Positions 1-29,773 of a stretch of DNA of 29,773 bases are shown here, one piece after another. The translations under genes were made by a program, and so were the position numbers. The DNA is from an uncultured Bacilli bacterium (GTDB taxonomy: Bacteria > Bacillota_I > Bacilli_A > RF39 > UBA660): NCBI GenBank assembly GCA_947628635.1, contig CANRAX010000001.1, positions 1 to 29,773 on the forward strand, written 5' to 3'. Every line of letters begins with the position of its first letter. Position 1 is the first letter of the stretch. The notes beneath the pieces were generated by a model. That model saw nothing but the letters and a program-made list of their open reading frames with translations, did not search any database and was not told the origin of the DNA.

Positions 1-333
1 GCTTTGATTAGGACACTTGCTTTAAGGCCAGATATACTACTTTTAGATGAGGCGATGTCGGCACTTGATTATCAGTCAAGACTGGCGATTAGTGATGATA
101 TTTACCGAATAATTAAAAAAGAAGGAAAAACAGCTATTATGGTTACTCATGATATTGCGGAAGCTATAAGTATGGCTGATAGAGTTATTGTTTTGACGAA
201 AAGACCGGCTGTTGTTAAGAAAATTTATGAAATAAAGCTTACGGATAAATCGAGTCCTATTAATAATAGAAAAGCTAAAGAATTTAGTGATTATTATGAT
301 AAGATTTGGAGGGATTTAGATGTCCACATTTAG
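1..333 (+). CDS. ABC transporter ATP-binding protein, NitT/TauT-type (partial, C-terminal part)
   Basis: Frame is open from base 1. Walker B/D-loop (ILLLDEAMSALD) and H-loop (IMVTHD) present. Overlaps the downstream permease. Confidence 0.9.
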   Translation, partial: ALIRTLALRPDILLLDEAMSALDYQSRLAISDDIYRIIKKEGKTAIMVTHDIAEAISMADRVIVLTKRPAVVKKIYEIKLTDKSSPINNRKAKEFSDYYDKIWRDLDVHI

Positions 334-1111
334 CGATGAGCATAAAAAGTATTTGGAAGATATAAAAAGAAAAAAGGTTATAGTTGGTGTATTTCGTTTT
401 TTAATAATAACTGCGTTTTTAGTTGTTTGGGAGCTGTTAGCTAGATTTAAAATTATAAATACATTTTTGTTTTCAAGTCCTAGTAGTGTTGTTACCACTT
501 TAATGGGATTAATTAAAGAAAATAATTTGTTTAGTCATATTGGAATTACATTATATGAAGTAATGGTAAGCTTCTTAGTCGCAACGGTTATTGGCCTTAT
601 AGTTGCTACTTTGTTTTGGCGCTTTGAAATTGCTTCTCGCATAATGGACCCTTATATAACAATACTTAATTCACTACCAAAAGTAGCTTTGGGACCATTA
701 CTTATTATTTGGGTTGGAGCTAGTATTAATTCAATTATTTTTATGGCTCTTTTGATAAGTACGTTTATTACTATTATTAATATTTATAATGGTTTTATGA
801 GTGTGAACAGTAGTTATATTACTTTAATGAAATCTTTCAAAGCTAGTAAATGGCAAATTTTTTGGAAAGTTATTTTGCCAAGTAATTATAAGACTATTTT
901 GGCTGCTTTGAAGATAAATGTTTCTATGAGTTTGATTGGGGTAATTATGGGAGAGTTGCTTGTTTCTAAAAGTGGGCTTGGTTATTTGATTATGTATGGC
1001 TCACAAGTATTTAATATTAATTTAGTTATTACTTCCGTAGTAATTTTAGGAGTTATTTCTTATTTAATGTATTTTGTTATTGATAAGTTTGAACAGAAAA
1101 TAAAAAGATGA
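320..1111 (+). CDS. ABC transporter permease, NitT/TauT (SsuC-like) family
   Basis: About 6 TM segments, LNSLPKVALGPLL motif, EAA-like loop (MKSFKASKWQIFWKVILP), C-terminal GELLVSKSGLGYLI. RBS GGAGGG upstream. Confidence 0.88.
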   Translation: MSTFSDEHKKYLEDIKRKKVIVGVFRFLIITAFLVVWELLARFKIINTFLFSSPSSVVTTLMGLIKENNLFSHIGITLYEVMVSFLVATVIGLIVATLFWRFEIASRIMDPYITILNSLPKVALGPLLIIWVGASINSIIFMALLISTFITIINIYNGFMSVNSSYITLMKSFKASKWQIFWKVILPSNYKTILAALKINVSMSLIGVIMGELLVSKSGLGYLIMYGSQVFNINLVITSVVILGVISYLMYFVIDKFEQKIKR

Positions 1112-1140
1112 GATGTAGGTTATGATGAGTTGATTAAAAT

Positions 1141-1179
1141 AAAAAGGCTGTCTGAAACGAAATTTTAGACAGTCTTTTT
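1141..1179. terminator. Probable bidirectional intrinsic terminator
   Basis: AAAAAGGCTGTCT (1141-1153) pairs with AGACAGTCTTTTT (1167-1179) with one mismatch (G-U on the plus strand). A/T tracts on both sides; lies between convergent transcription units. Confidence 0.8.
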
Positions 1180-1220
1180 ATAATTTTATCCTTAAATTAA
1201 AACGACTTGTTTTGTCAAAG

Positions 1221-1330
1221 CTATTTAATAACTAAGAAATTCATTACTAAGTCGATTAGAATATTTTTTTTAGATTAAACTCTGCTATTAATAAAGTTAT
1301 AGTTGCAAGAGTATTATTATCTATAACTTC
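1221..1330 (-). pseudogene. Relic of the C-terminus of a RhuM/Fic (death-on-curing-associated)-like gene
   Basis: Manual translation gives EVIDNNTLATITLLIAEFNLKK, then a frameshift in the T8 run at 1264-1271, then NILIDLVMNFLVIK*. This resembles the recalled family C-terminal motif DNNTLxxxTLLIAES. No start codon. Confidence 0.5.
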
Positions 1331-1439
1331 TTATTTTCTTTATAAGTGAACGCTTGTTCGTTAACACATTTCGCTCTTTTTTATACTAAATTTATTGTAT
1401 ATAAAAAAACTTATATAAGAAGACTTGCTTTGTAATTTT

Positions 1440-1571
1440 TTAATTATCCAATTTATTGTATTCTTAATCAGTAACTGGTTCTAACCAGATATTATCTTTT
1501 TTCTTGCTTGGTACTTCAACGGTAATGTGACTAAACCATGTTTCCTTCGTTAAATGGTACAATGAAAATTG
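1440..1571 (-). pseudogene. Relic of the C-terminus of a cupin-domain gene
   Basis: Manual translation QFSLYHLTKETWFSHITVEVPSKKKDNIWLEPVTD*EYNKLDN* matches the recalled cupin C-terminal pattern WFSH(I/L)xxEVP...WLEPVxDEEY. In-frame TAA at 1464-1466; no start codon. Confidence 0.6.
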
Positions 1572-2468
1572 CTATGCATTTTCCACTTTTCTAAATTTAA
1601 CAAAGTATGCTAATCCACCAATTTCATCTCTGTTTTCTTCTATTTTAATGCCCTTATCTTCACATTTTTTTAGAACTGCATTTTTAATAATTCCTTGGGT
1701 CAAAGGACTAACAAATGCAACATCAGGTTTATAATCTATTAATTCAGCAATAGTTGTTTCAGCGTTATATGGTAATACACTAATTTTATTTATAATATTA
1801 TTAATAACTTTATTATTATCATTTGAATAGTAATTATTAATAAAATTATTATAATCATTTTCTAATTTGCTTGGTAATTTTCGATTAGCAAAAGCGTATC
1901 CATCTTCATCAAACGAAATAAAACCATTTAAAGAATTAGGAACTAAATTTTTTTGTTCATCCATTTGGCTTACCTCTATATTATTAACATTGTTATTTGT
2001 TAACTTATTAGAACAAATTAAATTTTTAATTTCTTCTTCAGTTTTATATATTTCATTTTTTGCTTCTTCTGACGCTACATTTATTCTACTAATGGATATG
2101 TATATAGATTTAAATTTAATTCTTAAACTATCACTTTCTCCTACATACATTCCGGTACTTTGATTTAATGCTATTTTAATTAATTTATCAATATTAATTT
2201 CAATATAATTATATAAATTACTAACCACTTCATCAGTTACTTTATATTCGTCTTTACCAACGTTTATATTACCATATGAACTATTAAAAGCATTTCTTAT
2301 ACTTACTTCAATTCTACCATCATAATATCTTGGATGTTGTTTAGGTACTGCTGGATCTGCATACCAATCCAACATAAATGAATCTTTATCCATTAATTCC
2401 TCAATAAATATTTCATTCTTTCTATCTATTTTTTCTATATTATTTTCGCTATTCATATTACTTTCCAT
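1572..2468 (-). CDS. Hypothetical protein (298 aa, apparently modular)
   Basis: Long ORF with protein-like composition. No motif I can name; the start codon is uncertain because the frame stays open to 2510. Confidence 0.7.
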   Translation of the reverse strand: MESNMNSENNIEKIDRKNEIFIEELMDKDSFMLDWYADPAVPKQHPRYYDGRIEVSIRNAFNSSYGNINVGKDEYKVTDEVVSNLYNYIEINIDKLIKIALNQSTGMYVGESDSLRIKFKSIYISISRINVASEEAKNEIYKTEEEIKNLICSNKLTNNNVNNIEVSQMDEQKNLVPNSLNGFISFDEDGYAFANRKLPSKLENDYNNFINNYYSNDNNKVINNIINKISVLPYNAETTIAELIDYKPDVAFVSPLTQGIIKNAVLKKCEDKGIKIEENRDEIGGLAYFVKFRKVENA

Positions 2469-2548
2469 TTCTTTCTCATAATCTCCATTTTTTGTGTCTA
2501 TATTTCTATCCTAACATCACTAGTTCTTGATAATAAATTTCTTGCTAT

Positions 2549-2971
2549 TTAGTCAGAATCCTGTTTTGTTTTCTCTAAAGATTCCACTTTTCTAATTCTA
2601 TTATTTTTTTCATCTATTTGTTTTAATAATTCATCAAATTGTCTGCTAACTTCATCATAATGTTTCTCTTGTTCTTCATATTGTTGTTTACTAGATTCTA
2701 TTTTCTCATTTATTTCTTTAAGAGTTTCATCATTTTCTATATCTATATTATTTTCTTTATATTCATCAAAACTAGGAAAATCAAATTTATCCCACTTTGC
2801 ATTCATTCTTTTTAATTCTTCATCATGTTTTTTCAAAAGTTTATCACTATCTTTTATAAATCCTTTCATTTCTTTATAATCATATTTAATTTCTTGCTTT
2901 TCTGCTTTTGTATTTGCTTCTTTTTTCTTTTGTTTATATTCATCATTTAGATTATTTAATATTTCACCCAT
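2549..2971 (-). CDS. Hypothetical coiled-coil protein (140 aa)
   Basis: K/E-rich helical ORF. Extended -10 TGATATAAT on the minus strand at 3011-3019 and AGGT before the ATG. Confidence 0.7.
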   Translation of the reverse strand: MGEILNNLNDEYKQKKKEANTKAEKQEIKYDYKEMKGFIKDSDKLLKKHDEELKRMNAKWDKFDFPSFDEYKENNIDIENDETLKEINEKIESSKQQYEEQEKHYDEVSRQFDELLKQIDEKNNRIRKVESLEKTKQDSD

Positions 2972-3038
2972 AATATACCTATCAAAAATTATTTTCTTTT
3001 CTTACCTACTATTATATCATAGCATTATTTAATTGGAG

Positions 3039-3074
3039 AAAAAATGAAAAAGCAAATCACGTATAGTGCTTGCT
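3039..3074 (-). terminator. Intrinsic terminator of the XRE/DUF4097 operon
   Basis: Minus-strand hairpin AGCAA-G-CAC-TATAC-GTG-AT-TTGCT followed by TTTTCATTTTTT, directly after the DUF4097 stop codon. Confidence 0.55.
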
Positions 3075-3075
3075 A

Positions 3076-3963
3076 TTAATTACTTACTTCAATATCACCA
3101 CAATCATTTTCTATTTTTAAGGTAATATCAGATTTGTGATAATTATTCTTAATTTTTACTTTGCCTAAGTCCGTTTTGGCATCAATAAATAATTCGTTGG
3201 TATTATCTATTTCTATGTCGCCATAATCATTTTTAATGTAAGAGTCTTTTTTTAAATTGAGATTATTAAGTTCTATATCGCCACAATCATTTTCAAGATA
3301 AAGATAATTATTAACTGACTTAATTTTTATATCTCCATAACTATTCTTTACTGTTGCGTCATTAGTCTTAGAAATTAAAACATCCCCACAATCTTCATTT
3401 ACACTTAATACATTAGCTTTTTCTATTTCTATATCACCATAATCATTGACTACTTTAACAATATTACCACCAAGCATTTTAACATCGCCACAATCTTCTT
3501 CAACATCAATATTACCATTTAAAAATTCATCAATAAAAACATCGCCATAATCATTTTTTATATTAATATTTCCAGCATAGTCTTTTGGTAAATATATCTT
3601 TATCTTAGCTGATTTTTGATTAAAACAAAATCCTATACAATTTTTTTCTTTTGTTTTAATGTTTAAAGTATCAAGATTGGTTTCAATATCAGTATAGTCT
3701 TTTTCTCCGTAAATTACGGCTTTAATATTTTCCGTATTGCTTCTTTTAAAATAAATTTCACTTGTAGTAGCGTCTATCACGATACTATTAAACTTTTCTT
3801 CAAAAGTTTTATCTAATATCAATTCATTACTACTTTGTACTCCCATCATAAAACCTTTAAATTTAAAATCATTTTGTAAGAGACCTATAAAAAATATTGA
3901 AAGGGCTATCATAATAATAGATAATAAAATAATTAAAGCTATAATCCATTTTCTATTTTTCAT
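3076..3963 (-). CDS. DUF4097 family beta-strand repeat protein with an N-terminal membrane anchor
   Basis: N-terminal hydrophobic helix and nine (N/E/T)(D/S)(Y/C/L)G(D/K)(V/I)x(hydrophobic) repeats typical of DUF4097/adhesin-like solenoids. Confidence 0.8.
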   Translation of the reverse strand: MKNRKWIIALIILLSIIMIALSIFFIGLLQNDFKFKGFMMGVQSSNELILDKTFEEKFNSIVIDATTSEIYFKRSNTENIKAVIYGEKDYTDIETNLDTLNIKTKEKNCIGFCFNQKSAKIKIYLPKDYAGNINIKNDYGDVFIDEFLNGNIDVEEDCGDVKMLGGNIVKVVNDYGDIEIEKANVLSVNEDCGDVLISKTNDATVKNSYGDIKIKSVNNYLYLENDCGDIELNNLNLKKDSYIKNDYGDIEIDNTNELFIDAKTDLGKVKIKNNYHKSDITLKIENDCGDIEVSN

Positions 3964-4600
3964 CTTTATAGCTCCTTAGCATAAATATTAATTTTAATAT
4001 TTCTTCGAATAAGCCAAATATTACCCATATTATCCATGTTAAATGCCAAGCCATAGTTTTAAAACTAATAACTAAATATATGATGGTAATGAGTATTGCT
4101 ACTACACTGGAAATTTGTTTTCTTAATTTATCAGTTTCTGTTTCTTTAGGAGTTTCTATTTTTTTATATTTAATACATACATAGATTATTATACCTGTTG
4201 CGACTCCACAAATAAGTAAAAATAAAGCACAGGCTACTACGGGATTCATATTCATAACGGGAATAGAAATAAGTATCCATACACAACTCAAAAAATATAA
4301 CACAACGCTAATTGCTATTCCTTTGGCTTTTTTACTTGTCTTTAATTTTTCTTCTTCTAAATCAATAACGAATTCACTATTTTTAGAATTTTCTTTTCCT
4401 TTTAATTCAATAAAAAGTTCATCAGGAGTGATACCATACAAATCACATAAAGGAACAACTTTATCGAAATCAGGCAGACTCTGGTCTGTTTCCCATTTTG
4501 AAACAGTTTGTCTTGTAACTTTTAATTTATCTGCTACTTCTTCTTGAGATAATTTTTTATCTCTCCTTAACTTAAATAACCTTTCACCTAAATTATTCAC
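3953..4600 (-). CDS. XRE-family HTH regulator with a C-terminal membrane domain
   Basis: LFKLRRDKKLSQEEVADKLKVTRQTVSKWETDQSLPD is a classic HTH_3, followed by about 4 TM helices. Start is probably GTG at 4600 (GAGGTG RBS 6 nt upstream) rather than TTG at 4618. Confidence 0.88.
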   Translation of the reverse strand: MNNLGERLFKLRRDKKLSQEEVADKLKVTRQTVSKWETDQSLPDFDKVVPLCDLYGITPDELFIELKGKENSKNSEFVIDLEEEKLKTSKKAKGIAISVVLYFLSCVWILISIPVMNMNPVVACALFLLICGVATGIIIYVCIKYKKIETPKETETDKLRKQISSVVAILITIIYLVISFKTMAWHLTWIIWVIFGLFEEILKLIFMLRSYKDEK

Positions 4601-4631
4601 TTTCTTCACCTCACGCAAAATTATACATTTT

Positions 4632-4680
4632 ATTTTAGTTGCAATCTACCTGTTTGAGTTGGAAATTTGTCAACTAAAAT
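4632..4680. promoter_or_regulatory. 10-bp inverted repeat upstream of the XRE-TM gene (candidate operator)
   Basis: ATTTTAGTTG (4632-4641) and CAACTAAAAT (4671-4680) with a 29-nt spacer. Overlaps a minus-strand TTGACA (4668-4673); TATAAT lies at 4620-4625. Confidence 0.4.
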
Positions 4681-4742
4681 TAACATTTTAACAATTATAT
4701 ATGAAAAAACAAACTATTTTCTAGTCTGCTTTATAAATTTTA

Positions 4743-5540
4743 TTAATCAACATTAACACCTTTTTTGAATATTTTTACATCTATACAATAATAGATACCA
4801 ATTAAAACGATATAAAGAAATATTCCTAAAACTAAGGCAGTTTTTACTATATCAACTGTAAGAGTATTGTTTATATTAGAATTAAATAAGGCCATAATAT
4901 TTGGATTAAATAAACCGATGATATAGATAATTAAAACGGATATCGCTACAACAAAGAGATAGTTTAAGAAACCATAAAGAATTGATTTAGCCATTTTGAA
5001 GTTATTTTCTCTATGACCTAGTAATATACCAGTAAAGCCTGCTTGTAATATAGTAGTAAATTCTAAAAATAAACATAAGAAAGCAGTAAGAATTACTTTA
5101 ATTGTGGTACTATTCATAACTGTTGCAAAAAACTGTAAGGTACTTTTTAAAACTTCTAAATTTTCTTTTGAATAATAAGCAATAAATACAAATAATATAA
5201 TGACTAATATGCTTGTGAACATTGTAATAATAGAAGATAAAAATTTAGAGGTATAAATAGTAGTTTTACTTATGGGAAGTGTATGTGTTAAATAGGACTC
5301 ATCGCCATATATATTTTTAACGAATCTTACCCATACTCGTAATAAACTATTTATTATAATATTTATAATAAAAGCGATTGTTGTTCCACTTGCTATAAGT
5401 GCTAGAATATGGAACATAAAAGAATTATCAAAAGAGAATAAAACTCTTGTAAAAATTGCAAATATAGTAGTCAGTAAATAAAAAACTATTAAAACTTTAT
5501 AAATGTACTTTAAATCATATTTTAAACATTTACCTAACAT
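4743..5540 (-). CDS. ABC-2-type membrane permease (YtrC-like position)
   Basis: About 6 TM segments and a YLTHTLPISK motif. Overlaps the end of the ATPase gene. Confidence 0.8.
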   Translation of the reverse strand: MLGKCLKYDLKYIYKVLIVFYLLTTIFAIFTRVLFSFDNSFMFHILALIASGTTIAFIINIIINSLLRVWVRFVKNIYGDESYLTHTLPISKTTIYTSKFLSSIITMFTSILVIILFVFIAYYSKENLEVLKSTLQFFATVMNSTTIKVILTAFLCLFLEFTTILQAGFTGILLGHRENNFKMAKSILYGFLNYLFVVAISVLIIYIIGLFNPNIMALFNSNINNTLTVDIVKTALVLGIFLYIVLIGIYYCIDVKIFKKGVNVD

Positions 5541-6229
5541 TTGAACATCCTCCTAAATATTTCATCAATAGAGCCTTTTTCTTTTGCTCTTAACTTATCA
5601 GCATTAGATGAAAGAATTATTTTTCCTTTATCAATAAATATAACTTCATCAAGTATTCTTTCTATATCACTAATAAGATGAGTGGATATTATGACACTGC
5701 CATCTTCATTAAAATTATTTAAGATGGTATCTAATATATAATCTCTAGTTGCAGGGTCAACACCACCTAAAGGCTCATCTAATATATAAAGTTCTGCATT
5801 TCTTGACATGACAAGTATAAGTTGTAATTTTTCTTGCATACCTTTACTCATTTTAGAAATTTTCATATCTATTTCTAAATCTAAATCTTTGATTAACCTT
5901 TTAGCCTTGTCAGCATCAAAGTTATCATAAAAGTCCGTAAAATATTCAAGTGTTTGTTTAATTGTCATACTTTTATCCAAGTAAGTTCTTTCTGGTAAAT
6001 AAGAAATGATTTTTTTACTTTCAATACCAATATTTTTGCCATTTACTAAAATTTCACCACTTGTTGGGATAAGTAAATCATTTATAAGTTTGATTAAGGT
6101 TGTTTTACCCATACCATTTTTTCCTAACAAGCCTATAATTTTTCCTCGTGGTATTCTTAGGTTAATATCTTTTAAAACTTGTTTTTTATCATAATTTTTA
6201 TAAATGTTTTTACACTCTAATAATTCCAT
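5534..6229 (-). CDS. ABC transporter ATP-binding protein (YtrB-like)
   Basis: Walker A GKNGMGKTT, signature MSKGM, Walker B YILDEP, H-loop ISTH. Confidence 0.93.
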   Translation of the reverse strand: MELLECKNIYKNYDKKQVLKDINLRIPRGKIIGLLGKNGMGKTTLIKLINDLLIPTSGEILVNGKNIGIESKKIISYLPERTYLDKSMTIKQTLEYFTDFYDNFDADKAKRLIKDLDLEIDMKISKMSKGMQEKLQLILVMSRNAELYILDEPLGGVDPATRDYILDTILNNFNEDGSVIISTHLISDIERILDEVIFIDKGKIILSSNADKLRAKEKGSIDEIFRRMFKC

Positions 6230-6588
6230 TATTTATTTTCCTCCCTTAAAAATTCAACTATTTCATTTTTTATAAATCCTAATTCTTTCATTTCATCTAT
6301 ATATTTTTTAGTTTTTTCTTTGGCATATTTGTCTTTAAATTTATTTAATAGTTTTTGGTCTTTAGTAACATATTTCCCGTTTGTTCTTTCGGTATAGATA
6401 AGTTTTAAATCTTCAAGTTCAACAAGTGCTTTTTGCATAGTATTAGGATTTACTTTTGTCTTTAGGGCAAGTTCTCTAACTGACGGTAGTTTTTCGCCTG
6501 ATTTTATTTTCCCTGATATTATATATATTTGTAATTGTTCTACTAGTTGGATATATATTGGTCTATCATTATCAAATACAAAATTCAT
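6229..6588 (-). CDS. GntR-family regulator, YtrA subfamily
   Basis: RPIYIQL...GEKLPSVRELA...VNPNTMQKA...RTNG winged-HTH with a short C-terminal domain, heading an ABC operon. Likely start is ATG 6588 after AAAGGAG. Confidence 0.92.
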   Translation of the reverse strand: MNFVFDNDRPIYIQLVEQLQIYIISGKIKSGEKLPSVRELALKTKVNPNTMQKALVELEDLKLIYTERTNGKYVTKDQKLLNKFKDKYAKEKTKKYIDEMKELGFIKNEIVEFLREENK

Positions 6589-6603
6589 AATTGCTCCTTT
6601 TTG

Positions 6604-6655
6604 CATTGTATTACTTGCTTAATACAATGATATAATCAAAATTTAAAAAAGTCAA
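6604..6655 (-). promoter_or_regulatory. Sigma-A promoter with an overlapping YtrA-type operator
   Basis: TTGACT (6655-6650), 17 bp, TATCAT (6632-6627). Perfect inverted repeat CATTGTATTA-N6-TAATACAATG (6604-6629) covers the -10 and the start site. Confidence 0.8.
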
Positions 6656-6656
6656 T

Positions 6657-6687
6657 AAAAAATGATTATCAATTTTACTTGATAACC
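6657..6687 (-). terminator. Intrinsic terminator downstream of the second XRE-TM gene
   Basis: Minus-strand GGTTATCAA-GTAAAA-TTGATAATC followed by ATTTTTT. Confidence 0.5.
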
Positions 6688-6731
6688 TAAATCATTTAAA
6701 CTGTAAGTTTTATAAATTATTTTAAATCTAA

Positions 6732-6863
6732 AAAAAGTTGCCTCAAGAATATGAAATGTCTGAAATAATGTTTTCTGATGAATTACCTGATAACATGACT
6801 TTTCCTGATTCATCTAAAATTTATTTTAATAAAGTTATTGAAGCAAAGAGTTTAAATAATTAA
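6732..6863 (+). pseudogene. Start-less fragment resembling the C-terminus of a NUDIX hydrolase
   Basis: Manual translation KKLPQEYEMSEIMFSDELPDNMTFPDSSKIYFNKVIEAKSLNN* resembles the recalled pattern EMxEI...DxLPxNxTxP. The NUDIX box is absent. Confidence 0.4.
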
Positions 6864-6908
6864 ATTTTTTTTATTAATTAAAAAGCTATTATGAATTTTT
6901 GAATCTAT

Positions 6909-7619
6909 TTACTTGCAATAGTTTAATAAGTCATAATCAGTTTGCTTACTATTTTTTTCGATAGTCCAATATTCATCAGCTTCATTGAAATTACATCTAT
7001 ATACATCATAGAATAAGGTATCATAATATATTACGTTTCCGATAGTGTTAGTTTTAATTCTAAATCGTGGGGCTTGGCTATTTAGTTTTACATTACTATA
7101 ATCTAGTATTAATAACATTGCTATTATTAAAACAACATATCCTAAATTAAATAATACTCTTTTTTTTAAAGTTTTTCCTTTTTGAATAATTGAAAAGCCA
7201 AATAAAGATATTATCATACCTATAACTGAATAGATAGAACCCCAACTACTTTCACTAGGAAATACAGAAAAAGCACTAAAAATTAAACCTAAGCCAAAGA
7301 ATAATAAAATTTCTGCAATTAATTTATTTTTCTTGTGGATTTTTTTAGTTGTATAATCAATAGTATTAACAATATTTTCTTCAAACTTCTCTTGGTATTC
7401 TTTATACTCAACTTTTTGGCCACTTATTAAATCATTTAAAGTAATATCTAATTCATTACATAAAGGTTTGAATAAAGATAAGTCAGGCATATTTCTGCCA
7501 TTTTCCCAATTTCCAATAGTACGGTCAGATACTCCTAGTTTTTCGGCTAAAGCTTGTTGAGTTAAATTTTTATTTTTCCTACATTCAGAAATAAATTTGC
7601 CAATTTTGTCTTGATCCAT
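6909..7619 (-). CDS. XRE-family HTH regulator with a membrane domain and C-terminal extracellular tail
   Basis: IGKFISECRKNKNLTQQALAEKLGVSDRTIGNWENGRNMPD HTH_3 followed by 3 TM helices. Likely start is ATG 7619 after AAAGGAG. Confidence 0.88.
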   Translation of the reverse strand: MDQDKIGKFISECRKNKNLTQQALAEKLGVSDRTIGNWENGRNMPDLSLFKPLCNELDITLNDLISGQKVEYKEYQEKFEENIVNTIDYTTKKIHKKNKLIAEILLFFGLGLIFSAFSVFPSESSWGSIYSVIGMIISLFGFSIIQKGKTLKKRVLFNLGYVVLIIAMLLILDYSNVKLNSQAPRFRIKTNTIGNVIYYDTLFYDVYRCNFNEADEYWTIEKNSKQTDYDLLNYCK

Positions 7620-7842
7620 ATTTCTTGCTCCTTTCATATCAACATCTTAAAACAAAAAAGTTGATTTTAATAGGAAACATATCAAGGGTAAACATATTTT
7701 TTTCATTTATTTAAAGATGACTCTTTTTTGTAAATTGTTTTTGAATAAATTTTTTTGACAATTTTTTCTTGAGTCATATTTTTTCATAACATATGTATTA
7801 TATTCATATAAACTTTAAGAATTCATAGTTAATTACCTTAAT

Positions 7843-8889
7843 TTATTTTTCCATTTTGTCTATATATTTGCTTAAGGTTAGTGGCATATATCTAGTATTT
7901 CTAATCGCATTTATTCCATAATGTTTTAATTTACTAAATGATAATTTGCCTTTTTCATATCTTGTTACTAAATCTATTTTCATAGCTTTTTGTATTCTTA
8001 TATTTTTATCTTTGTATTCATATGGAATATTTACTTCTCTAACTTTGAATTTATACATAATTGATGAGTATGGCTGGCCAACATATAAGTAAATAATATC
8101 ATTTATTTTAATGTCAGCTTTTTGTTTCCATATTAGCGTATTATTATTTTTTAAGGCCTTTTCGATATCAAAATATTTTGGACTTGCTGGTACTATCCAT
8201 TCATTAGTATTGTTTTTATTTAAAATCGTGTATGAATAACTTTCATCAATTAAATTCATTATATTTTCATCTGATACAGTATCATTTAATATAATAGAAA
8301 TCCAATTTTTCTTATTCATATGATATGCAGGATAAAATCCATCTAGTTTTAATAAATTTTCTATCTTTGTTGGTTCTAGTTTTATATCAATTATTTCTAC
8401 TTCCCCATTATCTTTTTTATCTAATTTACTTTTATCTATATTCATTATTATGCCATACCACTTTTTAGTATTTTTATTTCTAAAAGTAGCATATTTAGGA
8501 AATTTTTCCCATTCAAATTGTGGATTATCACCATATTTATCTTTAATTAAAGTTGTTATTCTATTTGATTGATCGTATATAAAAGCTTCTTCAATAAAAC
8601 AATTATTTTTAATATCTTTTAATAAATTTTCAAATTCTTCTTTAACTTCATTTGCAAAAGTACCTATATTTCTTTTTACACGAAAGCTTGTATATTCTTC
8701 GTCAAAAGATAAATCAATAACTTTGCCTTTAACTATACCATTTTTACTTATTTCAATATCAACTCTAAAATTATTATTCATAATATTTTGAGAATATTTA
8801 TATAAGGATTTATTTTTTTTAAAGCCATATGCCATTATTTTATTAAAATCAATCTTTGTTCTTCTAAATAATTCTTCTTCAATAGTCAT
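7843..8889 (-). CDS. MmcQ/YjbR-family DNA-binding protein fused to a C-terminal EVE/PUA-like domain
   Basis: Central KWYGIIM...IKLEP...GFYPAYHMNKKNWISIIL...LIDESY is YjbR-like. C-terminal WIVPASPKYFD...WKQ...IKINDIIYLYVGQPYSSI resembles EVE-like domains. Confidence 0.75.
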   Translation of the reverse strand: MTIEEELFRRTKIDFNKIMAYGFKKNKSLYKYSQNIMNNNFRVDIEISKNGIVKGKVIDLSFDEEYTSFRVKRNIGTFANEVKEEFENLLKDIKNNCFIEEAFIYDQSNRITTLIKDKYGDNPQFEWEKFPKYATFRNKNTKKWYGIIMNIDKSKLDKKDNGEVEIIDIKLEPTKIENLLKLDGFYPAYHMNKKNWISIILNDTVSDENIMNLIDESYSYTILNKNNTNEWIVPASPKYFDIEKALKNNNTLIWKQKADIKINDIIYLYVGQPYSSIMYKFKVREVNIPYEYKDKNIRIQKAMKIDLVTRYEKGKLSFSKLKHYGINAIRNTRYMPLTLSKYIDKMEK

Positions 8890-9003
8890 TTTTTTCTCCT
8901 ATAAATTTAGCTTTTACACTATTAACATCTTTTAATTCACTTATTTTAAGGTGCTTTTTGAAGTTTCATGTGAATTCAATTTACTTCAAAAATTTATGAT
9001 TAA

Positions 9004-9012
9004 ATTATATCA
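9004..9012 (-). promoter_or_regulatory. Extended -10 (TGATATAAT) for the MmcQ/YjbR gene
   Basis: Reverse complement of ATTATATCA at 9004-9012. Confidence 0.5.
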
Positions 9013-9067
9013 CGTTTAATACAATTAATAATCATGGATAAATAATTTATTAAATTTTTATAGTATT

Positions 9068-9100
9068 TTTAATGTTTCTTTAATATTAATTATTTAATAT
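9068..9100 (+). promoter_or_regulatory. Response-regulator box 1 with -10
   Basis: TTTAAT-GTTTC-TTTAAT (9068-9084), 10 bp, TAATAT (9095-9100). Confidence 0.55.
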
Positions 9101-9238
9101 GTATATGTAGTAATTTGTTATGAACTTTAGGCAATTTATAAATTTAGTTTAAAATAAAATTCTTATTTAAAAATCATGGGTAGTTTTAATTATGGTATAA
9201 TGGAAATGAAAATACACTTTAAAAGGAGGCGATATTTT

Positions 9239-9916
9239 TTGCGGATTTTAATAGTTGAAGATGAATATAGTCTTGCTGATGTAATAGCTACAAAATTAAA
9301 AGAAGAAAAATATGAAGTTGATATAAGTACAGATGGTGAAGATGGTCTTTTTAATGCCCTTAGCAATATTTATGATTTAATTATTCTAGATATTATGCTA
9401 CCTAAAAAGAATGGCCTTGAAATTTTAAATGAACTGAAAGAAAATAATATTTTAGCAAAAGTTATAATGCTTACAGCTAAAGCTGGATTAGATGATAAAT
9501 TAAAAAGCTTTGACACTGGAGCTGATGATTACTTAACCAAGCCTTTTCACATTGAAGAGTTAGTCGCAAGAGTTAATGTTCAATTAAGAAAAAAATTTAA
9601 AAATAAAATTAAAGATATTATTGAATATGGTGATTTAAGTTTAAATATTAGAACTTCTAGTTTAACTTGCATTAATACTAATGAGTCTATAAATGTTCCA
9701 TATAGAGAATTTATGTTATTAGAATATTTTATGAATAATAAAGAAACTATTATTTCAAGGGAACAAATTTATGATAAAGTTTGGGGATTAGATAATGACT
9801 TTGAATCAAACAATTTAGAAGCTTATTTATCTTTTCTGAGAAAAAAAATTAAAATAATTGGTTCAAAAGTAAATATAAAGGCTGTTCGTGGACTTGGTTA
9901 TAGAATGGAGATATAA
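9239..9916 (+). CDS. OmpR/PhoB-family response regulator (CiaR-like)
   Basis: Receiver motifs ILIVEDE, YDLIILDIMLP, TAK and GADDYLTKPF; winged helix with VRGLGY. Likely start is TTG 9239 after AAAGGAGG; extended -10 TGGTATAAT at 9193-9201. Confidence 0.93.
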   Translation: MRILIVEDEYSLADVIATKLKEEKYEVDISTDGEDGLFNALSNIYDLIILDIMLPKKNGLEILNELKENNILAKVIMLTAKAGLDDKLKSFDTGADDYLTKPFHIEELVARVNVQLRKKFKNKIKDIIEYGDLSLNIRTSSLTCINTNESINVPYREFMLLEYFMNNKETIISREQIYDKVWGLDNDFESNNLEAYLSFLRKKIKIIGSKVNIKAVRGLGYRMEI

Positions 9917-9917
9917 A

Positions 9918-11147
9918 ATGAAAGAATTAAGAAGGAAAACTTTTTTTACTATTTTTTTCATTATTTCTCTTTTTGGCATATGCTTTGCTATTTTATTTAA
10001 TGTTCAGGCTTATCAAAGAGAACATTTTGATATTTTAAATAATATAACTAGAGTGAAAAAAATTATTTTTAATGATGAGGATAAAAAACCTAGAGAAAAA
10101 AATGATGAAAAAGATCTTCAAAATAGGATGATAATGGATTATGAAGTATATACTTTTATATTAGATGTAGATAATAATATCATTTATAAAGTAAGTCATA
10201 GCGATAATGATGTAGATAATATTATTTTGAATAAAGCCCAAGAAATTTTAGATACTAAGCAAAAGAGTCAAATTCAAATAGGTAATTTATATTTTAGTAA
10301 TTATGCTTATAATTTTTCCAATGGTAAATTTTTAACAATAGTTAATATTTCTAATACCAAGACTAGATTATTAAAATTGCTACTGACTTCTTTGATGTTA
10401 CTTTTATTAGGTGAAATAGTTATCTATATAATTAGTAAAAAAATAACAAATTGGTTAACTCATCCGGTAGAAGAAAGTTTTAATAATCAAAAAGAGTTTG
10501 TTGCTAATGCTTCTCATGAATTAAAAACGCCATTAGCTGTTATGATTGCTAGTATCGATTGCTTAGAACCAAGTAAAAAGAATGAAAAATGGATAAATAA
10601 TTTGAAAAGTGAATCTGAAAAAATGAACAATTTAATAACTAGATTACTTGATTTATCAAAATCGGAAAATTATAATTTAAAAGAAGATTTTAGATTAACT
10701 GATATATCAAAAGTAATTGAGAAAATCGGTTTAACTTTTGAAAGTTTAGCTTTTGAAAAAAATGTAACTATAAAAACAAATATTGAAGAAAATATTATGT
10801 TTTTATGTAACAAAGAAAGTATAGATGAATTAGTTTCAATTTTAATTGATAATGCTATAAGTCATAGTGAAAAAAACAGTAGTATCATGATTAATTTATC
10901 TAAGGTTAAATCAGAAATAAAATTAGAAATTACAAACAAAGGTGAAGCTATTCCTGATGATGAGTGTGAAAAAATTTTTGAAAGATTTTATCGTAGTGAT
11001 AAAAGTCATAATCGAAAAAGTAATAGATATGGTTTAGGTCTTGCTATTGCTAAAAATATAGTTATTGGTCATAACGGTAGTATAACAGCCCACTCTAAGA
11101 ATGGTTATACAACCTTTAAAATAATCTTTAAAGTTAAGGAACATTAG
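9918..11147 (+). CDS. Sensor histidine kinase (CiaH-like, two TM, no evident HAMP)
   Basis: H-box FVANASHELKTPL, N-box ILIDNAISHS, F-box IFERFYR, G2 GLGLAIA. Likely start is ATG 9918. Confidence 0.93.
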   Translation: MKELRRKTFFTIFFIISLFGICFAILFNVQAYQREHFDILNNITRVKKIIFNDEDKKPREKNDEKDLQNRMIMDYEVYTFILDVDNNIIYKVSHSDNDVDNIILNKAQEILDTKQKSQIQIGNLYFSNYAYNFSNGKFLTIVNISNTKTRLLKLLLTSLMLLLLGEIVIYIISKKITNWLTHPVEESFNNQKEFVANASHELKTPLAVMIASIDCLEPSKKNEKWINNLKSESEKMNNLITRLLDLSKSENYNLKEDFRLTDISKVIEKIGLTFESLAFEKNVTIKTNIEENIMFLCNKESIDELVSILIDNAISHSEKNSSIMINLSKVKSEIKLEITNKGEAIPDDECEKIFERFYRSDKSHNRKSNRYGLGLAIAKNIVIGHNGSITAHSKNGYTTFKIIFKVKEH

Positions 11148-11155
11148 ATTTAAAA

Positions 11156-11188
11156 ATTAATATTTCTTTAATCTTGACATTTTATAAT
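11156..11188 (+). promoter_or_regulatory. Response-regulator box 2 with -10 (htrA promoter)
   Basis: ATTAAT-ATTTC-TTTAAT (11156-11172), 10 bp, TATAAT (11183-11188). Confidence 0.65.
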
Positions 11189-11211
11189 AAAAATATAAGG
11201 AAGGTGAATTT

Positions 11212-12615
11212 ATGTCTAAAAATATTAAAGATAATGAAGAGAGTATTAAAAGTAAGCAAAAAAAGGAAGAAAAAAACAGTGTAGGTGAAAAAAATAAGGA
11301 TTTAAACCTTAGCATTTCAAAAAGTAATGAAAGTGCTAAGACTGATTTTGAAAATTTAAATTCCGATGAGAAGATATTTGGAGAGAATATTTCAGAAAGA
11401 AAGGAAAGCGCTGATAAAGAAAAATCCAAACTGAAAAAAGGGAAAAACTTCTTTAATATAATTATTATTTTTATAGTATTTTTTGTTTTTCTAGTAGCGA
11501 TTGCTCTTGTTTGTTTTAAATTATTTGATGTAGTTAGTTCTTATATTGATAAAGAAGGGAAAGAAAAAGTTGAACTGAAGTATGCCGAAACAGATAAAAC
11601 TACTAATAATAAGAATAGTGAAGGTATATATATTACTGATGTTTCTGAAGTTGTAGAAAATGTAATGCCATCTATTGTAGCTATTACAAGTAAAACGCTT
11701 ATTTCATCTGGTATGTTTGGACCTAATTATTTTGGGCAAGAGCAATATGCCAAGGGAGCTGGTTCTGGTATAATTGTAAGTAAAAATGATACAGATATTT
11801 TAATATTAACTAATAATCATGTAATTGCTAATGCCTCTGAATTGTCTGTTCAGTTTATTAATGAAAAAAGTTATGACGCAAAGGTTGTTGGAACTTCTGA
11901 TAAAAAAGATATAGCAATTATTTCCGTGTCTTTAAAAGATATTGATACCAGCACTTTAGAAAAAATAAAGATAGCTACAATGGGAGATTCAAACAAATTA
12001 AAAGTTGGTAATGGCATTATTGCTATTGGAAATGCATTGGGTTATGGTCAATCTGTTACAACTGGTGTTGTTAGTGCTCTAAATAGAGAAGTTTCTATTG
12101 ATGATTATAATAATAAGATGATTCAAATAGATGCCGCTATTAATGGGGGTAATAGTGGTGGAGCTTTATTAAATGGCAATGGTGAAGTTGTTGGAATTAA
12201 TTCTGCTAAGTATTCATCTAGTGCTTATAGTTCATCTGCAAGTATTGAAGGAATGGGATTTGCTATACCTATCTCTGATGTTAGTGAGCTTATTACTTCA
12301 TTAATGAACGGGGAAGGAGATAATAGTGCAACAATTGGTATTGAAGGCTATATAGTCGATGAAAATAATGCTCTTAGTTATAATATGCCTTCAGGATTTT
12401 ACATATCAAAAATTGTTTCTGGTAGCGGAGCAGATAAATCCGATTTAGAAATAGGTAATATTATTACGAAAATTAATGATGAAAAAATTGATGATTTAAG
12501 TGATATTCAAGATGTTTTAGATGATTTAAAAAAAGGTGATAAAGTTAAATTAACAGTAAGTTATGTAAAAAGTAGAGAATATCAAGACAAAGAAGTTGAA
12601 GTTACTCTTTCATAA
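11212..12615 (+). CDS. htrA: HtrA/DegP-family serine protease with one TM anchor and one PDZ domain
   Basis: Catalytic motifs LTNNHV, KDIAII and DAAINGGNSGGAL; C-terminal PDZ (G..IGDII-like LEIGNIITKIN). Confidence 0.93.
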   Translation: MSKNIKDNEESIKSKQKKEEKNSVGEKNKDLNLSISKSNESAKTDFENLNSDEKIFGENISERKESADKEKSKLKKGKNFFNIIIIFIVFFVFLVAIALVCFKLFDVVSSYIDKEGKEKVELKYAETDKTTNNKNSEGIYITDVSEVVENVMPSIVAITSKTLISSGMFGPNYFGQEQYAKGAGSGIIVSKNDTDILILTNNHVIANASELSVQFINEKSYDAKVVGTSDKKDIAIISVSLKDIDTSTLEKIKIATMGDSNKLKVGNGIIAIGNALGYGQSVTTGVVSALNREVSIDDYNNKMIQIDAAINGGNSGGALLNGNGEVVGINSAKYSSSAYSSSASIEGMGFAIPISDVSELITSLMNGEGDNSATIGIEGYIVDENNALSYNMPSGFYISKIVSGSGADKSDLEIGNIITKINDEKIDDLSDIQDVLDDLKKGDKVKLTVSYVKSREYQDKEVEVTLS

Positions 12616-12660
12616 AATATGGTTTTCATAGGTAAAAAAGAAATAATTTTGATTTCTTTT

Positions 12661-12699
12661 TTTAATGTTTTTTTAATATTTACTTAATATAATATTAAT
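12661..12699 (+). promoter_or_regulatory. Response-regulator box 3 with -10 (ABC permease promoter)
   Basis: TTTAAT-GTTTT-TTTAAT (12661-12677), 10 bp, TATAAT (12688-12693). Further 11-bp-period copies CTTAAT (12683) and ATTAAT (12694). Confidence 0.65.
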
Positions 12700-12720
12700 G
12701 TCAAAAGAGGAGGACAAAAG

Positions 12721-14169
12721 ATGTTTATATTAAAAAATGCATGGATTTCAATTAAAAGAAATAAGGGAAGAAATATTTTAATAGGAATTATTATTTTAAT
12801 TATTGCTTGTGCTTGTACGATAACACTGGCAATTAAAAATACAGCTGTTGATTTGATAGATTCCTATAAAAGTGCTTACGATAAGGAAGTAACTATTGGC
12901 TTTAACAGAGAGAATATGATGAAAGGCTTTGATCCATCTCAAGAAGAAGGAAGAGAAAGTGCAAGGGAGAAGTTTGATAATATTGCAAGTTATACCATTA
13001 GTGATGTTGAAAAATTTGCAGACAGTGATTATATCGAAAGTTATTATTATACCTATGGTGTCGGTTTAAATGGAAATAGCATAGAAAAAGCTGAAATTGA
13101 ATCAAATAATGATATGCCAAATGGATTTGGTCATGGAAGAGAAAATAATATGTCTTCTACTGATTTTACTTTAACAGGATATAGTTCACAAGATGCAATG
13201 AGTGAATTTATTAGTGGTGCTTATACAATGAGTGAAATAACTGATAACGCTTGGGATATTGCTTTTAATGGTAATTATATCTTTATTAATGAAGAACTTG
13301 CAAGTTATAATAATTTAAAATTAAATGATAAAGTAAAATTAGAAGATGAAGACGGAAATGTTTATGAGTTTGAAATTATTGGTATTTTTAAGGAAAATGA
13401 AGAAGATAATCAAGAGTCAATGTCTATGTTTTCTAATTCTGTAAATACAATAATAACTAATAGTGAGGCGGTTGTTAAGCTTACAGATGGAAATGAAAAT
13501 TTAAAAGCTTCTATTCATCCTACTTTTATTATAAATTCTTATGATAATGTGGAGAAACTTCAAGATGAATTTTATGAAAAAGGATTAGATGAAAATTTCA
13601 TATTACAAACAAATGAAGAGCTTGCTGAAAGTGGAGTTTCAAGCGTTAAAAACATTTCATCATTTTCAACATCTTTCTTAATTATTACACTTATTATTGG
13701 TGGAATTGTTCTATTTGTAATTAACATGATCAATATTCGTGAAAGAAAATACGAAATTGGTGTTTTGAGAACAATTGGTATTAGCAAATTAAAATTAACA
13801 ATGCAATTTGTAGCAGAACTTGTAATTGTTTCAGTTATTGCTCTTACATTGGGTGCAGGAATTGGAGCAGTAAGTTCTAAGGGGGTTAGTAATTCGTTAC
13901 TTGCAAATGAAATAAGTAGTAGTAATGAAAAAACTGAAGAAATAAATAAAAATTTTGGTGGAATAAATCATGATGGTGCTAGAGGCGGTATGCATGGTAA
14001 GGGTATGCCTGTTGTTCAAGCTTATGATTCTATTGATGCAGTAGTAGATATTAAAGTTTTAATAGAGTTACTTAGTATTGGACTTTCGCTAGTATTAGTA
14101 AGCTCAATTGCCTCAATGGTTAGTATTCAAAGATTTTCACCACTTACAATATTGAAAGAGAGGTCTTAG
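12721..14169 (+). CDS. MacB/FtsX-family ABC permease
   Basis: N-terminal TM, large extracellular domain, INIRERKYEIGVLRTIG motif and three C-terminal TM helices. RBS AGGAGG. Confidence 0.9.
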   Translation: MFILKNAWISIKRNKGRNILIGIIILIIACACTITLAIKNTAVDLIDSYKSAYDKEVTIGFNRENMMKGFDPSQEEGRESAREKFDNIASYTISDVEKFADSDYIESYYYTYGVGLNGNSIEKAEIESNNDMPNGFGHGRENNMSSTDFTLTGYSSQDAMSEFISGAYTMSEITDNAWDIAFNGNYIFINEELASYNNLKLNDKVKLEDEDGNVYEFEIIGIFKENEEDNQESMSMFSNSVNTIITNSEAVVKLTDGNENLKASIHPTFIINSYDNVEKLQDEFYEKGLDENFILQTNEELAESGVSSVKNISSFSTSFLIITLIIGGIVLFVINMINIRERKYEIGVLRTIGISKLKLTMQFVAELVIVSVIALTLGAGIGAVSSKGVSNSLLANEISSSNEKTEEINKNFGGINHDGARGGMHGKGMPVVQAYDSIDAVVDIKVLIELLSIGLSLVLVSSIASMVSIQRFSPLTILKERS

Positions 14170-14171
14170 AA

Positions 14172-14975
14172 ATGGCAAATAAGAATAACTATGTTTCAAA
14201 AGATAAACTTGGTAAGAATATTTCTAAAAAAGAGATTAAGGTTAAAACTAAAGAAGATAATGAATTAAAAGAAAAAAAAGAGATTAAGGAAAAAAATACT
14301 TCAGCAAAAAACGTTATTTTAAGTATTAAAAATGCTAGTTATCGATATAGTGATGCTGAAGAAGATGACTATGCTTTAAAAAATGTTAGCTTTGATTTTG
14401 AATGTGGAAAGTTATATGCTATAAGAGGCCGAAGCGGTACTGGTAAAACAACACTTTTATCACTTATAAGTGGACTTGAAAAGTGTACTGAAGGTGAAAT
14501 TATATTTGCTGGTAAAAGTTTAAAGGATATGAATTTAGATAAATATCGTAATAGTGATATAGGTATTGTCTTTCAAAGTTATAATTTGCTTCCTTTTATG
14601 ACAGCAAGTGAAAATATAATTCTTTCAATGGACGCAAATGGATTAAAAATAAAAAGCAAAAAAGAAAAAGCGATTGAACTTATGGAAAAAGTGGGATTAA
14701 AAGCAAGCTATGCTAATCGTAAAGTATTGAGATTGTCTGGTGGAGAACAGCAAAGAGTTGCTATTGCAAGAAGCCTATCTTATAATCCTAAAATGATAAT
14801 TGCGGATGAACCAACTGGAAATCTTGATAAACAAACGGAGAGTGAAATTTTAGAAATATTTAAAAAGTTAGCTCATGAAGAAAATAAATGTGTTATAATT
14901 GTAACTCATTCACAGAATGTTTGCGATACTGTTGATAAAATATATGACCTAAAAAAAGTCAAAGATGTTAACTAA
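14172..14975 (+). CDS. ABC ATP-binding protein, MacB/LolD type
   Basis: GRSGTGKTT, LSGGEQQRVAIAR, IIADEPTGNLD, VTH. About 45-aa K/E-rich N-terminal extension. Confidence 0.93.
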   Translation: MANKNNYVSKDKLGKNISKKEIKVKTKEDNELKEKKEIKEKNTSAKNVILSIKNASYRYSDAEEDDYALKNVSFDFECGKLYAIRGRSGTGKTTLLSLISGLEKCTEGEIIFAGKSLKDMNLDKYRNSDIGIVFQSYNLLPFMTASENIILSMDANGLKIKSKKEKAIELMEKVGLKASYANRKVLRLSGGEQQRVAIARSLSYNPKMIIADEPTGNLDKQTESEILEIFKKLAHEENKCVIIVTHSQNVCDTVDKIYDLKKVKDVN

Positions 14976-15128
14976 AAGTTTAGTAATATTTTAGTTTCTA
15001 AGTGTAAAGAAAAGTTTAATCTCTATTAGCTTTGATATATTATAATCATTTTCTATTTTTAAATAGTTAATGATTTTTATTTTTATCTAATAGCTAAAAT
15101 ATTAAATATAATAAATTGTGCTTTTACT

Positions 15129-15950
15129 TTATTTGTTATAATCTTCCAAAAAACTTTTATATTGTCCTTTTTTTCTAGAACCTAAAACACAATCTAAATT
15201 AATATTATCTAGAGCTTTAAAAATATTATAATCAATATTATTGTTAATTTTGCGTAAATTTTTAATAAGCTCTTTCATTTCTTTTCTTTTACTAGTGTTA
15301 ATTATAGAATTATTATCAGTAAAACGACAGGCACAATTAATAAAAGTTAATTCATTGAATTTACACCAAGATATTATAGAATCTTCTTTAACTAAATAAA
15401 GGGGTCTAATAAGTTCTAATCCAGCAAAATTTTCACTGTGTAATTTAGGCATCATTGTCTTAATTTCTGAACCATAAAACATGGAAAGTAAAGTTGTTTC
15501 AATGACATCATTAAAGTGATGGCCTAAAGCAATTTTATTACAACCTAGTTCTTTAGCCTTATTATATAAACATCCTCGACGCATTCTAGCACATAAGTAG
15601 CAATCACTTTTTGAATTAGCTTTTGTTACAATATCGAAAATATCGCTTTTAAAAATTTCAATTGGAACATTTAATATTTTGGCATTATTTAAAATAAACT
15701 CTTGATTACGTTTATTATATCCTGGATCCATTACTACATAATGGGCGGTAAATTTTACTTTGCTATGTCTTTGTAGTTCTTGAATACACTTAGCTAATAA
15801 AAAAGAATCTTTTCCACCACTTATGCAAACCATAATATTATCATTTTCTTGAATTAATTCATATTCACTAATAGCTTTTATAAATTTGCTCCAAATCTCT
15901 TTTCGATATTTTTTTATAATGCTTCTTTCTATTTCTTGAAATTTTTCCAT
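15129..15950 (-). CDS. ttcA: tRNA 2-thiocytidine biosynthesis protein TtcA
   Basis: PP-loop SGGKDS, CYLC (CxxC) ARMRRG, LGHH, IRPL and a second Cys cluster CAC. Confidence 0.85.
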   Translation of the reverse strand: MEKFQEIERSIIKKYRKEIWSKFIKAISEYELIQENDNIMVCISGGKDSFLLAKCIQELQRHSKVKFTAHYVVMDPGYNKRNQEFILNNAKILNVPIEIFKSDIFDIVTKANSKSDCYLCARMRRGCLYNKAKELGCNKIALGHHFNDVIETTLLSMFYGSEIKTMMPKLHSENFAGLELIRPLYLVKEDSIISWCKFNELTFINCACRFTDNNSIINTSKRKEMKELIKNLRKINNNIDYNIFKALDNINLDCVLGSRKKGQYKSFLEDYNK

Positions 15951-16151
15951 TTTGCTAAACTCCTTTATAATTAAAAAATTTATTAGACATTAATAAAATT
16001 AATAATGTTTTTCTTAATTATTATTTTATCATATAAAACTAATCTAGATGGTAGGAAAAGAGGAATTAAAATATGAATAAGAGCTTTTTAATATTTAATT
16101 ATTGAAAAAATTAGAAAAGCAGTTGGAAAATTTCTTGTATTAAATAGATAA

Positions 16152-16679
16152 TTAAATTTCTTTATTACTATTAAAATCTATTAAATAGTCTTGCCAAACA
16201 ACACAACGTTCAATTGCTACTAATCGAATAATTATCCAAATAAGAACGTCATAAAGTTGTTCTTTTTTTATATCCAACGATAAACAATATTTTTTTAAAG
16301 GATAAATATCAATCAAAAGATTGGAATTTTTATTGTCATTAAGAGTTTTATATAATATATTGCTTGCTATTATATTGCCTTTTTCTATAATGTTAGAAAA
16401 ATCGTTTTTTTTGCTTGTGTAATAATTAGTTATTTCATCTATTTGACTTATCATCTCTTTATATTTTTTTATGGTAATAATTTTTTTTAGCTTACTTAAA
16501 AGTTTATTAATTGTATTATTCATTACTTTATCTTTTTCTTTATTAGATAAATTTCTAAGTAAAAAGTTTAAATTTTCTGATTCAAGTTCTAAAATGTCAA
16601 GAACTTTTGTAAGTTCATTACTTGTTATTTTAATTATAGCTTCACTTATTTGATTAACTTTACTAGAAGTATCTTTCAT
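16152..16679 (-). CDS. Hypothetical all-helical protein (175 aa)
   Basis: ORF with an extended -10 TGTTATAAT at 16716-16724 (minus strand). No recognisable motif. Confidence 0.65.
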   Translation of the reverse strand: MKDTSSKVNQISEAIIKITSNELTKVLDILELESENLNFLLRNLSNKEKDKVMNNTINKLLSKLKKIITIKKYKEMISQIDEITNYYTSKKNDFSNIIEKGNIIASNILYKTLNDNKNSNLLIDIYPLKKYCLSLDIKKEQLYDVLIWIIIRLVAIERCVVWQDYLIDFNSNKEI

Positions 16680-16798
16680 TATGTATCATCCCATTTCTAT
16701 TTTAGAGTTATTTTTATTATAACACTTTTTAACCTATAAGTCAGAGTTTTGAGGTTATTTTAAATTTAAATGGGAAAATTATTAATGGTGAAGTTAAT

Positions 16799-17254
16799 AT
16801 GTTTGATAATAATCTTAAATGGTGCCGTGAAAATTTAGAGATGACACAAAAAGAATTGGGTTTTATTTTTGGAATTAGCGATAAAACTATTTCTAATTGG
16901 GAAACGGCAAGTGATCCAATACCATTTAATAAATTAATTAAATTTTGTAATTTGTATGGATATTCCTTAGATTTTGTGTTAGGTCTTACAAAGAAAAACA
17001 AGAAATACGATGTTCCTATTGAAACAGATAAGAAGGAAATTGGCAAAAAGCTCAAAAAACTTAGAAAAGATTTAAATTTGTCGCAACTAAAATTTGCGAG
17101 TAAATGTGGGTTATCACAAACTACTTATAGTCATTATGAAACTGGTCTTAATCTGATAACAACAACGGCAGCATATGCAATTTCTAAAATTTATAATGTA
17201 TCTTTGGATGATTTAGTTGGAAGAGAAAATAAATTAGAACAAAATGATTTATAA
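16799..17254 (+). CDS. Tandem double XRE (HTH_3) domain regulator
   Basis: Two HTH_3 units: LKWCRENLEMTQKELG...ISNWE and LKKLRKDLNLSQLKFA...YSHYETG. Confidence 0.85.
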   Translation: MFDNNLKWCRENLEMTQKELGFIFGISDKTISNWETASDPIPFNKLIKFCNLYGYSLDFVLGLTKKNKKYDVPIETDKKEIGKKLKKLRKDLNLSQLKFASKCGLSQTTYSHYETGLNLITTTAAYAISKIYNVSLDDLVGRENKLEQNDL

Positions 17255-17334
17255 ATAATACAAATGATTATTATAGTAAGCTTATTATCCTATTTTTATA
17301 AGTTGGATTAATTTCTATATTTTAATATCATATT

Positions 17335-17369
17335 AAAAAATAGCCATTACTTGATGATAGCTATTTTTT
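17335..17369. terminator. Bidirectional intrinsic terminator
   Basis: AAAAAATAGC (17335-17344) and GCTATTTTTT (17360-17369) between convergent genes. Confidence 0.7.
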
Positions 17370-17423
17370 TATTTTAAGTAAAGTTTTAGGTATATTTTTT
17401 AATTTTATATCAATAGTTTATTT

Positions 17424-19088
17424 TTAATTAAACCAAAAGTTAGAAAAATCATACTTTAAAACACGATAAATCATATATTTATTCATCTTAGCAGTGAATT
17501 TTTTTATTAAATTATGATTTTCATCATATTCCGCAAATACGCCTTTAGTACCAGAGTCAATAACAATATTGTTGTTGCTCATAGTTTGTACACTACTTAC
17601 TATACCTGAATACTCAACTGGAAAACTATCAATTAATTCAAAAGTTTTATTATTTTCATTTACTTTATAAACATAATAGTAAGATTGATCACCTTGAAAT
17701 GGATTATTATTAGTAATTCCAATATCAGTGTATGAAAAATTAGGTTGACTATTTGAAACACCATAGTTATTATTATAGAAAGTTAATAAAAATTCGCCTT
17801 CGTTGGAGCTAGGACTGTATCGAACACTATGTTGACCAGCATGAACTTTAAAATCACCTATTTTTTCAAAAACCAAATCAGCAAAAGAAGTATCTTTCCA
17901 AAATTCTTTATTTGATAGCATATATTCGATCTTAGGTTCATTTAAAATATTAGATACTTTTATAATAGAAGAAGTTTCACGACTACTTACAAAAACATTG
18001 CCATTAACGTACTCAATTGAATTAAGATGAAGCCAATCTAGACCATCTTCTCCTTCATCTCTTTGACTTTTAGTATCAAGCTCACATGTAGCAACATAAC
18101 TCTTAAAAATATTTTCAAAATCAACAAGCTCAGTAACCTTGTTCGTTTTTCTATCAATTTTTATAATACAATCTTCTTCAGTCTCTTTTTTTGTATTATT
18201 GGCTAAAACTAAAAGATTTTTATCATCATCAAAAACATAATCATGATGAAGTTGATATTTTCCCGTACGATAAATATTAGTTACTTCTCCTAAGTTATTA
18301 ATCTCAGCAATTTTTGTTTGAGAAATACTAAAAAGCATTTTATCATCGTCAAATAAAATAGAATGAGCTCGGTAACCAATAATAGGTATTTCACTACGTA
18401 TAATGCCATTATTATCATATAAAGCTAAATAATCTTCTTCATCAGAATCATTACCAAGCATTGCGTAAAGACCATCACTTAATGCATTGGTACTATTACC
18501 AGTTTCTACTTTTAATTTTTCTTCAGCCAATATATTAATTTTACTTAAATCAATGGTAAAATTAAAATTTTTATTATCTTTTGAAGTAGTCGCTTCTATA
18601 TTAACACTGTTCTTACTACCAGGAATTAAACCAATTAATTGATAAGAACTTTTATTTTCTTTTTGAACAAGTTCTTTAGAATAATCTTCAATATTATCTT
18701 TACTTGATTTTATAGTATAATTTAAATTTTCAAAATCAGAAGTATTTTTAAAATAGATATTTACACTTAACTTATTAGTGCCATAAGGGTTATAAATAAT
18801 AAGATAATCATCCTTTAAGTCCGATAGCAATTCATTAATTTTTTCTCTCACAGTTTGCTGATACTCTAAGTTGTAAATGGAGATGTTTTTATTTTTGGTT
18901 ACAGAATAAATGTTATTTCCTAATGATTTGTCCTTAATAATAGTTACGTTTCTTCTAAGCCAATCTTTATTATTTAAGTTAGATTGCACATAATTTTTAC
19001 TTATAAAAAAAGCTAGTAAACTAACAAGGCAAATGAACAAAATGCTTGATGAAATAATAATTATTTTTTTAATAGTTGTTTTTTTCAT
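17424..19088 (-). CDS. Aryl-sulfate sulfotransferase (AssT-like), N-terminally membrane anchored
   Basis: YNPYGTNKLS N-terminal domain, QLHHDY, DWLHLNSI...SSR and HAGQH. These His/Arg motifs parallel the PAPS-independent ASST catalytic set. Confidence 0.8.
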   Translation of the reverse strand: MKKTTIKKIIIISSSILFICLVSLLAFFISKNYVQSNLNNKDWLRRNVTIIKDKSLGNNIYSVTKNKNISIYNLEYQQTVREKINELLSDLKDDYLIIYNPYGTNKLSVNIYFKNTSDFENLNYTIKSSKDNIEDYSKELVQKENKSSYQLIGLIPGSKNSVNIEATTSKDNKNFNFTIDLSKINILAEEKLKVETGNSTNALSDGLYAMLGNDSDEEDYLALYDNNGIIRSEIPIIGYRAHSILFDDDKMLFSISQTKIAEINNLGEVTNIYRTGKYQLHHDYVFDDDKNLLVLANNTKKETEEDCIIKIDRKTNKVTELVDFENIFKSYVATCELDTKSQRDEGEDGLDWLHLNSIEYVNGNVFVSSRETSSIIKVSNILNEPKIEYMLSNKEFWKDTSFADLVFEKIGDFKVHAGQHSVRYSPSSNEGEFLLTFYNNNYGVSNSQPNFSYTDIGITNNNPFQGDQSYYYVYKVNENNKTFELIDSFPVEYSGIVSSVQTMSNNNIVIDSGTKGVFAEYDENHNLIKKFTAKMNKYMIYRVLKYDFSNFWFN

Positions 19089-19176
19089 AATACCTCCTAA
19101 AATTAATATATTATTTAGATAATAGCAAGTAATTGTGTTTTTTTTGTGAAAAAGAAAAAAGAAAATTTATTTCTTT

Positions 19177-20367
19177 TTAGGCAAAGTTAACTTTTATATT
19201 AACTACTTCTGGTTTGGTACCAACACGCATATTTGGACCATATAGGCCAATTCCACTAGTAACAATACTGTGAAAATTAGCAATTTTTTTAAGTCCATAA
19301 GGATTTTCCCATAAAATATTAGTTAAAATTGTACCCGGAAAAACTTGACCATTGTGGGTATGCCCAGATAAATCCAGATCAATATGAGCTTCGGCTAATT
19401 CATGAAGTTCTCTAGGCTCATGATCAATTAATATAATAGGCTTTGTTAAGTCCATGTTTGATGTTATTTCATTCGGTGTTTTTCTTTTTGTAATTCCACG
19501 ACCTAAACGCTTATAATCAGGACGACCATAAATATATATTTCATTTTTTAACATAATGTATTCATCACGTAAAAGTTTAATATTAGAATCCTTTAACATC
19601 TTATCCATACGTTTATCGCTTACTTTTAATGATTTATAATTAAATGTAAATCCAGCTAAAGTTTTTTCATCAATATCATGATTTCCATATACAGCATATA
19701 CTCCATATTTAGATTTTATTTGCTTAAATAACTTTACTATCTTAGAAGGATTATCCACTGCATCAAAATCATTATCAAAAATGTCTCCTGCCATAATAAC
19801 AATATCAGCATTTTGAGCATTAATTTTATCAACTATTCTTGCAATTTGACGATAACCGAGATTATAACCAATATGTAAATCAGATATTAATACTATATTT
19901 AAATTTTCAAAATTAGAAACTTTTTTATTAATATTAATTTCATAATTAGTTGTACGTATTACTCTAGCATTTATGGTTCCATAAAAACAAATGGCCATTA
20001 TTAATAAAATACTAATAAAGCCACTAATTTTATAAACTTTAGTATTCTTAGTTTTTTGATATGGTACTTTTTTTATCTTAAAATAGACCACTTTAAACAA
20101 ATAATTTAAAGAAAAAATTATCGATGAATAAAGTAAAATGCCAAGCCAAAAGTTGCCTATACCACTAGCAAAATATTTTATTTTACTTTTTGGTAATAAA
20201 AAACTAATTAAAATTAGACACGAAAAAAAAGCATAAATTAGTGAAATAAGAAATATTACTTGCTTTTTTTTAAATATATTTTGACAATTACCTAACCAAA
20301 TAATTAAACGCCATAATATATAGATGTGTAATACTATATAAATAGGTGATATGATAAGCGCTATCAT
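19177..20367 (-). CDS. Membrane-anchored metallophosphoesterase (calcineurin-like, YkuE type)
   Basis: SDLH, AGDIFD, GNHD, DHEP and SGHTHNGQ motifs after 4 TM helices. Confidence 0.92.
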   Translation of the reverse strand: MIALIISPIYIVLHIYILWRLIIWLGNCQNIFKKKQVIFLISLIYAFFSCLILISFLLPKSKIKYFASGIGNFWLGILLYSSIIFSLNYLFKVVYFKIKKVPYQKTKNTKVYKISGFISILLIMAICFYGTINARVIRTTNYEININKKVSNFENLNIVLISDLHIGYNLGYRQIARIVDKINAQNADIVIMAGDIFDNDFDAVDNPSKIVKLFKQIKSKYGVYAVYGNHDIDEKTLAGFTFNYKSLKVSDKRMDKMLKDSNIKLLRDEYIMLKNEIYIYGRPDYKRLGRGITKRKTPNEITSNMDLTKPIILIDHEPRELHELAEAHIDLDLSGHTHNGQVFPGTILTNILWENPYGLKKIANFHSIVTSGIGLYGPNMRVGTKPEVVNIKVNFA

Positions 20368-22143
20368 TTATAACCTCCGATGTTGTAAATTTTGATAAAA
20401 ATAAGCATAATTAGTGATACCTTTTCCTTCATTAGGATAATAATGTGAATAACACTGATCAATTGTAAATATAGCTAGTAGAATAATACAAAGGGAAATT
20501 AATATTTTTTTATTAATCTTTCTTATCATATTATCTAATAATGGTGCTAAAACATATACAATAGCAAGACCACCAAGACCAAATATTAAAAGTCCTTCAG
20601 CACAAATTCGTCCATGTAAATTTAAAAAATAACCACTATAATCCCACCATTTTACTCCATTATGAGTAACTTCAAGGTAGTATGCAGTAAAATATTCAAC
20701 CAATCCGCATAAAAACATCGTTGATATAAACTCCTTTAATGGCGTTTTTCGAAATTTTTTCAAAATTACTAAAATTAAAATACCACCAGAACCATAAATA
20801 GGAAGCCAAGGGCCATGGAGAGCACCACGGTTTACAAAAACACCATCACTTATTAAATGAAGACTAACCTCCCAAAGCCAACCTATGAATGAAATTATGA
20901 AGAATAATAAAATTAAAGAAGGGATACTATAATTTCGTAAATAGTTAATATTTTCAACAATTCTTTTTTTAGTTTTTTCTTGAATTTTAAAAAGTCTATT
21001 AGGATAACTTTTACCATCAATTACATCTTGATAATAATTAATTCGATTTTTTCGTAGCTCTTCTTTTTCATATTGTTCTTCTTCTTTTCGACTATATAAA
21101 GTTATACCAAAATTATTAACTAGAAAAGCTTTGAAACCAGTATCACGTTTTATATTCTTATCTTTTTTCTCTTTTAGATCGACAATATCGGCATAAGTTT
21201 TTTCTAATAAATCTTTGTCAGCTTTTTTAAATAAATAATCATCATTTAAATATTCATAATTTGGTATTTTATTTTTTATAGCTAAAGTTCTTAAATTACT
21301 ATAATATTCACTGAAAAAAGCTACTTTATAAGGATTAGAATAAAGAACTTTCGTCATACCAAAAGTCAATAATCCAATTAATTCCCAACCAAAGAATGAT
21401 AAATCCATAGTAAAGCATTCAAATTTATGATTATTCATCATATTTCTAGAAAGCTCAATAGCCTTTTTTGAAGGAATATCAGGATTTTCCGCTACTATAT
21501 AAGGTACTAAAAAATAAGAATATCTTTTAATAAAGCCACCAACAATAGTTAAACTCCAGAAGAAAAGATAAAAATATTTTAAGAACATAGTATATGCAGC
21601 TTTAAACCATTTTTTAATATTTAAAAGAAATAAAAATCTTTGCTTTGAAACTTTGGGATAGGTACGACCTTCCAAAAAAATTCGACGAGCAATTACAGGA
21701 TAGATGTTTGTTGTAGAAAACCAAATGAAAAAAGTTAAAAATAAACTTAAAAGTATTAAAAATGCAATAGCTAAACTGGTAGATTTTATGATTGAAGTAA
21801 CAGCTTTAATTATGGTTATATAAATAGAACCCGTAGAAATAGAATTTATTAGAGATGATAATACTCCTCTAGTTCTACCTAAAATAGGATTATCAATTTT
21901 ATCTATAATTTCTTCTTTTTTTTCTTCAACTAATTTTTCTGCGTCAGTTAAATCATCTCTTTCGAAATCTTCTATAAGTAATTTTTCATCACTTGAAACT
22001 TGATTTCTTATTCTTGTTATAGATAGAGAGTCGGCAAATTCAGCACCTATAAAAGAAGCTATTAAACAGACAATAACAAAAAATAGATAATGCTTCTGAA
22101 AAACTTTTCTAGCTTTTTTCTTTAATTCTTTTCTTGTTTTCAT
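20368..22143 (-). CDS. DUF975 family membrane protein fused to a CmpB/TMEM229-like putative permease domain
   Basis: N-terminal KELKKKAR...KRYSYFLVPYIVAENP...AIELSRNMM (DUF975). C-terminal SFIGWLWEV, RGALHGPWLPIYG and WWDYSGYFLNLHGRIC (CmpB-like). Confidence 0.8.
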   Translation of the reverse strand: MKTRKELKKKARKVFQKHYLFFVIVCLIASFIGAEFADSLSITRIRNQVSSDEKLLIEDFERDDLTDAEKLVEEKKEEIIDKIDNPILGRTRGVLSSLINSISTGSIYITIIKAVTSIIKSTSLAIAFLILLSLFLTFFIWFSTTNIYPVIARRIFLEGRTYPKVSKQRFLFLLNIKKWFKAAYTMFLKYFYLFFWSLTIVGGFIKRYSYFLVPYIVAENPDIPSKKAIELSRNMMNNHKFECFTMDLSFFGWELIGLLTFGMTKVLYSNPYKVAFFSEYYSNLRTLAIKNKIPNYEYLNDDYLFKKADKDLLEKTYADIVDLKEKKDKNIKRDTGFKAFLVNNFGITLYSRKEEEQYEKEELRKNRINYYQDVIDGKSYPNRLFKIQEKTKKRIVENINYLRNYSIPSLILLFFIISFIGWLWEVSLHLISDGVFVNRGALHGPWLPIYGSGGILILVILKKFRKTPLKEFISTMFLCGLVEYFTAYYLEVTHNGVKWWDYSGYFLNLHGRICAEGLLIFGLGGLAIVYVLAPLLDNMIRKINKKILISLCIILLAIFTIDQCYSHYYPNEGKGITNYAYFYQNLQHRRL

Positions 22144-22169
22144 AAAACTCCTTAAAAAGAAAAAAGATT

Positions 22170-22820
22170 TTAATCCTTTTCTTTACCAAATAATTCTAAT
22201 AATCTAACAAATAAGTTAATAAAATCTAAATACAAATTGAAAGCACCAAATATCGCTAATTTATCATCATCTAATTGATTTGATAAAGCTTTAACTACTT
22301 TCATATCATAAGCGACATATAATGCAAAAATAAGTGCACTAATAGCAGAAATTATAACATTTGTTGTTGAACTTTTAAAGATAAATACATTAATCACTGA
22401 AGCAATAATGGTAACCAAAAGTGATACAAAAAGTATTATACCTAATTTTGATAAATCTTTTTTTGTCTTGTGACCATAAAATGCTAAAACAGCAAAAATT
22501 AGAGATGTTATTACAAATATAGACATAAGAGAAAACATATCATACGTTAAAAACAACACAGAAAAAGTAATTCCTGTTGTGATAGAAAATATCAGATAAC
22601 AAAGCATTGCTGTAACCTTGCTCATTTTTGTAATCCGAAAGCCCATGACGATAGATATAACTAATTCCACAATAATTATTGGAATTATTCCAATTTCTAG
22701 TAAACGTGCCGCAACAGATGGCACTAGTGATAAAGCATAACCACTGCCAAAAGTAATTAGTAATCCAACAAATAACCATGTGAATAATTTAGGATATATT
22801 TTTGTTAAATTCTCGTTCAT
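22170..22820 (-). CDS. Bax inhibitor-1/YccA family membrane protein
   Basis: About 7 TM helices with YVAYD and LYLDFINLFVRLL motifs. Extended -10 TGGTATGAT at about 22866-22874. Confidence 0.92.
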   Translation of the reverse strand: MNENLTKIYPKLFTWLFVGLLITFGSGYALSLVPSVAARLLEIGIIPIIIVELVISIVMGFRITKMSKVTAMLCYLIFSITTGITFSVLFLTYDMFSLMSIFVITSLIFAVLAFYGHKTKKDLSKLGIILFVSLLVTIIASVINVFIFKSSTTNVIISAISALIFALYVAYDMKVVKALSNQLDDDKLAIFGAFNLYLDFINLFVRLLELFGKEKD

Positions 22821-22955
22821 TTTAATTCATCCCTCCATCTTATTTTCTTTAGGTTTTATAAATATATCATACCATTTATTTATGCTATTTACAAGTATTT
22901 TATACCTATGCGAAGAAAAAGAAAAAAACTTTTTTAAAGTTTCTTCAAGCGCTAA

Positions 22956-23807
22956 TTATTTTGTTCTTCGCCACATATAAACTGTTACGTAAGGTTGAAG
23001 ATTATTTATTGTTGTAGCTGTTCCTGTAAAACTGTGAGTATGCCCATCACTAGTTGTTCCCTTACCAGCAGTACCTGTTGAAGTTGAGGTTGTTGAAATT
23101 GGATGAGTATGACCTCCTCCACCCCCTGATGAGCCGATATATGACAAGGCTTTAGGAGCACCATTTGCCCATCCATTTTTTACTAGCCATTGAAGACCCG
23201 TTCCTGTTTCTAATCCTAAGTTATTGTCATTCGAGTTTATTACTAATGCAGCACCCCCATGAACAAAGCTATGACTATGGCTTGGTATTTCTGCTATTGT
23301 TAAAGTATGTGAACCAGTTGTACTATCTACTTTATCATAACTGTGACTGTGACTTGGTATTTGACTTATTGTTAAACCCGTACTTCCTATTGAGCCACTT
23401 GGTGTATAGGAAACACTTTTTGCTCCTCCTGTCTTTCCAACTGTATTAAATTCTGTTTGACTACTGTCTATTCCAACCAAAGTTTGTCCTTTTCCATAGG
23501 CTTCCCATGTGCCTCCTAGAAATGATGAGGGATTTGTACTTGCAGTTGAAGTATAAATTGTTCCTACTGGATATATTTTATTTAAAAAATTAGTTAATTC
23601 ATTACTAAACTTTGTACAGGTTCCATCTATGGCGGCTTGTACATTATTTACGGCTAAGCTTGAATTATCTTCATAATAGACATCTTTACTATTTATAAGG
23701 GTTTGTGCTAATACGTATGAAGATGTTATTGAGATTATTATAGCAATTAAAAATATTATATAAACTTTTTTGTCTAATTTATTTTTGTTATTCTTTTGAC
23801 CTTTCAT
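22956..23807 (-). CDS. Signal-peptide-bearing protein with a phage baseplate/tail-fibre (Gp10-C/collar-like) domain
   Basis: Basic n-region, hydrophobic h-region and VLA/QT. IYPVGTIYTS...NPSSFLGGTWE...G.TGG start, four HxH doublets, and terminal NNLQPYVTVYMWRRT typical of phage fibre tips. Confidence 0.8.
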   Translation of the reverse strand: MKGQKNNKNKLDKKVYIIFLIAIIISITSSYVLAQTLINSKDVYYEDNSSLAVNNVQAAIDGTCTKFSNELTNFLNKIYPVGTIYTSTASTNPSSFLGGTWEAYGKGQTLVGIDSSQTEFNTVGKTGGAKSVSYTPSGSIGSTGLTISQIPSHSHSYDKVDSTTGSHTLTIAEIPSHSHSFVHGGAALVINSNDNNLGLETGTGLQWLVKNGWANGAPKALSYIGSSGGGGGHTHPISTTSTSTGTAGKGTTSDGHTHSFTGTATTINNLQPYVTVYMWRRTK

Positions 23808-23842
23808 TTTTAGTTATTCCTCCACATATCTCCTTAAATTAA

Positions 23843-23895
23843 ATACGCTTTGCGTATACTATAACAAATATATACGTAAAACACATAAAAGTCAA
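23843..23895 (-). promoter_or_regulatory. Promoter of the fibre gene with TACG/CGTA operator-like sites
   Basis: TTGACT (23895-23890), 17 bp, TATATT (23872-23867). Palindrome ATACGC-TTT-GCGTAT (23843-23857) just after the predicted start site; TACGTA (23873-23878) in the spacer. Confidence 0.55.
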
Positions 23896-23941
23896 TATGC
23901 TTTTTTTAAATATTATAAAATAATTCAAAAGGTGGTATCCT

Positions 23942-24157
23942 ATGAGAATAAAAGATTTAAGAGAAGATAATGATTTACTACAAAAAAATGTTGCGGATGT
24001 ATTAGGAATTACACAAGCCCATTATTCTAGAATAGAACAAGGAATATATGAACTGTCTTATGAAGGATTAAAAAAACTTGCTATTTTTTATAATACAAGT
24101 ATTGATTATATTTTGGGATTAACTAATTATAAAGAACCATATCCAAGAAAAAAATGA
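23942..24157 (+). CDS. Small XRE-family HTH regulator (71 aa)
   Basis: RIKDLRED...QKNVADVLGITQAHYSRIEQG...LAIFYNTSIDYILG. RBS AAAGGTGG. Confidence 0.9.
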   Translation: MRIKDLREDNDLLQKNVADVLGITQAHYSRIEQGIYELSYEGLKKLAIFYNTSIDYILGLTNYKEPYPRKK

Positions 24158-24197
24158 CTCAAAAACTTTTAATGTTTTCTGAGTAATTTTAATATTT

Positions 24198-25385
24198 TTA
24201 ATCTTTGCCAAAAGCTGTAAAGGAAAGCATAAGTCCACCACAAATATTAGCTGAATGCTCATCATATCCATATTCACCAAAAGTAAAGGCAGTTATAAAG
24301 GGAACTCCCTTTGCTTCTTTTAACAATTGTTTATGAACTTCTTCAATACGATCATCTATGGCTAAACGTCTACCACCACAATGAATTAGTATATAGGCAG
24401 ATGGTTCTTTGTACAAATTTTTACGCAATTTTTTTAATGTATGACCAGTTGCGTCAATTAATTCATCAATGGTTGCTTCTAATTGAATTACTGCTGTACC
24501 TTCTACAACTTTATTACCTAATTCAATTTCATCATCTGTCATTGTTCTTGTTCCTTGGTCAATACCAAACATTGGATGACGGACAACGGTCAAATTTCCT
24601 AACGGATCTTTTACTCCTAGAGGTTTAGTTACAGATGTTTTTAAAAGATTTTTTCCTTTTAAATCGCTTAAAGATGAATTAGTCCAATTAGCATATTTTT
24701 TTAAAGCAGAAATACCATCTATCGTAGCTAGTGTTCTATTATTTTTAACTTCAGTTATTATTCCTACGTTTCTTGTTTCTCGATAGCAACCATCATACGC
24801 AGTAATAATTTCATTATCAGTATAAAAAAACGCTACGGCTACTCCATCATTAAATACTTTATCATTGCAAATAATTTGCCATTTGCCACTTTCATCATCA
24901 TCGGCAGCACTTCCTCCAAACATTGGAACTCTTCCTATAACATCTTGAATGCCCATTAGATAGTCTTCTTCTTCTTTTGGACTAGCTATCATATAAAAAT
25001 ACGCTGGTGCCCTTGTGTTATTAGCAGATTCAACTGCTTCAATGGCAACTTTGCGACCAATAGCTCGGGCATTATTGCCGGCTTCGTGACAAGCAATTCC
25101 TATATTCATATTGACATCGTCAAAAGTCAACATGCCAGCAAAACCATGATCAGAAGTAATATAGCCATCTGGAACAATGATACCATTACTACTAGTACAG
25201 CCAATAATTGGTATTTTAGTAACACTTCTAATTCCCTTCACAACTTCTTTTACATCATTTTCAACAGAAGTAAAAAGAAAACCTAATTTTGCATTAGGAA
25301 AATTTTTGGTGGAATTCTGAGCTGTTTCAACACCGGCCTTAAAACTATTTAGATTTGTGCTATAACCAACTTGCGATTTTAACAT
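24198..25385 (-). CDS. Stand-alone FIST-domain protein (FIST_N + FIST_C)
   Basis: IIGCTS, PMFGGSAAD, HCGGR and FTFGEYG motifs. RBS AGGAGG. Confidence 0.85.
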   Translation of the reverse strand: MLKSQVGYSTNLNSFKAGVETAQNSTKNFPNAKLGFLFTSVENDVKEVVKGIRSVTKIPIIGCTSSNGIIVPDGYITSDHGFAGMLTFDDVNMNIGIACHEAGNNARAIGRKVAIEAVESANNTRAPAYFYMIASPKEEEDYLMGIQDVIGRVPMFGGSAADDDESGKWQIICNDKVFNDGVAVAFFYTDNEIITAYDGCYRETRNVGIITEVKNNRTLATIDGISALKKYANWTNSSLSDLKGKNLLKTSVTKPLGVKDPLGNLTVVRHPMFGIDQGTRTMTDDEIELGNKVVEGTAVIQLEATIDELIDATGHTLKKLRKNLYKEPSAYILIHCGGRRLAIDDRIEEVHKQLLKEAKGVPFITAFTFGEYGYDEHSANICGGLMLSFTAFGKD

Positions 25386-25400
25386 AGCTTTCCTCCTATT

Positions 25401-26555
25401 TTAAAAAGCAGATTTATAAATATTAATTATATCTTGAACTGTTACGTTACGTGGATTACCTCCCGTACATACATCATTTATAGCTTGGTTAGCAAGAGTT
25501 GGAAGCATTGACTCAGGAATACCAATTTCACTTAAAGTTTGTGGAATATTTAATTTTTTTGACAATTGTTGAACAGCTTCTACAACTTTATTTACTGCTT
25601 CCTCGTCAGTTGTGTCTTTCATGTCTAGGCCAAAAGCACTGCCCATATTTCTAAATAATTCTGGGCAAACTTGACCATTAAACTTTAAAACATGAGGCAA
25701 TAAAAGAGCATTCGCTACTCCATGTGGAGTATCAAAATAAGCTCCTAATGAATGAGCCATTGAATGAACAATTCCCAAGCCAACATTAGAAAAGCCCATT
25801 CCAGCAATATATTGAGCATAAGCAACTTTTTCAACGGCAATATAATCTTTTTCGTTAGCAGCTTGTTCTAAATTTTTATAAATTAAAGCCATAGCATTAA
25901 TGTGAAACATATCAGGAATTAACCAACCTGCTTTAGTAATGTAACCTTCCATTGCATGAGTTAAAGCGTCCATTCCAGTTGAAGCAGCAATTGATTGAGG
26001 CATACCTTGCATTAAGTCTGGGTCAATAATTGATAATACCGGAATATCATGAACATCAACACAAACCATTTTTTTAGTATTGACTTCATCTGTTATAACG
26101 TAATTAATAGTTACTTCAGCAGCAGTTCCTGCCGTTGTAGGTAAAGCAATAATTGGTAAAGCTTTATTTTTAGTGCTAGTTACTCCATCTAAACTTACAA
26201 CATCTACATATTCAGGATTAGTCATAATAATACCAATTGCTTTAGCTGTATCAATGGTACTTCCTCCACCAACAGCAATTATGGCATTAACATTATTTAA
26301 TTGTGCCATCATTAAACCATCTTTAACATTTTTTACGTTAGGATTTGGTTTTACTCCGTCATAAATAAAATATACAGCACCAGATTTTTCAATATACTCA
26401 GTAACCATTTTAACTATGCCACTTTCAACTAAATTTCTATCAGTTACTAGTAAAACTTTTTTGAAACCTCTTGAAGATAATTCTTCTTGTAATTTTTCTC
26501 TTGCACCACGACCAAAATAAGATGTTTCGTTTAAAACAATTCTATTTATCATCAT
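25401..26555 (-). CDS. fucO: Iron-containing alcohol dehydrogenase, lactaldehyde reductase type
   Basis: NRIVLNETSYFGRGA start as in FucO, GGGS, PTTAGTAAEVT, GMDALTHAMEG, LGIVHSMAH and PHGVANA iron ligands. Extended -10 TGATATAAT at 26578-26586. Confidence 0.85.
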   Translation of the reverse strand: MMINRIVLNETSYFGRGAREKLQEELSSRGFKKVLLVTDRNLVESGIVKMVTEYIEKSGAVYFIYDGVKPNPNVKNVKDGLMMAQLNNVNAIIAVGGGSTIDTAKAIGIIMTNPEYVDVVSLDGVTSTKNKALPIIALPTTAGTAAEVTINYVITDEVNTKKMVCVDVHDIPVLSIIDPDLMQGMPQSIAASTGMDALTHAMEGYITKAGWLIPDMFHINAMALIYKNLEQAANEKDYIAVEKVAYAQYIAGMGFSNVGLGIVHSMAHSLGAYFDTPHGVANALLLPHVLKFNGQVCPELFRNMGSAFGLDMKDTTDEEAVNKVVEAVQQLSKKLNIPQTLSEIGIPESMLPTLANQAINDVCTGGNPRNVTVQDIINIYKSAF

Positions 26556-26625
26556 CTAGCCTCCCTATTCTTTAAATATTATATCATATTTTGCAAAGAA
26601 TTAAAGTGCTTTTTCAAAAAAGAAG

Positions 26626-26658
26626 AAAAAAATACATTTTTCATTTATAAAAAATGTA
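26626..26658 (-). terminator. Intrinsic terminator after tsaD
   Basis: TACATTTTT (26633-26641) and AAAAATGTA (26650-26658) followed on the minus strand by a T tract. Confidence 0.6.
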
Positions 26659-26664
26659 CTAAAA

Positions 26665-27669
26665 TTATTTTAACTCATCTTGTGACTTAGAATTTAATTT
26701 TAAATCAGCTATACGTCCGTCCTTATAAGCGTAATATCCAGCAGCAGCAATCATAGTAGCATTATCAGTACAATATTTTAGAGGCGGTATAGTTAAATCA
26801 ACATTTAATGTTGTAGCTAAATCTTGTAGTGCTTGGCGAAGGCCCTTATTTGCTGCAACACCACCTGCTAATATTATATGTTTTATATTTTTTTGCACTA
26901 TGGCTCTTTTTACTTTTGTAATAATAGCTTCAACTGCCACCGTTTGAAAAGAAGCAGCTAAATTTTCTTTGATTATAGTAGATTTGCGTTGTTCTTCATT
27001 ATGAACGAGGTTTATAACAGCGCTTTTCAAACCACTAAATGAAAAATTGTAACTATCATCTTTTAAAGGTACCGGCAGTTTATATGTGTTATGTCCACTT
27101 TCTGCTAGCTTATCAAGTTTAGGTCCACCCGGATATTCAAGACCAATTATTCTAGCTACTTTATCATAACATTCACCTATGGCGTCATCTAATGTACCAC
27201 CAATTTTTTTAAATTTATAGTGATTAGACATTTCTACAAGTTCTGTATGACCTCCACTTACTACTACGGCCAAAAGAGGAAATTGTAATTCTTTAACTAA
27301 ATTATTTGCATAAATGTGGCCAGCAATGTGATGAACAGGAATTAGAGGCTTATTATAAATAAAGGCTAACGTTTTAGCAGCTTCAAGACCTATTAAAAGA
27401 GAACCTATTAAACCTGGACCATATGTCACAGCAATAGCGGTAATATCATTCATAGATAGATTAGCCTTTGTTAAGCATTCTTCTAAGACGATAGTTATAT
27501 TTTTTACGTGCTGACGGCTAGCAATTTCTGGAACAACACCACCATAATTTTTATGTATGTCAATTTGTGAAGAAATAACAGTAGCAATATCTTCGGTACC
27601 ATTTTTAACAATAGCTACACTTGTTTCATCACAACTACTCTCAATTCCTAAAATGTATGTATCTTTCAT
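26665..27669 (-). CDS. tsaD: tRNA N6-threonylcarbamoyladenosine biosynthesis protein TsaD
   Basis: LGIESSCDETS, YGGVVPEIASRQH, GPGL, HHIAGH, SGGHT, DDAIGE, FSFSGLK, GGVAAN and CTDNATMI. Confidence 0.97.
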   Translation of the reverse strand: MKDTYILGIESSCDETSVAIVKNGTEDIATVISSQIDIHKNYGGVVPEIASRQHVKNITIVLEECLTKANLSMNDITAIAVTYGPGLIGSLLIGLEAAKTLAFIYNKPLIPVHHIAGHIYANNLVKELQFPLLAVVVSGGHTELVEMSNHYKFKKIGGTLDDAIGECYDKVARIIGLEYPGGPKLDKLAESGHNTYKLPVPLKDDSYNFSFSGLKSAVINLVHNEEQRKSTIIKENLAASFQTVAVEAIITKVKRAIVQKNIKHIILAGGVAANKGLRQALQDLATTLNVDLTIPPLKYCTDNATMIAAAGYYAYKDGRIADLKLNSKSQDELK

Positions 27670-27755
27670 GCTATCACTTCCAATTTCCGCTAATATTTTA
27701 GCATATTTTAAAAGATTACGCTACTTCTTAAGAAAAAATTTAATTTAAAATATTT

Positions 27756-28154
27756 TTATTTATACTTTCTTTCCATTAATATACCATCTATACCATTATA
27801 ATAATTTTGACGAATAGCTATTTTTTTAAAACCACATTTTTCATATAACTTTATAGCTGGTATATTATCAATTCTTACTTCTAAAGTTACATCTTTTTTT
27901 AGAAATTGCAAAAAAGATTGCAATAGCTTGGTGCCTTTTTGCTGATGACGATAATTTTCAACAATCTCAATTTGATTAATTTCTGCTCTTTCATAAATAT
28001 CACTATAATAAATATAACCTATAATTTCCTCTTTTTCTTGCAAAACCATATATCTGCCAAATGGATTATGTCGCAAATTTTCTAAAACAATATCTTTTTT
28101 TAAAAAAGAATTATCTATTTTAGATAAATTCTTTTCTGTTAATTCAAAGACCAT
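27756..28154 (-). CDS. rimI: RimI-like GNAT acetyltransferase
   Basis: YRHQQKGTKLL acetyl-CoA motif, LEVRIDNIPAIKLYEKCGF and RQNYY. Sits between tsaB and tsaD. Confidence 0.85.
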   Translation of the reverse strand: MVFELTEKNLSKIDNSFLKKDIVLENLRHNPFGRYMVLQEKEEIIGYIYYSDIYERAEINQIEIVENYRHQQKGTKLLQSFLQFLKKDVTLEVRIDNIPAIKLYEKCGFKKIAIRQNYYNGIDGILMERKYK

Positions 28155-28770
28155 TTTTTTCTTCAGCCTCAGTTAATTTTAAATATTCAGGATTTATAGT
28201 ATGAGGATTTATTGGCTCTTTATTTTTATAATATTTAATAATTTTTAAAAAATTTGGATCATAAGTTTTTTTGGCTGGAAAGGCTTCTAAGTCATCATTA
28301 GAAATAACTTCATAAGAACCTATTCCTTCCATTTTTTGAAGTAATATTTCAATTTTTATATGTTGTGGTGGCAAAATTTCGGCCATATTGGTGTCATAAA
28401 TGGCAGCAAAAACATAATTTCTTCTTGCGTCTAAAACAGGAATATGAATTAAATCATCAGTTGTAGATAGAGCCATAGCAGATAGAGAAGAAATAGTTGT
28501 TATAGGAATATTTAAAGACCATGCATATACCTTAGCAATGGTAATACCTATTCTGATACCAGTAAATGAACCAGGTCCATTCACAACAATTATTTTATTT
28601 ATTTCTTTTGGATCGATATTAGTTTTGGTAAACATTTCGACAATTTCAGTTAAGGCTTCTTCAGATAAAGTGTGCCCAAAATCTTTTTTTACTTCGCAAA
28701 GAAGCTCTGTATCAGTAGCAATAGCCGAATATAGATAACTAGAAGAGGTATCTATATATAGATATTTCAT
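28144..28770 (-). CDS. tsaB: t6A biosynthesis protein TsaB
   Basis: LYIDTSS, GPGSFTGIRIG and DARR. True start is probably ATG 28770, overlapping the tsaE stop (ATGA). Confidence 0.95.
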   Translation of the reverse strand: MKYLYIDTSSSYLYSAIATDTELLCEVKKDFGHTLSEEALTEIVEMFTKTNIDPKEINKIIVVNGPGSFTGIRIGITIAKVYAWSLNIPITTISSLSAMALSTTDDLIHIPVLDARRNYVFAAIYDTNMAEILPPQHIKIEILLQKMEGIGSYEVISNDDLEAFPAKKTYDPNFLKIIKYYKNKEPINPHTINPEYLKLTEAEEKNGL

Positions 28771-29225
28771 AAAACAGCTCCACAAAGTTCTTCATATTTT
28801 TTACCATATGGTGTAATTATTATAATACGTTTATTTTCATCTTCCTCAGAACTTTTAATTTTGATATCTAAGCGTTTTTCTGGTAAATAATCTTCAATCA
28901 TATCAGCCCATTCAATAATAGTTATACCCTTTTTAGTAAAATATTCTTCAATACCTAAATCTTCAATTTTACCATCAAGACGGTAAACATCCATATGATA
29001 TAAAGGCATATCTCCGGAAGTGTACTCTTTAATAATATTAAAAGTTGGAGAGGTAATTTCCTCTTTAATTTCCATAGCACTAGCAAAGCCTTTGGTAAAA
29101 ACTGTTTTACCACTACCTAAATCACCACGTAAACAGATTACCATGTTAGGAAATTTTTCAGATTCAATATTTTGAGCAAGCTCAATTGTTTCTTCTTCTG
29201 AATAAGTTGTTATTTTATAATCCAT
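28767..29225 (-). CDS. tsaE: t6A biosynthesis ATPase TsaE
   Basis: LRGDLGSGKT, ITSPTFNI, HMDVYRL and IEWAD. Start is probably ATG 29225 after AGGTG. Confidence 0.95.
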   Translation of the reverse strand: MDYKITTYSEEETIELAQNIESEKFPNMVICLRGDLGSGKTVFTKGFASAMEIKEEITSPTFNIIKEYTSGDMPLYHMDVYRLDGKIEDLGIEEYFTKKGITIIEWADMIEDYLPEKRLDIKIKSSEEDENKRIIIITPYGKKYEELCGAVL

Positions 29226-29252
29226 TTCTATCACCTACAAATTATTATAATC

Positions 29253-29276
29253 AAAAAAAAAGAGTAACACAACTCT
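29253..29276 (-). terminator. Intrinsic terminator after the TldD/PmbA gene
   Basis: Minus-strand AGAGT-TGTGTT-ACTCT followed by T8. Confidence 0.65.
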
Positions 29277-29284
29277 ATTTTATG

Positions 29285-29773
29285 TTAATTGCTAGAAATT
29301 GACATATTTTCTATTAAAAGTTTTGGAGAAGCTGTTGTCGATGTTTTAAATTCTTTAGTCGGTCCAATTTCTTTTATGTTGTTAAACATTTCAAAAATGG
29401 TAGTAGTTAATATACATGGTTCAAAAGTAGAAATAATTTGGCCATTTTCAATTATATAACCATATATTTGAACTGATATAGTACCTGTTGTTGGATTTAA
29501 AGTAATTCCACCTGTATCTTGATATTTACTAATATAAAGACCATTTTTTAATTTTTCTAAAATATTTTTAGATTGCTTATTTTCTTTAATATAAACATTT
29601 ACAGCTGAAATACCATTACCAAAAGCATTGCCTGTTGAAGACTTTTTATCTATAAGAGCTTCTTTGTTATTATAAAGGTAGGTCTTTAAAACACCATTTT
29701 TTACTAGATCTTTTTTTAAAGTTGGAGTTGCTTCATTATCAAACTTTGTGTAACTAGGATAATTTCTGTTAGT
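29285..29773 (-). CDS. TldD/PmbA-family metallopeptidase (partial, C-terminal 162 aa; absent from the supplied ORF track)
   Basis: Manual translation from the window edge: ...FDNEATPTLKKDLVKNGVLKTYLYN...SSTGNA...GYIIENGQI...FEMFNNIKEIG...SPKLLIENMSISSN*. Confidence 0.85.
   Translation of the reverse strand, partial: TNRNYPSYTKFDNEATPTLKKDLVKNGVLKTYLYNNKEALIDKKSSTGNAFGNGISAVNVYIKENKQSKNILEKLKNGLYISKYQDTGGITLNPTTGTISVQIYGYIIENGQIISTFEPCILTTTIFEMFNNIKEIGPTKEFKTSTTASPKLLIENMSISSN

Follow-up and report, generated by a model that had tools for sequence, protein, structure and literature searches.

A 29,773-nucleotide stretch of DNA from an uncultured Bacilli bacterium (the window) contains three consecutive promoters that carry a common box, the first of which precedes an operon coding for a response regulator and a sensor kinase. 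This raises the question of whether the adjacent regulator acts through these boxes as CiaR does in streptococci, as a preliminary description of the sequence had proposed, or whether chance, base composition or another DNA-binding protein could account for them.

Promoters and genes of the locus

The boxes were confirmed at all three sites (Table 1). At each of them the candidate operator consists of two directly repeated hexamers spaced by 5 bp, and exactly 10 bp separate the second repeat from the -10 hexamer. The absence of a correctly spaced -35 element was also borne out, with at most two of six positions matching TTGACA at a spacing of 16–18 bp at each of the three sites, and none of these sites was called by sigma-70 promoter calling. 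The starts of htrA and the permease gene have good ribosome-binding sites at short distances from the -10 elements. The TTG start of the regulator gene lies 138 bp downstream of box 1, and a second promoter candidate, possibly constitutive, is situated nearer the gene. The 138-nt leader that follows box 1 matches no known RNA, as Rfam gave no match anywhere in the window. Downstream of htrA, a hairpin followed by a T run is a possible weak terminator dividing htrA from the ABC operon, and hairpins with a T run occur at the equivalent place in relatives.

Table 1. Positions of the boxes, promoter elements and genes in the window
Feature	Position	Strand	Remarks
Box 1, TTTAAT-GTTTC-TTTAAT	9068–9084	+	Distal promoter of the regulator/kinase operon; PWM 28.8 bits
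-10 hexamer of box 1, TAATAT	9095–9100	+	10 bp 3' of box 1; no -35
Second regulator promoter candidate, extended -10 TGgTATAAT	9193–9201	+	No box; putative, read from the sequence
OmpR-family response regulator	9239–9916	+	225 aa, TTG start; Pfam Response_reg (PF00072) and Trans_reg_C (PF00486)
Sensor histidine kinase	9918–11147	+	409 aa, two TM segments, loop of ~120 aa, His200; Pfam HisKA and HATPase_c only
Box 2, ATTAAT-ATTTC-TTTAAT	11156–11172	+	htrA promoter, 8 bp past the kinase stop codon; PWM 22.2 bits
-10 hexamer of box 2, TATAAT	11183–11188	+	10 bp past box 2; htrA ATG 23 bp downstream; no -35
HtrA/DegP-type serine protease	11212–12615	+	One PDZ domain, Lys/Glu-rich N-terminal tail, membrane anchor; Pfam Trypsin_2 and PDZ
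A+T-rich hairpin, then T run	12634–12662	+	11-bp stem; ViennaRNA fold -7.0 kcal/mol; 3' of htrA
Box 3, TTTAAT-GTTTT-TTTAAT	12661–12677	+	ABC operon promoter; PWM 33.8 bits
-10 hexamer of box 3, TATAAT	12688–12693	+	10 bp past box 3; permease ATG 27 bp downstream; no -35
FtsX-domain (MacB-type) ABC permease	12721–14169	+	482 aa; Pfam FtsX (PF02687)
ABC ATPase	14172–14975	+	267 aa, Lys-rich N-terminal extension of ~48 aa; Pfam ABC_tran (PF00005)

The Pfam domains agree with the assignment of the downstream genes as a regulator/kinase pair, htrA and a MacB-type ABC pair. The regulator has a predicted phospho-acceptor at D51 and the recognition helix NLEAYLSFLRKKI, which is nearly invariant among orthologs, with conservative changes only. 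In the kinase, no HAMP domain was detected by Pfam and about 26 residues lead from TM2 to His200; the junction PVEESFNNQKEFVANASHEL, on which the preliminary description had based its comparison with CiaH, is present in the translation. Neither the regulator nor the kinase has a specific equivalog in NCBIfam, all matches being below cut-off, and a PDB search returned generic OmpR-family matches only, the best being DrrD. A large protein search yielded about 120 close homologues, none of which is named. Matches of the htrA product to the NCBIfam models degP_htrA_DO and SerProtHtrA were likewise below cut-off, as were those of the ATPase to LolD, FtsE and MacB-type ATPases. The permease gave weak PDB matches to MacB, YtrF, FtsX and LolF, with MacB and YtrF as the best; in contrast to the fused MacB of E. 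coli, permease and ATPase are here separate polypeptides. A large protein search yielded about 120 close homologues, none of which is named.

Chance origin of the three sites is excluded on several counts. In shuffles of the window, 0.01 matches to WTTAAT-N5-TTTAAT-N10-TAWWAT were expected compared to the three seen, and none of 100 shuffles reached three, in line with the original argument that a triple match is unlikely to be fortuitous. The strict box has three matches in the whole 1.07-Mb assembly, all at the three described sites. With a looser pattern a fourth match was found (C10:1813, minus strand), which was treated as chance since it falls where a coding region ends, immediately ahead of a terminator. 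A genome-wide scan against a random background, proposed at the outset as a check, was done with a position weight matrix (PWM) trained on relatives' sites only: the three sites took the top three ranks (scores in Table 1), while the maximum in ten Markov-3 random genomes was 20.2 bits. The next match in the assembly, at 17.4 bits (C42:2191), lies within a coding region and lacks a -10. As the assembly is 73% complete, the regulon may be larger than these three sites.

The three sites could alternatively stem from a duplicated promoter cassette or from an A+T-rich, UP-element-like architecture without a specific regulator. The genome has a G+C content of only 27%, which makes A+T-rich hexamers cheap, and boxes 1 and 3 are identical at 16 of 17 bases. 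However, WTTAAT-N5-TTTAAT occurs just 23 times in the 1.07 Mb, and four times with the -10 offset, and the flanking sequences of the three sites are unrelated to each other. Moreover, conservation in relatives, down to 46% kinase identity, is limited to the box and the -10, while the flanks diverge, and the pattern is absent from relatives of the same base composition that lack the kinase ortholog. An origin by duplication or composition is thus already strongly disfavoured, and we regard it as the least probable of the explanations considered.

Conservation of the box with the two-component system

The orthologous promoters of relatives carry the same element. Directly after the kinase stop codon, a perfect TTTAAT-N5-TTTAAT followed after 10 bp by TAnnnT was present at all eight orthologous loci, from seven genomes. 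A box upstream of the regulator gene was found in L032, L036, L037, L038 and several named metagenome-assembled genomes (MAGs), and a near-identical box and -10 precede the permease gene in L031, L033, L034, L035 and L059–L065. In the close relatives L031, L033 and L034 the regulator gene is not preceded by a box, so autoregulation is not universal. The box was also seen at equivalent promoter positions in numerous named MAGs of gut "uncultured Bacilli"; the related MAGs of this name come from rabbit, ruminant and human sources.

The box also co-occurs with the two-component system. All eight genomes with a kinase ortholog contain the box, nearly always on the contig of the ortholog, and in seven relatives 19 of 20 matches sit on the contig bearing the two-component system; a reversed-pattern control gave 0–2 matches per genome. 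Among the family genomes without a kinase ortholog, 16 of 17 lack the box, although other histidine kinases are still present. Because the relatives are kin, these counts overstate the independence of the observations. Further predicted targets in relatives are an arylsulfotransferase-like protein, an O-acyltransferase, a thioredoxin-fold protein and a surface beta-helix protein, which, beyond htrA and the ABC exporter, point to a role in envelope or secretion stress.

These distributions bear on the idea that another DNA-binding protein recognises the box, the adjacent two-component system being merely one of its targets. Two further OmpR-type regulators are encoded in the genome (on contigs C12 and C49), and binding of the adjacent regulator to the boxes is itself deduced from sequence and genomic context. 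The box, however, is absent from 16 of the 17 family genomes that lack the kinase ortholog but retain other histidine kinases, and the sites cluster around the two-component system in every genome. The box type also fits CiaR, the closest characterised relative of the adjacent regulator. Recognition by another protein is accordingly very improbable.

Relationship to CiaRH and a model of activation

CiaR of streptococci recognises TTTAAG-N5-TTTAAG, refined to NTTAAG-N5-TTTAAG, at a distance of 10 bp from the -10 (PMC3091779). The boxes described here share the direct repeat of hexamers, the 5-bp spacer, the 10-bp distance and the lack of a -35, and even the variable first T of the upstream repeat, as in box 2. 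They differ at position 6, which is G in the CiaR box and T in both repeats here. The proteins are similarly alike, with an OmpR-type regulator and a two-TM kinase that has an extracytoplasmic loop and no HAMP domain. Compared to streptococcal CiaR and CiaH sequences recovered from metagenome contigs, the regulator is 41% identical and the kinase 30% identical from TM2 to its end; TM2 of CiaH runs straight into HisKA as it does here, with the shared junction KP-x-ES-x-x-QK-x-FV-x-NASHEL. The recognition helix of CiaR, VVEVYVSKVRKKL, is identical to NLEAYLSFLRKKI at 6 of 13 residues. In a quick tree with 32 paralogs, which did not include the characterised CssR, ArlR, SaeR and YclJ, the regulator family was sister to CiaR (SH-aLRT 93), with CiaR not nested within it. 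The phylogeny called for in the preliminary description, the alignment of the HAMP-less junction with CiaH, the box architecture and the co-occurrence in relatives thus all favour its CiaR-like reading.

The targets overlap only in part. As in CiaRH, htrA and the system's own operon appear to be targets, here judged by the position of the sites. In contrast to the CiaR regulon, only three sites were found, their targets adjoin the system, and a MacB-type ABC exporter is one of them; no csRNA targets were found, the three significant sites in the assembly all preceding protein-coding operons. The CiaR helix pattern gave no match in 401 genomes of the same GTDB class, as expected of a class that holds no streptococci.

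It is highly likely that the boxes are the operator through which the adjacent OmpR-family regulator activates its own operon, htrA and the ABC exporter. Of this reading, the binding to the boxes, activation over repression, and the nature of the signal are inferred. In this model, the kinase would phosphorylate the regulator, a dimer of which would bind head-to-tail to the two TTTAAT half-sites, which are separated by a single turn of the helix (11 bp). The box would span about -39 to -23, the normal place of a -35 element, and the bound regulator would therefore recruit RNA polymerase to promoters having only a -10, a class II activation like that of CiaR and PhoB. The resulting regulon would be a compact one for envelope or secretion stress, comprising the system itself in positive feedback, the membrane-anchored HtrA protease and the MacB-type ABC exporter.

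A repressor could in principle use the same sites, with the bound dimer blocking RNA polymerase until stress relieves the block. The box and the core promoter region overlap, and CiaR represses some promoters besides activating others. Without a -35, however, the promoters should be weak in the absence of an activator, and OmpR/PhoB-type boxes in place of the -35 are classic activator sites. The fixed 10-bp offset in a single orientation is, moreover, the signature of CiaR-activated promoters (PMC3091779), and we consider repression improbable compared to activation by the same regulator.

Other known systems invite comparison with the locus. CssRS of Bacillus subtilis, a secretion-stress system that controls htrA and htrB, is similarly a two-component system devoted to HtrA-type proteases and adjoining the gene of one of them. 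The kinase SaeS is of the intramembrane-sensing type and has only a short linker outside the cell, as opposed to the ~120-aa loop of the kinase here; the targets of SaeRS are virulence factors, and SaeR sites are not known to keep a fixed 10-bp distance from the -10. The likeness to SaeRS lies in the OmpR-family regulator and a TTAA core with an 11-bp period, the SaeR box of Staphylococcus aureus being GTTAA-N6-GTTAA with many natural half-sites that read GTTAAT (PMC5083920). Judged by its predicted proteins, the locus is not a BceRS-BceAB-type module: the permease of such modules has about 650 aa and ten TM segments, compared to 482 aa and one FtsX domain here, and the kinase is intramembrane-sensing without an extracellular domain, while here the TM segments enclose the ~120-aa loop.

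Position 6 and the wider regulator family

The preliminary description had placed the system in a non-streptococcal lineage with a shifted specificity. The lineage is indeed non-streptococcal, but the setting is not new, since BAS0540/BAS0541 of B. anthracis has been described as a CiaR-like system outside streptococci, in which BAS0540 binds promoters with TTTAAG-N5-TTTAAG by EMSA (PMC4938410), and clostridial members of the family carry TTTAAG boxes. Regulators of clostridia, Paenibacillus and other Bacillota (helix YNNVEVYISFLRKK) fall in the same clade at 44–53% identity, and members from Clostridium, Romboutsia and Sporanaerobium share the box architecture, 10-bp offset included, immediately 5' of the regulator gene. 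In contrast to the TTTAAT found here, the boxes of these loci have TTTAAG in the promoter-proximal repeat if not in both; they often occur as divergent pairs where the regulator's own promoter lies, and no htrA gene adjoins them.

The G at position 6 is invariant in CiaR boxes and has been reported as essential for activation (PMC3091779), an observation that stands against the model, given that all six half-sites here have T instead. In relatives of at least 58% identity with 22–29% G+C, T was likewise found at 47 of 52 half-site positions, counted over 26 unconstrained TTTAAN sites; another 40 sites of relatives had been selected as perfect TTTAAT and are no evidence on this position. Members of the same clade with 41–52% G+C have mixed TTTAAT/TTTAAG sites, with G in the proximal repeat. 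These sites could be read as a graded series: G/G for clostridia and a single Erysipelotrichaceae MAG, T/G for the clade members of higher G+C, and T/T here.

A covariation of Lys (SKV in CiaR) with Phe (SFL here) was considered as the cause of the change from G to T and rejected, since clostridial members with an SFL helix and L076 (helix LNTLEAYISFL) carry TTTAAG. Nor did any residue of the recognition helix covary with G or T at position 6 among the compared family members. Pure A+T drift is contradicted by Clostridium loci at 26–28% G+C that keep G, and L076 has G/G at 24% G+C; this explanation is only partly rejected, because members of the clade of the window have G in the proximal repeat at 41–52% G+C. 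Of the claimed shift in specificity, the T at position 6 stands, while the shift itself is deduced from it and is tempered by these mixed sites. That the specificity of a CiaR-type regulator has genuinely moved from TTTAAG to TTTAAT in this clade, as part of a graded G/G, T/G, T/T series, is therefore a tentative proposal, and we lean somewhat against it. If true, the residues responsible would be found away from the obvious positions of the recognition helix, as none of these tracks the change, and the series could be used to map the winged-helix residues with which OmpR-family regulators read position 6. The base on which CiaR depends varies within the family, which amounts to a small natural experiment on regulator–DNA specificity.

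Taken together, the locus very probably encodes a stress regulon that is real but of an ordinary kind and close to streptococcal CiaRH. Its mechanism would be a textbook one, so that its value lies in annotation and not in concept. The promoter design of a box 10 bp from the -10 reaches far past streptococci, across a large family of Bacillota regulators, and the locus provides a well-supported regulon annotation for a two-component system in poorly known, small-genome gut bacteria.

Boxes and promoters of the locus

The assembly to which the window belongs, as contig C1, totals 1.07 Mb in 116 contigs (27% G+C, 73% complete). Its closest named relatives are MAGs from the gut of rabbit, reindeer, ruminants and Hadza people, most of which bear the label 'uncultured Bacilli bacterium'. 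The box sequences, their 10-bp spacing and the -10 hexamers were found exactly as first described, and a correctly spaced -35 is indeed missing, with at most two of six matches to TTGACA at 16–18 bp at all three sites. A generic sigma-70 promoter scan called none of the three box promoters. Since each box lies 10 bp from its -10 and no -35 is present, it occupies approximately -39 to -23, the usual place of a -35. The -10 lies 23 bp from the start codon of htrA and 27 bp from that of the permease, with strong ribosome-binding sites at both, while box 1 precedes the regulator start by 138 bp and is further from the gene than a candidate second promoter with an extended -10. A perfect TTGACA within the 10-bp gap of box 2, 3 bp before the -10, is too near to serve as its -35; no usable -10 was found 16–18 bp after it, and it is probably a chance occurrence.

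Features of the locus, in window coordinates
Feature	Position	Strand	Details
Box 1	9068 (start)		TTTAAT-GTTTC-TTTAAT, 10-bp gap, -10 TAATAT
Candidate second regulator promoter	9193-9201		Extended -10, TGgTATAAT
OmpR-family response regulator	9239-9916	plus	TTG start
Histidine kinase	9918-11147	plus	
Box 2	11156 (start)		ATTAAT-ATTTC-TTTAAT, 10-bp gap, -10 TATAAT
TTGACA hexamer	11174-11179		
HtrA/DegP protease	11212-12615	plus	One PDZ domain
Box 3	12661 (start)		TTTAAT-GTTTT-TTTAAT, 10-bp gap, -10 TATAAT
FtsX-domain permease	12721-14169	plus	
ABC ATPase	14172-14975	plus	

Within the window, WTTAAT-N5-TTTAAT-N10-TAWWAT was observed three times, compared to 0.01 expected from dinucleotide-preserving shuffles, and the strict box of the preliminary description matched three times across the assembly, always at this locus. 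The half-site pair WTTAAT-N5-TTTAAT matched 23 times in the assembly, four times with a -10 placed 10 bp further on; the fourth of these falls in the 3'-terminal part of a coding region, ahead of a terminator. The genome-wide weight-matrix scan that had been suggested was run with a matrix built from 40 sites of other genomes only, to avoid circularity. The three boxes ranked as the top three (33.8, 28.8 and 22.2 bits), followed by an intragenic match of 17.4 bits, and all exceeded the maximum of 20.2 bits in ten third-order Markov genomes of equal size. The boxes thus exceed chance by several independent measures, as the preliminary description had argued.

Conservation and co-occurrence among relatives

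Of 24 genomes sampled from the window's family, seven have a clear kinase ortholog (46–65% identity), and eight loci from these seven genomes formed the comparative set. The regulator-kinase-htrA-permease-ATPase synteny is held in three of the eight, the others being without htrA or the ABC pair here. Directly after the kinase stop, a perfect TTTAAT-N5-TTTAAT followed after 10 bp by TAnnnT occurs in all eight loci; the box also stands ahead of the permease in four and ahead of the regulator in four, and the flanking sequence has diverged among them. The same architecture was seen in approximately 25 named MAG loci.

The ortholog-bearing genomes hold 20 pattern matches, 19 of them on a contig with the two-component system. 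Among the 17 same-family genomes without an ortholog, 16 hold none and one holds a single match, the rate of the reversed-pattern control (0–2 per genome); the genomes are kin, and these counts are not a formal test. Box and two-component system are clearly found together, which speaks for the adjacent regulator, rather than another protein, as the reader of the box.

One relative (G006) has two diverged regulator-kinase-htrA copies on contigs C12 and C64 (loci L032 and L035), with kinases 65% and 55% identical to that of the window and with four and two box sites, respectively. At L031, L033 and L034, an inverted repeat (ACATTAAC, an A run, GTTAATGT) and a T run make up a terminator-like hairpin directly after the kinase stop, the 3' arm of which doubles as a third TTAAT half-site 10 bp upstream of the box. 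Such a hairpin is absent between the kinase and box 2 in the window, so htrA may also receive read-through. The Bacillota-type locus was also seen on contigs that carry the names of unrelated taxa, Muribaculaceae (L063, L065, L083), Acidaminococcus fermentans (L075) and Treponema (L112, L132). For the first four, 22–29% G+C and high identity to 'Bacilli' MAGs suggest binning error or mislabelling, an argument that does not extend to the Treponema-labelled pair (45–50% G+C, only approximately 40% identical).

Kinship with CiaRH and the base at position 6

The box of the streptococcal regulator CiaR, TTTAAG-N5-TTTAAG (refined NTTAAG-N5-TTTAAG), is separated from the -10 by 10 bp and contains an invariant and important G; the same source gives VVEVYVSKVRKKL as the recognition helix of CiaR (PMC3091779). 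CiaR and CiaH sequences were recovered from metagenome contigs by searching for this helix. The regulator shares 41% identity with CiaR; for the kinase and CiaH the figure is 30%, over the part from TM2 to the C-terminus. The CiaH-like, HAMP-less junction proposed for the kinase was upheld: no HAMP domain was detected in it, and both kinases have a direct TM2-to-HisKA junction with the motif KP-x-ES-x-x-QK-x-FV-x-NASHEL. The suggested phylogeny was run as a quick maximum-likelihood tree, to which six genomes of the class contributed 32 further OmpR-type regulators; it placed CiaR as sister to the whole family holding the window's regulator (SH-aLRT 93). This family, with the helix pattern x-NN-[VL]-E-[VA]-Y-x-SF-x-RKK, includes Clostridium, Romboutsia, Paenibacillus, Oscillospiraceae and others, and in its clostridial members the canonical TTTAAG-N5-TTTAAG, again 10 bp from the -10, stands a short distance ahead of the regulator gene. 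Published work on B. anthracis also deals with a CiaR-like system whose boxes are of the TTTAAG type (PMC4938410). That the window's system works like CiaR is well supported, while orthology to CiaR is only partly supported, since the regulator belongs to a sister family.

Unlike CiaR boxes, those of the window lack the G at position 6, the last base of each hexamer. In the window's clade, members of 22–29% G+C almost always have T there in both repeats, and those of 41–52% G+C have TTTAAT...TTTAAG. As G is kept in one Erysipelotrichaceae MAG (24% G+C) and in clostridia (26–28%), base composition alone does not explain the T. No recognition-helix residue tracking G versus T was found among the family members compared; a Lys-to-Phe helix change as the cause was refuted by Phe-bearing members with G-type boxes. 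Of the 'shifted specificity' first proposed, the T itself stands; the specificity of the regulator may be either shifted or merely relaxed to G/T. The SaeR box, GTTAA-N6-GTTAA (PMC5083920), shares the TTAA core and 11-bp period, so the core is general to several Bacillota OmpR-type regulators, with flanking bases discriminating.

Regulon content and proposed mechanism

Relatives' boxes also precede a membrane-anchored protein resembling arylsulfotransferases (PF05935), an O-acyltransferase of the Acyl_transf_3 type, a membrane-anchored protein that combines PPEMP-like repeats with a beta-helix region, and a 79-aa thioredoxin-fold ORF. All these targets are envelope or extracytoplasmic in function, in line with a role in envelope or secretion stress. 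The repeat proteins, from more distant relatives (L036:3300-3550, L053, L037:3422-5266, L038:4395-6206), carry repeated PPEMP or PPEKP motifs, after which come the beta-helix region and, at the C-terminus, a conserved 'NIDFNGYKLYVNG' motif; Pfam gave only a weak Beta_helix match. In G001 and G005, the thioredoxin-fold ORF (PF13192; L031:5519-5755, minus strand, and the same place in L034) sits between box and htrA. The window is without it, and its htrA start reads AAGGAAGGTGA...ATG (11189-11214); in G001 and G005 the same RBS and ATG open an ORF of only 3–7 codons, which could be a remnant or leader peptide, and the thioredoxin ORF and then htrA come after it. HtrA begins with a Lys/Glu-rich tail of approximately 90 aa before a membrane anchor (11212-11520), and the ABC ATPase with a Lys-rich extension of approximately 48 aa (14172-14315); in relatives the kind of extension is kept, the sequence is not.

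In the regulation that we infer, a kinase loop of approximately 120 aa would sense an extracytoplasmic cue, and the kinase would phosphorylate the regulator at D51 (assigned by position). A head-to-tail regulator dimer on the two half-sites would then recruit RNA polymerase to the -10-only promoters, raising HtrA, the ABC exporter and, via box 1, the two-component system itself, and the proximal extended -10 promoter may give basal expression. Box statistics, conservation and co-occurrence bear out the compact CiaR-like regulon of the preliminary description, which is well supported as real; it is mechanistically ordinary, and a role in envelope or secretion stress fits the functions of its genes.

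Follow-up and report, generated by a model that had tools for sequence, protein, structure and literature searches.

The locus at 22956-23807 carries a chromosomal gene whose product is most likely exported, made of three chains and descended from a phage tail-fibre tip. The window (the whole stretch of DNA analysed here, 29,773 nucleotides) belongs to a MAG of 1.07 Mb that is 73% complete and has a GC content of 27%. The host is an uncultured bacterium of the rabbit gut with a small genome. The open reading frame begins with ATG, preceded by GGAGG. The parts of its product (P0001) and the elements upstream of the gene are given in Table 1.

Table 1. Coordinates of the fibre-tip gene, the parts of its product and the upstream elements.
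Feature	Position	Strand	Description
Gene of Gp10_C-type fibre-tip protein, most likely exported (P0001)	22956..23807	-	283 aa, stop codon included; ORF and translation
Leader, aa 1-34	23706..23807	-	Lys-rich n-region, ~20-residue hydrophobic run, V-L-A / QT site
Conserved neck, aa 35-78	23574..23705	-	DVYY..NNVQAAIDGTCTKF.. helix
Collar part of Gp10_C, aa 79-145	23373..23573	-	YPVGTIY...GGTWE...
Outgoing limb, aa 146-180	23268..23372	-	two LTIxxIPSHSH units
Hypervariable tip cassette, aa 181-227	23127..23267	-	FVHGGAALVINSNDNNLGLETGTGLQWLVKNGWANGAPKALSYIGSS
Returning limb and closing strand, aa 228-283	22959..23126	-	GGGGGHTHP, GHTHS, NNLQPYVTVYMWRRTK
Promoter-like site	23867..23895	-	TTGACT-17-TATATT; consensus scan 10/12
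Operator-like inverted repeat	23849..23880	-	TTTACGTATA-12-TATACGCAAA, brackets the -10 box and likely start site
Divergent 71-aa Xre-family HTH gene	23942..24157	+	Pfam HTH_3, E = 6.7e-13

The leader of P0001 (MKGQKNNKNKLDKKVYIIFLIAIIISITSSYVLA/QT) has, as judged from its letters, the n-region, the h-region and the small -3 and -1 residues of a putative Sec/signal peptidase I substrate. The same organization is found in 94 homologues, with a mean net charge of +3.6, an uncharged run of 19 residues on average (24 at most), Ala at position -1 in 91 of the 94, and Val, Ala, Cys, Thr or Ser at position -3. Outside the -3/-1 pattern, the identity of the leader is only 33%. Every paralogue with an intact 5′ end carries the leader, as do the 94 homologues, and the signal recognized in the earlier note is therefore real and not a start-codon artefact. 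None of the 94 homologues has a lipobox, and none (0/94) has an LPXTG sorting signal (LPxT[GAS]), although 6-7 sortases are encoded in the MAG. There is no recognizable wall-binding domain in P0001. As the -3/-1 pattern favours cleavage and there is neither lipobox nor LPXTG signal, the trimer may leave the cell after maturation instead of being anchored to it. The protein may act as an adhesin, against which it can be said that a free secreted protein makes a poor adhesin.

Behind the leader, the neck contains a predicted helix (residues 53-78) with the motif NNVQAAID, conserved as NVQAAIDGTC, and its mean pairwise identity among the 94 homologues is 63%. The two units of the outgoing limb, LTISQIPSHSH and LTIAEIPSHSH, lie 24 residues apart and have their HxH motifs at residues 153/155 and 177/179; His153 is invariant and the conservation of His155 is at least 90%. 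At the DNA level the limb shows a 41-nt repeat (23264-23304 and 23336-23376), with 78% identity and a spacing of 72 nt. The Trp-containing segment of P0001 reads GLQWLVKNGWANG. On the returning limb, GHTH is found at residues 232-235 and 255-258, 23 residues apart, and contributes the other two of the four HxH motifs (233/235 and 256/258). The C-terminus, NNLQPYVTVYMWRRTK, contains the closing QPYVTVYMW strand. All the sequence features that the earlier note had named are located where it placed them, on the minus strand.

P0001 matches the Pfam family Gp10_C (PF21939) with a score of 100.9 bits (cut-off 27, E = 1.5e-28), over residues 75-282 and profile positions 2-139 of 139. A search of the Protein Data Bank with a profile of the 94 homologues finds the C-terminal domain of T4 gp10 (2FKK, E = 6.4e-16). 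The matches to 2FKK and 5IV5 consist of two aligned stretches, the neck and collar and the closing strand. In this profile alignment the neck pairs with gp10 residues 417-460, and is thus homologous to the segment before the gp10 C-terminal head, while the returning limb and closing strand pair with residues 573-601 (TSITNIQPYITVY against gp10 TTINNLQPYVTVY). Phage tail proteins align only from residue 60-72 onward, with ~30% identity. In view of the Pfam score and the match to 2FKK, the resemblance to a phage tip domain is not due to chance. The protein had been proposed to be an exported phage fibre tip, and the PF21939 match and the leader pattern bear out a fibre/baseplate tip domain with a genuine export leader.

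The earlier note had compared the HxH doublets with fibres of the T4 gp12/gp37 type; the homology that can be detected is instead to the C-terminal domain of gp10 (PF21939). The profile search of the Protein Data Bank gave no significant sequence match to gp37 or gp12, and the best fibre match was that of cyanophage A-1(L) (8KEC), with an E value of 0.14 that is not significant. A search of NCBIfam with P0001 found nothing meaningful. The AF2 model of the P0001 monomer has a pLDDT of 63, and a Foldseek search with it against the Protein Data Bank returned 2FKK alone (E = 1.3e-3, TM 0.2); one chain of an intertwined trimer is uninformative in such a search.

The trimer that had been postulated is supported by structure prediction. 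The predicted homotrimer has an ipSAE of 0.79 in three runs, compared to 0.00 for the best control, with a partner pLDDT of at least 83 and contacts that agree by 81-94% between runs. Of proteins with a solved homo-pair, 20 of 30 reach the ipSAE mark, as does 1 of 23 with a solved single chain, and the pass of P0001 may partly reflect memory in the model of the solved gp10 trimers. In the predicted trimer, the closest contacts between chains involve residues 84-88 and 105-114 of the collar, residues 272-278 contact residues 107-112 of the adjacent chain, and residues 56-78 of the neck are also in the interface.

A comparison can be made with T4 gp10 (2FKK, 5IV5), and with the related gp11 and gp12 heads. 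Homology extends over the neck, the collar (YPxGxIY...GxW) as well as the closing QPYITVY strand, and the trimer that is solved for gp10 is predicted for the fibre-tip protein. In contrast, gp10 is a 602-residue virion protein that is assembled in the cytoplasm and has neither a leader nor an HxH limb, whereas P0001 contains the domain alone behind a Sec leader, has an HxH limb and a hypervariable tip, and belongs to a cellular family. Assembly of phage fibres takes place in the cytoplasm, and they have no Sec leaders.

The HxH motifs of P0001 resemble those of the metal-binding needles at the T4 gp37 and gp12 fibre tips. As in those needles, HxH motifs are present on both the outgoing and the returning limbs, variable residues are located at the turn, and all four motifs of P0001 are among the interface residues of the predicted three-chain assembly. 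The motifs and their predicted interface positions suggest a needle of this kind.

The neighbours of the gene in the window include TsaE/B/D, RimI, Fe-ADH, FIST, Bax1-I and DUF975 proteins, and housekeeping neighbours are found at the four loci of family genes examined. Within the 73%-complete MAG, the Phage_capsid, Phage_portal and tape-measure families gave no match. These results agree with the claim that there is no phage around the gene.

The gene had also been taken for a single domesticated copy. It belongs instead to a large multigene family of lineage-restricted occurrence, of which about 21 copies or pieces are present in the 1.07-Mb MAG. In genomes of the same genus, 60, 31 and 25 matches are found in three and none in three others. 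As the MAG is 73% complete and is broken at exactly these genes, the copy numbers are approximate. The family members are intact open reading frames, in tens of copies with a dedicated promoter for each, and encode proteins of ~250 residues with an out-and-back insertion of ~100 residues and 2-7 HxH motifs per protein. Two pieces at the LemA/PBP locus, on contigs C28 and C85, were considered as halves of one gene, which was rejected because their tips differ. With pieces of different tips, the bin either mixes strains or is misjoined at this locus. A search of the literature on the fibre-tip family, PF21939 and RF39/phase variation found no description of it.

Conservation within the mature protein stops at the tip. 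The mean pairwise identity of the tips among the 94 homologues is 7.7%, with lengths of 26-62 residues, compared to 40-63% for the other regions. In a conspecific strain (L094), the eight flanking proteins are 99.2-100% identical to those of the target locus. The positional orthologue of the target protein is only 82.7% identical, because nucleotides 535-685 are replaced. The idea of a swappable head is thus confirmed by replacement of a cassette with sharp borders at the strain level. In a third strain (L093), which is of the same species as the MAG (99.2% DNA identity to contigs C28 and C85), a tip closely related to that of the target, with 39 of 47 residues in common, is present at another locus. 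A search of the MAG for a donor of the window's tip matched only the gene itself. A diversity-generating retroelement was considered and rejected; the 73%-complete MAG gives no match to the RVT_1 reverse transcriptase, and the tips cannot be aligned and differ in length.

Two promoter architectures are found in the family. The target copy belongs to the first, in which a small Xre-family gene is divergently arranged with the fibre-tip gene. The promoter-like site upstream of the target is a match to the consensus. The operator-like inverted repeat, which is overlapped by a palindrome (ATACGCAAAGCGTAT, 23843-23857), is perfect in strain L095 (arms of 12/12 nt, one mismatch allowed). The HTH gene, presumed to encode a private regulator of the fibre-tip gene, is 100% identical in the conspecific strains. 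A divergent HTH gene accompanies 27 of the 105 distinct family genes with an intact 5′ end, and the pairing is kept when the family gene sits in other chromosomal contexts. Moreover, the HTH classes co-vary with the half-sites across independent loci. The position of the HTH gene and this co-variation suggest that its product would repress the fibre-tip gene.

In the second architecture, a tract of 7-12 G residues abuts the -10 box, as seen in 53 of the 105 genes. The tract is thus part of the -35/-10 spacer, which measures 18-20 nt in the assemblies rather than 17 nt. In this genome of 27% GC, 13 of the 15 G/C tracts of at least 8 nt fall in the promoter cassette of the family. The target copy has no poly-G tract and has the HTH partner instead. 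The lengths of the tracts are those seen in contigs, which break at the repeated cassette, as at the two poly-G promoters of contig C106. One contig of another sample shows one G fewer at L004:1037-1047 and may be a paralogue. The proteins next to poly-G loci in other strains include a MiaA-like protein and a thymidine kinase, and the counterpart of L102 in the MAG stops just short of the cassette. By analogy with known promoter-spacer tracts, the poly-G tract would switch the gene by slipped-strand mispairing.

The family appears as a new version of two known themes, the Vlp-type contingency families of Mycoplasma and the MAT fibres of Bdellovibrio. Switching by a spacer tract is established for the Mycoplasma genes vlp (M. 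hyorhinis), maa2 and vmm (PMC2268961). The likeness includes reduced genomes, a relation to Bacilli, many exported paralogues, each with its own promoter and a homopolymer in the -35/-10 spacer, and variation of the tract length from copy to copy. The Mycoplasma proteins, however, are lipoproteins with repetitive tails, and their tracts are poly-A or poly-T. In comparison, the fibre-tip family has poly-G tracts with putative switching, a predicted phage-derived trimer and a leader of the signal peptidase I type, and a second class of its genes, with the target among them, would use a private Xre repressor. The MAT fibres of Bdellovibrio bacteriovorus are displayed on the surface, one of them binds specific glycans, and 'tip swapping' has been proposed (PMC10769870). 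They are fibres of ~1000 residues from a predator that is Gram-negative; their tips have other folds, and phase switches for single genes are not reported for them, whereas the present proteins, compared with them by description, have ~250 residues, are of the Gp10_C/HxH type and belong to gut Bacilli.

Taken together, we favour the reading of the family as a set of exported, variable binding trimers with swappable tips and a switch for each copy, serving adhesion, recognition or antigenic variation, and assign it a probability of roughly 0.6. It draws on the observed homology, leader pattern, copy number, tip swap and two promoter architectures, and on the predicted trimer with HxH residues at the chain interfaces. 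The gene product would be a Sec-exported homotrimer on a phage fibre/baseplate tip fold, with a scaffold like the C-terminal domain of T4 gp10 that is extended by the out-and-back limb with its HxH motifs. The chromosomal family would have expanded to tens of copies in uncultured, small-genome gut Bacilli. The leader, neck, collar, HxH limbs and closing strand would be kept, and the tip (residues 181-227) would be swapped between alleles and loci by recombination. The target would be switched by its divergent private Xre repressor, with the operator-like inverted repeat bracketing the -10 box, and other copies (about half of the genes examined) by slipped-strand mispairing of the poly-G in the promoter spacer. 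A population would then display or release a changing subset of tip specificities, as a binding repertoire, for antigenic variation, or both. The targets may be host or microbial surface glycans, and antigenic variation could occur under antibody or phage pressure.

A further-reaching version is put forward only tentatively, as a possibility that we would not yet call probable. Here the receptor-binding tip of a phage would have been turned into a cellular recognition library, in which tens of exported trimers have a common scaffold, and shuffled tips and two orthogonal devices set copy by copy would give every cell its own combination of specificities for glycans of the host or of partner cells, a combination that is heritable yet reversible. 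The two devices would be the poly-G promoter spacers and mutually specific repressor-operator pairs, and the tips would be shuffled by gene conversion between loci.

The absence of an anchor motif would also be explained if the trimers bound to the producer itself. In such a phage-defence role, they would cover the cell's own wall polysaccharides, or would bind free phage ligands, and thereby hinder the adsorption of phages with the same receptors, with tips and switches that track a changing phage population. The domain is that of a receptor-binding tip from phages, and the patchy distribution between sister species and the tip swaps between strains are as predicted for phage-driven selection. 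However, there is no known defence system of such build, nothing ties the tips to the surface of the organism itself, and masking of receptors needs few specificities rather than 20-60; we consider this role unlikely. Retention could be achieved, too, if the leader were an uncleaved signal anchor that holds the trimer at the membrane's outer face, under or inside the wall, as a variable sensor or as a docking site for some other exported component. The uncharged run is long enough for this (19 on average and 24 at most, lengths that signal anchors can have), and the short neck would let an anchored trimer project little. The conserved Ala at -1 and the small residue at -3 (91/94) are a requirement of signal peptidase I and not of an anchor, and outside this pattern the leader is poorly conserved, which leaves the anchored variant only a small chance.

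Variable tips are also typical of polymorphic weapons, and the trimer might aim a toxin, or act as a lectin-like bacteriocin that binds an essential surface protein of a rival. Against such a weapon head, the 73%-complete MAG has no match to RHS repeats, the target and its orthologues in three contexts have neither a toxin nor an immunity gene beside them, and the family proteins have their own Sec leader and no domain beyond the fibre tip, so that we regard it as very improbable. The homology to tail and baseplate proteins of phages, finally, could mark a prophage or tailocin remnant, a tail-fibre gene with its particle genes elsewhere or lost. The Sec-type leader is family-wide, whereas phage fibres lack one, and the housekeeping context at four loci, the lack of capsid, portal and tape-measure matches in the 73%-complete MAG, and the intact frames in tens of copies with dedicated promoters all argue against it. 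A prophage or tailocin component was rejected on these grounds, and such an origin is extremely improbable.

The preferred reading, a switched family of exported binding trimers, bears on organisms whose way of meeting their surroundings is almost unstudied, although the guts of animals and humans commonly contain uncultured Bacilli with small genomes. The family fills several per cent of a genome of 1.1-1.4 Mb and, being most likely exported, variable at one defined tip and switched separately for each gene, is a strong candidate for the cell interface. If the reading is true, cells would here clearly have taken over a receptor-binding module from phages. The Bdellovibrio MAT fibres would be the one earlier family of this kind, and a coupling to contingency switches would be seen for the first time. 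A natural display platform would be offered by the conserved scaffold and its exchangeable tip of 26-62 residues, and the small Xre repressors with their distinct operators would be a ready collection of orthogonal regulator-operator pairs.

The overall organization of P0001, the 283-residue fibre-tip protein of the window, is as the earlier note had read it. ORF translation and DNA repeat comparison recover every feature listed there: a Lys-rich, hydrophobic leader ending in VLA/QT, the NNVQAAID helix, YPVGTIY...GGTWE, two LTIxxIPSHSH units, a Trp-containing middle segment, two GHTH motifs 23 residues apart, and the closing sequence NNLQPYVTVYMWRRTK. In addition, Cys64 (in GTCTKF) is nearly invariant across the exported family. 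Its predicted position is in the interface of the three chains, and a role as a metal ligand or in linking the chains is possible.

Coordinates of the features discussed here
Feature	Contig	Coordinates	Strand	Description
P0001 ORF	window	22956-23807	(-)	intact, 283 aa; GGAGG ribosome-binding site
LTIxxIPSHSH units	window	23264-23304 / 23336-23376		24 aa apart; DNA repeat of 41 nt, 78% identical
Cys64	window	about 23616-23618		
Palindrome	window	23843-23857	(-)	ATACGCAAAGCGTAT, then TTAATTT
Inverted repeat	window	23880-23849		TTTACGTATA-12-TATACGCAAA; brackets the -10 box and likely start site
Promoter-like site of P0001	window	23895-23867		TTGACT-17-TATATT
Xre HTH gene	window	23942-24157		small (71 aa); divergent from the P0001 gene, 134 bp away
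Two-component/HtrA/ABC region	window	9068-12699		
DDE transposase	L094	493-1923		IS240/rve_3-like
Gene with G9 promoter	C13	about 11520-13400		own genome; 605-aa protein
Leader and NVQxAID neck	C78	40-618		own genome; different, Pfam-less C-terminal part
Leader and NVQxAID neck	C45	3-479		own genome; different, Pfam-less C-terminal part

Residues 75–282 match Gp10_C (PF21939) in Pfam, with an E value of 1.5e-28 and 100.9 bits (cut-off 27), and the PHROGs matches are tail and baseplate families. A profile of 94 homologues aligns with the crystal structure of the T4 gp10 C-terminal domain (2FKK) with an E value of 6.4e-16, first over the neck and collar (residues 35–78 and 79–145) and then over the closing strand, which is TSITNIQPYITVY in gp10. 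The NVQ segment is therefore also homologous to gp10, from residue 417 onwards. T4 gp10 is without the HxH limb found in the target family, and the stretch of about 100 residues from LPxHxH to the closing strand is therefore inserted with respect to gp10. The closest phage proteins are tail proteins of Streptococcus, Blautia and Faecalimonas phages, whose alignment to P0001 starts only at residue 60–72, with about 30% identity. By sequence homology P0001 belongs to Gp10_C, and it combines a phage-derived tip domain with an export leader.

The trimer envisaged by the earlier note is predicted for three copies of residues 36–283 with the alignment (ipSAE 0.79 in all three runs, against 0.00 for the best control). 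Partner pLDDT is at least 83, and between-run contact agreement is 81–94%. In calibration, which used two copies and its own alignments, 20 of the 30 proteins solved as homo-pairs passed this mark, as did 1 of the 23 solved as single chains; since gp10 trimers have been solved, the pass may be owed partly to model memory. The monomer model alone has a pLDDT of only 63, as an intertwined fibre would lead one to expect. Predicted contacts are tightest between the closing strand (272–278) and the collar (105–114) of the neighboring chain. All four HxH motifs fall within predicted interface residues, an arrangement in the modeled homotrimer that is compatible with a metal needle but does not prove it.

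In the alignment of 94 sequences, the leader has an n-region with a mean net charge of +3.6 and a stretch of about 19 uncharged residues. Position -1 is Ala in all but 3 sequences (91 of 94), and position -3 is V/A/C/T/S. This is a signal-peptidase-I pattern, and cleavage is favored, with an uncleaved anchor possible given the long h-region. In either case the body of the protein would be located outside the membrane. Retention on the cell is the weak point of an ‘adhesin’ reading: neither a lipobox nor an LPXTG motif is present in the 94 sequences, so attachment may be by an uncleaved leader, by non-covalent binding, or absent. The organism has a Gram-positive wall, as a class A PBP is encoded on a conspecific contig and 6–7 sortases in its own genome.

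A prophage remnant is effectively excluded, because an exported body is incompatible with virion assembly in the cytoplasm and the Phage_capsid, Phage_portal and tape-measure models have no match in the MAG (1.07 Mb, 26.9% GC, 116 contigs, 73% complete). By its gene content the window is ordinary chromosome, carrying TsaE/TsaB/RimI/TsaD, Fe-ADH, a FIST protein, the target, Bax1-I, DUF975/CmpB, a metallophosphoesterase, an arylsulfotransferase, a two-component system, HtrA and an ABC transporter, which bears out the earlier note's remark that no phage is nearby. RHS repeat models also have no match in this 73%-complete MAG; with the genome this incomplete, such negatives are no proof of absence.

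The family is chromosomal, multigene and lineage-restricted. The MAG contains 21 ORFs or pieces, 10 complete and 11 cut at contig ends, showing that the family breaks the assembly. Four other genomes of the genus have 60, 31, 25 and 4 matches, and three more have none. Some Gp10_C match is present in 35 of 200 genomes of the order, with full-length, leader-bearing, multi-copy sets confined to a few genera. The titles of related contigs read ‘uncultured Bacilli bacterium’, and their sources are rabbit gut (Lapin series), human gut of the Hadza, and a few bins that are ruminant or ‘Tenericutes’. The leader-plus-neck module (residues 1–78) is rare: a search of 1.84 billion proteins gave 97 cluster representatives, and the module is nearly always N-terminal. 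Gp10_C was found in 47 of 79 scanned leader-bearing representatives and no Pfam family in the other 32, so the module also heads other C-terminal parts; two such genes are on C78 and C45. The neck motif occurs 4–7 times each in P0150 (1231 aa) and P0199 (839 aa), as in phage fibre shafts. No published description of the family was found in the literature searched.

Mean pairwise identity among the 94 homologues falls from 63% in the neck to 57% in the collar and 40% in the outgoing limb, and is 47% for the returning limb together with the C-terminus. It is 7.7% in the tip (residues 181–227), which varies from 26 to 62 residues in length. The swappable head of the earlier note is seen directly in L094, a positional orthologue from another rabbit sample with the gene order of the window (an arrangement also found in L095). 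Its flanking proteins are 99.2–100% identical to those of the window, the HTH 100%. The fibre-tip proteins match completely or almost so except over nt 535–685, where L094 has an unrelated stretch that is 8 codons shorter. Immediately outside the syntenic block the strains differ: next to TsaD, L094 has a DDE transposase and the window RimI/TsaB. Another conspecific contig, L093 (DNA 99.2% identical to C28 and C85 of the MAG), carries a family gene at a different locus, with the order LemA–HTH–gene–PBP. From codon 31 to the stop this gene is 92% identical in DNA to that of the window, the two tips being closely related (39 identical residues out of 47), and its leader and promoter are those of the LemA/PBP locus. 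Recombination thus carries tips from allele to allele and from locus to locus. The MAG pieces on the two flanks of the LemA/PBP locus (C28 and C85) carry two further tips, and the bin is mixed or misjoined there. A DGR was rejected as the mechanism, as reverse transcriptase models have no match in the 73%-complete MAG and the tips are unalignable.

The upstream regions show two per-gene promoter architectures, one with a divergent Xre HTH gene and the other with a poly-G run. Across 28 HTH/family-gene pairs, HTH proteins of one class share a half-site where locus and genome are independent, and half-sites differ from class to class: TAGTCTAT for ISQKAISNYE and ACGACA for ISTRHLQRIE (three loci each), ATTATGACA for ISWRNLQRIE and TGTGTT for IKQQQYARYE (two loci each), and ACGTATA for ITQAHYSRIE (the target) and the related SQQQYSRIE class. 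With this co-variation, the HTH is read as the private regulator of its fibre-tip gene, and the operator position suggests a repressor. Located in the 5′ leader of the gene, the palindrome with the TTAATTT after it is also scored as a terminator-like hairpin, and its action could be on the RNA, in place of or in addition to a role as operator half.

In the second class, a conserved cassette places the poly-G run precisely in the spacer that separates the -35 from the -10 box, as in TTGACAagacccatc-G(9-11)-TATTAT. Among 105 distinct 5′-intact family genes from all loci examined, G7–12 abuts the -10 box in 53, with a spacer of 18–20 nt in the 40 where a -35 box is also recognized. The others have a divergent HTH (27), are in tandem behind another copy (4), are arranged otherwise (13), or have too little upstream sequence (8). 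Thirteen of the 15 G/C tracts of at least 8 nt in this 27%-GC genome lie within the cassette, at which the available contigs break. One further tract drives a type IV pilin-like gene: on C13, a G9 spacer (TTGACAaacctacac-G9-TATAAT) lies in the promoter of a protein starting with a type IV prepilin motif (MFHKQKGFTLVELLVAISIM...). Such promoters are therefore not limited to the fibre-tip family. Insertion or deletion of spacer nucleotides is an established on/off switch of the Mycoplasma vlp, maa2 and vmm genes (PMC2268961), and by analogy the poly-G spacer is a candidate switch of its family gene. In one subgroup, at loci of sister species (L022, L039, L068, L038 and L040), the poly-G promoter is 130–180 nt upstream of the gene, and the conserved leader in between holds a short upstream ORF (...aaggagaaagtggagtttaaag.gaattactATGaataagaaattaagtaag...), possibly a second regulatory layer.

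In design the target resembles HxH fibre needles, and the family resembles both Mycoplasma contingency families and Bdellovibrio MAT fibres (PMC10769870). Rival explanations are that the exported trimers mask receptors against phages, that the protein is a membrane-anchored sensor, or that it is the targeting head of a weapon. We infer instead a variable binding repertoire, for adhesion or recognition, and/or antigenic variation, and the family is of high interest for gut microbiology and for phage–host evolution.
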